DNA of 64,000 nt from Candidatus Scatovivens sp. GTDB taxonomy: Bacteria > Bacillota > Clostridia > TANB77 > CAG-508. The translations under genes and the position numbers were made by a program. Positions 1 to 64,000 of the stretch are shown here, piece by piece (the stretch's first letter is position 1; each line of letters opens with the position of its first letter). Location: the NCBI GenBank assembly GCA_045646345.1, contig JAZRKN010000001.1, positions 224,001-288,000 on the forward strand, given 5' to 3'. The notes beneath the pieces were generated by a model that saw only the letters and a program-made list of their open reading frames with translations, did not search any database and was not told the DNA's origin.

Positions 1-2
1 TT

Positions 3-698
3 TCAGCAAGAGTACATATGGACGAATCAAATCCTCATATGCATTTAGTCTACATTCCAGTTGTACATACAGTTGATAAAAACAAAAATGAAATTAGTAA
101 AATTTCTTGCTCTGAATTTTGGAAAGGCAAAAATAGTTACGCAAATCTTCAAGACAATTACCATAAGTATTTAACTAAATGTGGTTTTAATTTAGAACGT
201 AGCAGAAACGTCGAGAATACACATTTAGCCATTAAAGACTTAAAGGTAATAACTAACTTTGAAGAACAACAATTTCTTAAAAAATCATCTCCTCACATTG
301 AGGAAATGATTTCTAGTGATAATGTCGCAGAAATTAAAGAACATTATAAAAAGGTTATTCGTAAATACAACACTCTTTCACAACAATACATCAAAGTAAA
401 AGCGATTAACGAAACTAATCAAAAATCACTAGACGATTTAAACCATAAATGTTCTACCTTGGAACATAAATGTTCAAAACTTGAAAAGACTTGTAAAAAA
501 CTTAACAATTATATTCAAAAAACATTTGAAACTATAAGTCATTTAATTGGTTGGTCTATCAAACAATTAAAACAAGTTGTAAATGAACACATTATTGAAG
601 AAAGACAACAAGAACTCGAAGAAGAATTACAAGAAGAACTACTTCAAGATAATGAAACTAATCTAATTGATACAAAAGAAAGATATTTTAAAAATTAG
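3..698 (+). CDS. Plasmid recombination enzyme / MobV (Mob_Pre) relaxase, 5' part outside window
   Basis: Frame is open from the window start; VHMDESNPHMH matches the HxDExxPHxH MobV motif; C-terminal coiled coil. Confidence 0.85.
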   Translation, partial: SARVHMDESNPHMHLVYIPVVHTVDKNKNEISKISCSEFWKGKNSYANLQDNYHKYLTKCGFNLERSRNVENTHLAIKDLKVITNFEEQQFLKKSSPHIEEMISSDNVAEIKEHYKKVIRKYNTLSQQYIKVKAINETNQKSLDDLNHKCSTLEHKCSKLEKTCKKLNNYIQKTFETISHLIGWSIKQLKQVVNEHIIEERQQELEEELQEELLQDNETNLIDTKERYFKN

Positions 699-720
699 AA
701 AGGTTTAAAGGTGATAAATT

Positions 721-1956
721 ATGGATAATAAAAGAAAAAATAAAAGTAACAATTTAGGATTAGGGTCAGTATTTTATAATAAACAAAGAGACACTTGGAC
801 TTGTGCTTATTATGTTACTGACTTTAAAACTGGCGAAAAGAAACGTTGTAAAAAAACATTTAAAACAAAAGAAAAAGCTGAACAATTTTATGAAGAACAG
901 GCTATGCAAAAGAATTCAACTTTGTATATTGAATATAACGGAATATTTCTTGGAAAGTTAATTGAATTTTTACTTGATAAAAAATATACCTCAAACTTAA
1001 TTACTGATAGAGGTTATGCTAGAACCAAAGATACAATAAGAATAATAAATCAATGTTATTTAGCTAATAAAAAAATAGATGAAATTAATAGCGAAGAATT
1101 ACAAGGCTATTTTAATTCATTAACTGAACATTACAGTAATTCTTCTATTCAAAAAATATTTTTCCAAGTGAAAAATGCTTTTGAATATTCTTTAAATAAA
1201 GGTTTTATTCATGAAAATCCAATGCTTGAAGTATTAAAACCTAAAAGTAAAAAAGAAGACAAAGTATTTCATGCCTTACAAGTAGATGAACAAAAGATAT
1301 TAACTGAATACATTGCCTCTTTAACACCTGAAGAAATGCCATATAAAAATTGTATTCTTTTAGAATTATATATGGGACTTCGTGTTGGTGAAGCATTAGC
1401 TCTACAAATTGGCGACATTAATCTTCAAAGAAATATAATCTCTATTAATAAAACTCTAACAACAGACATTGATAATCAAGTGTGTATAGGTTCAACTACA
1501 AAAACTTATGCTGGTCAAAGAGAACTACCTATTCCCGACTTTATGAGAGATTTTATTATAGAACAAATTGAAATTGCAAAAGAACATAAAAATCATATGC
1601 TATTTACTACTCCTGAAGGTCGACTTGTTCTTAATTCAACAGTAAATAGACAACTTAAAAATGTTGCAAAACAATTAGGTATTGAAACTCCTATTTCTAC
1701 TCACGTTTTAAGACATACTTATGGTACGCGTTGCATTGAATCTGGTATGAGAGCTGTTGCTCTACAAAGATTAATGGGTCATACTGACATAACAATTACA
1801 CTTAATACATATACTTCTATTTTTAATAAATATAAACTAGAAGAAATAGAAAAAGTAAACGATTACTTTATTAATAATAACATTTTAAATAATCGTTCTA
1901 CCTTCAAAATTGGTGATGGAAAAAATCAAGAAAATGATTTAGAAATCACTAGATAA
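721..1956 (+). CDS. Tyrosine recombinase / site-specific integrase
   Basis: GLRVGE (catalytic R), TKT (K), HVLRHTY, LMGH, and TLNTY (Y); N-terminal arm-binding-like segment. Confidence 0.95.
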   Translation: MDNKRKNKSNNLGLGSVFYNKQRDTWTCAYYVTDFKTGEKKRCKKTFKTKEKAEQFYEEQAMQKNSTLYIEYNGIFLGKLIEFLLDKKYTSNLITDRGYARTKDTIRIINQCYLANKKIDEINSEELQGYFNSLTEHYSNSSIQKIFFQVKNAFEYSLNKGFIHENPMLEVLKPKSKKEDKVFHALQVDEQKILTEYIASLTPEEMPYKNCILLELYMGLRVGEALALQIGDINLQRNIISINKTLTTDIDNQVCIGSTTKTYAGQRELPIPDFMRDFIIEQIEIAKEHKNHMLFTTPEGRLVLNSTVNRQLKNVAKQLGIETPISTHVLRHTYGTRCIESGMRAVALQRLMGHTDITITLNTYTSIFNKYKLEEIEKVNDYFINNNILNNRSTFKIGDGKNQENDLEITR

Positions 1957-1965
1957 AATTACTAC

Positions 1966-1996
1966 AAAAAACGCACTCAAATTGAGTGCGTTTTTT
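1966..1996. terminator. Bidirectional intrinsic terminator between integrase and convergent cargo gene
   Basis: AAAAAACGCACTCAA-A-TTGAGTGCGTTTTTT perfect inverted repeat. Confidence 0.85.
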
Positions 1997-2005
1997 ATAT
2001 AATTA

Positions 2006-2629
2006 TTAATTAACAATATATTTTTTAATTTCTTCAAATATATCTTTTGTTTTGGGATTATATTTATGATTATCTGCATAAGAAAAAAAGTCATTTGATT
2101 GTTTAGTAAAATCATTAGCCATATTATTTGTTTCAGTAACAAAATTAGGGTCTTTAACATTATCTAAAAAATTATAAAATATCTTTCTTGTAAATTTCAA
2201 ATCTTTAAAATATAAATCATATGTGTCTCTTAACTCAATTGCAATCATATCTCTTGTTATTTCATTTTCTAAAGCAATATAATTATCCAAATTAGCAACA
2301 TCTATATTTAATTGATCATCTGCTGTATAATCAATGTTAAACATATCTGTTGTTTGAATTATATTGGTAGCTTTTGAAGTTATATTTATTACTCTATCCA
2401 TTCCTTTTCCAGCTCTAGTGCTAAAAATCTCAGTTATTAACTCTTGTACTATTATTTTATTATTTTCATTATTTTTTTTATTTACATATTCATAAGCCTT
2501 TATATATTCTCCATTTTTTAAATATCCAATAGCTTTATTTAATTCTATTTGTGGTTTTAATGCTATTGATATTATTACACCTATTATCACAAAAACACTA
2601 ATACTTATAATTATAATTTTCTTTTTCAT
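2006..2629 (-). CDS. Hypothetical protein with N-terminal membrane anchor (element cargo)
   Basis: GGAGG RBS; MKKK plus hydrophobic helix; no family recognised. Confidence 0.75.
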   Translation of the reverse strand: MKKKIIIISISVFVIIGVIISIALKPQIELNKAIGYLKNGEYIKAYEYVNKKNNENNKIIVQELITEIFSTRAGKGMDRVINITSKATNIIQTTDMFNIDYTADDQLNIDVANLDNYIALENEITRDMIAIELRDTYDLYFKDLKFTRKIFYNFLDNVKDPNFVTETNNMANDFTKQSNDFFSYADNHKYNPKTKDIFEEIKKYIVN

Positions 2630-2703
2630 TTTATTCCTCCAATCTTTTCATACATTTTATTATATCGTATCATAATTTTTTATATAAATAATTTTTGTAA
2701 TTG

Positions 2704-2925
2704 TTATTTATTAGCAATTTTTATAACAACATCTCCAACTTTTTTTGCAACATTTGTTATTTGCTTTCCGTGTTTTTTTACTACTGTTCCAACAGTAATT
2801 GCTCCAACAAAAACACCACCAACTTTAATATTTCTTTTTATTAAGCAAGCGGGACATTTCTTATTATCTTCTGTATCATAAAAAATTCTTCCACATTTAC
2901 ATTCTTTTTTAACTTTCATTTTCAC
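2704..2925 (-). CDS. Small protein with CxC...CxxC zinc-ribbon-like N-terminus and Gly-rich hydrophobic helix (cargo)
   Basis: CKC and CPAC; VGGVFVGAITVGTVV; GGAGG RBS inside the upstream gene, which it overlaps. Confidence 0.7.
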   Translation of the reverse strand: MKMKVKKECKCGRIFYDTEDNKKCPACLIKRNIKVGGVFVGAITVGTVVKKHGKQITNVAKKVGDVVIKIANK

Positions 2926-4006
2926 AATCCTCCACAGACACAGTATATAAATATTTTTTGTTATTTTTAAACTTATCTAACATTTGTTGTTTTATACTAG
3001 GATTTGATATCACTTCTACATTTTCTTTAAATTTTTCCCAAAAATTCATATTACTTTTATTATATGGATAATAATTTTGTAATAATTCTATTGCAGAAAG
3101 CCCTTTTTTAGATATAGGATTAGTTATAAATCTATTTAAAACACTTTTAAACATTTTCATTGCTTGCTCTTTATATTGATATTCTTCCATATAATCTAAT
3201 AATTGTAATTTAACACCATTATATTTAGTTACTAATTGCAAATCTTGTACTAAATATTTCATTGCATTTTCAACATTTCCATTTAACTTACTCAATGGAT
3301 TTTCTAATTCTTTTGCAAATAATTTAGATGTAGTTTCTAAATCTGTATAAATCGCATGAATAGCTGTTGTTATTCTTATATCAGCTTCGTTTAATAATGA
3401 TTTTCTTTCATTAAAATCATTCTTAAGCTCAGCTTTTAATACAAATTCTCTGGCATCTAAAAACGGAACTATCAAATCTCTATTTCTATCAATTTCTATT
3501 TGATAAGTTTGCAACTCACTTAATTCATTTAATTGTGTATATATCTGTTTTAATTGTAATTGTGTAGCAATATTATTCAATGTATTTATATTTTCATCAT
3601 TTGTTTTTATTTTTTTTAATGTAATATCTTTTACTCTTTCATTATTTTCATTAACAATTACTGCTCTTAAATTTCCATCAACCTGTTTTGATTCACCTAT
3701 TTTATAAATTCCTTTTTTTAATTTTGATTTTATTCCACGAGGTAAATTTTCAAAATCAGGAACTAAGGTTATATTTCCTTTAACTGCTATTTCTACATTT
3801 TGAATTACATCAGCTAGAATTGATAAATCCGAAAATGGCATTTTAGTAATTTTTTCAAATTTATTATTTTCTTTCAAAACTAATGACATTTCTTCTATAT
3901 AATTTCCAAAAAAATCACTCATCTTTTCAATGCTAATTCCAGTTCGATCTTCATCTGTTTTAAATATTATTATATCGTGATTATTTTTCTTTTCTAACAA
4001 ATTCAA
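2909..4006 (-). CDS. Hypothetical helical protein, 365 aa (cargo)
   Basis: Long ORF with TTG start and AAGGGGA RBS; no family recognised. Confidence 0.75.
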   Translation of the reverse strand: MNLLEKKNNHDIIIFKTDEDRTGISIEKMSDFFGNYIEEMSLVLKENNKFEKITKMPFSDLSILADVIQNVEIAVKGNITLVPDFENLPRGIKSKLKKGIYKIGESKQVDGNLRAVIVNENNERVKDITLKKIKTNDENINTLNNIATQLQLKQIYTQLNELSELQTYQIEIDRNRDLIVPFLDAREFVLKAELKNDFNERKSLLNEADIRITTAIHAIYTDLETTSKLFAKELENPLSKLNGNVENAMKYLVQDLQLVTKYNGVKLQLLDYMEEYQYKEQAMKMFKSVLNRFITNPISKKGLSAIELLQNYYPYNKSNMNFWEKFKENVEVISNPSIKQQMLDKFKNNKKYLYTVSVEDCENES

Positions 4007-4422
4007 TTAAAATCCCCCTTTATATGTTTTCTATATCGAAAGACATTATTATCATAACATAAAAGCAACTAATATTCAATTAATTACAAATTTCTTATAC
4101 TAATCTTTTTCTACAATAGAACTTGTATTTTTCGCGAATTAATTTTATTTTCTTTTTTGTGTGTACACACATTTTTTGTTAATAGCATTTTTATTCCCAT
4201 TTTTTGTGTGCATATACATTTATTAGGAATATACATCTTTACTTTAATAGTGGATGCTCATTTTTTATTTATTTTTAACGTCATACAACATTTTCTAGCA
4301 CCATTCATTTATATTTTTCTCCCACCTACGCTCCACTTTTTTAAAAAACGAGTAAAAAAATGCAAATTTTACTCACCAAAATGATTTCTGTATTTATTGT
4401 GCCAGTTGAGTTTCCAAGTTCG

Positions 4423-4475
4423 TTGGTCAACAAAACGGTACTTTTTTGGTCAACAGATTTTCATTTGTTGACCAA
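4423..4475. repeat. Three copies of TTGGTCAACA (two direct, one inverted); candidate integrase arm-binding sites
   Basis: Exact 10-mers at 4423-4432 and 4446-4455, inverted at 4466-4475. Confidence 0.65.
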
Positions 4476-4597
4476 TAGGTTTCTCACCACTCAAAATCAT
4501 TGAAAACCATTCAAGACTATTAAACGTAAAAAAGCTGATTTTTCAGCACTTTCAAAACTGTTGAAAAACGTTGAGAAAGGTTGAAAATCAGCCATGT

Positions 4598-4671
<74 letters not shown>

Positions 4672-4686
4672 ATTTCTTATATATTT

Positions 4687-4715
4687 ATTATACACAAAAT
4701 TATTTCTATTTTCAA
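4687..4715 (-). promoter_or_regulatory. Sigma-A promoter of the atypical tRNA-Gly
   Basis: TTGAAA-17 nt-TATAAT. Confidence 0.7.
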
Positions 4716-4782
4716 GTTTTATAAATTACAAACATAATGTTTAGATAAACACAAAAAAACGAGAACCAACTTGGCTCTCGTT

Positions 4783-5226
4783 TTAAAATTCTTTAGAATA
4801 ATAATACATATCTATACATTGCATATTTCCATCCCATATCTCTTCTTTGTAATTATCTACAAAGAAATTTTTTACTGTATGGTGATATCGGGTAAATCCA
4901 TTCAAAACATAAAATGGAATCATATTTTCTGTTGTACCAACAATCATTCTTTTGTAGTGCTTTTTATAAAGTTCAAATACATGTTGTACCATTTTTCCTG
5001 CGTATCCATTTCCTCTAGCTTCCGGTAATGTTGCAATATTCTTAAGTTCACATGTTTGGTCATCATATTTTGTAATAACACAAACACATACTGCTATTCC
5101 ATCATTTTCTCCAACATATAAATCACCTTTTTCTAAATACTGATTTACTATATTTTCATCTGGATCTGCTTCTAATAATATTTTCATATATTCAGTTTTA
5201 TTTTCTTCAACTTTACTTATTTTCAT
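4783..5226 (-). CDS. GNAT family N-acetyltransferase
   Basis: ELKNIA...RGNGYA acetyl-CoA motif A; FYxxxGF motif. Confidence 0.9.
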   Translation of the reverse strand: MKISKVEENKTEYMKILLEADPDENIVNQYLEKGDLYVGENDGIAVCVCVITKYDDQTCELKNIATLPEARGNGYAGKMVQHVFELYKKHYKRMIVGTTENMIPFYVLNGFTRYHHTVKNFFVDNYKEEIWDGNMQCIDMYYYSKEF

Positions 5227-5232
5227 GTTTTA

Positions 5233-5892
5233 TTAAATTTGTCCCTTATATTTAGTTTTGTATCCAGGATTTTCTTCAGGTCTTAATGCATTTGGATATT
5301 CAATATCTGTTTGAATATCCAAAACTGTTTTTTGTAATCTTGTATATATTTCATATGGATTTTCTAAGTCAAACATTGCTAAACGACCACTAGAACTTGA
5401 AGAATTATTTTGACTCAAATCAAGATCAAAATATATATCACCTACGCCTAACGTAGCATCAACTATACCCTTTATTAAAGTTACATTTCTTATTTCTTTA
5501 TAATAAACAGTTTTTACATCTACTCCCCAAATTCCTGTTTTTAATAATATTCTTCTATCTGTTACAAGATATTCTGTATTTTCCCATCTAATTCTAGCAG
5601 TTAAAATATTTCCTAACCACATCCAAAATGGCATCAAATGTATCGCCATAAATGGAATTAGAAAGAACAAAGGAGCAACCATGTCAGTTGCATTAATAGA
5701 AGAAACTATTATAGTAGCATCTATTGTAAACCACAGCAATGCAAATATAGTAAATGGTGTAAAAATACAATTAAGAAAATATGCTTTTCTACTAGGTTTT
5801 CCCTTCCAAATTACAGTTTCATCTTCAATCAACATATCTTCTATTCTAGCTTCTTCATATTGACTATTATAATAACGATCATATTTATTCAT
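5233..5892 (-). CDS. Membrane protein with bacterial PH domain
   Basis: Two TM helices followed by YLVTDRRILLKTG...GVGDI. Confidence 0.75.
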   Translation of the reverse strand: MNKYDRYYNSQYEEARIEDMLIEDETVIWKGKPSRKAYFLNCIFTPFTIFALLWFTIDATIIVSSINATDMVAPLFFLIPFMAIHLMPFWMWLGNILTARIRWENTEYLVTDRRILLKTGIWGVDVKTVYYKEIRNVTLIKGIVDATLGVGDIYFDLDLSQNNSSSSSGRLAMFDLENPYEIYTRLQKTVLDIQTDIEYPNALRPEENPGYKTKYKGQI

Positions 5893-6031
5893 AATAAACT
5901 CCTATCTTATTTTAATTTATAACTTTTTATAAATTATATATTTAATTTAATAATCTTTCAATATATAATTTTAATTTAATGAAACAAAAAAGCCATCATA
6001 CTAGACTTTTCTAATACAATGACTAATTTTT

Positions 6032-6105
<74 letters not shown>

Positions 6106-6134
6106 ATATTTACTTTTGGTCAAGGAATAATTTT

Positions 6135-6208
<74 letters not shown>

Positions 6209-6231
6209 ATTATTTCCTCTGACAAGTATAA

Positions 6232-6260
6232 ATTATAAAGTATTTAACCTGGTTTGTCAA
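6232..6260 (-). promoter_or_regulatory. Consensus sigma-A promoter for the tandem tRNA-Gly genes
   Basis: TTGACA-17 nt-TATAAT. Confidence 0.85.
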
Positions 6261-6358
6261 TAGAATTTTTAAATTTTTTTAAAATATTTTTATAAAAAAT
6301 AAAAAAAGAAGATTCTTATAAAAAGTATCTTCTTTTCTTATTTTTTTACTTATTTTAA

Positions 6359-6853
6359 TTAAGCTTCTGTTGTTTCAGCTTTTTTTGCTTCTTCAACTTT
6401 TGCTGCTTCTACAGCTTCTGCTACTGATTCTTCTGTAGCTACTTCAGCAACAACTGCTTCACCAGGAACAACTTCTTCTTTAACAACGATTTCTCTGTTT
6501 TCGATTCTTGCTCCAACTTTTTCTTTAGTTTTAGCAGCTTTACCTACTCTATCTCTTAAGTAGTATAATTTAGCTCTTCTAGCTTTACCTACTCTAACTA
6601 ATTCTACTTTTTCGATCATTGGAGAGTGAACTAAGAATGTTTTTTCAACACCTACACCGTAAGAAATTCTTCTTACTGTAAATGTAGCGTTAACTCCTCC
6701 ACCTTGTTTTTTAATTATAATTCCTTCGAAAACTTGGATTCTTTCTTTGTTTCCTTCTTTTATTCTTACGTGAACTCTAACAGTATTACCTACACGTAAT
6801 TCTGGTATTTTATTTTTTAATTGTTCGTGTTCAATTGATTTTAAAATATCCAT
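6359..6853 (-). CDS. rplS: 50S ribosomal protein L19 with Glu/Ala-rich C-terminal extension
   Basis: [22 protein letters not shown]. Confidence 0.98.
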
Positions 6854-6889
6854 TTTCTTTCCTCCTTCTTTAATAATGGATGAGTATTT

Positions 6890-7612
6890 CTACTCTTTAT
6901 TTTCTAATTCTTCTATTAATTTCATTTCTTCATCAGTTAAATTTACTTTTTTTAAAAGATCTGGTCTTTTTTTATAAGTTACCTTTATAGCTTCTCTTCT
7001 TCTCCATTTATTTATATTTTCATGGTGACCTGATTGTAGAACTTCAGGAACTTTCATTCCTTCAAATTCTTCTGGTCTTGTATACTGTGGATATTCTAGA
7101 AGACCTCCAGAAAAGCTTTCTTCTGAAGTTGATTCTCCAGTTATAACTCCATCAATATATCTTGCCACACTATCAATTAATACCATTGCTGGTATTTCAC
7201 CTCCAGTTAATACATAATCTCCGATTGAAATTTCTTCATCTACAATTTTATCTATTACCCTTTGGTCAATTCCTTCATAGTGACCACACAATAAAATTAA
7301 ATGTTCTTCTGATTTTGCTAATTCTTCGACTTTGCTTTGACAAAGTGTTTTACCTTGTGGTGATAAATATATAACTTTAGATTTTTCACTTTTTACTGAT
7401 TTAAAAGCATCATATACAACATCTGGTTTCATAAGCATTCCAGCTCCACCACCATATACAGTATCATCTACTTTTTTATGCTTATCTTTTGAAAAATCTC
7501 TAATATTTACAAGATTTATCTCCAATAAGTTTTTTTGAATTGCTCTTCCAATTACACTTTGTTTCATTGGTTCGAACATCTCTGGAAAAAGTGTCAGTAC
7601 ATCAAATTTCAT
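6890..7612 (-). CDS. trmD: tRNA (guanine37-N1)-methyltransferase
   Basis: VDDTVYGGGAGM, CGHYEGIDQR, SIGDYVLTGGE. Confidence 0.98.
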   Translation of the reverse strand: MKFDVLTLFPEMFEPMKQSVIGRAIQKNLLEINLVNIRDFSKDKHKKVDDTVYGGGAGMLMKPDVVYDAFKSVKSEKSKVIYLSPQGKTLCQSKVEELAKSEEHLILLCGHYEGIDQRVIDKIVDEEISIGDYVLTGGEIPAMVLIDSVARYIDGVITGESTSEESFSGGLLEYPQYTRPEEFEGMKVPEVLQSGHHENINKWRRREAIKVTYKKRPDLLKKVNLTDEEMKLIEELENKE

Positions 7613-7615
7613 ATT

Positions 7616-8119
7616 TTAAAGTCCTTCTATTAGATTTACTATTATTTTGCCTAATTCTAAATCAATTTGCTTAATAACTTCGTCTATTCCCGGTAAAAGT
7701 TTTTGTTTTCCAAGTTCATCTTTTACAACATAAACATCATTACTTCCTGTTGAAAAAATATCATCTACTTTACCTAAATATTCATTTGATTCTGTATATA
7801 CATCTAATCCAATTAAATCTGCTATGTAATATACACCTTCTGGAAGTTCTCCAAAAATTTCTCTATCTACAACGATATATGAATTTCTTAAAGTTTCAGC
7901 TTCCTCTACAGTATTTATACCTTTAAATTTAATTATTACTTGATTTTTTGCATATCCAACTTTTTCAATTTCATATTCAGTTAAATTTTCTTTTCTTTTC
8001 AAAAAGACTTTTGGTATTCTTTCAAATTTAGTATTGTCATCTGTAAAAGAATTTACTTTCACTTCACCTTTTAAACCTTTTACATTTACTATTTGACCTA
8101 ATTCTAAATATTTATTCAT
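7616..8119 (-). CDS. rimM: 16S rRNA processing protein RimM
   Basis: GLKGEVKV, YYIADLIG, TGSNDVYV; synteny. Confidence 0.96.
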   Translation of the reverse strand: MNKYLELGQIVNVKGLKGEVKVNSFTDDNTKFERIPKVFLKRKENLTEYEIEKVGYAKNQVIIKFKGINTVEEAETLRNSYIVVDREIFGELPEGVYYIADLIGLDVYTESNEYLGKVDDIFSTGSNDVYVVKDELGKQKLLPGIDEVIKQIDLELGKIIVNLIEGL

Positions 8120-8132
8120 ATATTAATCATTC

Positions 8133-8363
8133 CTAATCAAGAAATTCAACATTTACTTTTTTATGTTCTTTTGTAGCAATTGCTTTCATTATTGATCTGA
8201 TTGCTTTTGCCATTTTTCCTTGTTTTCCAATTACTTTGCCCATGTCTTCTTTTGCAACTTTAACTTCATAACAAACAGATTTTGCTTCTGATTTTTCTAT
8301 AATAGATACTTCTTCTTGATTATCTACTAAATTTTTGATTACTACTTCAAGTATATCTTTCAT
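8133..8363 (-). CDS. khpA: KH-domain RNA-binding protein
   Basis: DMGKVIGKQG; lies between rpsP and rimM. Confidence 0.93.
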   Translation of the reverse strand: MKDILEVVIKNLVDNQEEVSIIEKSEAKSVCYEVKVAKEDMGKVIGKQGKMAKAIRSIMKAIATKEHKKVNVEFLD

Positions 8364-8386
8364 ATTTGCACTCTCCTTTGCAATGA

Positions 8387-8623
8387 CTATTTAGCTGCTT
8401 TTTCGATTAAAGCTTTAACTGTATCTGTTGGTTTAGCACCATTTTTGATCCATTTAGCTACTTTTTCGTTATCTAATACGATTGTAGCTGGTTCAGTCAT
8501 AGGATTGTATGTTCCTATTTTTTCAACTATTTTACCATCTCTTGGAGATTTAGAATCAGCAACTACTACGTGGTAGAATGGAGCTTTTTTCTTTCCAACT
8601 CTTTGTAATCTTATTTTTACCAT
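8387..8623 (-). CDS. rpsP: 30S ribosomal protein S16
   Basis: MVKIRL...PFY...PRDG...GTYNP. Confidence 0.98.
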
Positions 8624-8688
8624 AATAATTCACCTCCTGAATTTTTTCATAAATTTATATTAAATTTAAAAATTTAAAAACTTAATAA

Positions 8689-10047
8689 CTAATTAAAATT
8701 TGAGAAATCTTTCAAATCATTCATGTTTAGATTTTTCATCATCTTTTTCATCATGCCTTTATTTGAAGTCATTTCTTTCATCATTTTTTGTGTTAATTCA
8801 AATGATTTCATAAATTTATTTATTTGTTCAACTGTTGTTCCGCTACCTTTAGCAATTCTTAATCTTCTACTTCCATTTAAAACTTTTGGATTTCTTCTTT
8901 CTTCCATTGTCATTGAACAAATAATAGCTTCAACTCTTACAAATTCTTTTTCATCAACTTCGATATCTTTTAGTTGATTCATTCCAGGCAACATTTTTAA
9001 TATTGATGAGAATGAACCCATTTTTTTCATTTGTCTTAGTTGAGTTAAGTAATCGTCTAAGTCAAAGTTTTGTTTTCTTAATTTCTTTTCTAATTTAGCA
9101 GCTTCTTCCATATCGAAAGTTTCTTCTGCTTTTTCTATAATTGAAAGTACATCCCCCATTCCTAAGATTCTTGATGCCATTCTTTCTGGATGAAATACTT
9201 CAATATCACTTAATTTTTCACCTGTTGCTGCAAATTTTATTGGTCTTCCTGTAATTTTCTTTACTGATAATGCAGCACCACCTCTTGTATCACCATCTAA
9301 CTTAGTAAGTACAATTCCGTCTATTCCTAATTCTTGATTAAAAGTATCAGCAATATTAACTGCATCTTGACCAGTCATTGAATCTACTACAAGTAGAATC
9401 TCATGTGGTTTTACATTTGATTTTAAATCTTTCAATTCTTGCATTAGTTCTTCATCAATTTGAAGACGTCCTGCTGTATCTATAATAACAACGTCATTTA
9501 ATTTTGACATTGCTTGAGACATTGCTTGTTTTGCAATTAATTTTACATCCTTAGTAGTCTCATTTGAATATACTGGAATGTCTAATTGTTTACCAACCAC
9601 TTGTAATTGTTTTATAGCTGCTGGTCTATAGACATCGCAAGCAACAAGTAATGGTTTCTTTCCTTGTTTTCTTATAATATTTGCAAGTTTTCCAGCTGTT
9701 GTTGTTTTACCAGAACCTTGAAGACCTACAAGCATTATTACTGTTGGTGGATTTGGTGTAAAATTGATTTTACTTTCTTCTCCACCTAAAAGGCTAACTA
9801 ATTCATCTTTTACAATTTTTACAACTTGTTGACCTGGAGTTAATGATTTTAACACATCTTGGCCTATTGCTTTCTCTTCTATTACTTTAACAAACTCTTT
9901 AACTATTCTATAGTTAACATCTGCTTCTAATAGTGCAAGTTTTACTTCTCTTAAAACATCTTTAAGATCAGCTTCTGTTATTCTTGCTTTTCCTTTTAAT
10001 TTCCTTGTAATTTCTTGTAATCTAGATGATAACCCGTCAAACGCCAT
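8689..10047 (-). CDS. ffh: Signal recognition particle protein
   Basis: GLQGSGKTTT, DTAGR, TKLDGDTRGGAALS, M domain. Confidence 0.98.
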   Translation of the reverse strand: MAFDGLSSRLQEITRKLKGKARITEADLKDVLREVKLALLEADVNYRIVKEFVKVIEEKAIGQDVLKSLTPGQQVVKIVKDELVSLLGGEESKINFTPNPPTVIMLVGLQGSGKTTTAGKLANIIRKQGKKPLLVACDVYRPAAIKQLQVVGKQLDIPVYSNETTKDVKLIAKQAMSQAMSKLNDVVIIDTAGRLQIDEELMQELKDLKSNVKPHEILLVVDSMTGQDAVNIADTFNQELGIDGIVLTKLDGDTRGGAALSVKKITGRPIKFAATGEKLSDIEVFHPERMASRILGMGDVLSIIEKAEETFDMEEAAKLEKKLRKQNFDLDDYLTQLRQMKKMGSFSSILKMLPGMNQLKDIEVDEKEFVRVEAIICSMTMEERRNPKVLNGSRRLRIAKGSGTTVEQINKFMKSFELTQKMMKEMTSNKGMMKKMMKNLNMNDLKDFSNFN

Positions 10048-10057
10048 CTTTTCCTCC

Positions 10058-10405
10058 TTATAATAAACAATTTAAAGTTTTCTTAACTTCTTGAAGAGAT
10101 TTTAACGTTTTTTTGTCTTCAATATCTTTTTCTAATTTTTCAATTACTAATATTGATTTTTCTATTTTCTCTTCTTGCTCTATTATTTTTTTCATGAACC
10201 CTAATTTTTCTTCGTATTCGAAAAGATTGTTTTCACCTTTTTTTAAATTATCTCTAACAGCTTGTCTTGTTATCGTTTCATTTTCAGCTATTTCTGATAA
10301 AGATAAATCATTATTATAGTAGTCATCTAGAAGCTTGAATTGTTTTTCAGTTAATAGTTTTCCATAAGTGTCTAAAAGCATACTTATCTTAACATTTTTT
10401 TCCAT
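10058..10405 (-). CDS. ylxM: YlxM family DNA-binding / SRP-associated protein
   Basis: YGKLLTEKQ...DLSLSEIAE...TRQAV; upstream of ffh. Confidence 0.92.
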   Translation of the reverse strand: MEKNVKISMLLDTYGKLLTEKQFKLLDDYYNNDLSLSEIAENETITRQAVRDNLKKGENNLFEYEEKLGFMKKIIEQEEKIEKSILVIEKLEKDIEDKKTLKSLQEVKKTLNCLL

Positions 10406-10511
10406 TTGACCACCTCTTAATTTGTAATGCTAATATACTTTACACCTTTTAAAGGCTTTTGTCAATACTTTTTTCTTATTTTTTACTAATTTTTCTGTAT
10501 TTTTAGGGTTT

Positions 10512-12047
10512 TTATCTTTCTATTTTCATTATTCCTCTAAATCTACCTTCTTCATTTGATTTAGAATCTTTTGTAATTTCATTTTCTGATGTTATTAAAT
10601 CGTAAATTCCCGATATATTATTACTATTTGAATATCGTATATTTTTCTTAAATCCTTCTTCTTCAGGAGAACCTCCTGCATAATGAACTAAATCATTTGA
10701 AATTTCAATCCCCAAGTATTTTGAAAAATCTAGGGCTGCCTTTTTTTCTTTTTCTCCCATCACATCAAGGTATTTTCTTAACAATTTGTCAGGATAATTT
10801 TTATATACATTTATCGCATCTTGAGTTTCTATAAAGCTTAATGTTTTTCCTGGTTTTATATTTATTTTATCTTCTTCAAAATTCGTTTGATATTTTGCAA
10901 TCCATATACCTTCTAATTCATTTTTATTTGAAAATGCCTCTTGAATTTTATATCCAGTTAGAACAGAATTATTAGTTGGGATTTTCGTTAATTGATTTAC
11001 AAATTGAATATCAATTCCCTCTGTTGTTTCTTTATACAAATATCTTGGAATCCAAACCCAATAATTCCCATCTTTTGTTTTCGCATTTGCCATATATAAC
11101 TTTTGTTTTCCATAATTATACCAGTTGCTATCATACTCTGATGTTATTTGTTTTTCAACTCCATATTCATCCCAATAAATTCCCATCATATTATCTAATA
11201 ATACCGGTGGATTACATAACACCACTTCTAATTCTACTTGTGGATATTGAACAAAATTTGTATCTTCTACCACAAATATATATTTTCCTGAAACATCTAT
11301 ATTAAAATATATTGCATTTTCACTCTCTACATAAGAATAACTTTGAAGATTACTGCACATTTTTTTATTTTCATCATTATTTAAATAGTAGTATGCCTTT
11401 AATATTTTTGTATTACTATTTTTTAATGATAATCTAATTTTTTGTGTCAATCCTCTATTTTCAATTATCTGTAATTCTGGAACAATATTACTATTATAAA
11501 ACGAAACTAATTTCAATTTTTCGCCAAATTCACTATCATATTGTCTATATATCGTTTTTCCATTCTCTTTTATTCCATCTTTTGATATTACATTTCCAGT
11601 ATTAAAGTTTATAATAATATATAAATCTGTATTTTTTATCTTAAATATTTCTTCTATATTTTCAGGTGTAAAATAAAAATAATTAGTTATAATTGTATCT
11701 GTACTTGGATTCCAACTTTCTATGGTCGTTAAAGATAGCTCATCTATAATTTTTTGAAAATCTTCCATATGTATATTATTTTGTGAATTTGCACTTATAA
11801 ACCCTAATGATTTTAAATATGAATTAAAATTACCTGCTTCATTCGGATTATATTCTTCCCATAATTTATATTTACTTCTTATTACATTAACTTCTTCTTG
11901 AATCACTTTCATTTGTGCAACGAATTCATTAATTTTACTATTTGCAATAGCTTTATTTATTGCAAGCATTCCAATCACTAATACAAATATTATTATTAAA
12001 ATTAATCCTAGAAGTTTTATTAAAGTAACTCCACTTTCTTTTTTCAT
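10512..12047 (-). CDS. Type IV pilin-like N-terminus protein with large extracellular domain
   Basis: MKKESG|VTLI plus hydrophobic helix (prepilin-like); WVWIPRY, GIWIAKY and GIYDL motifs. Confidence 0.6.
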   Translation of the reverse strand: MKKESGVTLIKLLGLILIIIFVLVIGMLAINKAIANSKINEFVAQMKVIQEEVNVIRSKYKLWEEYNPNEAGNFNSYLKSLGFISANSQNNIHMEDFQKIIDELSLTTIESWNPSTDTIITNYFYFTPENIEEIFKIKNTDLYIIINFNTGNVISKDGIKENGKTIYRQYDSEFGEKLKLVSFYNSNIVPELQIIENRGLTQKIRLSLKNSNTKILKAYYYLNNDENKKMCSNLQSYSYVESENAIYFNIDVSGKYIFVVEDTNFVQYPQVELEVVLCNPPVLLDNMMGIYWDEYGVEKQITSEYDSNWYNYGKQKLYMANAKTKDGNYWVWIPRYLYKETTEGIDIQFVNQLTKIPTNNSVLTGYKIQEAFSNKNELEGIWIAKYQTNFEEDKINIKPGKTLSFIETQDAINVYKNYPDKLLRKYLDVMGEKEKKAALDFSKYLGIEISNDLVHYAGGSPEEEGFKKNIRYSNSNNISGIYDLITSENEITKDSKSNEEGRFRGIMKIER

Positions 12048-12114
12048 ATTTTCTCCACCACAATCGTAATAATAAAAAAGACTTCCTATTTAAAGAAGTC
12101 CTTTTATTTCAAAA

Positions 12115-12915
12115 TTATTGTCCGTAATATTGTTGCATCATTTGATACATGTATTCACTATAATCAAATGCTTCTTGAATTTCAGGATTTCCAAAATCAA
12201 TTCCTTTTGTATCAACAGTTGCTGATTTTATTACTGGATATGTTTTAAATCTTTGAATTGCTTCATCTTCAACTTGATCAGATTCATCAGAATCTTTTGT
12301 TAATATTTCACCTTCATTGTAAAGTTTTTCAACTAAATCTAATCCATCTATTATCTTACCAAAAGCTGCATAAGCACCATTTAGTTTTGCTGAATCAGAA
12401 TTCATCATTATAGCCATCTGTGTATTTCCTGAATTATAGCTTTCTTCTGTTAATCCTGTTCCATAATCATTTCTTAATAATGTTACAGTTCCTTTTTCAT
12501 GATTTAATGTATTTTTATCAAATCCATTTAAGAAAAATTCACCAGCAATTGAATAATTATAATCTGCATCAGATCCACTTTCTATTGTATCTATCATGTA
12601 AGAAGCTTTAACTTCTGGAACAACACTATCATCTTCTCTTCCTACATATACACAAATTTCATCTTTTCCATATACCACTTTATCTGTATAAAATCCGTTT
12701 TCAACTAATCTTATTATATTTTTTACTGTATTAGGTGCATATTCTGGGTATAATTCCATTTTTATCGTACCTAAATTTTCAATTTCAAAAGTTACTTCTG
12801 GGTGAACTATTTCTGTGTTCATTGCTCTTGCAAATTGGTATACTACTCCTCCCATTGCTAAAACCACTACTATTGCCACAAGCAACCAAAAACAAATTTG
12901 TATTTTTTTTCCCAT
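12115..12915 (-). CDS. Membrane-anchored cyclophilin-type peptidyl-prolyl isomerase (divergent)
   Basis: GTIKMELYPEYAPNTV, YSIAGEF, LNGAYAAFGK; usual FHRVI catalytic segment not evident. Confidence 0.8.
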   Translation of the reverse strand: MGKKIQICFWLLVAIVVVLAMGGVVYQFARAMNTEIVHPEVTFEIENLGTIKMELYPEYAPNTVKNIIRLVENGFYTDKVVYGKDEICVYVGREDDSVVPEVKASYMIDTIESGSDADYNYSIAGEFFLNGFDKNTLNHEKGTVTLLRNDYGTGLTEESYNSGNTQMAIMMNSDSAKLNGAYAAFGKIIDGLDLVEKLYNEGEILTKDSDESDQVEDEAIQRFKTYPVIKSATVDTKGIDFGNPEIQEAFDYSEYMYQMMQQYYGQ

Positions 12916-12940
12916 TTTATCCTCCTTTATCTTCTGCGCA

Positions 12941-14311
12941 TTATTTTAGCCCTAAATATTTCATTGCATCAATAATATTCTTTGCGCCTATTATATCTAA
13001 TTTAAAATTTTCTTTCAATAGTTTTTTATTACTTTCTGGAATTATGCAAGTTTTATATCCCAGTTTTTCAGCCTCTTTAATACGTTTTTCTATCATATTA
13101 ACACTTCTTATTTCGCCAGTTAGTCCTACTTCTCCAATTACTACTACATCTTCTTTTATACTAATATTTTTAAAACTAGAAGCAGCTGCCAAAACAATAC
13201 CTAAATCTAACGCTGGTTCATTAACTTTTATTCCACCAACTAAATTAATATAAACATCTTGAGACCCAAGATTCATTCCTGCTCTTTTTTCTAAAACTGC
13301 CATAAGTAATGTTAATCTATTATAATCTATACCGTTTGCATTTCTTCTAGGCATACCAAATACAGTTGGTGTTGATAACGCTTGTACTTCTAGAACCAAT
13401 GGTCTTGTCCCCTCTTGACTAACAACAATTACTGAACCACATGGGTTTCCTTCCCTTTCAGAAATCAAAAGTTGAGAAGGATTTGTTATCTCAACTAACC
13501 CTTCATTTTGCATTTCAAACATCCCAATTTCATTTGTTGAGCCAAATCTATTTTTTACACCTCTTAAAATTCTATAAGAAAAATATCTTTCCCCTTCCAA
13601 ATAAAGAACTGTATCTACCATATGCTCTAATACTCTTGGTCCAGCTATATTACCATCTTTTGTAACATGACCAATTATTATTGTTGTTATAGCTTTTTGT
13701 TTACACATTTTCATTATTCTTGCTGTAATTTCTCTTACTTGACTTACACTTCCAGCAACAGATGTTATTTCTTCTGAATACATTGTTTGAACAGAATCTA
13801 TAATAACAAATTTGGCTTCAGTATTTTCCAATGCAGCTTCTACATTATCTATATCCGTTTCTGCTAAAAATAATAAATTATCATTCTTTATTCCTAATCT
13901 ATCTGCTCTAGATTTTATTTGTTCTGCTGATTCCTCTCCAGACACATATAAAATTTTCCCATCAACTTTTACACTATTACAAATTTGAAGAATTAAAGTA
14001 GATTTACCAATTCCTGGTTCACCACCTAATAATGTTAAAGATCCAGTCACAAATCCACCACCAAGAACTCTATCTAATTCACCTAAATTTGTTTTAATTC
14101 TAAACGATTCCTTTTTTACAACTTCATTTAGTTTTACAACTTCACTTTTTGGTTTGTTTTTATCTTTTGATGAACTACCTGAACCACTTGTCACTATTTT
14201 TTCTTCAAAAAAAGAATTCCATTCTCCACATGCTGGACATTTTCCAAGCCATTTACTTGATTCATAACCACATCCATTACACACAAATACTGTTGTAGAT
14301 TTTTTTGCCAT
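12941..14311 (-). CDS. radA: DNA repair protein RadA/Sms
   Basis: CxxC...CxxC zinc finger, GEPGIGKST, KNRFG. Confidence 0.98.
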   Translation of the reverse strand: MAKKSTTVFVCNGCGYESSKWLGKCPACGEWNSFFEEKIVTSGSGSSSKDKNKPKSEVVKLNEVVKKESFRIKTNLGELDRVLGGGFVTGSLTLLGGEPGIGKSTLILQICNSVKVDGKILYVSGEESAEQIKSRADRLGIKNDNLLFLAETDIDNVEAALENTEAKFVIIDSVQTMYSEEITSVAGSVSQVREITARIMKMCKQKAITTIIIGHVTKDGNIAGPRVLEHMVDTVLYLEGERYFSYRILRGVKNRFGSTNEIGMFEMQNEGLVEITNPSQLLISEREGNPCGSVIVVSQEGTRPLVLEVQALSTPTVFGMPRRNANGIDYNRLTLLMAVLEKRAGMNLGSQDVYINLVGGIKVNEPALDLGIVLAAASSFKNISIKEDVVVIGEVGLTGEIRSVNMIEKRIKEAEKLGYKTCIIPESNKKLLKENFKLDIIGAKNIIDAMKYLGLK

Positions 14312-14473
14312 ACTTTATTCCTTTCACGATTTAATTTTATTTATATAAGATTTTATTTACAATTTGTTTTATCATTTGAACTATATCACATTTTGTACTT
14401 ATAAGCTATATTTTTTACCTAAAAACGTTTCCAAATTTATAAAAAAATAGAGAGAATAATTTCTCTCTATTTT

Positions 14474-16375
14474 TTATAGTAAACCTTTTTCTAATAATTT
14501 TTCTAAAGTTAACAAATACATTGCATGGCTCCAAGTTAATCCTATAACCCATGATGGTTTCATAGCATCGTTGTTAACTTGTTCTCCTAAATAGCCATGG
14601 CCAGATGCTGAATTTGTAACAAAAGCAAAATTTTCTAATGCTTTTTCATTGTCTCCAGCTTCTAAATAATACCAAGCCATCCATAATGTTGCTATTGGCC
14701 ATGGATTATATCCTCCCATATATCCATCACCTTCATATCTTATATATCCACCTGTATATGTTCTTAATGTCATATTTATTCTTTCAATAGTATTTTTCAC
14801 TTTTTTATCATTAGGAGAAAACATTCTAAACGGAACTATTGCTCCTAATAAACTTATATCAATTTTTCTATCTTTTATATTTCTTACAAAAGATTTCTTT
14901 TCTTCGTCATAGAATGTTTTTAAACAATATTCTTTTATTTCTAATGTTTTTTGTTCTAAATTTTCAATTTGTCTTTTTAAACTATCAGCTTTTATTTTGT
15001 TTGTTTCTAGAACAGGCTTTATCTCCCCGTAAATTTTTATCATAGCAGAAAACGCTGCAAATATTGTTGATATAGAATAGAAAGAAACACATTCGCATTC
15101 TTCCCATAAATCATAACTTAGTTGAAATTTTCCTTTTTCATGCAATACATCTTCTATATATTTTTCAAGAAAACTTATTGCTGTTTCACACATTTTTAAA
15201 TTATCTTTTAAAAACTTTTTATTTTTAGTAACTTTATAATGTGCATATATTCCAAAAATCACACTCGCAGTTTCATCTATCTGATATCCCCAACATGGAG
15301 CTAATCTTCCATCAGTATAAAAACGTTGTTCCCACATACCATTCTTACTTTGTGTCATTTTACAAAAAATTGAATAAAATTTTTCAGTATCTTCATACAT
15401 TGAAATTACATCAAAAGCTTCTGTAACAAAAACTCCATCTCTTGGCCAACAATATGAATATCTTCCACATTTCGTTTTATCTTCATCTACTTCTATTCCA
15501 GCAGAAATACCACCAGTTTTTTCATGAACGATTAATGGGAATAATAAAACACTTCTATTGTATATTCTTTTCACTTTTGAATTAATATCTTTTTTATTAA
15601 TTTCTAATGAATCATGTTCTTTTAAATATCTTTTCCAATATTTAATTGTGTTATTTTTTAAATTTTGTACATCTAATTTCTTTATTCTTTCAATTTCATC
15701 ATCAAGTTCATTTAACATACATTTATTTCTATTTTTATTTATATAAACAAATATAGTTATTTCTTTTTCTTCACCTGGTTTCAATTTTTTTAAATTATAT
15801 GAAATACTTGAATCTGGTGACATTCCAATATAATCTTTTCCACCAATAGAACCTTGCATAAAATTATTTTCAGCACCATTAATTTGTTTCGATGATATTT
15901 TTTCATTTGAAAATGTACATACAGAAAAATCATGATTATATTGAATAAGTGTATCATTTTTCACAAATCCTGATGTATCATTATTTAAATTTCTTAATAT
16001 TTTTGAATATATCAGAAAATTAACATTTACTTCATTTTCATTCTCATTTTTAAAAACATAATTTTTAATCAACACATTTTCAGAAATTGGCACAAAATCG
16101 GTTTGTGTAATTCTTATTTTAAAATAAGAATTAAAAATGTGTGTTTGCAATACATTAGTATCTTTAATATATTCCTGAGAATAAGTGTTATTAATATCAT
16201 TATGCAAATATATTAAAGCAGAATCATTTACTTTTATTCCTGTATGATATGTATCTACAAATTGTTTATAATCTGCAGAACCATAAAACATTCTTATCAT
16301 TTCTCCTGATTTTGTAAAACTTGCTTTAATTTTTCTGTTTCCGACTATTCCATCATTAAAATATTTGGTTCGCAT
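14474..16375 (-). CDS. Glycoside hydrolase family 15 (glucoamylase/trehalase-like)
   Basis: YSYCWPRDG, QIDET, YDLWEE, GYIRYEGD, LTWSHA. Confidence 0.88.
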   Translation of the reverse strand: MRTKYFNDGIVGNRKIKASFTKSGEMIRMFYGSADYKQFVDTYHTGIKVNDSALIYLHNDINNTYSQEYIKDTNVLQTHIFNSYFKIRITQTDFVPISENVLIKNYVFKNENENEVNVNFLIYSKILRNLNNDTSGFVKNDTLIQYNHDFSVCTFSNEKISSKQINGAENNFMQGSIGGKDYIGMSPDSSISYNLKKLKPGEEKEITIFVYINKNRNKCMLNELDDEIERIKKLDVQNLKNNTIKYWKRYLKEHDSLEINKKDINSKVKRIYNRSVLLFPLIVHEKTGGISAGIEVDEDKTKCGRYSYCWPRDGVFVTEAFDVISMYEDTEKFYSIFCKMTQSKNGMWEQRFYTDGRLAPCWGYQIDETASVIFGIYAHYKVTKNKKFLKDNLKMCETAISFLEKYIEDVLHEKGKFQLSYDLWEECECVSFYSISTIFAAFSAMIKIYGEIKPVLETNKIKADSLKRQIENLEQKTLEIKEYCLKTFYDEEKKSFVRNIKDRKIDISLLGAIVPFRMFSPNDKKVKNTIERINMTLRTYTGGYIRYEGDGYMGGYNPWPIATLWMAWYYLEAGDNEKALENFAFVTNSASGHGYLGEQVNNDAMKPSWVIGLTWSHAMYLLTLEKLLEKGLL

Positions 16376-16400
16376 AACTTTTTTCTCCTTTGTTTTTTTA

Positions 16401-16574
16401 TTAAAGCATTTTAGCTGTTTCTATAAACATAAGAAGTAATACGAATAACAACATACTTGAAAATAGAACTATTGTAACTAATGCAGTTAGTGATATTGTT
16501 AATGGTTTCTTTGCAACAGCATCTCCATTAGTTACTTCTATTTCCGATTTATTTAAAACATTATCTTTTTTCAT
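16401..16574 (-). CDS. Unannotated 57-aa single-TM membrane protein
   Basis: Hand translation MKKDNVLNKSEIEVTNGDAVAKKPLTISLTALVTIVLFSSMLLFVLLLMFIETAKML; fills the gap between two co-oriented genes. Confidence 0.7.
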   Translation of the reverse strand: MKKDNVLNKSEIEVTNGDAVAKKPLTISLTALVTIVLFSSMLLFVLLLMFIETAKML

Positions 16575-16589
16575 AAGTTTCTCTCTTTT

Positions 16590-18239
16590 CTATTTCATTA
16601 AATCTTGAATTTGTTTTTGTATTTCTTTTACCCTATCTTCCAAATTCATCAATTCATTGTCATTTGTTTCTAAATTCTTTTTCATTACTACAGATTCCAT
16701 ATCTGCAATACTTTCTTTTAATTCTTCAATTCTATCAATAATATCTAATCTTCTGAATTCTTTTCTATATGCTTCAATTTCTTGTGTTTCTTCTAACAAT
16801 GCTGGTCCATCAACTCCTAATTCATAACTTTCTCCGAAATCAGGAATTGTAACTTTACATTCACTAGAATCTTCAATTTTTCTTTTTAATTCTTCTTGCC
16901 CTTCATATTCACCATGAACTAAAAATACATGTTTTGGTGGGTTTGTAAATGACCATATAAAATTCAACAACCATGTTTGATCTGCATGTCCTGAATATCC
17001 CTCTATATATTCAACTCTTGCGTTTATAGCAATTTCCTCACCAAATATTTTTACTTTTTCAGCTCCATCTACTATTGTTCTTCCTAAAGTTCCAGGTGCT
17101 TGATATCCAACAAATAAAATTGTACTGTTTGGATTCCATAAATTATGTTTTAAATGATGTTTAATTCTACCAACTTCGCACATACCACTAGCTGATAAAA
17201 TAATTGCAGGTCTATGATCTTCATTTAATGCTTTTGATTCATCTGCTGAAGGAGTAAATTGTAAACCTCTAAATTCTAGTGGGTTATCTCCTCTTTTAAT
17301 TTTTTCTTGAATTTCTTCTTCAAACAATTCTGTATTTTTCTTAAATACTTCTGTTGCTGAGATAGCTAAAGGACTATCTACATACACTGGAACATTCATT
17401 AATTTTTCATATTTTCTAGCAAATTCTTCATCTTGGCCTAAATCTTCTTTTAATTTATCTAATTCATATAAAATTTCTTGAGTTCTACCTACAGCAAAAG
17501 ATGGTATTATGACTCTTCCGCCTTTATCTAATGTTTCAGCAACTATATCCAAAAACATTGTTGCTTTTTCATCATTCCTCATATGCAATCTATTACCATA
17601 TGTTGATTCCATAATTAAATAATCTGCACTACTTATCATTGTTGGAGAATCTAATAAAGGTAAATCATTATTTCCTAAATCTCCTGTAAATACTGCTTTT
17701 GTTGTTTTTCCATTTTCTGTAGCCCAAATTTCAATAATTGCAGAACCTAACATATGACCTGCATCATTGAATCTAACACTTATATTTTCATCTACTTCAA
17801 CAATTTCATCATATTGAACTCTATGGAATATTTCTAAAGAATTGTAAGCTTCTTCTGCAGTATAAAGAGGTGGTAATGGTTCTAACCCTTCTCTCATTCT
17901 TTTTCTATTTTTCCATTCAATTTCAACTTCTTGGATATGTCCACTATCAGGAAGCATAATTTCACAAAGATCACAAGTTGCTTTTGTAGCATATATTGGA
18001 CCTTTAAATCCTTCATTATATAATTTAGGAATCCTTCCTGAATGATCTATATGCGCATGTGTTAACAACATGAAATCAATTTCCGAAACATCATATAAAA
18101 ACGGATCTGAATTTTCTAATTCTTCTGTTATTTTTCCTTGATACATACCACAATCTACTAAGAATTTTTTACCAGCAGCCTCTACTAAAAAGTTAGATCC
18201 TGTAACGGTTCTTGCTGCTCCTAAAAAAGTTATTTTCAT
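16590..18239 (-). CDS. MBL-fold beta-CASP ribonuclease
   Basis: THAHIDHSG, AGHMLG, ESTYG, SASGMCE, SGHAD. Confidence 0.92.
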   Translation of the reverse strand: MKITFLGAARTVTGSNFLVEAAGKKFLVDCGMYQGKITEELENSDPFLYDVSEIDFMLLTHAHIDHSGRIPKLYNEGFKGPIYATKATCDLCEIMLPDSGHIQEVEIEWKNRKRMREGLEPLPPLYTAEEAYNSLEIFHRVQYDEIVEVDENISVRFNDAGHMLGSAIIEIWATENGKTTKAVFTGDLGNNDLPLLDSPTMISSADYLIMESTYGNRLHMRNDEKATMFLDIVAETLDKGGRVIIPSFAVGRTQEILYELDKLKEDLGQDEEFARKYEKLMNVPVYVDSPLAISATEVFKKNTELFEEEIQEKIKRGDNPLEFRGLQFTPSADESKALNEDHRPAIILSASGMCEVGRIKHHLKHNLWNPNSTILFVGYQAPGTLGRTIVDGAEKVKIFGEEIAINARVEYIEGYSGHADQTWLLNFIWSFTNPPKHVFLVHGEYEGQEELKRKIEDSSECKVTIPDFGESYELGVDGPALLEETQEIEAYRKEFRRLDIIDRIEELKESIADMESVVMKKNLETNDNELMNLEDRVKEIQKQIQDLMK

Positions 18240-18270
18240 ACTTGTACCTCCTCAATTTTCAAGTAAGCTT

Positions 18271-19794
18271 TTAGCTAAATAATTTTATTTTTCTTCTTTG
18301 TTTTACTTCCAAAGTTTTTTTAGTTATATTTACTTTTTTTCTTCCTTGTTTTTCAATAATGTCTTTATCGAAAACTCTTATTAACAAGCCATTCTCATCA
18401 GAATCAAAATATAACTTTGTTTTTTCTATTTCCATAATCTTAGTATCTATAGCATATTTTATAATTTCAAAATTCAAATTTATATCCATGCTAAGAATTC
18501 GAATAGCACCCATTTTGCAAAGCATTGTTATTGCTTTTTTCATAATCTTATCTACTTCATTATTTATTTCTTCTATTTCAACAATTGATTTTCCTTTTGA
18601 AAATCTCAAAGTCTTATAATATCTTAATTGATATAAAACATCTAATATTTCATCTCTTGTCTTCATTTTACTCATTCTCTTATCAATAAATGCTAAAAAT
18701 TGTTTTTGATTTTCAATAAGAATTTCTTCAAATGATTGTTTTGATGTATATATTTCATAAGATTTCATTAAAGCATCTTTTCTTTTGGTATAGTTTTCTG
18801 ATTTCAAAAGATAATCTATATCTTCGATTTCTTTTACTATTTTTTCTCTTTCATTTTCAAGCAAACTTTTATATCTCTTTAATGATTTTATTTTTTTCGT
18901 GCCGATATCTTTTGAGTTTATTTTTATAAATTCTTTTTCTAATAATTCTGGATCGTCTAAAACTTTATCGAATTTAGCAATTCTTTTTTCAAATTTTTGT
19001 TTTTTTATTTTTATTTCTTCAATATATTTAGGCTTGTCTTTCATCTTCTTTAAAAGTTTAATATCTTCTCTAAACTTTAAAGTTAATTGTTCTTTTTCTT
19101 TTGTAGAACTGTTAAGATATATTAATTTATAAAGATTATCCAAATATTTTTCATTACCTGTAAAATATTTAATATATTTTTTTGCTTCTTCTATAAAATC
19201 TCGTCTTGTAGAACCGTATATTCTCCATTCATACAAAAATTTTTCGCCTAATATTACAAGTAAATTTTGATAAATTAAATTATCTATATAAGTATATTTT
19301 TTATTGAAAGTCTTTTCCCAAGACCATCCTGTAAAATCAGATAATATCTCTACATTATTTTGTACGTAACCATTAACCAAAACATTTTGCATTTGTTTTT
19401 TAAAAGAAAATTCTTGATTTATATAAAAATATTTTGGAGATATTTCTGAAATTGCATAAAGTAATGATATTTCAGTTGGATATGTTAATATACTTCTCTC
19501 TTTTTCATTCGTTAGAGCTCTAACATCATTCTTTATAAGCATTTTAGCCTGATCGGAATCAGGCTCTACAGTTTTTACATTATCACAATATAATCTTATA
19601 ACTTCAATAAGTTCGTTTAAAAAATCTTCTTTCGTTCTCACACATTTTTTTACTTGCATAAAATCTGTATAAGATATTTCTATTTTATAAATCATACTAA
19701 AAAGAAGGTTTTTTATGTTCGACGAAAAATATTTTCTATCTAATATTTCTTCTAGCTCTATATTATAGTCTTTTAGTTTAGAAAATAGCCCCAT
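18271..19794 (-). CDS. Hypothetical protein, Lys/Glu-rich coiled coil
   Basis: 507-aa ORF with AGGAGG RBS; no family recognised. Confidence 0.75.
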   Translation of the reverse strand: MGLFSKLKDYNIELEEILDRKYFSSNIKNLLFSMIYKIEISYTDFMQVKKCVRTKEDFLNELIEVIRLYCDNVKTVEPDSDQAKMLIKNDVRALTNEKERSILTYPTEISLLYAISEISPKYFYINQEFSFKKQMQNVLVNGYVQNNVEILSDFTGWSWEKTFNKKYTYIDNLIYQNLLVILGEKFLYEWRIYGSTRRDFIEEAKKYIKYFTGNEKYLDNLYKLIYLNSSTKEKEQLTLKFREDIKLLKKMKDKPKYIEEIKIKKQKFEKRIAKFDKVLDDPELLEKEFIKINSKDIGTKKIKSLKRYKSLLENEREKIVKEIEDIDYLLKSENYTKRKDALMKSYEIYTSKQSFEEILIENQKQFLAFIDKRMSKMKTRDEILDVLYQLRYYKTLRFSKGKSIVEIEEINNEVDKIMKKAITMLCKMGAIRILSMDINLNFEIIKYAIDTKIMEIEKTKLYFDSDENGLLIRVFDKDIIEKQGRKKVNITKKTLEVKQRRKIKLFS

Positions 19795-19816
19795 AAAAAA
19801 ACCTCCTTTGTATATT

Positions 19817-22324
19817 TTATTCTTCTGTTTCAGCCTCTACTGGTGGCTGTGCCATTTTTAATTCATTCCATCTTTCCATTGTAATCAATGCTCTTCTTGG
19901 TTTACTTCCTTCATAACCAGAAATAATTCCTCTAGCCTCCATTTGGTCAATTATTCTTCCTGCTCTTGCATATCCTACTTTAAATCTTCTTTGAATAAAC
20001 GACGTTGAAGCTTGACCTGTCTCTACAGCTAATTCTATTGCATCCATTAAAAATGGATCCATATCATCTTCTTCAGCTTCTTGCTCTTTTTGTCCATCAG
20101 ATTTATTTGATTTTTCAATTTCTTCTAATATATCTTCATTATATGTTGCAACACCATTTGATTTAACAAAATCAACAACTTTTTCTACTTCTCCATCAGA
20201 TACAAATGCCCCTTGAACTCTAACTGGTTTAGATGCACTTGCTGGATAATAAAGCATATCACCTTTTCCTAAAAGTTTTTCAGCTCCTACTTGGTCTAGA
20301 ATTGTTCTTGAGTCAATTTGTGAAGAAACAGCAAACGCAATTCTTGAAGGAACATTTGCTTTAATCAAACCAGTAATAACATCTACAGATGGTCTTTGTG
20401 TAGCTATTACTAAGTGCATTCCAGCAGCTCTAGCTTTTTGAGCTAATCTACAAATAGAATCCTCAACTTCTTTGGCTGCAACCATCATTAAGTCAGCAAG
20501 CTCGTCTATAATAATTACTATTTGTGGTAATTTTCCTAGTGAATTCTCATCTTTTTCAACAACAGCATTATATCCTTTTAAATCTCTAACACCTTTTTCT
20601 GCAAATAAATTGTATCTATGATCCATCTCTTGAACTGCCCATGCTAATGCACCAGCTGCTTTTCTTGGATCTGTTACTACAGGAATTAAAAGATGTGGTA
20701 TTCCATTATATACAGATAATTCTACTACTTTAGGATCAACCATTACCATCTTTACTTCGCTTGGTTTTGCATTATAAATAATACTTGTTATTATTGTATT
20801 AATACAAACTGATTTACCAGAACCTGTAGAACCAGCTATTAAAACGTGAGGCATTTTTGCAATATCTGCTAAAACAATATTTCCTGCTACGTCTTTTCCT
20901 AAAGCTACTGTTAATTTTGATTTATTATCTTCAAATTCTTCACTTTCAATAACATCACGAAGTGGAACTGATTCTTTTTCTTTATTTGGAATCTCAATAC
21001 CTACAGCTTGTTTCCCTGGTATTGGAGCTTCAATTCTTATACTTTCTGCTGCTAAGTTTAATGCAATATCGTCAGAAAGATTTGCTATTTTACTTACTCT
21101 AACACCTTCAGCTGGTTTAAGTTCATATCTTGTTATAGCTGGTCCAACAGAAATATTTTCAACTTTTGCAGATACACCAAAACTATGTAACGTTCTTTGT
21201 AATTGTGTCGCTTTTTCTGTTAAAGCTTTTGCTCCTGCTTTATTTGCTTTTTTTGCATTTCTTCCTAGAATACTAATTGGTGGATATTCATAGTTTTCTT
21301 CTTCAGCTTCTACTGCTTGAGTATGTGTTAAATTCAAAACAGCTTTTGTATTTTCTTCTTTATGTTCTTTTTCTATTGTGAACATTCCATCATCTTTAAT
21401 ACAAGATTGTTTATTAGCTTGTACCTCATTAGCTTTTGCTGTATTTTTATAAATGTTTGCATCTATAACATCTGGATTACTGTCTTGCTCATCATTTCTT
21501 TTGAATTTACTAAATAATCCGTTTTTTCCTTTTTCTTCTTCAATTCCTATATTTTGTTTTTCACCATTTAAATTGATTGTAATTTCATCTTCATTAATAC
21601 TTGATGAAGCTGCATTTTTATTTCTTTTTCCGCCCAAATCCATTTCCATCTGTCCAACATCATTAAAGTTTTTAAGTTTTTGTTCTTTTCTTACCATTCT
21701 TTGTTCACGTCTTTGGTTTAAAGCTTCATCTCTTTCTTCTCTTCTTGCATTCATTTCATCCATGATATCTAACATTAATTCTGATGGGTGAAGACCAAAT
21801 GTAAATACACAAAGAACAGCCACTATACCTGCAGTAGTAATAGCAGCTCCGAACATTCCTAATAATTTAATTAATGGATAAGCAATTACAGCGCCAACAG
21901 TTCCACCACCAATATTTTTAACACCTAAATCGTATGAAACTTCTATAATATCAGTAAATTCCAAATCAATATTAATAATCCCTTTTGAAATTTGATATAT
22001 CGACATAGTTGCTGCAACACATGACAGTAATACCGCATATTGAACAAGTTTTGATGCAATATATCCTCTATCATCTTTAGCAATACACACAGCCAATGCC
22101 ATAAAACCTATAGGAATTAAATATTTGATAAAACCTATTATTCCACCTAATGCAGGACTTAAAATTTCACCTATTGCTCCTTTTTCTCCATATATTAAAA
22201 CAAATAATAATATACTAACAATAAATAATACTATTACCGCTAAATCTATATTAATACCTGTTTTTTTTCTTGAACTATTTCCTTTATTTTTTCCATTATT
22301 TGTCTTTTTTCTTTTTCTTCCCAA
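19817..22324 (-). CDS. ftsK: FtsK/SpoIIIE DNA translocase
   Basis: N-terminal TM helices, AGSTGSGKS, DELADLM, ATQRPS, gamma domain QRRFKVGYARA. Confidence 0.97.
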   Translation of the reverse strand: MGRKRKKTNNGKNKGNSSRKKTGINIDLAVIVLFIVSILLFVLIYGEKGAIGEILSPALGGIIGFIKYLIPIGFMALAVCIAKDDRGYIASKLVQYAVLLSCVAATMSIYQISKGIINIDLEFTDIIEVSYDLGVKNIGGGTVGAVIAYPLIKLLGMFGAAITTAGIVAVLCVFTFGLHPSELMLDIMDEMNARREERDEALNQRREQRMVRKEQKLKNFNDVGQMEMDLGGKRNKNAASSSINEDEITINLNGEKQNIGIEEEKGKNGLFSKFKRNDEQDSNPDVIDANIYKNTAKANEVQANKQSCIKDDGMFTIEKEHKEENTKAVLNLTHTQAVEAEEENYEYPPISILGRNAKKANKAGAKALTEKATQLQRTLHSFGVSAKVENISVGPAITRYELKPAEGVRVSKIANLSDDIALNLAAESIRIEAPIPGKQAVGIEIPNKEKESVPLRDVIESEEFEDNKSKLTVALGKDVAGNIVLADIAKMPHVLIAGSTGSGKSVCINTIITSIIYNAKPSEVKMVMVDPKVVELSVYNGIPHLLIPVVTDPRKAAGALAWAVQEMDHRYNLFAEKGVRDLKGYNAVVEKDENSLGKLPQIVIIIDELADLMMVAAKEVEDSICRLAQKARAAGMHLVIATQRPSVDVITGLIKANVPSRIAFAVSSQIDSRTILDQVGAEKLLGKGDMLYYPASASKPVRVQGAFVSDGEVEKVVDFVKSNGVATYNEDILEEIEKSNKSDGQKEQEAEEDDMDPFLMDAIELAVETGQASTSFIQRRFKVGYARAGRIIDQMEARGIISGYEGSKPRRALITMERWNELKMAQPPVEAETEE

Positions 22325-22387
22325 GTTTACATCCTCCTAAAAAGATACTACTTTACATAGTATATCTTAAGTTTATTTGCAAGCTTT

Positions 22388-22442
22388 AAAAAGCCAGAAT
22401 CAGAATCAATAATTTGTTTAATTGATTTTGATTCTGGCTTTT
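22388..22442 (-). terminator. Long hairpin terminator
   Basis: AAAAGCCAGAATCAGAATCAAT...ATTGATTTTGATTCTGGCTTTT. Confidence 0.7.
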
Positions 22443-22444
22443 AT

Positions 22445-22924
22445 TTATTTAAGCTCTTTTCTATTATTTTGAATTGTTTCTAAAGCGTTTTGAATTGACA
22501 TCTCAACTCCACTTAAAGTTTTGCCAAGTTCTAACATATTATTTTCAATATTTGCTAATATTCCATCAACATATGTAGTTGTTCCTTGAGTAATTTCTCT
22601 ATACATTTCATTTGCATCAGCTATAATTTCAGTTTTCTTATCATATGCTTTTCTTGTTATTTCATGTTCATCAATCATAGATATTATTCTATTTTCTGCT
22701 TCTTTAACTATATCATCAGCATCTTTTTGTGCTTCATTTATAATTCTTTCACGTTCTTCTTTTATCCATTTTGCTTGTTTCAATTCATCTGGTAATTTTA
22801 AACGTATTTCTTTTATTATATCTAAAAACTGTTCTTTTTCTATGATACTTTTGTCAGTAAATGGTAGTGATCTACTTTTTTCTAAAATATCCTCTAATGT
22901 TTCTAGTAATGTAAAGATTTCCAT
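22445..22924 (-). CDS. Conserved coiled-coil protein of the family usually found downstream of rsmD-coaD
   Basis: IRLKLPDELKQAKWIKEERERII...DEHEIT. Confidence 0.85.
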   Translation of the reverse strand: MEIFTLLETLEDILEKSRSLPFTDKSIIEKEQFLDIIKEIRLKLPDELKQAKWIKEERERIINEAQKDADDIVKEAENRIISMIDEHEITRKAYDKKTEIIADANEMYREITQGTTTYVDGILANIENNMLELGKTLSGVEMSIQNALETIQNNRKELK

Positions 22925-22997
22925 TATTTAATCTTCCTTTCTTGAGGTACAAAACGTATCTTTTGTTTACATTTTAATCTCTTATTATTCCTATTTG

Positions 22998-23561
22998 TTA
23001 TACTTTTTTTGAATACAAAAATAGGAGATATACTCTTCCGTATTTTTTTATATCATTTATCTCAAGTAATTCTGTATCTAAGTTTTTGATTACTCTTTCC
23101 TTATCATCTGTTTCTAAAATTATTAATCCATCTTCTTTTAAAAGATTTTCATTAATAATTATATGGGCTGCATTTTCAGCGAAATCAGTTTTATAAGGCG
23201 GATCTAAAAATACAATATCGAATTTTATGTTTTTATTTTTTAATTCTTCCAAAGCTTTTTTATAATCACAATTTAGTAATACTGTTTTTTCTTTAGTTTT
23301 TGTCTTTTCTATATTTTGGTTAATTATTTTTATAGCATCTCTTGATTGGTCGCATAAAAAGATTTTTTCAGCGCCTCTACTTAAAGACTCTAATCCTAAA
23401 GCACCACTTCCAGCAAACAAATCTAGTACAATTGAATCTGGTAAAATGTAATTAATTTTACTGAAAAGTGCTTCTTTTACTCTGTCTAAAGTGGGTCTAG
23501 TATTTTCACCTTCTAGAGTAAATAGTTTAGTACCTCTCATAGTTCCACTTATAATCCTCAT
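22998..23561 (-). CDS. rsmD: 16S rRNA (guanine966-N2)-methyltransferase
   Basis: MRIISG, TRPTLDRVKEALF, LDLFAGSG, DPPY. Confidence 0.96.
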   Translation of the reverse strand: MRIISGTMRGTKLFTLEGENTRPTLDRVKEALFSKINYILPDSIVLDLFAGSGALGLESLSRGAEKIFLCDQSRDAIKIINQNIEKTKTKEKTVLLNCDYKKALEELKNKNIKFDIVFLDPPYKTDFAENAAHIIINENLLKEDGLIILETDDKERVIKNLDTELLEINDIKKYGRVYLLFLYSKKV

Positions 23562-23721
23562 ACGACTCCTATAATACTTATACTATATATAACTATTTTA
23601 TTCTAAAAATCTTATAAGTCAATAAGATTAACAAAAATGTAATACAGACTTAATTCTTTTGTAATAGAATGTCACAAACAAAAAAAGCCTTTGTTCAAAG
23701 GCTTTTTTATATCATTTTATA

Positions 23722-24171
23722 TTATTCTTCAGACTCTTTATCTTGTAATAATTCTAATTGTGAAATTAGTAAAGCTTCCATTTTTGCTTTATAAACACTG
23801 AATTGTCTTTTTAATTCTTCAGTTCTTCTTCTAATTTCAAATTCTTCTTTTGTTATTTCCTCTGTTGCTTTTCTCGCTTCACTTTGAGCATCTCTTATAA
23901 TTTGTTCTGCTCTTGATTGAGCGTTCATTTTGATATCTTCTGCTGTCGTTTGAGCCATAACCAAAGTATTTTGTAATGTTCTTTCTACATTTCTATAATG
24001 TTCTAAATCCCTCTTACTCTCCTCAATTTGAGCTCTTAATTCAGCATTTTCTTTATATAATCTTTCATAGTCTATAGTAAGTTCATCAAGGAATGCATCT
24101 ACTTCTGCATCATCATATCCTTTGAATTTTGTAGGAAATTTTTTATTTTCAATATCTAAAGGTGTAAGCAT
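23722..24171 (-). CDS. divIVA: DivIVA domain protein
   Basis: MLTPLDIENKKF...GYD..EVD.FLD plus coiled coil. Confidence 0.93.
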   Translation of the reverse strand: MLTPLDIENKKFPTKFKGYDDAEVDAFLDELTIDYERLYKENAELRAQIEESKRDLEHYRNVERTLQNTLVMAQTTAEDIKMNAQSRAEQIIRDAQSEARKATEEITKEEFEIRRRTEELKRQFSVYKAKMEALLISQLELLQDKESEE

Positions 24172-24193
24172 AGTTTTCCCTCCTAATTATTTG

Positions 24194-24673
24194 TTATTTT
24201 ATCCATGAAGCAGAAAATTTGCTTTCGATTTTCTCTTTAGTAATTTCGTTAACAATATCATAGTTATATGGAGCTACAACAAATATAGAATTAGATACTT
24301 TTTCCATATTTCCATCTAATGCTTTTACTGCACCACAAACAACATCTACAATTCTTCTAGCAACATCTTTGCTAACGTATTCTAGATTTATAACAACCGC
24401 ATTTTTTTCTTTTAATTGCATAACAATTTCATCAGCTTGATCAAAATTTGTTGGTTTTGCTATTTTCATTCTTATTTGTTGTGGTTGAGGCATTGATACC
24501 ACTTTACTCTTTGGTTTAAATATATTAAATGATTCTCTTTCAGCTTCTTCTTCGCCTTCATAATCATCTACATAATCAGCATTATATACATTCTCATCGT
24601 ATTCTTCTTGAGAATCCTCTTGTTCTCCCCATATAAAATCAACTATTTTCTTTATTGATGATGTTCCTGCCAT
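24194..24673 (-). CDS. sepF: Cell division protein SepF
   Basis: VVINLE...ARRIVD...GAVKALDG...IFVVAP. Confidence 0.93.
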   Translation of the reverse strand: MAGTSSIKKIVDFIWGEQEDSQEEYDENVYNADYVDDYEGEEEAERESFNIFKPKSKVVSMPQPQQIRMKIAKPTNFDQADEIVMQLKEKNAVVINLEYVSKDVARRIVDVVCGAVKALDGNMEKVSNSIFVVAPYNYDIVNEITKEKIESKFSASWIK

Positions 24674-24860
24674 TTTTTCTACAGACCTCCTAAAATTTTC
24701 TTTTCATTCGTAGCTTAATATGTATATAGTATCTAACTATTTATAAATATTGTCAAGCGTTTTTAAGTAAAATACACAAATGTTATATAAAAGTAATTTT
24801 GCTGTAATTTTCTGTTAATTTTTTGTTATGCTTTGTAATTTTTTTGTAACTTTTTAATGA

Positions 24861-26096
24861 CTAATACGATAAAATTTCATCATATAGTTTTAATTTTCCC
24901 ATCTCTGAAATTTCATCTTCTGTATATCCTAATTCTCTCAATTCACTATCTTCATATCTAATTACAATTGAATACGCTTCATTTTGTCTCAATACTTTTA
25001 TTGGAACTTTTTCTTTGTATCCGATCTTATTTTTTTCGATATATGATATTTCATTATCTCCTTTTGTCTCTTCTAATATACATCCATTACTTATTTTCAA
25101 TCCTGTATATTTCCACCATATAATATCAAATGATATTTTTCTATATTCTAATAATTCTGCAATTTTTTCTTCTATTTTAAATACCAAAATTCTATTATTT
25201 TCTTCTTCTTTTATATACACTATTTCTGCTTCAAGTTCTTCAGATGTTGATAATCTTATTGTAACTTTATCTCCTACTTTTGAATTTAAAGCTTTTTCTG
25301 TATTAATTGAAGTTGCAATAAAACATTCAAAATTATCTACTATTTTTCCTTTTTCATTATTAAGTGGAGTGCTAGCACCTACATTCAACTCAAAGCTATT
25401 TAAAAGTTCTGTAGTTAAATAATCAAAATTATCTACTTTTAATACATCTTCCAAACCATCAATTCTATAAGATGCTATTCCTGAATTTGGTGCATGTATT
25501 ATTTCAGATTCTTGTTCTAACTGTTTTTCTAAAACATCTCTTTGATTTGTCAATGTTTTTATATATGAATCTTCTGGACTTAATGCTCCAGTTATTTTAG
25601 CCTTCTTAGATATATATGCTTCAATTTTATTTTTATTCTCTTGAATTTGTTGTAAATAATTAACATTGTGAATTGAATCTAGAGAATCTTCAATTTGAGA
25701 ATTCAAACTTGGTATATCACTTGATACAATATTGATACCACTATTTGCAATTATTTCATTTATTTCTTCATCTAACTTATCAATTTGTTTGGTAATAGTT
25801 TCTTCGCTACTTGAATAGTATCTAAAAACAATTTGTGATTTCGCAGCTCTTTCACCATCAGAAAGAACCTTTATCATTCCATTCTTGTAGTTTTCTCCCT
25901 GTAACACAACTTCCTCTCTAAGTAAATAACCTTCTGCAGGTTCCTCTGAATAAAGAGAACCATTTGTAACTACAACAACCTCATTAGAATTTTTCAAAAT
26001 CTTTGTACTATTTGTTACTAAATAAATAATAAACAACATACAAACGGCTGTTATCAATATTCTTTTTATACCAGCTTTTCTTCCCGTATCTTTCAC
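24861..26096 (-). CDS. HlyD-like periplasmic adaptor family protein typical of the clostridial sepF locus
   Basis: N-terminal TM, G...R.E, APNSGIASYRIDGLE, KIVDNF. Confidence 0.75.
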   Translation of the reverse strand: MKDTGRKAGIKRILITAVCMLFIIYLVTNSTKILKNSNEVVVVTNGSLYSEEPAEGYLLREEVVLQGENYKNGMIKVLSDGERAAKSQIVFRYYSSSEETITKQIDKLDEEINEIIANSGINIVSSDIPSLNSQIEDSLDSIHNVNYLQQIQENKNKIEAYISKKAKITGALSPEDSYIKTLTNQRDVLEKQLEQESEIIHAPNSGIASYRIDGLEDVLKVDNFDYLTTELLNSFELNVGASTPLNNEKGKIVDNFECFIATSINTEKALNSKVGDKVTIRLSTSEELEAEIVYIKEEENNRILVFKIEEKIAELLEYRKISFDIIWWKYTGLKISNGCILEETKGDNEISYIEKNKIGYKEKVPIKVLRQNEAYSIVIRYEDSELRELGYTEDEISEMGKLKLYDEILSY

Positions 26097-27013
26097 TATA
26101 ACTCCTCTAAAATAATATTAACATTATCTTTCATATCATTTTGACTATCTAACCATATAGTTTCTTTATTTTTTCTAAACCAAGTAAGTTGACGTTTTGC
26201 ATATCTTCTTGATTCTTGTTTTATTTTTTCAATCATTTCTTCTCGAGTTAAAATTCCATCAAAGTATTCTACAACTTCTTTATATCCTAGTCCTTGCATT
26301 GCTGTTGGAAATTCATTATATTTTTCTAACAAATTTCTTACTTCAGCTTCTAAACCTTTTTCTATCATAATATCTACTCTAAGATTTATTCTATTATAAA
26401 GTTTTTCTCTATCCATTGTAATTCCAAAAACTTTATAATCATATTTAACTCCATTTTGTCTTGATAAAATTTCTTGTTCAGTTTTATTTTTACCAGTTGC
26501 TTTATAAATTTCTAAGACTCTTACAATTCTTTTTTTATCGTTTTTACTAATTTTAGTCATAGCTTCTGGATCAATTCTATTTGCCTCATCCCAAAGGATT
26601 TTTAATCCTTCTTCTGATTCAGCTTTTTCCATAAGTTCGTTTCTATATTCTTCATCAAAATTCATATCTTGATATTCAATACCATATATTAACGAATTCA
26701 CATACAATCCAGTTCCTCCAACTACAATCGGAGTTTTGCCTTTTTCTAAAATTTCTTTTATCGCATTTTCAGCATCTCTTTTAAAATCTGAGACAGTGTA
26801 TCTCTCATCTGGAGATACACAATCTACTAAATAATGTTTTATACCTTCAGCTTCTTCTTTTGTAACTTTAGCAGTACCTATATCCATATCTTTATAAATT
26901 TGCATTGAATCTGATGAAATAATTTCTCCATCTATTTTTTTTGCAAGCTCTATTGATAGTGCCGTTTTACCTGACGCTGTTGGTCCTACTATAACTACAA
27001 CTTTAGGTTTCAT
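26096..27013 (-). CDS. miaA: tRNA dimethylallyltransferase
   Basis: GPTASGKT, DSMQIY, VGGTGLY, RRYAKRQLTWF. Confidence 0.98.
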   Translation of the reverse strand: MKPKVVVIVGPTASGKTALSIELAKKIDGEIISSDSMQIYKDMDIGTAKVTKEEAEGIKHYLVDCVSPDERYTVSDFKRDAENAIKEILEKGKTPIVVGGTGLYVNSLIYGIEYQDMNFDEEYRNELMEKAESEEGLKILWDEANRIDPEAMTKISKNDKKRIVRVLEIYKATGKNKTEQEILSRQNGVKYDYKVFGITMDREKLYNRINLRVDIMIEKGLEAEVRNLLEKYNEFPTAMQGLGYKEVVEYFDGILTREEMIEKIKQESRRYAKRQLTWFRKNKETIWLDSQNDMKDNVNIILEEL

Positions 27014-27016
27014 TTT

Positions 27017-29557
27017 TTATCTCCTACTAAATTTTTTCTCTAAATCAGTTTTTGTCATTTTTATTGCTGTTGGTCTTCCATGTGGACAAGTAAATGGATT
27101 TGGAAGTTCTAAAAGTTGAGCCATTAAAATAGCAACTTCTTGGTCATCCAATTTCATTTTCGCTTTTACTGCAGCTTTACATGCAATTGTCGCAATAAAT
27201 TTATCTTCTTTTTCTTGTCTAGCTGTAACAGCAACAGTATCAATTTCATCTAATATGTCTAAGAATAATTGTTTCGTATTCATATCCTCACACATACTAG
27301 GAACTGACATTAATTTTATTGTGTTTTCGCCAAACTCTTCAAAAGAGAATCCAGCTCTATTAAACATATTAACATTTTCTTTTGCTATTATCATTTCTTT
27401 ATGTGTTAATGATATAACATCTGGTAAAAGTAAAAATTGCTCATCTCTTTCACCTTCATCATAATAATTAGCTTTTACTTTTTCATACATAATTCTTTCA
27501 TGAGCCGCATGTTGATCAATAATATACATTTCATTTTTAATTTCTACTATTATATATGTAGAAAAAGCGATACCTAAAAATTTATATGGTATTTCTGGAC
27601 ATTCTTCTGGTTGATTTTCAAAAACACTTTCATTTTCTGTTGCATAAGAAAAATCATTAGTAGCATTAAGCTTTTCTTTTTGTAAATTTTCTAATTCTTT
27701 TTCTTTTCTTACATTAAATGGATCTATTCCAAATGTCTTTTTATACATCTCATCAAATTCTGGGTTTTCTTCATATTCAACAACAGGTGTTTTTTCTTCA
27801 ACCACTTGGTTTGCTTCTTTTAAAGCTTCTCTCACCTTATTTGTATCAATCATTTGTGTATTATCAAAATTTAATTTTGCTTCAACCAATTTTTCTGCAA
27901 TTGATGCAAATCCTGTTATTTCTTTTTCTTCAGCTACATTTAATTCTGGCACAGTATTATCTATAATAACAGTATTTTGAGCCATATTTAAATTCAAACC
28001 TTCTTCTGGTGCAATTACAGTTTCTTGTTTTAATTTTTCTTCTTCTAAATCTATTATTTGAGTTTTGTCAAAAGATTCTTCATCATATTTCACATCTGAA
28101 GTATTTATAATTTGTGTTAATTGTTTTTCAGTAAATTTTGTTGATAACATTTCTGTTGTAGCATCTTTTATAAATTCATTTACTACATTCACATCAATCT
28201 CTTTTGTATCACTTGAAATTACAGTATCTCCAAAACTCACTCTCTTATCTACAACATCATCATTTATTGTTTTGATACTTTCTGTATCATATTTTGAATT
28301 TGTTTCAGAAACATATGATGGTGTTTCAATATTTATTTTATTTTCAAAACTATTAATAGTATTGGCAACTCCAGCTTCGAATCCATTGTTATTTTGTAAT
28401 TCTTGTCTATATTTAAAAATATCAGCTAATGTATTATTATTTAATTCTTCATCAGTTTCATCTGGTTCTTTTATAATTTTTTGGAATAAACCTGAAAAAA
28501 CATTTGATTTTTCTTCTTTAGAATCTAATGAATATTCTTTACCTTCATTTTCAACATTTTCAACCAATTCTGATTTTGCCAAACTTGATTTAATAGCATG
28601 ATATACAGCTTTAAATACTTTTGACTCTTCTTCAAATCTAACTTCTAATTTTGCTGGATGAACGTTAACATCAACAAGTTTTGGATCCATATCTAAGTTT
28701 AATACTATAAATCCATATCTTCCTATTGGAATCATACCTTTGTAAGCTTGATCAGCTGCAGCTGTTAAATTTTTATCTTTAATATATCTTCCATTTAAGA
28801 AGAATAATTGATTTGCTCTATTTCCTCTTGCTATAACCGGTTTTCCTATAACTCCGCTTATTCTTATATCTTCATAATTATAATCAATTTCAATTATTTC
28901 TGTAGCTACATCTTTTCCATAAATACTATATATAACAGTTTTCAAATCACCATTTCCATTTGTTTGAACTATAGTTTTTCCATTACTAATTAATTTAAAA
29001 GCTATATCTTTATTTACAAGAGCAATTCTTGTAACAACATCTTCAATATATCCAGCTTCTGTATAATCTTTTTTCAAGAATTTGTATCTAACTGGTGTAT
29101 TATAGAATAAATTTTGTACAGTAATTGTTGTTCCCACATTTCTAGCAGCTTCAGAAAATTCTAATATTTTTCCACCTTCTACTACTATCTTGTGAGCAAC
29201 ATCTGTATTTACTTTCTTTGAAATCATTTCAACTTTTGCAATTGCAGCAATACTTGCTAAAGCTTCACCTCTAAACCCCATTGATTTAACTGTTTCTAAA
29301 TCTTCAGCTCTTCTTATCTTACTTGTTGCATGTCGTTCAAATGCAATTTCCATATCATCTTCTGCAATTCCGTGTCCATCATCAGTAATTTTAATTAAAG
29401 AAATTCCACCGTTTTTTATTTCAACAGTTATGTTTTTTGCTCCAGCATCTATTGAATTTTCTACCATTTCTTTTACAACAGAAGCAGGTCTTTCTATAAC
29501 CTCTCCAGCAGCAATTTTATTGATAGTTAAATCATCCAATAACACTATATTTCCCAT
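27017..29557 (-). CDS. mutL: DNA mismatch repair endonuclease MutL with long linker
   Basis: IAAGEVIERPASVVKE, GFRGEAL, DQHAAHER, ACK, CPHGRP; start moved to the ATG with AGGAG RBS. Confidence 0.97.
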   Translation of the reverse strand: MGNIVLLDDLTINKIAAGEVIERPASVVKEMVENSIDAGAKNITVEIKNGGISLIKITDDGHGIAEDDMEIAFERHATSKIRRAEDLETVKSMGFRGEALASIAAIAKVEMISKKVNTDVAHKIVVEGGKILEFSEAARNVGTTITVQNLFYNTPVRYKFLKKDYTEAGYIEDVVTRIALVNKDIAFKLISNGKTIVQTNGNGDLKTVIYSIYGKDVATEIIEIDYNYEDIRISGVIGKPVIARGNRANQLFFLNGRYIKDKNLTAAADQAYKGMIPIGRYGFIVLNLDMDPKLVDVNVHPAKLEVRFEEESKVFKAVYHAIKSSLAKSELVENVENEGKEYSLDSKEEKSNVFSGLFQKIIKEPDETDEELNNNTLADIFKYRQELQNNNGFEAGVANTINSFENKINIETPSYVSETNSKYDTESIKTINDDVVDKRVSFGDTVISSDTKEIDVNVVNEFIKDATTEMLSTKFTEKQLTQIINTSDVKYDEESFDKTQIIDLEEEKLKQETVIAPEEGLNLNMAQNTVIIDNTVPELNVAEEKEITGFASIAEKLVEAKLNFDNTQMIDTNKVREALKEANQVVEEKTPVVEYEENPEFDEMYKKTFGIDPFNVRKEKELENLQKEKLNATNDFSYATENESVFENQPEECPEIPYKFLGIAFSTYIIVEIKNEMYIIDQHAAHERIMYEKVKANYYDEGERDEQFLLLPDVISLTHKEMIIAKENVNMFNRAGFSFEEFGENTIKLMSVPSMCEDMNTKQLFLDILDEIDTVAVTARQEKEDKFIATIACKAAVKAKMKLDDQEVAILMAQLLELPNPFTCPHGRPTAIKMTKTDLEKKFSRR

Positions 29558-29740
29558 CTTTAATCTCCTTTTCTTAAGCACTTTTCAAGCATCTATATAA
29601 GTTTACTTATGTCATCATATCATATTTTTAAGAAATTATATCATTAAATTTATTTTTTGTATACTTTTTTAAAATATATTTTTTCTTCATTTTTTATTAA
29701 TAATTACTCCAAAAAATAACTCTTTTTTTCTAAGCTTAGT

Positions 29741-29768
29741 AACACTTATTTTTAAAATTCATAAGATA
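29741..29768 (+). promoter_or_regulatory. Sigma-K-like sporulation promoter
   Basis: ACA-15 nt-CATAAGATA upstream of the Cys-rich small ORF. Confidence 0.5.
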
Positions 29769-29817
29769 TAACATACAAAAGATTTAAAAAAAAATATATT
29801 TTAAGGAGGATATTGTT

Positions 29818-29946
29818 ATGCCTGAAAACAGAGGTTGTGGATGTGGATTATTTGGAGGAGATAATGATTGTCTTTGGATTATAATCCTTTTAATTATACT
29901 TTTCTGCTGTTGTGGAAATAACGGTGGCGGCAGAGGTTGCTGCTAA
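29818..29946 (+). CDS. Unannotated 42-aa Cys/Gly-rich hydrophobic peptide, probably spore-associated
   Basis: AAGGAGG RBS; MPENRGCGCGLFGGDNDCLWIIILLIILFCCCGNNGGGRGCC; own terminator. Confidence 0.85.
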   Translation: MPENRGCGCGLFGGDNDCLWIIILLIILFCCCGNNGGGRGCC

Positions 29947-29950
29947 AATT

Positions 29951-29976
29951 AAGAGCGCTTTTCAAGCGCTCTTTTT
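29951..29976 (+). terminator. Intrinsic terminator after the Cys-rich peptide
   Basis: AAGAGCGCTT-TTC-AAGCGCTCTT followed by T run. Confidence 0.8.
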
Positions 29977-30065
29977 ATAAAAAAATAAAACCTCCGATAT
30001 TTTCTTTTCAAAAAATATCAGAGGAGAAAAGCAAATTACCCTTTGCTTCTTTTCAAGAAAGTCAC

Positions 30066-31829
30066 TTATTTAGTTACACGTTCAATTAAAGCATTCAATT
30101 CTTCTTGCAATACTTCAGGAATATAGGTCAGTTTCGAATAGAAACTCTTGATTTCTTCGATTTCCTGAATCCAATGTTCTTTAGATACAGCAAAAAGTTC
30201 TTCTTTAACTTGTTCGGAAAGATTTAGTCCTTCAAAATCTACACTTTCAGGAACTATTCCAATCTCACACTCATTTGCCGATTCATTATTCTCACAGCGT
30301 GCTAAAATCCACTTAAGGACTCTAAAGTTTTCACCAAATCCAGGCCAAATGAATTTACCATTTTCATCTGTTCTAAACCAGTTAACGTTAAAGATTTTAG
30401 GAGCTTTATCACCAAGATATTCTCCCATCTCAATCCAATGTGCGAAATAATCCGACATGTTATAACCACAGAATGGAAGCATCGCCATCGGATCTCTTCT
30501 TGTAACACCAACCTTGCCGGTTGTAGCAGCAGTTGTTTCAGAACCCATAGAAGATCCTAAGAATACACCGTGATTCCAGTCAAAAGATTCCAAAACCAAA
30601 GGCATCAACTTAGCTCTTCTACCCCCAAAAATTATTGCTGAAATTGGCACACCATTCGGAGAATTAAAATCCTCATCAATACAAGGACAATTCATTGCCG
30701 GTGCTGTAAAACGCGAATTTGGATGTGCTCCAGTTGTAGTTTCTCGATCTACCCAAGGATTCCCCTTCCAATCCAAAAGATTTTCCGGTGCAACCTTAGT
30801 GAGAGATTCCCACCATACAGTATTGTCATCCATGTTTAACGCAACATTGGTAAAAATTGTATTCTTCTTTGTGGATTCAAGTGCATTAAAATTTGATTTT
30901 GCACTTGTTCCTGGTGCCACACCAAAGAATCCATATTCAGGATTGATTGCATACAATCTTCCATCAGGACCCTTTCTGAGCCATGCGATATCATCACCAA
31001 GCGTTGTTACCTCATATCCTTCATCAAGATATTTTTTTGGAGGCACCAACATCGCCAGATTGGTTTTACCGCATGCCGACGGAAATGCGGCCGCGACATA
31101 AACTTTCTCGCCTGAGGGTTTCTTTACCGCAAGAATCAGCATGTGCTCTGCAAGCCACATTTCATCTCTTGCAAGAACCGATGCAATTCTCAAAGAGAAA
31201 CATTTCTTTCCCTGAAGAACGTTACCACCATATTCTGAATTGAAGCTAAAAATCGCTTTGTCTTCAGGGAAATGGCAAATATAACGTTCCTTTGCATCAA
31301 GCGTTCCTACTGAATGAAGTCCTTTGATAAAGTCATCGCTTGTTCCAAGTTCTTCTAAAACCTTCAAGCCACACCGTGCCATAATGAGCATGCTGAGCAC
31401 AACGTATCGAGAGTCGGTAAGTTCAAAACCTATCTTAGAAAACGGAGAACCATAAGGTCCCATCATGTACGGAATGACATACATCGTCTTTCCTTTCATT
31501 GATCCATCAAATAAAATCTCCATCTTCTCATACATTTCTTGAGCAGGAGCCCAATTGTTTGTAGGACCAGCATTCACCTTATCACTGGTGCAGATAAACG
31601 TTCTGTCCTCCACACGAGCCACGTCACTCGGATCACTGCGTCTGAGATAACAACCAGGCATTTTTTCCTGATTTAATTCATGCAGTTCACCAGCTTCAAC
31701 AGCTTCTTTGGTCAGTTGTTGCCGTTGGTCTTCTGATCCATCTATAAGCACAACCTTTTCAGGCTTTGCCAGATGAATCATCTGTTCCAACCATTCTTTT
31801 GCTTTCATGCTTTTTACGTGTTCATTCAT
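30066..31829 (-). CDS. pckG: GTP-dependent phosphoenolpyruvate carboxykinase
   Basis: DVARVE, FPSACGKTNLAM, GDDIAW, HPNSRF, RRDPMAM, WPGFGEN. Confidence 0.96.
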   Translation of the reverse strand: MNEHVKSMKAKEWLEQMIHLAKPEKVVLIDGSEDQRQQLTKEAVEAGELHELNQEKMPGCYLRRSDPSDVARVEDRTFICTSDKVNAGPTNNWAPAQEMYEKMEILFDGSMKGKTMYVIPYMMGPYGSPFSKIGFELTDSRYVVLSMLIMARCGLKVLEELGTSDDFIKGLHSVGTLDAKERYICHFPEDKAIFSFNSEYGGNVLQGKKCFSLRIASVLARDEMWLAEHMLILAVKKPSGEKVYVAAAFPSACGKTNLAMLVPPKKYLDEGYEVTTLGDDIAWLRKGPDGRLYAINPEYGFFGVAPGTSAKSNFNALESTKKNTIFTNVALNMDDNTVWWESLTKVAPENLLDWKGNPWVDRETTTGAHPNSRFTAPAMNCPCIDEDFNSPNGVPISAIIFGGRRAKLMPLVLESFDWNHGVFLGSSMGSETTAATTGKVGVTRRDPMAMLPFCGYNMSDYFAHWIEMGEYLGDKAPKIFNVNWFRTDENGKFIWPGFGENFRVLKWILARCENNESANECEIGIVPESVDFEGLNLSEQVKEELFAVSKEHWIQEIEEIKSFYSKLTYIPEVLQEELNALIERVTK

Positions 31830-31975
31830 TTTAAGTCACTCCTTTTTTGTTTATTTACTGCATAGTTAAGCAGTATATTGTGTTCCAATGAATAACACGT
31901 TCACATTTTAGCATATTTTTACTCGAAATTCCACAAAAACGCTGATTTTTCATAGTTTATACACATTTTGCACAC

Positions 31976-32005
31976 AAAAAAGCAGTGATTTTTCATCACT
32001 GCTTT
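31976..32005 (-). terminator. groEL terminator
   Basis: AAAGCAGTGAT...ATCACTGCTTT with U tract on the minus strand. Confidence 0.75.
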
Positions 32006-32011
32006 CAAATT

Positions 32012-33683
<1,672 letters not shown>

Positions 33684-33693
33684 TAAGTAGATT

Positions 33694-33990
<297 letters not shown>

Positions 33991-34052
33991 TTATTCCTAT
34001 TATTTAATCTATGATTATATTTTTATTTTATGAATTTTTATCCAAAATAAAA

Positions 34053-34079
34053 TTAGCAGTCATTTTTAGTGACTGCTAA
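34053..34079. promoter_or_regulatory. CIRCE-type (HrcA) operator, variant
   Basis: TTAGCAGTC-N9-GACTGCTAA between the promoter and groES. Confidence 0.88.
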
Positions 34080-34080
34080 A

Positions 34081-34109
34081 ATTCTATACCCAATTATTTA
34101 AATTGTCAA
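34081..34109 (-). promoter_or_regulatory. Sigma-A promoter of groESL
   Basis: TTGACA-17 nt-TAGAAT. Confidence 0.8.
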
Positions 34110-34128
34110 TACTATTTTTTGTTTAATT

Positions 34129-35601
34129 CTATTCTTCGTATCCTAAAAGTTTTGGCTCACAAGTTAAGTTAATTCCTAAGCTTTTTATAACTTTTTGCTC
34201 CGCTGTTGAAACTACATACGAACTATGAGCTTCAAGGCCTCTAAGTTTATCTAGTGCTTCCATTGTTTTTTCGATAATAGGATTGTTTTGTTCACAAATA
34301 CTAAGTGCAATTAAAACTTCTGGTAAATTTAAACAGTAATTTCTTTTATATGATGTTTTTTGTTTCATTTTAAAAATTGATTCTAAAACTGTTGGAGATA
34401 ACAAGTATACATCATCCGGAATTCCTGATAAATGTTTTATTGTATTTATTAAAAGAGCACTCGATGCACTTAATAATTCTGATTCTTTTCCTGTTATAAC
34501 CTTTCCGTTTTCAAGTTTTATTGCTAAAGCATTTACTTTTTCTTGTTCAGCTTTTTCTAATGCATAATTAACAATATCTCTTTCTGATATCGAAATATCT
34601 GCATTATTCATTAATTTTTTTATTTTTTCTACTGTTACTTCTGTTCCTATTCCTTTTTTATAATCACATTTGGCTGCATAATATCTTCTTATTATTTCCA
34701 TTCTTGCTGCTTTTTGCGCCACTTCGTCATTTACTATACATTGGCTAATCATATTTACTCCCATATCAGTTGGTGATTTGTAAATATCTTCTCCAGAAAT
34801 TCTTTTTAAAATATTTTTTAATATTGGAAATGCAGAAATATCTCTATTATAATTTACAGCTTTTACATTATATTCTTCTAAATGGAATGAGTCTATCATA
34901 TTCATATCACCCAAATCAGCTGTAGCAGCTTCATAAGACATATTTACCGGATGCATTAATTGTAAATCCCAAACAGGAAATGTTTCAAATTTTGCATATC
35001 CAGCTTTTATTCCTTTTTTATGTTCATGATAAAGTTGAGATAAACATGTTCCTAATTTTCCACTATTTGGACCAGGAGCTGTTACAACAACTAATTTCTT
35101 TGTTGTTTCAATATAAGGATTTTTTCCATATCCCTCTTCACTTACAATCGTTTCAACATCATCTGGATAGCCTTTTGTTGGTGTGTGAATATATACTTTA
35201 ATATTTTTACTGTTTAAAGTTTGTTTTAATTTTTCTACTTCTTCTTGTCCAGTATACATTGTTATAACAACACTATTTATATCTATTCCTAATTTTTGAA
35301 TATTCTCAATTAATCTTATTAATTCAACATCATATCCAATACCATAATCAGCTCTTATTTTATTTTTTTGTATATTGCTCGCATTGATACAAAAAATTAT
35401 TTCAAGATTTTCTTTGAATTCTTGTAATAATCTTATTTTGGCATCCGGACTAAAACCTGGTAATACACGGCTCGCATTAAAATCATCAAAAATCTTGCCA
35501 CCAAACTCTAAATATAATTTGTTATCAAACATTTTTATTCTTTCTTCAATTTTTTCTTTTTGAATTTTTAAATACTTTTCATTATCAAATGCTATTTCCA
35601 C
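34129..35601 (-). CDS. DUF1846 / UPF0371 family P-loop protein
   Basis: KLYLEFGGK, ASRVLPGF, TAPGPNSGK, GYAKFETFPVW, YKSPTDMGVN. Confidence 0.9.
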   Translation of the reverse strand: MEIAFDNEKYLKIQKEKIEERIKMFDNKLYLEFGGKIFDDFNASRVLPGFSPDAKIRLLQEFKENLEIIFCINASNIQKNKIRADYGIGYDVELIRLIENIQKLGIDINSVVITMYTGQEEVEKLKQTLNSKNIKVYIHTPTKGYPDDVETIVSEEGYGKNPYIETTKKLVVVTAPGPNSGKLGTCLSQLYHEHKKGIKAGYAKFETFPVWDLQLMHPVNMSYEAATADLGDMNMIDSFHLEEYNVKAVNYNRDISAFPILKNILKRISGEDIYKSPTDMGVNMISQCIVNDEVAQKAARMEIIRRYYAAKCDYKKGIGTEVTVEKIKKLMNNADISISERDIVNYALEKAEQEKVNALAIKLENGKVITGKESELLSASSALLINTIKHLSGIPDDVYLLSPTVLESIFKMKQKTSYKRNYCLNLPEVLIALSICEQNNPIIEKTMEALDKLRGLEAHSSYVVSTAEQKVIKSLGINLTCEPKLLGYEE

Positions 35602-35748
35602 TTTTCTTCCTCCCGTTATTACCCATTTTTTATTCTACAAACAAAAAAACAGATTAAAAAAAGGGTTTTTTTTTTAATCTGTTTCGATTCATTTCTTTCA
35701 ACAAAAATATTTTAACATTTTATATCTTAAAATGCAAGTATTTTTAAT

Positions 35749-36867
35749 TTATTTTATTTGATCATCCATACTAGGTATTTCAATTCCTGGCTTTGAAGCT
35801 TCTCTTGTAAGTTCAGCTTGCAATGCTTTATGTATGTTTATTGCACCTGGAGGAATCAATGCTTTTTCCTCTTTTTTATGATTTCTCACTTGATCTATAT
35901 AGTCAATATTAAACCCTTGTGATACTGCATATTCTTTTAATTGTTCAAATGTGATTTCTGTATATTCAGGTTCACCTTTATCATTTAATCTAAATGAATT
36001 TTCATCTATATATTTACCTTCTTCAGTCAATCTAAATCTTTCTCTTTTTAGTTTTCCTTCTTTTAACGAATTTAAAGTTATAACTAATGGATTTTCATCT
36101 AAATCGTTTTTATCCAATGCAAAATATATTTCTTTAAGAACTTTACCTCCATTTTCTTTAACAGATCTTCCTGAACATGAAAGTAAATATTTGTTTTCAT
36201 CTGAAAAATCATTTCCTTCTTCATAAGATGTTTTAGATGATAGTAATGCTAAATATGCATCTTTTTCTTCTTCTGTTTTAAATTGTTTTATATTATTTAT
36301 TTTTTTACCATTATCATCTGAAAATTTTTTTATCCTATCTATTTCTTCTTGCGTAAAATTACCATGAAGAGCCAATGAACTATCTTTATTATCACTAATA
36401 ATTGTTTTCATTCTCCCATTAACCATTCTAGATTCTTGATAAATTGTATTTCCATTTTCATCTATTGTAGTTTTAGAACACGCATTTGGAGTTACAATAA
36501 TTGTTGTTTGGATTTTTCCATCCGCATCCATCTCAGCTATACAAATAAAAGATTGACCATTAGATTCTCCAGATCTTGCCTCATCAGATTGTATTTTTTG
36601 AATTTCTTCCGAATTCAAAACTTTACCTTTAAAATTTTCTACATTTAGCATTATTTCTTTTTTTACATCATCTTTGATTTCTGAAAATCTATTTCCTTGT
36701 AGTTCAGGAACTACATCTACTTTTAAACTTCTATCAAATTCTGAGATTCCTTTTTTCCAATCCACCATATCATTTACGTCTATTTCTTCAATCTCTGAAA
36801 CACTTGTTAATCTTTTAGTTTTAAAAAATTTGGCTATTATCTTTTTTATTTCATCTCTTAACCCCAT
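35749..36867 (-). CDS. Hypothetical protein
   Basis: 372-aa ORF with AGGAG RBS; no family recognised. Confidence 0.75.
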   Translation of the reverse strand: MGLRDEIKKIIAKFFKTKRLTSVSEIEEIDVNDMVDWKKGISEFDRSLKVDVVPELQGNRFSEIKDDVKKEIMLNVENFKGKVLNSEEIQKIQSDEARSGESNGQSFICIAEMDADGKIQTTIIVTPNACSKTTIDENGNTIYQESRMVNGRMKTIISDNKDSSLALHGNFTQEEIDRIKKFSDDNGKKINNIKQFKTEEEKDAYLALLSSKTSYEEGNDFSDENKYLLSCSGRSVKENGGKVLKEIYFALDKNDLDENPLVITLNSLKEGKLKRERFRLTEEGKYIDENSFRLNDKGEPEYTEITFEQLKEYAVSQGFNIDYIDQVRNHKKEEKALIPPGAINIHKALQAELTREASKPGIEIPSMDDQIK

Positions 36868-36992
36868 ATAATTTCTCCTATTTTACATTTATATTTTTAT
36901 TATAATATTGCCTAATTTAAAAATCAAATTATTTATTGTATTTTTTTTCACTTTATAATATAATAAAAATATTAAAGTGGAGGGATAATGCC

Positions 36993-38192
36993 ATGAAAAA
37001 AAATGTATTTGATAAAGATACTGTAAATAAGCAATTAATTTTACTTTCAGATTATTTGGAAAATCAAAGATCTGCAAAAATAACATTGCTTTCATATCTT
37101 GAAAAAGTTTCAGCGTATATCAGTAATGTTAATTCTACTGAAGGTACTGAATCTCTTGTTTCATGTTTGAATAATGTTCAAGATATTTTTGATAATATAA
37201 AAAATAATATTGATAAATTAATTGAATTAAAATTATTTATAGAAAATATTTCAAATTCTTCTTCTCTAAATGTAATTGATTTTGAAAAATATAATAATCA
37301 AATTATTGAATTAGAAGAAAAAATCAAAACAACAAATACATCATATAATACATTTATGGATACTTTAACATCAATTTCTTTAATTGATTTTGGAGAATTA
37401 ACATACACAAAAATGGAACCAAATATAAACTCTAAAATCGATGAAAATGTTCCCCCTACTCAAGTGGTTTTAGAAGGAATTCACAGTTTAGAAGCATTTG
37501 AAGAAATGTTAGAAAACTTAGAAACAGAATCTACTGTCTCTATTGTAGAGGAACTTCAAACCAATTCAACTGTCGAAAATTCTGAAAATAGTTCTGTTGA
37601 GGAAGATTTTACAGAATCACCAAATGAAGATATACAAGTTGATATAAACACTGCTTTAGTAACAGATACATCTAGTACCACTGAAGAAAGTATTTCAGAA
37701 ACTACAACTGAAACTATTGAAAGTGATAACAACGAAGAACCTTCTTTAGGAGAAACTTATGATACAGAAGAAGCTTCTATACAAAAATCAATCGAAACAA
37801 AACTTTTAGAAAAAACATTATTTATTGATTATGAATCAAATATTGCTGTATTACCTTATTCTATATTTGATTTAGAAGCAGTATTTTCAGATAATCCCGA
37901 AAATTATTCTTCAATTAACGATATTATTGAAAAAGAATATACAGTTTCTTTAGATGATTATACTAATAATTCAATTTCAAGATTCAAACAAACATTCAGA
38001 TTAGCAAAAGAAAAATCAAAACTTTCATTCTTTGAATCATTAAGTTATGCAAATAAATTATTATTTGAGAGCGAAGTTGAACCAATTATAATTGCAGCTT
38101 GTGAATCAATTCATGAATTAGATTGTTACTTAGAATGTTTAAACAATGATACTATATCATCATTTAATTGTTTTAAAATAATAGATAATTAA
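36993..38192 (+). CDS. Hypothetical protein with acidic Ser/Thr/Glu-rich central region
   Basis: GGAGGG RBS before ATG 36993; terminator at about 38200-38235. Confidence 0.75.
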   Translation: MKKNVFDKDTVNKQLILLSDYLENQRSAKITLLSYLEKVSAYISNVNSTEGTESLVSCLNNVQDIFDNIKNNIDKLIELKLFIENISNSSSLNVIDFEKYNNQIIELEEKIKTTNTSYNTFMDTLTSISLIDFGELTYTKMEPNINSKIDENVPPTQVVLEGIHSLEAFEEMLENLETESTVSIVEELQTNSTVENSENSSVEEDFTESPNEDIQVDINTALVTDTSSTTEESISETTTETIESDNNEEPSLGETYDTEEASIQKSIETKLLEKTLFIDYESNIAVLPYSIFDLEAVFSDNPENYSSINDIIEKEYTVSLDDYTNNSISRFKQTFRLAKEKSKLSFFESLSYANKLLFESEVEPIIIAACESIHELDCYLECLNNDTISSFNCFKIIDN

Positions 38193-38250
38193 TATATACA
38201 AAAAACTCCACTTCATCATAAAAAGTGGAGTTTTTATTTTTTATTTAAAT

Positions 38251-39255
38251 TTAATTTCCTCTTTGTTTTACAGCTTCATATATAACAATACCAGCTGAAA
38301 CTGAAGCATTTAAAGATGTTATTTGACCTTTCATTGGAATTTTTATTAATATATCAGCATTTTCTTTTACAAGTTTGCTCATTCCAAATCCTTCGCTTCC
38401 TATTATTATTGCTAAAGGTCCTTTTAAATCTTGATTATAATATAAAGTATCAGCATCTCCATCAGTTCCAATAACCCAAAGACCAGATTCTTTTAATTTT
38501 CTTATTGTTTCATTTAAATTATTTACTCTTGCAACTTTTACATATGCAGTAGCTCCTGTTGAAACTTTAGCAACAGTACTATTTACAGCTACATTTCTTC
38601 TTTTTGGAATTATTATTCCATGAACTCCAGCTGTTTCTGCAGTTCTTATTATTGATCCAAAATTATGTGGATCTTCAATCCCATCTAATATAATTATAAA
38701 TGGATCTTCATTTTTATTTTTAGCAAGTTCTAATATTTCTTCAATTTCACAGTAATTAAATGGAGGTACAACAGCAACAACACCTTGATGATTTTCAGCC
38801 ATAGTATTTAATTTTTCTGTATCAACTTCAACTAAAACAATTCTTTCAGCTCTTGCTCTAGCAATAATTTCATTTATAGAACCATGTTTTTCTCCACGTT
38901 CTACATAGATTTTATTAATATCTTTATCTGATTTTAATAGTTCTAAAACAGCATTTCTTCCAGCAACAATATCTTCATATTCGCTTATTTCATCATTTTG
39001 TCTTCTATCTTCTCCAGATCTTCTTTCTACAAATCTTCTATCTGTATCAGCTCTTCTTTCTCCAATTCTTCTATCAAAACCATTTCTTGGAGTTGCTCTT
39101 CTTTCTACTTTTCTTCTATCGTCGCCGCTTCTTCTTTCATCTTGTCTTCTATCTTTTTTTCTTCTTTGCTCTTTTCTTCTGTCTTCGTATGCTTCCATTT
39201 TTTCTTGAGCTATTCTTGCTTGTCTATTTCTTTTATCTCTATAGCTTTGTCTCAT
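38251..39255 (-). CDS. rlmB: 23S rRNA (guanosine2251-2'-O)-methyltransferase RlmB with Arg-rich N-terminal extension
   Basis: GRNAVLE, NHQGVVA, DPHNFGSIIRTA, GSEG, SLNASV (SPOUT fold). Confidence 0.93.
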   Translation of the reverse strand: MRQSYRDKRNRQARIAQEKMEAYEDRRKEQRRKKDRRQDERRSGDDRRKVERRATPRNGFDRRIGERRADTDRRFVERRSGEDRRQNDEISEYEDIVAGRNAVLELLKSDKDINKIYVERGEKHGSINEIIARARAERIVLVEVDTEKLNTMAENHQGVVAVVPPFNYCEIEEILELAKNKNEDPFIIILDGIEDPHNFGSIIRTAETAGVHGIIIPKRRNVAVNSTVAKVSTGATAYVKVARVNNLNETIRKLKESGLWVIGTDGDADTLYYNQDLKGPLAIIIGSEGFGMSKLVKENADILIKIPMKGQITSLNASVSAGIVIYEAVKQRGN

Positions 39256-39330
39256 TTTATTTTTTCCTCTTTCCAAATTTAATTACTTACAATTATTATA
39301 CTTATTATATAAAAATTTTCAATACCTTTT

Positions 39331-41145
39331 TTATTCTTCATCATCTAATTTTAATACAGCTAAAAATGCTTCTTGTGGCACCTCAACGTTTCCTATTTGA
39401 CGCATTTTCTTTTTACCCTTCTTTTGTTTTTCAAGAAGTTTTTTCTTTCTTGTAATATCTCCACCATAACATTTTGCTAAAACATCTTTTCTCATTGCAG
39501 ATAAAGTTTCTCTTGCAATTATTTTTCCACCAACTACCGCTTGAATTGGAATCTCAAATAATTGTCTTGGTATAACTTTCTTTAATTTTTCTGCCATCTT
39601 TCTTCCTCTTTCATAAGCTGATTGTTTATGAACTATAAAAGAAAGTGCATCAACTGCTTCATTATTTATATGTAAATCTAATTTTACAAGATCTGCTCTT
39701 CTATTTTCTTTAAACTCATAATCTACAGAAGCATATCCTTTGGTTTTTGATTTTATTGTATCAAAGAAATCATAAATAATTTCATTAAGTGGAAGTTCAT
39801 ATTCAAGGGTTACTCTATTGGCATCTAAATATTTCATATCTATATAAACGCCTCTTCTTTCTTGACAAACTTTCATAACATTACCAACAAACTCTTTTGG
39901 AATCATTATTTCAGCTTTCATAATAGGTTCTTCCATAAAACTAATTTCAGTTTGTGGTGGTAATTCTGTAGGATTATAAAGTTCAATTACCTCTCCTCCA
40001 GTTTTATGAACTTGATAAATAACAGATGGTGCTGTAGTAATTAATCCTATATCAAATTCTCTTTCTAGTCTTTCAATAATTATTTCTAAATGAAGTAATC
40101 CTAAAAATCCACATCTAAAACCAAAACCTAAAGCAGCAGATGTTTCTGGTTCATAATTTAGTGCTGCGTCGTTTAATTTCAATTTTTCTAAAGCTTCTTT
40201 TAATGGTTCATATTCACTACCATCTAATGGATACATACCACAATAAACCATTGAATTTGCTTCTTTATATCCTGGTAAAGGTTCTTTAGCTGGTTTTGTT
40301 TTTAATGTAATTGTATCACCAACATTTAAGTCAGATACAGTTTTAACACTTGCTGCTATATACCCAACTTCTCCAGCTTCTAGCTTTTCAGCAGGAACAT
40401 AGCTTCCAGCTCCAAAATATCCAACTTCTGTAACAGTAAATACTTTTCCTGTAGCCATAAATAATATTTCATCATTTGCTTTTACAGTTCCATTTTTTAT
40501 TCTCACATAGCTTAAAGCACCTTTATAGTTATCATAATACGAATCAAATATTAAGGCTTGAAGTTCTGATTCTGAATCTCCTTGTGGAGCTGGAATATCT
40601 GTTACTATTCTTTCTAAAACTTCTTCAACATTTAATCCTGTCTTTGCAGAAATACATGGAGCATCTTGGGCAGGAATTCCTATAATATCTTCTATTTCAT
40701 TTTTTACTTCATCTGGTCTAGCATTTGGAAGATCTACTTTATTTATTACTGGTAATATTTCTAAATTTCCATCTAATGCAAGATACACATTTGCTAAAGT
40801 TTGCGCCTCAACACCTTGTGTGCTATCTACCACAAGAATTGCACCTTCACACGCTGCTAAACTTCTTGAAACTTCATAATTAAAGTCAACATGACCAGGA
40901 GTATCTATTAAATTAAATTCATAAGTTTCACCATTTTTAGCTGTATAATTCATTTTTACAGCTTGAGATTTTATGGTTATTCCTCTTTCTTTCTCAATAT
41001 CCATATTATCAAGAACTTGAGATTCCATTTCTCTTTGTGATAATGCACCAGTCATCTCAATTATTCTATCTGCTAATGTTGATTTTCCGTGATCAATATG
41101 GGCTATTATACTAAAATTTCTAATGTTTTTTTGTTTGTCTTGCAT
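39331..41145 (-). CDS. lepA: Elongation factor 4
   Basis: [41 protein letters not shown]. Confidence 0.99.
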
Positions 41146-41168
41146 ATTTGCTCCTTAAAATTTATTTT

Positions 41169-42572
41169 TTATCTATCATCTCTAACATCTTCTGAATTAT
41201 TTCTTCGACTTTCTCCAGTTAATATATTAGGATTATCATTCACATTCTCAATAACTTGTTCAATTGTTGCTTTATTTGCATCTAATACTTTATTTTTGCT
41301 TTTCTTTTGTTCATATGCTTTTAACTCATTACTCAACACATTATATGAATATTGAAATACTGAATTATCCCACATTCCTTTTTGAACATAATCATCTAAA
41401 TATAATTGATTTTTCTTTCTTGAAAACTCCTCATCTTGCATCATATCAGATAATAAGCTTTGTTCTACCTCTACTGGTGACATCCCATTCATTTCTGTCC
41501 CTTTACACGCTTTATATGTATCTAATACAATCGTTTTCAATGTTTGAAATGCTTCTGTCATTTCTTGGTTTTGAAGCATTGTATTTTTTTCCTCTTCTGT
41601 AATAAATCCATTTTTTTCAAAATCATTTATAGATGATGTTATTACACTTGCTATTTTTACAAGCCTATAATACATAGCTCCAACATTTTCTTTCGTTGGA
41701 TTTTTTTGATCTTCACTCATAACTTTCGTTGCTAACTCAATTAGCGATGCAAAATGCTTCGCATATACTGAAGAAGTCAAATCTGATCTATTCAACAAAT
41801 CTGATGAGGTTAAAATATCCGCATTAAATCCTAATCCTGTAAGGAAAGTTTTTTTAATACCATCATCCATTGTTTCTGGTAATTTTGAATCAATAAATTC
41901 CTGAAATTCGTTTACATCATTTAAACCATGGGATAGCAAATCATTTTCAGAAGTTCCTATTATACTCGCCAAAATTGCAGATGTGTTCGTAAGACATTGA
42001 TACCCTTTGGTCCAAAGAAATCCCGCATTTCTTTCTTCATCAGTCATATAAGAAATTGTTCTTGTTGTTGCATTTTCTATCATAATCTCGTTCAATCCTC
42101 TACCTGACACAAAAACTTCTCCTGAAATATCATACGTATCCTCTATTCCATTTGCTTTATTAGAATGTTGTTCAATTGCATGGTATACTTCATGGGTAAT
42201 ACAATGAAAAAAACTTCTACCTATTATACTTCTTGCATCAATCGCTGGAAGTTTATCAAAATAAAAAGCTGCGTCTTCTTTTAATGATTCGGCGCCTATA
42301 TATATTTTCTTTTCTTTAAAAAAATAGGCCGCAGCAGTTCCTTCACCAATTTCTTGTATCTTATTTTCATCTGCCAATTCAAATCCGACTAAGTTTTTTA
42401 ATAAATTTTCAATTTCATCTCTCATTCTATTTACAGAAAAGCCAAATTGAAAAGCTCTTCTTTGAATGATTTCATCCAATATTGGTTTGTAATCTCCAAA
42501 TCTTTCTTCTGTTACTAATTGATCAAGTAATTCTTGAATTTTTGGATTTCTATAATTTCCAATTTCACTCAT
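41169..42572 (-). CDS. Hypothetical protein with zincin-like HExxH motif
   Basis: THEVYHA followed by GLNEIMIE. Confidence 0.7.
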   Translation of the reverse strand: MSEIGNYRNPKIQELLDQLVTEERFGDYKPILDEIIQRRAFQFGFSVNRMRDEIENLLKNLVGFELADENKIQEIGEGTAAAYFFKEKKIYIGAESLKEDAAFYFDKLPAIDARSIIGRSFFHCITHEVYHAIEQHSNKANGIEDTYDISGEVFVSGRGLNEIMIENATTRTISYMTDEERNAGFLWTKGYQCLTNTSAILASIIGTSENDLLSHGLNDVNEFQEFIDSKLPETMDDGIKKTFLTGLGFNADILTSSDLLNRSDLTSSVYAKHFASLIELATKVMSEDQKNPTKENVGAMYYRLVKIASVITSSINDFEKNGFITEEEKNTMLQNQEMTEAFQTLKTIVLDTYKACKGTEMNGMSPVEVEQSLLSDMMQDEEFSRKKNQLYLDDYVQKGMWDNSVFQYSYNVLSNELKAYEQKKSKNKVLDANKATIEQVIENVNDNPNILTGESRRNNSEDVRDDR

Positions 42573-42596
42573 ACTTTTTTCTCTTTCTTTCGTTTT

Positions 42597-43301
42597 CTAT
42601 ATCTCAAACAAATCAAATTTTAAATAATCCGAACTAATTAATTTGTAATCAATTCCATTTATTATCCCTTCAACAGCATCTTTATGAGATTCACCATGTA
42701 AATGTCCATAAAAACATTTTGAAATATTATTATCTTTTAATGTTTTTATAAAATCTATTTCTTCTGGGATTAAAACTTCTTTATAAAATGGTGGATAATG
42801 AATAAACGCAATCATTTCTTTCATTTCACCAAATTGTTTTTTACCACTATTTATAGAAAGCTTTAATCTATCATTTTCTCTTTTTAATATTTTATAATTA
42901 TCTTGAGATTTCCAAGTATTTAACCACCCTCTTGTTCCAACTATAATTTTATCCTCTATTAAGTATGAATTATTATAAAGAAAATCTATATTATCAAAAT
43001 TATTCTCTTTTAAAAATTTTCTCATACTCGTTAAAGTTGTCCACCAATAGTCATGATTCCCTTTCGATAATATTTTCTTACCTGGAAGACTACATAAAAA
43101 TTCAAAATCTTTATATGTTTCTTCCAAATATGTAGCCCATGAAAAATCACCCGGTAAAATAACAGTATCGTCTTCTTTTACTTTTTTCTCCCAGTTCTCT
43201 CTTATTTTTTCGGCATGATTTTCCCAGTTATTACCAAATATATCCATTGGTTTATTAGTTGAAAAAGATAGGTGTAAATCTCCAATCACATATATTGACA
43301 T
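42597..43301 (-). CDS. Calcineurin-like metallophosphoesterase
   Basis: GDLH, GDFSW, GNHD, HYPP, GHLH. Confidence 0.92.
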   Translation of the reverse strand: MSIYVIGDLHLSFSTNKPMDIFGNNWENHAEKIRENWEKKVKEDDTVILPGDFSWATYLEETYKDFEFLCSLPGKKILSKGNHDYWWTTLTSMRKFLKENNFDNIDFLYNNSYLIEDKIIVGTRGWLNTWKSQDNYKILKRENDRLKLSINSGKKQFGEMKEMIAFIHYPPFYKEVLIPEEIDFIKTLKDNNISKCFYGHLHGESHKDAVEGIINGIDYKLISSDYLKFDLFEI

Positions 43302-43312
43302 ACACATCTCCT

Positions 43313-43495
43313 TTATAATCTTTTTATAGGATCATCATTTTCTTCTTCAAAATCTTGATTTATTTTATTTTCATAGTTTGAATTGTTCTTGTTATTTTTT
43401 GAATTTGTTAAGAAAAAATATATTATTGTTGAAAACATTATAAATCCAACCATTGCATTTATTGCAATATTAAATAGTTCAATTATAGACTCCAT
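43313..43495 (-). CDS. Small single-TM protein
   Basis: AAGGAG RBS, N-terminal hydrophobic helix, ends DDPIKRL. Confidence 0.7.
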   Translation of the reverse strand: MESIIELFNIAINAMVGFIMFSTIIYFFLTNSKNNKNNSNYENKINQDFEEENDDPIKRL

Positions 43496-43509
43496 TTTTA
43501 TTCTCCTTC

Positions 43510-43863
43510 TTAAACAAATTTTATAGGATTATCACTAGAACTATCATCGTTATAATCTTCACTTGTATTGTTATTTCCAATTACAGTTTTTTCTATTTTT
43601 TTATTCATTGTAACTGTATATTTTTTACAATCATCAGCTTGAGTTGATTGTAACGTTGGATCTTTTATATCCACATTATCTGGAACCATAATATTTTTTA
43701 CATTTTCATTAGAAGAATAATCATCAAGACTTTCTATTTCTTTTATCAAATTATTTTTCATTGGTTCTTCGTTTTTTAATGAATCCATTCTGTGCAAATT
43801 CATTATATAACAAAGCATCACTCCCATTATAATAGCAAGTAACAAAAAAACTATATCAATCAT
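43510..43863 (-). CDS. Single-TM protein with disordered acidic tail
   Basis: AAAGGAGA RBS before ATG 43863; ends DNPIKFV. Confidence 0.7.
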   Translation of the reverse strand: MIDIVFLLLAIIMGVMLCYIMNLHRMDSLKNEEPMKNNLIKEIESLDDYSSNENVKNIMVPDNVDIKDPTLQSTQADDCKKYTVTMNKKIEKTVIGNNNTSEDYNDDSSSDNPIKFV

Positions 43864-43876
43864 TTGTATCTCTCCT

Positions 43877-44872
43877 TTATTCACCTATTTTTAAATTAGG
43901 AATAGCATTTAATTTCATATCCGCTCTTTCTTCATTTGTATAATTATAATACCCAGCGGCAGCTATCATTGCTGCATTATCCGTACAAAGAATTGGTTCT
44001 GGATAATATACTTTTATACCTAATTCTTCAGCTAACTTATCAAACGAACTTCTTATATATGAATTTCTAGAAACCCCACCTGCAATAACAATTTTATCTG
44101 ATGAAAATTGTTTTACCGCTTTTCTTACATTAGATGTTAACATCTCCGTAACAGCTTCTTGGAAACTTGCACATAAATCCGCTTTATCAATATTGGGATC
44201 TTTATGATTCAAGTTTATAACAGCAGTTTTTATTCCGCTAAAACTAAAATCTAAATTATCAAAATGTGTTACTGGTAATTTTATTGTCGGTTTTCCTTGT
44301 TTTGCTAAATTATCAACTTTAGGTCCTCCTGGATAACCAAGACCAACAACTCTTGCAACCTTGTCAAAAGCTTCTCCTATTGCATCATCTCTTGTTTTTC
44401 CTAAAATTTCAAATTCATTATAAGATTTAACATTTACCAAGTGAGTATGTCCACCTGATATAATTAAACAAATAAATGGTGGTTTTAATTCACTATGTGT
44501 TAAATAATTTCCAGCTATATGACCTTCAATATGATTTACTGCAACTAATGGTTTTCCTGTCACATAACTTAAACCTTTACTATAAGAAACTCCAACTAGC
44601 AATGCTCCGACCAATCCTGGTCCTTGAGTTACAGCAATTGCATCTATATCGTCTAAAGTTACATTTGCTTCTTTTAAAGACTCTTTCATAATTCCATTTA
44701 TAACTTCCGTGTGACATCTTGATGCAATTTCAGGAACTACTCCACCATATTCTTCATGTATTTTTATTTGAGAATTTATACAATTCGATAAAACCTCCCT
44801 ACCATTTTTTACAATGGCTACAGAAGTTTCATCACAACTTGATTCAATTCCCATTATTAAAACATCTTTCAA
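43877..44872 (-). CDS. tsaD: tRNA N6-adenosine threonylcarbamoyltransferase
   Basis: [42 protein letters not shown]. Confidence 0.98.
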
Positions 44873-44889
44873 TTTTTTCTCCTTATATT

Positions 44890-45636
44890 TTATAAAAATA
44901 ATCCTACTATAAAATCTACACCTATAAAAACTATATTTGACACAAATTCAATTACTGGTGCTACTATGATTTCTAAAAAACCAAAAATCCATAATATCAT
45001 AAATACCATATATAATGTTTGATAGTTTTCTGTAAGCCATACTTGAGCTCTGTATGGTAATAAATTTCTAAATATTTTTTCACCATCAAGTGGAGGTAAC
45101 GGAAGTAAATTAAATACTCCAAGTCCAATATTTACTGTTATTAACATTGATAATAAAGCCATTCCTATTGCCCCAAAAGTTGAAGTAGCATACATTCCAC
45201 CTGTTAATTCATATATTATTGAATAAGCAAAGCAACATACAATTGCTATAAAGAAATTCATTAAAGGACCAGCTAAAGATACCATTGCTTCACAGAACCC
45301 TCTAGATTTGTTTGAATTAAAATTTGTCGGATTTATTTGAACAGGTTTCCCCCATCCAATATGAGCAAACATCATTAAGAAAAATCCAAACCAATCTAAA
45401 TGAGATATAGGATTTAATGTTAGTCTTCCCTGATTTCTTGGCGTTGTATCACCTAATCTATCTGCAGCAAAAGCATGAGCAAATTCATGAAATGTTATTG
45501 CAATTATTACCGCAGGTAATGTTAATAATAAATATAGCCATTCTCCAGACCCCATACTCATTAGTGAAAATATTACTAATGCTATAATTACTCCATTTAT
45601 AACTTTTTGATTAACTCCGTTGTATCCAAAAAACAT
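44890..45636 (-). CDS. Site-2 protease (M50 family)
   Basis: [29 protein letters not shown]. Confidence 0.93.
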
Positions 45637-45799
45637 TTAATTTCCTCCTTAGTTCTCATTTTAAGTTTTTACAATTCGTATTTTTTTACTCACATATTAT
45701 ACCAATTTTTCATTTATTTTTCAATGAAATTCTCTATATTTTTTCTAAAAAATAAAAGAAAGCAGATATTATTCTGCTCTCTTTTTATTTTATTTTTTA

Positions 45800-47302
45800 T
45801 TAATTTAATGGTTTCATTGTTGGGAATAAAATTACATCTCTAATTGATGCTGAATCAGTTAATAACATAACCAATCTATCAATTCCAATTCCCATTCCAC
45901 CTGTTGGTGGTAATCCGTATTCTATAGCAACACAGAAATCTTCATCCATGTCATTTGCTTCTTCGTCTCCAGCTTCTTTTTGTTTGATTTGTTCAACAAA
46001 TCTATCTCTTTGATCAATTGGATCATTTAACTCTGAATAAGCATTTCCATATTCACGTCCACCAATGAATAATTCAAATCTTTCAACTAATCTCTTATCA
46101 GATGGTTTTCTCTTTGTTAATGGAGATACTTCAACTGGATAATCACATATAAATGTTGGTTGAATTAATGTTTCTTCAACAAATTCTTCAAAGAATGCAT
46201 TTATAATATAACCTCTTGTTTGTTTTGAGTCATCTACTTCAACATGTTTTTCTTTAGCAATAGCAATTGCTTCTTCGTCTGTGTTAATTTCATTAAAATC
46301 AACACCAGTTACTTCTTTGATAGCTGTTATCATCGGAACTCTTCTCCAAGCTGATTCTAAATCAATATCTAAACCTTGGTAATTAATTTTTGCTGTTCCT
46401 AAGCATTTTTCAGCAACTGTTCTAATCATGTTTTCTGATAAATCCATCATATCATTGTAATCTTGATATGCAGCATAGAACTCAATTCCTGTATATTCTG
46501 GGTTATGTTTAATATCCATTCCTTCATTTCTAAACATTCTTCCCATTTCATATACTCTATCAAATCCACCAACTATTAATCTTTTCAAATATAATTCGTT
46601 AGCAATTCTTAAATACATATCTAAATCTAATGTATTGTGATGTGTAATGAATGGTCTTGCGTTAGCTCCACCGGCTATTGTGTTTAATATTGGTGTATCA
46701 ACTTCTAAATATCCTTCATTATCTAAGTAATTTTTAATTTCTTTTAAAATTTTACTTCTTAAAAGGAATGTTTCTTTTACTTCTGGATTTACAATCAAAT
46801 CTACATATCTTTGTCTATATCTTAAATCTATATCTTTTAAACCATGAAATTTTTCTGGTAAATCTCTTAATGATTTTGTAAGAAGAACAACTTCTTTTGC
46901 ATGTATAGAGATTTCTTCAGTTTTTGTTTTGAAAACAAATCCTTTAATTCCAATGATATCTCCTATATCATATGTTTTGAAAGCTTTATAACTTTCTTCA
47001 CCTAAATCATTTATACTAACATAACTTTGAATTCTTCCTTGGCTATCTTGAATTGTAACAAAAGATGCTTTTCCCATGATTCTTTTGGCCATAATTCTAC
47101 CAGCTACAGAAACATCTTTACCTTCAAATGCATCATAGTTATTTTTGATATCCATTGATTGCTCAGTTCTGTCGTATTTTGTGATTTCAAAAGGATCTTT
47201 ACCAGCATCTTGAAGTTCTTTTAATTTATCAATTCTAACTTGCATTAATCTGTTAATATCCTCTTCAGTTTGAATTATTTCATTATTTTCATTTTCGTTC
47301 AT
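45800..47302 (-). CDS. lysS: Lysine--tRNA ligase (class II)
   Basis: [37 protein letters not shown]. Confidence 0.99.
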
Positions 47303-47441
47303 AGTATCAAACGCCCCTTTTTATTATATTTTGACTAAGTTATTATACACCAAAATAAATTTATTGTAAACCGCTTTTCAGTAAGAAAATTCGTTTTTTT
47401 CTAATTTTTAACTTACATACACTTATTTTTTTATTATTTTT

Positions 47442-49643
47442 TTATTCTGAAATTATTTTTTTTATAAATTCCCATGTTTCTTGCATTGATTTTATAGAAA
47501 CTCTTTCTTTTGGACTATGTGCATCATATGCGTCTGCTCCAATACAAACATATTCCAAATCCTTAATTTTATATTTAAAAAATCCACCTTCTACAACACC
47601 TTGTGAAATTTTAAGTTCGATATCTTTATCAAAATTTTCTTTATATATTCTAGCACATTTTTTCACAAGTGATGATTCGTAATCGGGTTCAATACCTTTT
47701 AGTTCTTGTTGCCAAACTATTTTTATATCATTTTCATTTTCAATTTTCTTTAAATTATCCAAATAACAATCTCTTAATTTTAAATCATTAGCTCTTAAAG
47801 AATATTCGAATCTAACACAGCTTTCATCTTCTCTTATTGCTGCCATATTAGCAGATAAAATAACATTATTATTTTCATCATATTCTATTGCACCATTTAC
47901 AAAAGAATTCACAAAATTTATTATTTTATTGCTAATATCTTTTGAATATACTTTCGAATTTTCCTTAGAATCTTGTTGTATTAATTCTATTTTTCCGTCT
48001 TCTCCAAAAAACCTAATTTGTTTATTAACATTTTCTTTTATTTTTTCATATTCATTTTCTAAAGTCCAAAAAACAATTTTAAAATCTCTAGGTATTACAT
48101 TTACTCTGCTACCTCCACCAAGTGATTGAATATATACATTATCTATTTTAGAAATAACTTCAATACCTAACTTTATTGGATTTCCTCTTTTTACATCCCC
48201 AATATTCCCTCCTGAGTGTCCACCCAAAAATTCTGAATATCTTAGTTCATATTTTACTAAATTATTATTTTCTAATTTTATTTTCTCTGCTTCAATTTCT
48301 CCAAACCATTCCATACAATTTGCGGAACTTATAACCATTTTTCCTTGTTTTCCATTATCAAGAGAAATTATTTTCTTAGTTTTTATTTGTTTTTCATCAA
48401 TTTTTATAGCACCGATCATTGTAGTTTCTTCTTCTGTTGTAAATATACATTCTATACTTGGTCCCTTAATCTTATTTGAATCTAAAATTGCAAGCATATA
48501 TGCAACACCAACTCCATTATCTGCCCCTAAAGTTGTACCATTTGCTTTTATAAAATCACCATCTTGATACAATTTAATCGGGTCTTTTGAAAAATCATGT
48601 ATACTTCCTTCTACTTTTTCACAAATCATATCTGTATGACCTTGGAAACCAATCATCTCTTTATTTTCAAATCCTGCGGATGCAGTTTTTCTTATAATTA
48701 CATTATTATATTCATCTGTGTAATATTCTAAATTTCTTTTTTTAGCGAATTCTACTAAATAATCTCTTACTTTTTGCTCATTCCCTGACTCTCTTGGAAT
48801 ATCACTTATTTCTTTAAAAAATTTAATTACTTCTTTTGGTTCATTCTCATCTATTACTAATTCTTTCATATTATTTTCCTCATAATTTATATATCTTTTT
48901 AAAAATTCTTTTGTCCTTGATTTTTGTGGTTTCTTTATAACTTTATCTGGTGTACCTTCTTCCACAATTACTCCACCATCCATGAATATAACTCTATCGG
49001 CAACTTCTTCTGCAAATTTAATTTCGTGAGTTACAATCACCATAGTTCTATTTTCCTTTGATAAATTCTTAATTGTTTTTAAAACTTCACCAACAAGTTC
49101 TGGGTCTAAAGCAGAAGTTGGTTCATCCATACAAATTATTTTTGGATTTATTGCTAAAACTCTTGCAATAGAAACTCTTTGTTTTTGTCCTCCTGATAAA
49201 TCACATGGATAAGAATTTGCTTTATCTTTTAGTTCCATTTTTTCTAAAACTTCAGCTGCTCTTTTATCCGCTTCTTCTTTTGACATTTTTAAAACATTTA
49301 CCAAACTTATTGTTATATTCTCTTTTACTGATAAGTGTGGAAACAAATTAAAATCTTGAAATACCATTCCTGTATCTAAATTTATCTTGTTTAAAATATC
49401 TTTATTGTTATAGATAGGTTTGTTATTTTTATATTCTTTTATCATTTCTTTTTCATTTATTATTATATTTCCTGAATTTATTTTTTCTAAATTATTTATG
49501 CATCTTAAAACAGTAGATTTTCCTGAACCAGAAGGTCCTAATATAACTAAAGTTTCCCCTTCTTTAACTGAAAAAGATACATCTTTTATCACTTCTATAT
49601 TTCCATATTTTTTACTTAAATTTCTAACTTCTAAAACATTCAC
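47442..49643 (-). CDS. In-frame fusion: polar amino-acid ABC ATPase (aa 1-258) + PepD-type M20 Xaa-His dipeptidase (from internal ATG 48869)
   Basis: GPSGSGKST, LSGGQKQR, DEPTSALDPE; then IPRESGNE, QGHTDM, TTLGADNG, TEEE, GGHSG, AHSPKE. Confidence 0.88.
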   Translation of the reverse strand: MNVLEVRNLSKKYGNIEVIKDVSFSVKEGETLVILGPSGSGKSTVLRCINNLEKINSGNIIINEKEMIKEYKNNKPIYNNKDILNKINLDTGMVFQDFNLFPHLSVKENITISLVNVLKMSKEEADKRAAEVLEKMELKDKANSYPCDLSGGQKQRVSIARVLAINPKIICMDEPTSALDPELVGEVLKTIKNLSKENRTMVIVTHEIKFAEEVADRVIFMDGGVIVEEGTPDKVIKKPQKSRTKEFLKRYINYEENNMKELVIDENEPKEVIKFFKEISDIPRESGNEQKVRDYLVEFAKKRNLEYYTDEYNNVIIRKTASAGFENKEMIGFQGHTDMICEKVEGSIHDFSKDPIKLYQDGDFIKANGTTLGADNGVGVAYMLAILDSNKIKGPSIECIFTTEEETTMIGAIKIDEKQIKTKKIISLDNGKQGKMVISSANCMEWFGEIEAEKIKLENNNLVKYELRYSEFLGGHSGGNIGDVKRGNPIKLGIEVISKIDNVYIQSLGGGSRVNVIPRDFKIVFWTLENEYEKIKENVNKQIRFFGEDGKIELIQQDSKENSKVYSKDISNKIINFVNSFVNGAIEYDENNNVILSANMAAIREDESCVRFEYSLRANDLKLRDCYLDNLKKIENENDIKIVWQQELKGIEPDYESSLVKKCARIYKENFDKDIELKISQGVVEGGFFKYKIKDLEYVCIGADAYDAHSPKERVSIKSMQETWEFIKKIISE

Positions 49644-49661
49644 TTTAACACCTCCTTTTTA

Positions 49662-50312
49662 TTAACTATAATACTCTAATCTTTTTTCTAACCTATTAAA
49701 AATAATTGAAACAAAAAATACTAAAATCAAATAATATCCACCTGCTAAAACTAAAGGAATTATAGAAAAATTATAACTTGCTTGTTTTTGAGCTAAAGCA
49801 AACATTTCTGTAACTCCAATAATTTGTGCAAGTGATGTTGTTTTTAAAAGTGAAATAACTTCATTAGACATTGATGGCAAAATTATTTTTACTACCTGTG
49901 GCAAAGTTATTAAGAAAAAAGTTTGTACTTTATTAAAACCTAATGTATAAGCCGCTTCTTTTTGACCTTCTGGAATACTATTTATCCCACTTCTAAAAAT
50001 TTCTGCAAAATATGCTGCATAATTAATTACAAATGCTATTATTATTGCTAAAAATCTGTCATAACTAATTCCAAACATATAATATGGACAAAAATAAACA
50101 ACAATTATTTGTAACATGATTGGAGTTCCTCTTATTAGTAGAATATATCCTTTAATAAAAAACGTTATTAACTTAAATTTTGAATTTCTTAAAACCGCTA
50201 CTAAAATACCAAGCGGTATTGCAAATATAAATGTTAAAACAAATATTTGAAGAGAAACTCCAATTCCAGAAAACAGTATTTTTGCAACATTTACTGTTTG
50301 CTCTAAATTCAT
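49662..50312 (-). CDS. Polar amino-acid ABC transporter permease
   Basis: IRGTP, AAYFAEIFRSGI...GQKEAA..LG EAA motif. Confidence 0.95.
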   Translation of the reverse strand: MNLEQTVNVAKILFSGIGVSLQIFVLTFIFAIPLGILVAVLRNSKFKLITFFIKGYILLIRGTPIMLQIIVVYFCPYYMFGISYDRFLAIIIAFVINYAAYFAEIFRSGINSIPEGQKEAAYTLGFNKVQTFFLITLPQVVKIILPSMSNEVISLLKTTSLAQIIGVTEMFALAQKQASYNFSIIPLVLAGGYYLILVFFVSIIFNRLEKRLEYYS

Positions 50313-50313
50313 A

Positions 50314-51114
50314 TTACTTCACCTCATTTATAATTATCATATCTTTCCCAAACCATTTGTTGGAAATTTCATCTAATTTTCCTTCTTTATTTAATTTTGT
50401 TAATGCGTTTTCAATTTTATCTTTTAATTCAGTATTTCCTTGTTTAAAAGCTATAACACTTCCGTTTGAAACAGTTATATTTTCAGATGGTACTGTTTCA
50501 TAATCTTTATTCTTTGATGTTATTAAATAATTTCCAATAATATTTGAACAGAATAACGCATCAATCCCTTCTGTTTCTAAATCCATAAATGCTGTTAAAT
50601 TATCTCCATATTGAATTATTTCTACTGTTTTTCCAAATTCAGATTTTTCTAAATCTTGTGCTTGAATTGATCCTGTTTGAACACCAATTTTTTTACCAAT
50701 CAATTCTTCTTGTGATTTTATCTCACTACCATTTTTTAATATAAAATAATTTTCACCTTTTATATAAGGATTTGTTAATGTCATTGTTGCAGCTCTTTCT
50801 TCGTTATATGCAAATCCATTCCAAATACAATCAATGTTTCCAGAACTTAATTCTTGTTCTTTTGAAGCCCAAGATATTGGTTGAAATTTAACTTCCATTC
50901 CTAATTCTTCAGCTACTGCTTTAGCTAAATCTATATCAAATCCCACTATTTCATTGTTCTCATTTCTAAATCCCATTGGTGGAAAACTATCATCTAATCC
51001 AACTACCAATTCGTTTTCTTCATTTGAACTTTCTTGTTTATTCATTCCAACTATTCCAAAAACTATTATTAAAATTACAACTACTGCAATTATTCCTTTT
51101 ACTATATTTTTCAT
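50314..51114 (-). CDS. Amino-acid ABC transporter substrate-binding protein (family 3), probably histidine
   Basis: VGLDDSFPPMGF, GFDIDLA, ISNKWFG; substrate inferred from the His leader. Confidence 0.9.
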   Translation of the reverse strand: MKNIVKGIIAVVVILIIVFGIVGMNKQESSNEENELVVGLDDSFPPMGFRNENNEIVGFDIDLAKAVAEELGMEVKFQPISWASKEQELSSGNIDCIWNGFAYNEERAATMTLTNPYIKGENYFILKNGSEIKSQEELIGKKIGVQTGSIQAQDLEKSEFGKTVEIIQYGDNLTAFMDLETEGIDALFCSNIIGNYLITSKNKDYETVPSENITVSNGSVIAFKQGNTELKDKIENALTKLNKEGKLDEISNKWFGKDMIIINEVK

Positions 51115-51275
51115 ATTAATTACCTCCAATTTTATTTTTTTAATTCTTAACTTTATATATTTTTTTAAATCAAAGTGAGAATTTTAAAAATTCCCTTTCT
51201 TTTTTATTCGAAATTGATTTTATTTTGCGCGCTATTTATAAAATCAATTTTCTTAACTTGTTCTTTTTGGTATAC

Positions 51276-51430
51276 AAAAAGAGCCTTAAAAGTATTCTAG
51301 ATATAATCTAGTACCTTTAAGGCTCTTAAAAACAATAAAGGCACAAGCATCATCAAAAGCCTGTGCCTAATATATTCTAAGACACAAGCTATTTTTTATG
51401 ATGATGTTTGTTACCTTTTACTAAATTCAT
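51276..51430 (-). promoter_or_regulatory. Histidine-sensing leader-peptide transcription attenuator
   Basis: Leader ORF with CAT CAT CAT, complementary TGATGATG segment, alternative hairpins and a U-tailed terminator at 51276-51327. Confidence 0.85.
51389..51430 (-). CDS. Leader peptide MNLVKGNKHHHKK
   Basis: AAAGGAG RBS, ATG 51430, TAG ending at 51389. Confidence 0.85.
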   Translation of the reverse strand: MNLVKGNKHHHKK

Positions 51431-51467
51431 AAAAAATAATTCTCCTTTGATTTTTTTCTATATTAAA

Positions 51468-51496
51468 ATGTTAGCATGATTTTTATAACTTGTCAA
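51468..51496 (-). promoter_or_regulatory. Sigma-A promoter of the His-leader operon
   Basis: TTGACA-17 nt-TAACAT with TG extension. Confidence 0.7.
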
Positions 51497-51660
51497 CATA
51501 ATTTTTTATTTTTTCTCTTTTAGTGTTCCTTTCCCTTGCTACTGTTGCACTTTATGTCAAGTTGTGTTATAATATCAATATATACATTATAGAAAGGAGT
51601 TTGAATCTCGAAAAAATTGTAACCCATAAACATTTTACCCGTTTCAACAGGAGGGTTTAT

Positions 51661-52017
51661 ATGAAAAGAAGACCTAGCAATTTGGTAACTAGCGACGAGG
51701 CACTTGAAATTGTAGAAAAAAGCATTAAAAGTGTCAACGATTTCTTCGAAATTGCCGGAGATGCATTCGGTGACTATGAAGAAAAAATCCAAGCACGCGA
51801 GTGTTTACAGGATCTAATTTCGGAGCTCACATGGAGATATGGAGCATCGAATGTACGTTTTAAATTTTCTCAAAAACGTAAGTTTTCTTCTCCAAAGATT
51901 CAACCGTTATCTAACATTCTGTTAGACGATAATGATCATCCGCTTTGGATTGATAGAGTTTTCGTAGAAGAAAACTTCGGTGAAGGAGAATTCACCCGTG
52001 TATACATTCGCTTCTAG
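51661..52017 (+). CDS. Hypothetical protein, 118 aa
   Basis: AGGAGG RBS before ATG 51661; promoter TTGCAC-17-TATAAT at 51545-51573. Confidence 0.7.
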   Translation: MKRRPSNLVTSDEALEIVEKSIKSVNDFFEIAGDAFGDYEEKIQARECLQDLISELTWRYGASNVRFKFSQKRKFSSPKIQPLSNILLDDNDHPLWIDRVFVEENFGEGEFTRVYIRF

Positions 52018-52043
52018 AGATTCACTTCTAGGAGTTTATATCC

Positions 52044-52088
52044 AAAAAACCGAAGGAGTTGGCTCATTTGCCAACTCCTTTTGGTTTT
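52044..52088. terminator. Bidirectional terminator
   Basis: AAGGAGTTGGC-TCATTT-GCCAACTCCTT with A/T flanks. Confidence 0.8.
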
Positions 52089-53853
52089 ATTTTTTTACAT
52101 CTAATTTTATATGAACTTCTCTTAATTGTTTTTCAGTAACTTCTCCTGGTGCCCCCATTAATAAATCTTGTGCTTTTGAGTTCATTGGGAATGCAATAAC
52201 TTCTCTTATTGATTCTTCTCCTGCTAAAAGCATTAATATTCTATCAACACCTGGTGCAATACCAGCATGAGGTGGCGCTCCATAATGAAATGCTTTAAAT
52301 AATGCTGCAAATTTTGTTTTGATATCTTCTTCAGTGTATCCTGCAATTTCAAAAGCTTTAATCATAACTTCTGGATCATGGTTTCTTACTGCACCAGAAG
52401 AAAGTTCTATACCATTACATACAATATCATATTGATATGCATATATATCTAATGGATCTTTTGATTCCAATGCATCTAAACCACCTTGTGGCATTGAAAA
52501 TGGGTTATGACAAAAATCAATTTTTCCACTATCTGTTAATTCATACATTGGAAAATCAACTATCCAACAGAATTTATAAACTGAATCATCTATTAATCCT
52601 TGTCTTTTTCCTATTTCTTTTCTAATTTCTCCAGCTAGTTTTTCGACAATACCTTTATGCTCTGCTATAAAGAATACACTGTCTCCAACTTCTGTTCCAG
52701 TTTGTTTCATAAACTCTTTTCTTGATTCTTCATCAATAAATTTTGCAATCGGACCTTGCCATTCTCCATCTTCTAAGATTTTTATCCAAGCTAATCCTTT
52801 TGCTTTACATTCATCTATTGCAAATTCTGTCATACCATCATAGAAAGATCTTTCTACAGCTGCTCCTTTTGGAAGTGTAATTGTTCTTACTATTTTTCCA
52901 CTAAATACTTTTATATCTATTTTTTCAAAAATACTTGTTACATCTTTTATTTCTAATGGGTTTCTTAAATCTGGTTTATCAGAACCATATTTAAGCATAG
53001 CTTCTTCATATGCTATTCTTGGGAATGGATATTCAGCAACTTTTTTATCAGAAAATTTTGTAAATGTATCATACATAACTTTTTCCATTACTGAAAATAC
53101 ATCTTCTTGTGTAGCAAACGCCATTTCCATATCTAATTGATAGAATTCTCCTGGAGATCTATCTGCTCTTGAATCTTCATCTCTAAAACATGGTGCTATT
53201 TGGAAATATTTATCAACACCAGATACCATTAATAATTGTTTAAATTGTTGTGGTGCTTGTGGAAGCGCATAGAATTTTCCTGGATACATTCTACTTGGTA
53301 CTAAATAATCTCTCGCACCTTCTGGTGATGAACTTGTAAGGATTGGAGTTTGAACTTCTAAAAATCCTTGTTCTATCATTTTTAATCTTAAATATTGAAT
53401 TAATTCAGCTCTTAACTTTAAGTTTTCTAAGTTTTTTCTTTCTCTTAAATCTAAGAATCTATATTCTAGTCTTAAATCTTCTCTAACACTTCTACTTGAT
53501 TCAATTTCAAATGGAAGTTGTTTTGTTCTTTTTCCTAGAATTTCGATTTTATCTGCAAATAATTCTACAGTTCCAGTTTCTAATTTTAAGTTTACTGTTT
53601 CTTCATCTCTTAATCTTACTTTACCAGAAACTGATATTGTAGATTCAGTTGGAATTTTTGAGGCAAATTCAACTTTTTCCTCATCTCCTGAAACTACTAC
53701 TTGAGTTACTCCATATTGATCTCTTAAATCAATAAATAAAACTCCACCTAAATCTCTTATTGTGTCTACCCATCCTGCTAATTTGATTTCTTCTCCTACG
53801 TGTTTTTCACGAATTTCTGAACACTTATATGTTCTGTACTTGTTTCCTTTCAT
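52087..53853 (-). CDS. aspS: Aspartate--tRNA ligase
   Basis: PEGARDYLVPSR, LPQAPQQFKQLLM, CFRDED, GAPPHAGIAPGVDR. Confidence 0.98.
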   Translation of the reverse strand: MKGNKYRTYKCSEIREKHVGEEIKLAGWVDTIRDLGGVLFIDLRDQYGVTQVVVSGDEEKVEFASKIPTESTISVSGKVRLRDEETVNLKLETGTVELFADKIEILGKRTKQLPFEIESSRSVREDLRLEYRFLDLRERKNLENLKLRAELIQYLRLKMIEQGFLEVQTPILTSSSPEGARDYLVPSRMYPGKFYALPQAPQQFKQLLMVSGVDKYFQIAPCFRDEDSRADRSPGEFYQLDMEMAFATQEDVFSVMEKVMYDTFTKFSDKKVAEYPFPRIAYEEAMLKYGSDKPDLRNPLEIKDVTSIFEKIDIKVFSGKIVRTITLPKGAAVERSFYDGMTEFAIDECKAKGLAWIKILEDGEWQGPIAKFIDEESRKEFMKQTGTEVGDSVFFIAEHKGIVEKLAGEIRKEIGKRQGLIDDSVYKFCWIVDFPMYELTDSGKIDFCHNPFSMPQGGLDALESKDPLDIYAYQYDIVCNGIELSSGAVRNHDPEVMIKAFEIAGYTEEDIKTKFAALFKAFHYGAPPHAGIAPGVDRILMLLAGEESIREVIAFPMNSKAQDLLMGAPGEVTEKQLREVHIKLDVKK

Positions 53854-53892
53854 AATTTGCTCCTTTTCTTTTATAGGGACGTAAGTTATAAA

Positions 53893-54147
53893 ACAAAAGA
53901 GCCATCGTCTCTGTAACTTCTGTTACAGGGACGAAAGCTCATAACTTCCGCGGTGCCACCCTATTTGAAAATGTTTCAAGGAATAAAAACATTTCCCACT
54001 TTTAAAATAAAACATTGCATACAAAATTTACAATATTTTAAGTTTGCTCCAATGTGTTTCACATATCAACCTTTATTTAAAACGCTCTCAGCCAATGGCG
54101 TTTTTTCTCTGTAAAATAGTATTTGATAGCTTTCATCTTCATCGCAA
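53893..54147 (-). ncRNA. T-box riboswitch upstream of aspS
   Basis: GA motif, AGAGA bulge, GCTGAG apical loop, AGGGTGGCACCGCG T-box (53949-53962), terminator with U tract. Confidence 0.93.
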
Positions 54148-54293
54148 AATATTTAACTAATATTTATTATACACTATCTTCTAGTATTATGTCAAGTTTT
54201 TTGATTTTTATAAACATTAAAGCCTCATGTAAAACATGTCCGCTCTATTTCAACAAAAAAGAAGACATCTTTCGATACCTTCTTTTCATTATT

Positions 54294-55385
54294 TTATTCA
54301 TATACAAACCATAAGCCTTCTTTTTTTAACTTGTTTATCATTTGATTATGTTCTGTATTATTTTTAGTAAAATATACTTTTCCATTTTTATCAGCAACAA
54401 AATAATATGCATCCGTTTCGGTATAATCTAACGCAGCTTCTATAGCTGTTTTGCTTGGATTACATATTGGTCCAATCGGAATTTTTCCTCCCATATTTGG
54501 TCCTCTTGTATTATATGGATTTTCAGTATTCAATTCTTTTACTGTTAGATCTCTATCTCCCATATCTACTTTAAATGCATAGTATGTAGATACATCGCTT
54601 CCTAAACTCATCCCATCATATATTCTATTAAAAAACACTCCAACAATTTCTTTTCTATCTTCTAATGATTTTCCTTCAAGTTCTGCTAGCGAAGCCATTG
54701 TTAATAATTGATGCATTGTTAAGTCATTATTTTCAATATCTTCTTTATAAGTATTTAAGAATTTTTCAGTAAAGTTTAAGATAACATTAAAGATATATTT
54801 TACTGATACATCTTTGTTTTCAAAAACATATGTATCTGGTAATAAATAACCTTCTAAAGGATAATAAATATCTTTTTGTTTCACTTCGTCTGTTATAAAC
54901 CAATATTTTTCAATTAATGAATCAATATATTCTTCATCTTTTAATAAATCATATACATCTTTTTCGGTATTATTTGTTTTACTCGCAATTGTTTTTGCAA
55001 TCCATCTAATATTTTTACCTTCAATAAATGTAATTTTAACACTATCATCAGCAACTTCCCCATTAACAATATGAGTTACTATATCTTGAGTATTTTCTTC
55101 TGGACTCAAGTCATAAATACCAGCTTGAAGATTATTCAATCCATTAATTTTAGTATAAATTTTCATTGCAACTGCACTTTTAATAATTTTTGATTCTTGA
55201 AGCAATTCAGCAATTTGAGATGCTCCCATTCCTTCTTTTATTTCTACTCTTATAACTTCTTTTTCTTCATTTCCTGTAGGTTCTTTTAATGAATTTAGGC
55301 TCATATTATACCAAACTATCGCACCTACACAACCTATAACTACAAGTAATAAAACTACTATTATAAATTTTACAAATCCTTTCAT
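54294..55385 (-). CDS. mltG: Endolytic transglycosylase MltG
   Basis: LEGYLLPDTY, ASLAELE, NPYNT, GPICNP, YYFVAD. Confidence 0.95.
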   Translation of the reverse strand: MKGFVKFIIVVLLLVVIGCVGAIVWYNMSLNSLKEPTGNEEKEVIRVEIKEGMGASQIAELLQESKIIKSAVAMKIYTKINGLNNLQAGIYDLSPEENTQDIVTHIVNGEVADDSVKITFIEGKNIRWIAKTIASKTNNTEKDVYDLLKDEEYIDSLIEKYWFITDEVKQKDIYYPLEGYLLPDTYVFENKDVSVKYIFNVILNFTEKFLNTYKEDIENNDLTMHQLLTMASLAELEGKSLEDRKEIVGVFFNRIYDGMSLGSDVSTYYAFKVDMGDRDLTVKELNTENPYNTRGPNMGGKIPIGPICNPSKTAIEAALDYTETDAYYFVADKNGKVYFTKNNTEHNQMINKLKKEGLWFVYE

Positions 55386-55434
55386 TCATTCATCCTTATA
55401 TTATTATATTTAGATTTTTTAAAAACCTATAAAA

Positions 55435-56625
55435 CTATTTTTCAAGAATATAATCTACTACACCTTCTAATCTAGACTTGTCCAAATTATTATTTAATGT
55501 AACCGCTACAAGCAGTCCTTCTTCTTTAAATCTCGGAACTAATTCTAAAACAAATCTATAGAAACTATTAACATCATTTATAGAATCTAATTCTATATTT
55601 ACGCCTATATAATTGTATTTTAATAATTTTGTTTTTAAATCGTTTATAACAGTACTTCTTTGAGAATAACTTAGCAAATTATTAGATACACTGTCATTGT
55701 TTGAAAATGTTGGTAATATTTTTAATCCATTATTATCAGCCCAATTTTTATAAATAGAATATGTAGCAGTTGAACTTGTTGTTTTATCTAGTACTTTACT
55801 ATTTTTTTCTAAGTAGAAAAACGTTGGCGTTACTACATTCAATTTTTTACTATCTACATTCTCTACACTATCATATACTCCAGATATATTAGAATAATTT
55901 CTATATACATTTATTTTTGCTAATTCATTCTTTACATCTTCTCTGATTACTTTTTCTTCTGATAATTTATTTGTTTTTATATAACCAATATTTCCTAATG
56001 CTGTTCTTACTTTTTTATAATTCCCATCAGTTTCAATAATTATTAATTTGTCACCTATTATTACTTTTTCTAATTTAACTCCAAATAATCCTTTTTTAGT
56101 TTCTATTTTATTTCTTTTCATTACAGTAGCTTCAACTTTGGCTTTAGTTGTTGAATCCATTATAATTCTGTTACTTTTTTCAGAATATTTTATTTCCAAA
56201 TCATAAACATCTGACAAATCAGTAATTGGAATATATACTTCATTTTTTGTTTCGTATAATTTTCCATTTAGTTTTACTATTTCGTCATTTATTTCAGCAT
56301 ATTCTTCATCAACTTTTAATAAAGCAACATGCGTATTATATGTTGTTATTAATTCCTTTTCAGCTTGATTATAATAAATTGTTCCATCAAAAAGTTTTTG
56401 AATATCATCCTTTGAAAAGAATATATTTTTATTATCATCAATTATAGGTTCATCTAATAATTCTATAAACTCGTTATTTAATAAAATTGTTAATTCTTTA
56501 TATCTATTTTTATTTTTACTAATTTTAGAACAAATGCAAATCATTATTACTAATATTATTGCTACAGCTATAATAATGCAACCTCTTACTTTTTGCATGT
56601 TTAGTTTTCTTTCTTCTTTAATCAT
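55435..56625 (-). CDS. Membrane-anchored protein: copper-amine-oxidase-N-like domain, SH3-like domain and truncated GH18-like domain
   Basis: YIPI..L..VY, KVRT..G.IGYI, LNVVTPTFF, GVNIELD. Confidence 0.65.
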   Translation of the reverse strand: MIKEERKLNMQKVRGCIIIAVAIILVIMICICSKISKNKNRYKELTILLNNEFIELLDEPIIDDNKNIFFSKDDIQKLFDGTIYYNQAEKELITTYNTHVALLKVDEEYAEINDEIVKLNGKLYETKNEVYIPITDLSDVYDLEIKYSEKSNRIIMDSTTKAKVEATVMKRNKIETKKGLFGVKLEKVIIGDKLIIIETDGNYKKVRTALGNIGYIKTNKLSEEKVIREDVKNELAKINVYRNYSNISGVYDSVENVDSKKLNVVTPTFFYLEKNSKVLDKTTSSTATYSIYKNWADNNGLKILPTFSNNDSVSNNLLSYSQRSTVINDLKTKLLKYNYIGVNIELDSINDVNSFYRFVLELVPRFKEEGLLVAVTLNNNLDKSRLEGVVDYILEK

Positions 56626-56881
56626 TTGTTTTCTCCATATATTTTATTACCTTTTGGATTATATAATAAGCCTAAAAAAAAATCTACATTTTTTGACATA
56701 ATTTTATTCATCCAAAATTGGTTAAGTCTGAAAATATAGTTTTTTACAAGATTATATAATTTATTTGTAAAAAATATTATTTTTTTGTAACATTTTCATT
56801 AATTTGTTTGAATATTATAATATTATATTGTATAATAGAAATGAAGTTTATTATTCTTTTTAGAATAGATTGGAGGTTTAT

Positions 56882-57313
56882 ATGTGGCAATTTTGGTTAA
56901 TCGCAGCAGGATTCTTCATTGTTCTTGAAATCGCTACAATGGGATTCCTTGTATTTTGGTTTGCAATTGGTGCTTTAGCAGCATTAGTAATTAGCTTTGT
57001 AACTGATAGCATCTTAATCCAAGCATTAGTATTTTTAGTTGTATCAACTCTTTTACTATTTGCAACAAAACCACTTGTAAATAAATTTTTACCAAACGAT
57101 TCTTTAGTAAAAACAAATTCTTATTCTGTAGAAGGAAAAGTTGGAAAAGTAATAATTGACATTGAACCTATTGAAGGAAAAGGACAAGTAAAAGTTAGCG
57201 GTGAAACATGGTCTGCCAAATCAGCTGATGACACATATATTCCAAAAGATACAGAAGTTATTGTTGAAAAAATCGAAGGCGTAAAAGTTATAGTAAAACC
57301 ATTAAACAAATAA
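56882..57313 (+). CDS. NfeD family membrane protein
   Basis: Three TM helices plus GQVKVSGETWSA OB fold; paired with SPFH gene. Confidence 0.92.
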   Translation: MWQFWLIAAGFFIVLEIATMGFLVFWFAIGALAALVISFVTDSILIQALVFLVVSTLLLFATKPLVNKFLPNDSLVKTNSYSVEGKVGKVIIDIEPIEGKGQVKVSGETWSAKSADDTYIPKDTEVIVEKIEGVKVIVKPLNK

Positions 57314-57340
57314 AAAAATATATATTAGGAGGATTTTATA

Positions 57341-58252
57341 ATGGTAGTTATTTTAGTATTACTTGGTATCATAGCACTTATTGCTTACCATACCATAAAA
57401 GTTGTTAGACAATCTGAAGTTTATGTTATCGAAAGATTAGGTAGATTTCATAAAGTAGCAGATGCTGGTCTTACATTTATCATTCCACTTTTTGATAAAG
57501 TTCGTTCTGTTGTTAGTTTAAAACAACAAACAATGGATATTCCACCACAAGGAGTTATCACATCAGATAACGTTACAATCACAATTGATACAGTTGTGTT
57601 CTACAAAATTACAGATCCTGCAAAAGCAGTTTATGAAATTCAAAGTTTGAAAAAAGGTATTGAATACTTAGCAATCACAACAATTCGTGATATCGTTGGT
57701 AAAATGGAATTAGACGAAACATTCTCTTCTAGAGATCAAATCAATGATAGATTAAGAGTAATCTTAGACGAAGCTACAGATCCTTGGGGATGTAAAATCG
57801 ATAGAGTTGAAATTAAAGACATTACTCCACCAGCAGACATTAGAGATGCGATGGAAAAACAAATGAACGCAGAAAGAAATAAAAGAGCTTTAATTCTTCA
57901 AGCAGAAGGAGAAAGACAATCTGCAATCACTCTTGCTGAAGGTAGAAAAGAAGCTGCTATATTAGATGCTGAAGCTGATAGAGAATCTAGAATCAGAAGA
58001 GCTACTGGTGAAGCTGAAGCAATCAAACAAGTTGCTGAAGCTAAAGCTCAAGAAATTCAAAGAGTATATGATGCAATCAAAAAAGCTGATCCAAATGAAA
58101 AATTAGTTCAATTAAAATCATTAGAAGCACTTCAAGAAGTTGCTAAAGGTGAAGCTAATAAAATCTTTATTCCATTTGAAGCTACAAAAGCACTTAGCAG
58201 TTTAGGCGCTATGTCAGATGTTGTAAAAGAGAAAAAAACAAATAAAGAATAA
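57341..58252 (+). CDS. SPFH/band 7 (stomatin-like) protein
   Basis: VIERLGRF, ITSDNV, DEATDPWG, AMEKQMNAER. Confidence 0.95.
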   Translation: MVVILVLLGIIALIAYHTIKVVRQSEVYVIERLGRFHKVADAGLTFIIPLFDKVRSVVSLKQQTMDIPPQGVITSDNVTITIDTVVFYKITDPAKAVYEIQSLKKGIEYLAITTIRDIVGKMELDETFSSRDQINDRLRVILDEATDPWGCKIDRVEIKDITPPADIRDAMEKQMNAERNKRALILQAEGERQSAITLAEGRKEAAILDAEADRESRIRRATGEAEAIKQVAEAKAQEIQRVYDAIKKADPNEKLVQLKSLEALQEVAKGEANKIFIPFEATKALSSLGAMSDVVKEKKTNKE

Positions 58253-58260
58253 AAATACAT

Positions 58261-58292
58261 AAGAACTGAAAGTTAAGCTTTCAGTTCTTTTT
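58261..58292. terminator. Terminator between SPFH and cysteine desulfurase genes
   Basis: AAGAACTGAAAG-TTAAG-CTTTCAGTTCTT. Confidence 0.8.
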
Positions 58293-58294
58293 AT

Positions 58295-59437
58295 TTATCC
58301 ATATCTTAAATTTTCTATAATTTCTTCTAAACTTTCAATCAAATATTTTGTTTCTTCTAAATCATTATCTTTACCAAAAGTTATTCTCAAACCACTTCTT
58401 GCAAGATTTGTGGAAAGTCCAATCGCTACAAGAACTGGTGATGGATTCAATAGTCCTGCACTACATGCAGAACCACTTGATGCACAAATCCCTTTTTTAT
58501 CAAGTTCAGTTATTAACTTACTACCATCAACCCCTTTAAACAATATATTAGCATTTCCAGGTAATCTTTTTTCCAAATCCCCATTTATTTTTATATATTT
58601 AATTTTATTGCTTATTTCAGAAATATAAAAATCTCTTAAACTCCTGATTTTTTGATTATTTTTATCCATATTTGAAACAGCAAGTTCCAGTGCAGTTCCT
58701 ATTCCCACAATTCCAGGAACATTTTCAGTTCCAGCTCTTTTATTTTTTTCTTGATGTCCACCATCCTGAATTCTTATGAATGGGATATTTTCATTTATAT
58801 ATGCCGCACCAACACCTTTAGGTCCATAAAATTTATGTGCAGACAAAGAAAGAGCACCAATATTATATTTTCTCACGTCTATATCAATCGTTCCAATTGC
58901 TTGAACACTATCTGTATGAAAATAAACTCCATATTTTTTTGCTAACTCCCCTATCTCTTTTATTGGTTGAATAGTTCCTATTTCATTATTTGCAAACATT
59001 ATACTTATTAATATTGTGTTTTTATTAATACTCTTTTCTAATTCTTCTAAATCAACAATACCTTTTGAATCTACATTTATATAACTAATCTTAAATCCAA
59101 ATTTTTCTAAAAATGAGCACGTATTTAAAACAGCAGGATGTTCAATTTTACTTGTTATAATATGATTTCCTTTGTGTTTATTTGCAAATGCAATTCCTTT
59201 TATAATCATATTATTGCTTTCGCTACCACAACTCGTAAAATATAATTCATTAACTTTGCAACCTAATATATTTGCCATTTTCATTCTATAAATATTTATG
59301 ACTTCTTTATTTGATTTTCCAATACTATATATAGAAGAAGGATTTCCATATTCCTCATTAAAATACGGTATCATTGCTTCTAAAACCTTTTTATCAACTG
59401 GCGTTGTTGCAGAATGATCAAAATATTTTATTTTCAT
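58295..59437 (-). CDS. iscS: Cysteine desulfurase (IscS/NifS type)
   Basis: DHSATT, GNPSS, SAHKFYGPKG, RAGTEN, SSGSAC. Confidence 0.93.
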   Translation of the reverse strand: MKIKYFDHSATTPVDKKVLEAMIPYFNEEYGNPSSIYSIGKSNKEVINIYRMKMANILGCKVNELYFTSCGSESNNMIIKGIAFANKHKGNHIITSKIEHPAVLNTCSFLEKFGFKISYINVDSKGIVDLEELEKSINKNTILISIMFANNEIGTIQPIKEIGELAKKYGVYFHTDSVQAIGTIDIDVRKYNIGALSLSAHKFYGPKGVGAAYINENIPFIRIQDGGHQEKNKRAGTENVPGIVGIGTALELAVSNMDKNNQKIRSLRDFYISEISNKIKYIKINGDLEKRLPGNANILFKGVDGSKLITELDKKGICASSGSACSAGLLNPSPVLVAIGLSTNLARSGLRITFGKDNDLEETKYLIESLEEIIENLRYG

Positions 59438-59529
59438 TTCACACCTTCCTCCACTCTTAATTTATAACAATTATTTCTTTATATACTATGTAAAATTTTG
59501 AAAAATGTGAAAATAAAAAATCCCGAGAT

Positions 59530-59877
59530 TTATTCTTCTCGAGATTCCCATCTTTTTATTTTAATATCTTTATATTTATTTAAAATTTCCATATACTTTT
59601 GATAGTCTTCTTCCCAAAGTGCATCTGGCACTTTTCCAAAAGCATCAAAAATAGTATCTGCCTCTTTCAAAAACAATACTTGTTGTTGAGGAGTTAACTT
59701 TTCATATTTTATTGAAAATGCATATAATTTATTTAAAGTATCATTTGCTTTTATAAAAGACACAAAGTCATTAACTTCCATTCCAGCCATTTTTATTTGG
59801 TAAACTGCAAGAAGTGCTAAAAGCAATGCCATTGTAACTAAAACGCAAATTATTAGTATTGCTATCAAAAATAACAC
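59530..59877 (-). CDS. Hypothetical protein with N-terminal TM helix
   Basis: GTG start, hydrophobic N-terminus. Confidence 0.7.
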   Translation of the reverse strand: MLFLIAILIICVLVTMALLLALLAVYQIKMAGMEVNDFVSFIKANDTLNKLYAFSIKYEKLTPQQQVLFLKEADTIFDAFGKVPDALWEEDYQKYMEILNKYKDIKIKRWESREE

Positions 59878-60001
59878 CTATCTTTCTTTTGTTAAAACTA
59901 AAAAAATTATAACATATAGTTTTTTTTTAATCAATATCTTGTAAAATTTTTATTATATGATATCATTTGGTTTGTATTTTAATTTTTTAAAGAGGTAAAA
60001 A

Positions 60002-60874
60002 ATGGAATCAAAAAAATTTAAAGACATAAAAAATGCTGGTCTTGCTGGAATAATAGGAAATATATTCTTACTATTAATAAAAGGAGCAATCGGAATAATA
60101 ACACACAGTCAATCTATGATTGCAGATAGCGTTAATAGCGCCTCTGATATTATAGCTTCTCTTATGACTTTTATTGGTAATAAAATTTCAAGCGAACCAA
60201 AAGATAAAGATCATAACTTTGGTCATGGAAAAGCAGAATACATCTTTTCTTTATTTATAAGTATAACTATGATTTTAGTTTCTGTAAAATTATTAACAGA
60301 TTCTGTTGTTTCATTAATAAATAAATCTTATTTTGAATTTTCTTGGATTTTAATTATCGTTTGTATATTAACTATTGGTACTAAGCTAGGCTTATATATT
60401 TATACAAAAAATATGTTCAAAAAATATGATAACATACTACTAAAATCCAATTATAAAGATCATAAAAATGATTGCTTAGTTACTACTTGTACTTTAATTT
60501 CAATCATATTTGGATATTGGGGCATTTACTGGGTTGATGGTATAGTAGGTATTGGTATTTCAATTTGGATTTTAATAACAGGTATTGGTATATTTAATGA
60601 AAGTTATAACATTCTTATGGATGTTTCATTAGACGAAGAAACAAAGAAAACAATTATTGATTTAGTTAAACGTCATGATGATATAAAAAACTGTTATAAT
60701 TTATATTGCGCTCCTGTCGGTTATAAATATTTAGTTGTATTTACCATTGCTGTAGATGGAGATATGACAACTTATGATAGCCACAAACTAGCAAATCATT
60801 TAGAAAAAGATGTTGAAAAATTAGATAAAATTGATAAAGCAGTTGTTCACGTTCATCCAGTTAATTTAGATTAA
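60002..60874 (+). CDS. Cation diffusion facilitator family transporter
   Basis: SMIADS, HNFGHGKAE, DHKND, VHVHP. Confidence 0.93.
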   Translation: MESKKFKDIKNAGLAGIIGNIFLLLIKGAIGIITHSQSMIADSVNSASDIIASLMTFIGNKISSEPKDKDHNFGHGKAEYIFSLFISITMILVSVKLLTDSVVSLINKSYFEFSWILIIVCILTIGTKLGLYIYTKNMFKKYDNILLKSNYKDHKNDCLVTTCTLISIIFGYWGIYWVDGIVGIGISIWILITGIGIFNESYNILMDVSLDEETKKTIIDLVKRHDDIKNCYNLYCAPVGYKYLVVFTIAVDGDMTTYDSHKLANHLEKDVEKLDKIDKAVVHVHPVNLD

Positions 60875-60946
60875 TAAAAAAAGGGCCCAAATATAATATT
60901 GGGGCTCTTTTTATTTTTTTATATTAAAGGATTACAAAATTAACTG

Positions 60947-63385
60947 CTATTTTATTATTATTTTTCCATCTTCAACTAAAACTCTATATTTATCATTTTC
61001 TTCAATTTTTTTATCTAATATAAATTCCGCAATTTTATCTTCAATATAATTTTGAATTACTCTTCTAACAGGTCTTGCTCCATAATTTTTATCTGTTCCC
61101 TTTTGTTCAATAAAATCTTTTATACTTTCATCAAAATCAAAGTAATAATTTTGATTGTTTAATCTTTTTAACACTTTTCTTAAATTTATATCTATAATTT
61201 TTCTTATATCATTTGAATTTAATTTATTAAAAATTACGATTTCATCAATTCTATTTAAAAACTCCGGTTTTAATTCTCTTTTTAATTCATTCATCACTAA
61301 ACTTTGTATTTCATTATATTCATCTTTTTCTGATAATTCATTATTCGAAAAACCTAACTTTTTCTTCTCTGTTATATTTCTAGCACCTATATTTGAAGTC
61401 ATTATTATAACTGTATTTTTAAAACTTACAGTTCTTCCTTGACTATCTGTTAAAATTCCATCTTCTAATATTTGGAGTAATATATTCATAATATCTAAAT
61501 GAGCCTTTTCTATTTCATCAAATAAAATTACAGAGTATGGCTTTCTTCTTACTTTTTCTGCCAACCCATTTGATTCTTCATATCCAACATATCCTGGAGG
61601 TGAACCAATTATTTTCGATACAGAATGAGCCTCCATATATTCTGACATATCCAGTCTTATCATTGAATTCTCATTACCAAATAAATTTTCTGCTAAAGCT
61701 TTAGTTAATTCTGTTTTTCCAACACCAGTTGGGCCTAAAAATAAAAATGAACCAATTGGTCTATTGGGATCTTTCAAACCAATTCTCCCTCTCCTAATTG
61801 CTCTGGAAACAGCTGAAATTGCATCTTCTTGTCCCACAACTCTTTTATGAAGTGATTTTTCTAAATTCTTTAACTTTTCATTTTCACTTTCTGTTATCTT
61901 GTAAATTGGTATTCCTGTCCATCTTGATATTATTTCTTCTACATCTTCTTTTTCAATATTTATTATTTTTTTAGTATTTCTGTTTTTCCATTTTTCATTT
62001 TCATCTTCTAATTTTTCAATTAAATTTCTTTCCATGTCTCTTAACTTAGCTGCTTTTTCATAATTTTGAATATTAATAGCTTCTTCTTTTTCTCTTACTA
62101 TTTTCTCCAATTCTTTTTCCATATCTTTTAAATACTCCGGTTCAACAGATGACTTTAACTTTATTTTACTGGCTGTTTCATCAATTAAATCAATTGCTTT
62201 ATCCGGCAAAAATCTATCATTTATATATCTACTTGAAAGTTCAACTGCAGCTACAATTGCATTATCTGTTATTTTCACATTATGATGTGCCTCGTATTTA
62301 TCCCTTATTCCTTTTAATATTTGTATTGTATCTTCTTTATTTGGTTCTTCAATATAAATCGGTTGAAATCTTCTTTCTAACGCTTGATCTTTTTCTATAT
62401 ATTTCCTATATTCTTTTATTGTTGTTGCACCAACAACTTGAATCTCTCCTCTAGCTAAAAGTGGTTTTAAAATATTAGCTGCATCAATCGCCCCTTCTGC
62501 TGCACCAGCTCCGACAATTGTATGAATTTCATCAATAAATAAAATTATATCTTCTGCTTTTTTTACCTCCGCTAAACATTTTTTTACTCTTTCTTCAAAG
62601 TCACCTCTATATTTAGCTCCAGCAACCATTGATGTTATATCTAATGTAATTACTTTTTTGTTTTTCAAATTTTCTGGTATATTTCCATTTATAATCTTTT
62701 GTGCTAATCCTTCAATTACTGCAGTTTTACCAACACCTGGTTCTCCGATTAAACATGGATTATTTTTTATTCTTCTAGATAGAATTTCTACAACTCTATC
62801 TGTCTCTTCGTTTCTTCCAATAACCGGATCTAGCTTTCCTTCTTCTGCTTGTTTAGTTAAATCATTCCCATATTGATTTAAATTTTGAAGATTAGAATTT
62901 TGATTTTGTTTTTCTTGCTTTTCTTGATTTATTTCATTCATATTTTCTTCAAATTCATTTAATGTTTTTGCGATATCTGAATACAATTCATCTTCTTCAA
63001 CATCTAAATCATTTAAAATTCTAATAGCTAAACTATCATTTTCTTTTAATATTCCTACTAATAAATGTTCTGTTCCTATAAAATTTGAACTTAATTTTTT
63101 GGCTTCTAAATATGCATTTTCTAAAATCTTTTTGGTTCTAGGAGTAAATCCTAAAACAGAAAAATTTTCTTTTATTTGAGCACCTAATAATTCTTCAATT
63201 TTATCTAAAATATCTTCAGACATAACGCCTTGATTTTTTAAGACTTTACTTGCAACTCCATTTTCTTCACAAGCAAGACCATATAATATATGTTCTGTTC
63301 CTATATAACTATGTCCTAAATCAACAGCAAGTTCATTGGCAATAGAAAGAACCTTTTCTCCACTTTTTGTGAATTTATATACCAT
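60947..63385 (-). CDS. clpC: ATP-dependent Clp protease ATPase subunit ClpC
   Basis: Two Clp-N repeats, GEPGVGKT, UVR motif, GPTGVGKT; ATG 63385 with GGAGG RBS. Confidence 0.95.
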   Translation of the reverse strand: MVYKFTKSGEKVLSIANELAVDLGHSYIGTEHILYGLACEENGVASKVLKNQGVMSEDILDKIEELLGAQIKENFSVLGFTPRTKKILENAYLEAKKLSSNFIGTEHLLVGILKENDSLAIRILNDLDVEEDELYSDIAKTLNEFEENMNEINQEKQEKQNQNSNLQNLNQYGNDLTKQAEEGKLDPVIGRNEETDRVVEILSRRIKNNPCLIGEPGVGKTAVIEGLAQKIINGNIPENLKNKKVITLDITSMVAGAKYRGDFEERVKKCLAEVKKAEDIILFIDEIHTIVGAGAAEGAIDAANILKPLLARGEIQVVGATTIKEYRKYIEKDQALERRFQPIYIEEPNKEDTIQILKGIRDKYEAHHNVKITDNAIVAAVELSSRYINDRFLPDKAIDLIDETASKIKLKSSVEPEYLKDMEKELEKIVREKEEAINIQNYEKAAKLRDMERNLIEKLEDENEKWKNRNTKKIINIEKEDVEEIISRWTGIPIYKITESENEKLKNLEKSLHKRVVGQEDAISAVSRAIRRGRIGLKDPNRPIGSFLFLGPTGVGKTELTKALAENLFGNENSMIRLDMSEYMEAHSVSKIIGSPPGYVGYEESNGLAEKVRRKPYSVILFDEIEKAHLDIMNILLQILEDGILTDSQGRTVSFKNTVIIMTSNIGARNITEKKKLGFSNNELSEKDEYNEIQSLVMNELKRELKPEFLNRIDEIVIFNKLNSNDIRKIIDINLRKVLKRLNNQNYYFDFDESIKDFIEQKGTDKNYGARPVRRVIQNYIEDKIAEFILDKKIEENDKYRVLVEDGKIIIK

Positions 63386-63485
63386 AATAACCTCCATAAA
63401 AAAAGTTATTATTAATATACTCATAATATTTTGTTTTTAAACTAAAAAAAGACAGATTTTTAGTCTGTCTTCAATTTTATTTATT

Positions 63486-64000
63486 TTATAATCCAAATAC
63501 CATAGTTGATATTGTAAAGAATAATAGTACAGAGACTGTATCTACGACTGTTGTAAGCAATGGTGATGCCATTAAGGCTGGATCTAATTTTAATTTTTTA
63601 GCAAGTATTGGTAAAATTCCACCTAATTGTTTTGCTAATACAACAGTAAACATTAATGTCAATGAAACTGTAAATGCAATTTTTATATCATTATATTGAA
63701 TCATTATTCTTATACTATTAACAATCGCTAATGCTAAACCTACAATTAATGCAACTATAAATTCTTTTAACATTACTTTAAAAATATCTTTTGTACTAAT
63801 TTCATCAACAGCTAATCCTCTTATTGTTAATGTAGAACTTTGAGATCCACTGTTTCCTCCTGTACCCATTATCATTGGAATAAATGCCACAAGTATTGGA
63901 AGTGAAGATATGGCAGCTTCAAAATTTTCTATAATTGCTCCAGTAATCATTGATGAAATCATTAATATTAAAAGCCATACAATTCTATTTTTTGCATGTT
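63486..64000 (-). CDS. mgtE: Magnesium transporter MgtE, C-terminal part (5' end outside window)
   Basis: GTGGNSGSQ, DPALMASPLLTTVVD. Confidence 0.92.
   Translation of the reverse strand, partial: HAKNRIVWLLILMISSMITGAIIENFEAAISSLPILVAFIPMIMGTGGNSGSQSSTLTIRGLAVDEISTKDIFKVMLKEFIVALIVGLALAIVNSIRIMIQYNDIKIAFTVSLTLMFTVVLAKQLGGILPILAKKLKLDPALMASPLLTTVVDTVSVLLFFTISTMVFGL

Follow-up and report, generated by a model that had tools for sequence, protein, structure and literature searches.

In the enterobacterial his attenuator (hisL), which is described by an A–F segment scheme, a ribosome stalled at His permits two alternative hairpins to form, while a ribosome that reaches the stop codon leads to a protector hairpin and the terminator. 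Among the Firmicutes, His attenuators have been predicted in the B. cereus group, Peptostreptococcaceae/Lutispora, and Erysipelotrichales, and the 17 that are tabulated by Ashniev et al. 2022 (PMC9413887) are all located on his biosynthesis operons. In bacilli, His leaders are noted before hisZ/hisS paralogues (PMC2965389). Here we describe a leader of this type that precedes a transporter operon, encoded on the minus strand of a 64,000-nt stretch of Candidatus Scatovivens sp. genomic DNA (the window, meaning the whole stretch analyzed).

The leader region begins with a σA-type promoter-like site (51468..51496) that consists of TTGACA, 17 nt, TG, and TAACAT and has 10 of 12 matches. Taken alone, this site is not significant (40 such sites compared with 49 in shuffles); TTGACA or TTGACT, read by eye, is found 5′ of all eight related leaders from the family genomes. 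The site is followed by a Shine-Dalgarno sequence, AAGGAG (51442..51447), and by the leader ORF, MNLVKGNKHHHKK* (51389..51430), the His codons of which occupy 51406–51398. Promoter, ribosome-binding site, and leader peptide on the minus strand had all been named in the preliminary description and were borne out. Three near-repeat segments lie between the leader ORF and a U-tailed intrinsic terminator (51276..51327). Segment 1 (51380..51390) overlaps the leader stop codon, and its predicted partner at a His stall is segment 2 (51358..51368), which pairs with segment 3 (51336..51348) when the ribosome is at the stop codon. Segment 3 contributes either to this 2:3 protector or to a 3:4 antiterminator formed with 51319–51311. 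The 5′ arm of the terminator constitutes segment 4 (51327–51312), the 3′ arm segment 5 (51294–51279), and the U tract extends to 51276. An additional segment 0, comprised of leader codons 4–11, is able to pair with segment 3 if the leader is untranslated. The region 51406–51272 folds with −49.3 kcal/mol (z −7.4), a value equaled by none of 200 shuffles; a simple terminator scan did not list the 51327–51276 terminator. Eight short His-rich ORFs preceded by a Shine-Dalgarno sequence were recovered by a scan of the 1.79-Mb genome and, by eye, the repeat-and-terminator layout is present at one of them, this leader. Both MNLVKGNKHHHKK and the terminator behind it are genuine features, and the proposed pairings of the His-codon stretch and segment 1 with downstream sequence, as well as the U-tailed terminator, were confirmed. 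Rfam gave no match at the leader, the enterobacterial His leader RF00514 included; the best weak hit was aspC, at 24.9 bits compared with a gathering threshold of 100. Membership in the T-box family (RF00230) was rejected, as neither the leader nor the rest of the window has a match; nine T-box matches are located elsewhere in the genome.

Comparison with hisL (RF00514) reveals the same stall logic, with two alternative hairpins set against a protector plus terminator, but the window RNA differs in lacking an Rfam match, in having two to three His codons, and in that the partner of its His-codon segment is segment 3 instead of the adjacent one. Because the switch logic is that of the Salmonella his attenuator as we understand that system, the mechanism is not new. 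With the Firmicutes His attenuators, to the extent that they are presented in PMC9413887, the window RNA shares a short tandem-His leader, an attenuator hairpin, a terminator, and the segment order. In contrast to the his operons controlled there, the target here is a transporter plus a dipeptidase in an auxotroph. Of the features considered for the type described by Ashniev et al. 2022, kinship in sequence and structure, absence of HisR from the genome, and absence of a T-box at the target were all found; a position ahead of a his biosynthesis operon was not, as the RNA precedes a transporter operon, but it is observed in the relative G061. The window RNA is a member of the His-attenuator family predicted for Firmicutes.

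A covariance model constructed from 31 leaders was searched over 150 genomes of the family and 150 of the class, and gave matches in 19 of the 150 family genomes and in one further genome among those of the class. The class-level match (L148, with a rough E value of 0.002) lies ahead of hisZ-hisG; the model that found it was built solely from these leaders, and the L148 leader agrees by eye with the one printed for Lutispora thermophila (PMC9413887). The gene hisD is present in one of 151 family genomes, G061, and the same RNA precedes that his operon, the G061 leader itself being part of the training set. This attenuator-led operon (L125:4775–12400, on G061:C62) is the only his biosynthesis operon among the 151 genomes and likely represents a horizontal gain or a lone retention. 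New targets behind the attenuator were genes for HisS, for His-racemase-like proteins, for ArgE-like deacylases, and for GNAT proteins, along with a single membrane-protein gene that has no annotation. At four loci (L144:1736–2536, L135, L146, and L140), the attenuator is located before genes whose best resemblance is to the histidine racemases HisR and CntK, with an E value of 1e-23 and scores well short of the family cut-offs, and racemase-like genes under the His attenuator are often followed by an ArgE-like deacylase gene; together these are candidates for D-His or N-acyl-His salvage. In L137/L154 (G059:C83) and L140/L155 (G045:C39), an attenuator-led hisS-like gene is joined in frame with a racemase-like domain, giving a 691-aa product in L154, while the hisS part is shortened in L155. 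At L132, L139, L141, and L143, in four genomes, two of which are in the genus of the window, the attenuator precedes genes for a GNAT-like acetyltransferase and an ArgE-like deacylase. In L129/L157 (G027:C8), where the next gene, 230 nt away, encodes a membrane protein of 490 aa that NCBIfam does not match, the leader may be orphaned.

A binding protein matching that of the window at E 1e-40 or better is encoded in 8 of 151 family genomes, and the His leader is present in all eight. In a scan of 72 loci from the genome collection, the leader was found before 40 of 41 Clostridia transporter loci, the lone miss having 81 nt of upstream sequence, and at none of the 31 more distant outgroup loci, where a single ORF of 25 aa, judged to be a chance occurrence, was discounted. 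Two of the 41 Clostridia loci are duplicates of genomes fetched earlier and were left out of later counts. The conservation of the His codons across orthologues on which the proposal of attenuation depended is thus observed; the runs are mostly HHH and at times HH or HYH. Moreover, 9–12 nt separate the last His codon from segment 1 in 45 of 45 leaders, wherever the stop codon falls, be it before or past the start of segment 1. By their record titles, the relatives fall among Clostridia of the gut that are uncultured, Candidatus Scatovivens and Clostridium sp. CAG:452 being examples, and the operon has a patchy distribution, being present in 12 of 301 genomes across two families of the order.

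The genomic context is that of a probable His auxotroph, as the preliminary description had supposed. Searches for hisG, hisB, and hisD in five genomes (93–98% complete) found none of the three, with positive controls at 14 of 14 for these enzymes, and the TrpR/HisR family was found in none of the five. For the hisA/F family, matches in the genome of the window were weak and partial, and the ORF of such a match, which by eye resembles a dihydrouridine synthase, was rejected. An Opp/Dpp-type binding protein is present; no yuiF-type domain was found, and no free-His route was identified in this genome. Two aspS-like genes are present, one in the window (52087–53853) and a second, inferred from similar sequence, at about 16–17 kb of G000:C5.

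Downstream of the leader, on the minus strand, are a family-3 solute-binding protein of 266 aa (50314..51114), a polar amino-acid ABC permease of 216 aa (49662..50312), and a 733-aa protein (47442..49643) in which an ABC ATPase (about residues 1–255) is joined in frame to a PepD-family dipeptidase that starts at Met259. The three genes and the fused ORF are therefore as the preliminary description had listed them. The downstream gene lysS, which has its own promoter-like site and is found downstream in only eight scanned loci, was not counted as an operon member. At L011/L034 (G109:C8), the permease ORF stops after about 127 codons and is seemingly broken, with the ATPase::PepD fusion intact.

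The closest natural solved relative of the binding protein is 4OHN, a structure titled as His bound (Z 25.2, rmsd 4.2, 229 residues aligned, 36% identity). The window protein shares the family-3 fold of HisX/HisJ and, in alignment with E. coli HisJ, keeps the equivalents of Asp11 and Arg77. In contrast to HisJ, and to 4OHN, which keeps both residues, it carries Ala in place of Ser72 and Ser in place of Asp161, and thus lacks both residues of the α-amine lock. These two residues lock the α-amine in HisJ/LAO, and opine-binding NocT, with Gly97 and Ser207 at those sites, binds Nα-substituted Arg and not Arg, His, or Orn, according to the account in PMC4192606. NocT therefore has both losses, which open the α-amino site to an N-substituent, but it is about 22% identical and not close kin, its ligand is an Arg opine, and the parallel is one of analogy. 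OccJ, which has no Asp at this site, still binds free Arg, weakly, as described in PMC5740067.

The loss of the two clamps coincides with pepD. Among 75 binding proteins, all 37 that are pepD linked contain Ala/Gly72 and Ser/Gly161, whereas Ser/Thr72 and Asp161 are retained in every one of the 28 relatives without pepD, four of which lie behind the same His leader; the remaining 10, on cut contigs, fall outside both classes. The pepD-linked proteins form one clade in a quick tree (SH-aLRT 100), and the link between pocket and pepD is therefore one event, not 37. Among 80 metagenome loci, 49 of which have at least 2 kb downstream, 72 keep both clamps, seven are without one, and one, which has the leader and pepD, is without both. 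Of the 96 single-domain representatives among the best 150 matches, 86 keep both clamps and three are without both. A double pocket loss is seen in P0131 and P0155. An order-wide search for an independent double-loss lineage returned in-clade loci only. One pepD match near a protein with a normal pocket (L188) was discarded, as the ORF list holds no pepD ORF there.

The dipeptidase part of the fusion scores 386 bits compared with the 343.75-bit cut-off of TIGR01893 and is 28% identical to E. coli PepD. Like other PepD/β-Ala-His dipeptidases (TIGR01893, M20; PDB 2QYV and 3MRU), it has intact metal, catalytic, and lid motifs, the catalytic and metal residues compared being those named in the description of PepD in PMC6271292, but unlike them it is joined in frame to an ABC ATPase. 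Among the 120 homologues listed, 115 are full-length fusions, a number that rules out an assembly artifact, and in the matches listed each ATPase and PepD motif is intact in 111–115 of the 115. Judged by this recurrence, the ATPase::PepD fusion is real. The pepD-linked loci comprise 19 fused and 18 split examples, and all of the fused loci fall in one 25-row subclade along with three split and three cut rows. In many linkers, that of the window among them, the former pepD start still has its SD-like sequence and initiation codon (GAGGA and ATG, 48881–48867 in the window, minus strand), which points to stop-codon loss as the likely origin of the fusion; this inner start may continue to yield free PepD. 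In L023, the ATPase stop codon abuts the pepD start directly, in frame. The fused PepD is the only PepD in the genome of the window, and across the family, where 18 of 151 genomes encode one, the enzyme is accessory. In the open-access literature, we found no paper on an ATPase::PepD fusion, on a family-3 His-dipeptide importer, or on a test of these attenuators.

Since both α-amino clamps are lost, as in NocT, and since the His nitrogen is acylated in an Xaa-His dipeptide, we infer that the ligand of the binding protein is probably an N-substituted His, i.e., Xaa-His dipeptides. The importer would bind the N-substituted His and the fused PepD would free histidine. The reading that we favor, and consider somewhat better than even, is that the His attenuator turns on a three-gene importer of Xaa-His dipeptides, from which His is released by the ATPase-fused PepD. 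The role in His-dipeptide uptake and hydrolysis put forward in the preliminary description gains support from the clamp loss and from its distribution between pepD-linked and pepD-less proteins. An unlikely alternative is that the same attenuator controls an ordinary, HisXYZ*-like importer of free His, with pepD as a co-regulated add-on for peptides that enter through Opp/Dpp. That the closest natural solved relative, 4OHN, binds His, that a pepD-less sister clade combines the same leader with a normal pocket, that an Opp/Dpp-type protein is present, and that an auxotroph with no yuiF-type domain found needs free His would all suit such an importer, but it is difficult to reconcile with the absence of both α-amine clamps from every pepD-linked protein when most representatives and metagenome relatives keep both.

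A narrower form of the favored reading, that the operon is specific for carnosine/anserine (β-Ala-His), is likewise improbable. Carnosine is cleaved by the PepD family according to PMC6271292, and TIGR01893 is named for β-Ala-His dipeptidase. An open α-amino pocket suits an acylated His, and ordinary peptides already have the Opp/Dpp route; however, the E. coli enzyme is annotated as a dipeptidase without specificity, and no sequence feature points to β-alanine. Furthermore, close relatives come from sheep rectum, roe deer cecum, and rabbit, hosts without dietary carnosine. It is less probable still that the pocket binds another N-substituted ligand, such as dipeptides in general, N-acyl-His, or some other N-acylated amino acid, and that His control reflects only the limiting auxotrophy. 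The presence of the same attenuator before ArgE-like deacylase, GNAT acetyltransferase, and His-racemase-like genes in relatives would fit this possibility, but the half of the pocket that receives the side chain agrees with that of His-bound 4OHN, and the partner enzyme is a dipeptidase with carboxylate-binding lid motifs.

For the Xaa-His importer that we favor, control by the leader would operate as follows. When His is plentiful, the ribosome would reach the stop codon and cover segment 1, giving the 2:3 protector and the 4:5 terminator. When His is short, the ribosome would stall 9–12 nt ahead of segment 1 and leave it free, such that 1:2 forms; segment 3 would then take the top of the terminator 5′ arm while the 3′ arm has yet to be transcribed, resulting in read-through. 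The RNA left free by the ribosome at each codon was folded, cut just past the terminator 5′ arm, with an assumed ribosome footprint of 13 nt. In these foldings, the window RNA forms 1:2 plus 3:4 at the His stall (P about 0.8–0.9) and 2:3 plus the terminator with the ribosome at the stop codon. With the 13-nt footprint and 42 distinct leaders, the 3:4 probability exceeds 0.5 in 40 when the ribosome is at the His codons, in 12 when it is one codon past the last His, and in 1 when it is at the stop codon; in the two pepD-less leaders of this set, 3:4 reaches only 0.24–0.48. Footprints of 12–14 nt give switching at the last His in 36–40 of the 42 leaders, while a footprint of 15 nt does so in 13, with 39–40 switching at earlier His codons. 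In silico, then, the antiterminator is exclusive with the terminator and is set by the position of the ribosome, and a stall at any upstream codon also antiterminates. The untranslated state is mixed, with 3:4 still above 0.5 in 16 of 44 leaders, and shut-off is thus partly supported. Once the terminator is transcribed in full, it prevails in equilibrium folding (P 0.96), stalled states included, and the read-through model therefore requires kinetic trapping. In three RNA runs, the shares were below 0.1, with contigs only and no cover of the leader.

The preliminary description had called for the leader fold and its covariation to be checked across orthologues. Helix 1:2 is 94.7% paired, and 4 of its 11 pairs are changed on both sides, compared with 0 of 500 shuffles and at most 52% in slid controls, a covariation statistic that is inflated by the relatedness of the sequences. 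Helix 2:3 is conserved yet mostly invariant and displays little covariation. Pair-count scoring covers these two helices; MAFFT misaligned the terminators of the two leader variants. The 3:4 duplex, the sequence of which differs between the two variants, reaches −7 kcal/mol or lower in 31 of 31 leaders (median −14.5). Collectively, we infer that the leader and its terminator very probably constitute a ribosome-stalling transcription attenuator; stalling at the His codons, as first proposed, is supported by their conservation and by the occurrence of the same RNA before a his operon and hisS. The antiterminator first proposed, in which a ribosome stalled over segment 1 frees the end of segment 2 to pair with the base of the terminator 5′ arm (AGGCUUUU with AAGAGCCU), is wrong, for while the pairing is possible in the window as an isolated duplex (−10.2 kcal/mol), its probability is 0.0 in every ribosome state folded for the window and at most 0.05 in 44 leaders, it reaches −7 kcal/mol or lower in 8 of 31 leaders (median −2.1) compared with all 31 for 3:4, and a His-stalled ribosome stops short of segment 1, which if covered would give 2:3 and the terminator; any such pairing is extremely improbable, and a relay of 1:2 and then 3:4 is predicted in its place.

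Between the terminator and the first gene lies an AU-rich stem-loop (51211..51250, minus strand) with a self-complementary GC hexamer (51232–51227) in its loop. An AU-rich stem with a self-complementary GC-rich loop hexamer is present in 31 of 46 leaders, compared with 0.8 expected from shuffles, and is absent from variant-B leaders. Five of the 31 loop hairpins count as long perfect palindromes. The leaders contain five different loop palindromes, and GCGCGC is found once in the genome of the window. By analogy with kissing loops, one might guess at selection on loop self-complementarity and hence at a possible dimer site. Another hairpin whose loop is a GC palindrome lies between rplA and rplJ (G000:C15:288314), where it reads as a U-tailed terminator.

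What is new here is the pepD-linked clamp loss; the attenuator type itself had already been predicted in Firmicutes, as the table of PMC9413887 attests. As the mechanism is classical and the RNA family was already predicted, the switch alone is of modest interest. A broader picture, which we offer tentatively, is that a His-binding protein became a His-dipeptide receptor, possibly for host carnosine/anserine, by loss of its clamps, that a dipeptidase tethered to the ATPase cuts the cargo at entry, that the attenuator runs a His-salvage regulon that includes the His-racemase-like and deacylase genes, and that the mRNA carries a kissing-loop hairpin. The attenuator marks genes as histidine-salvage genes in bacteria that have not yet been grown, and it points to a candidate family-3 binding protein for His dipeptides, an ATPase-peptidase fusion, and candidate His racemases and deacylases. 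The set of helices 1:2, 2:3, 3:4, and 4:5 provides a precise, mutable model for the Firmicutes His attenuators, which are presented as predictions in the work cited here. If carnosine is the ligand, the operon would give gut bacteria a defined means of consuming a dipeptide of the host.
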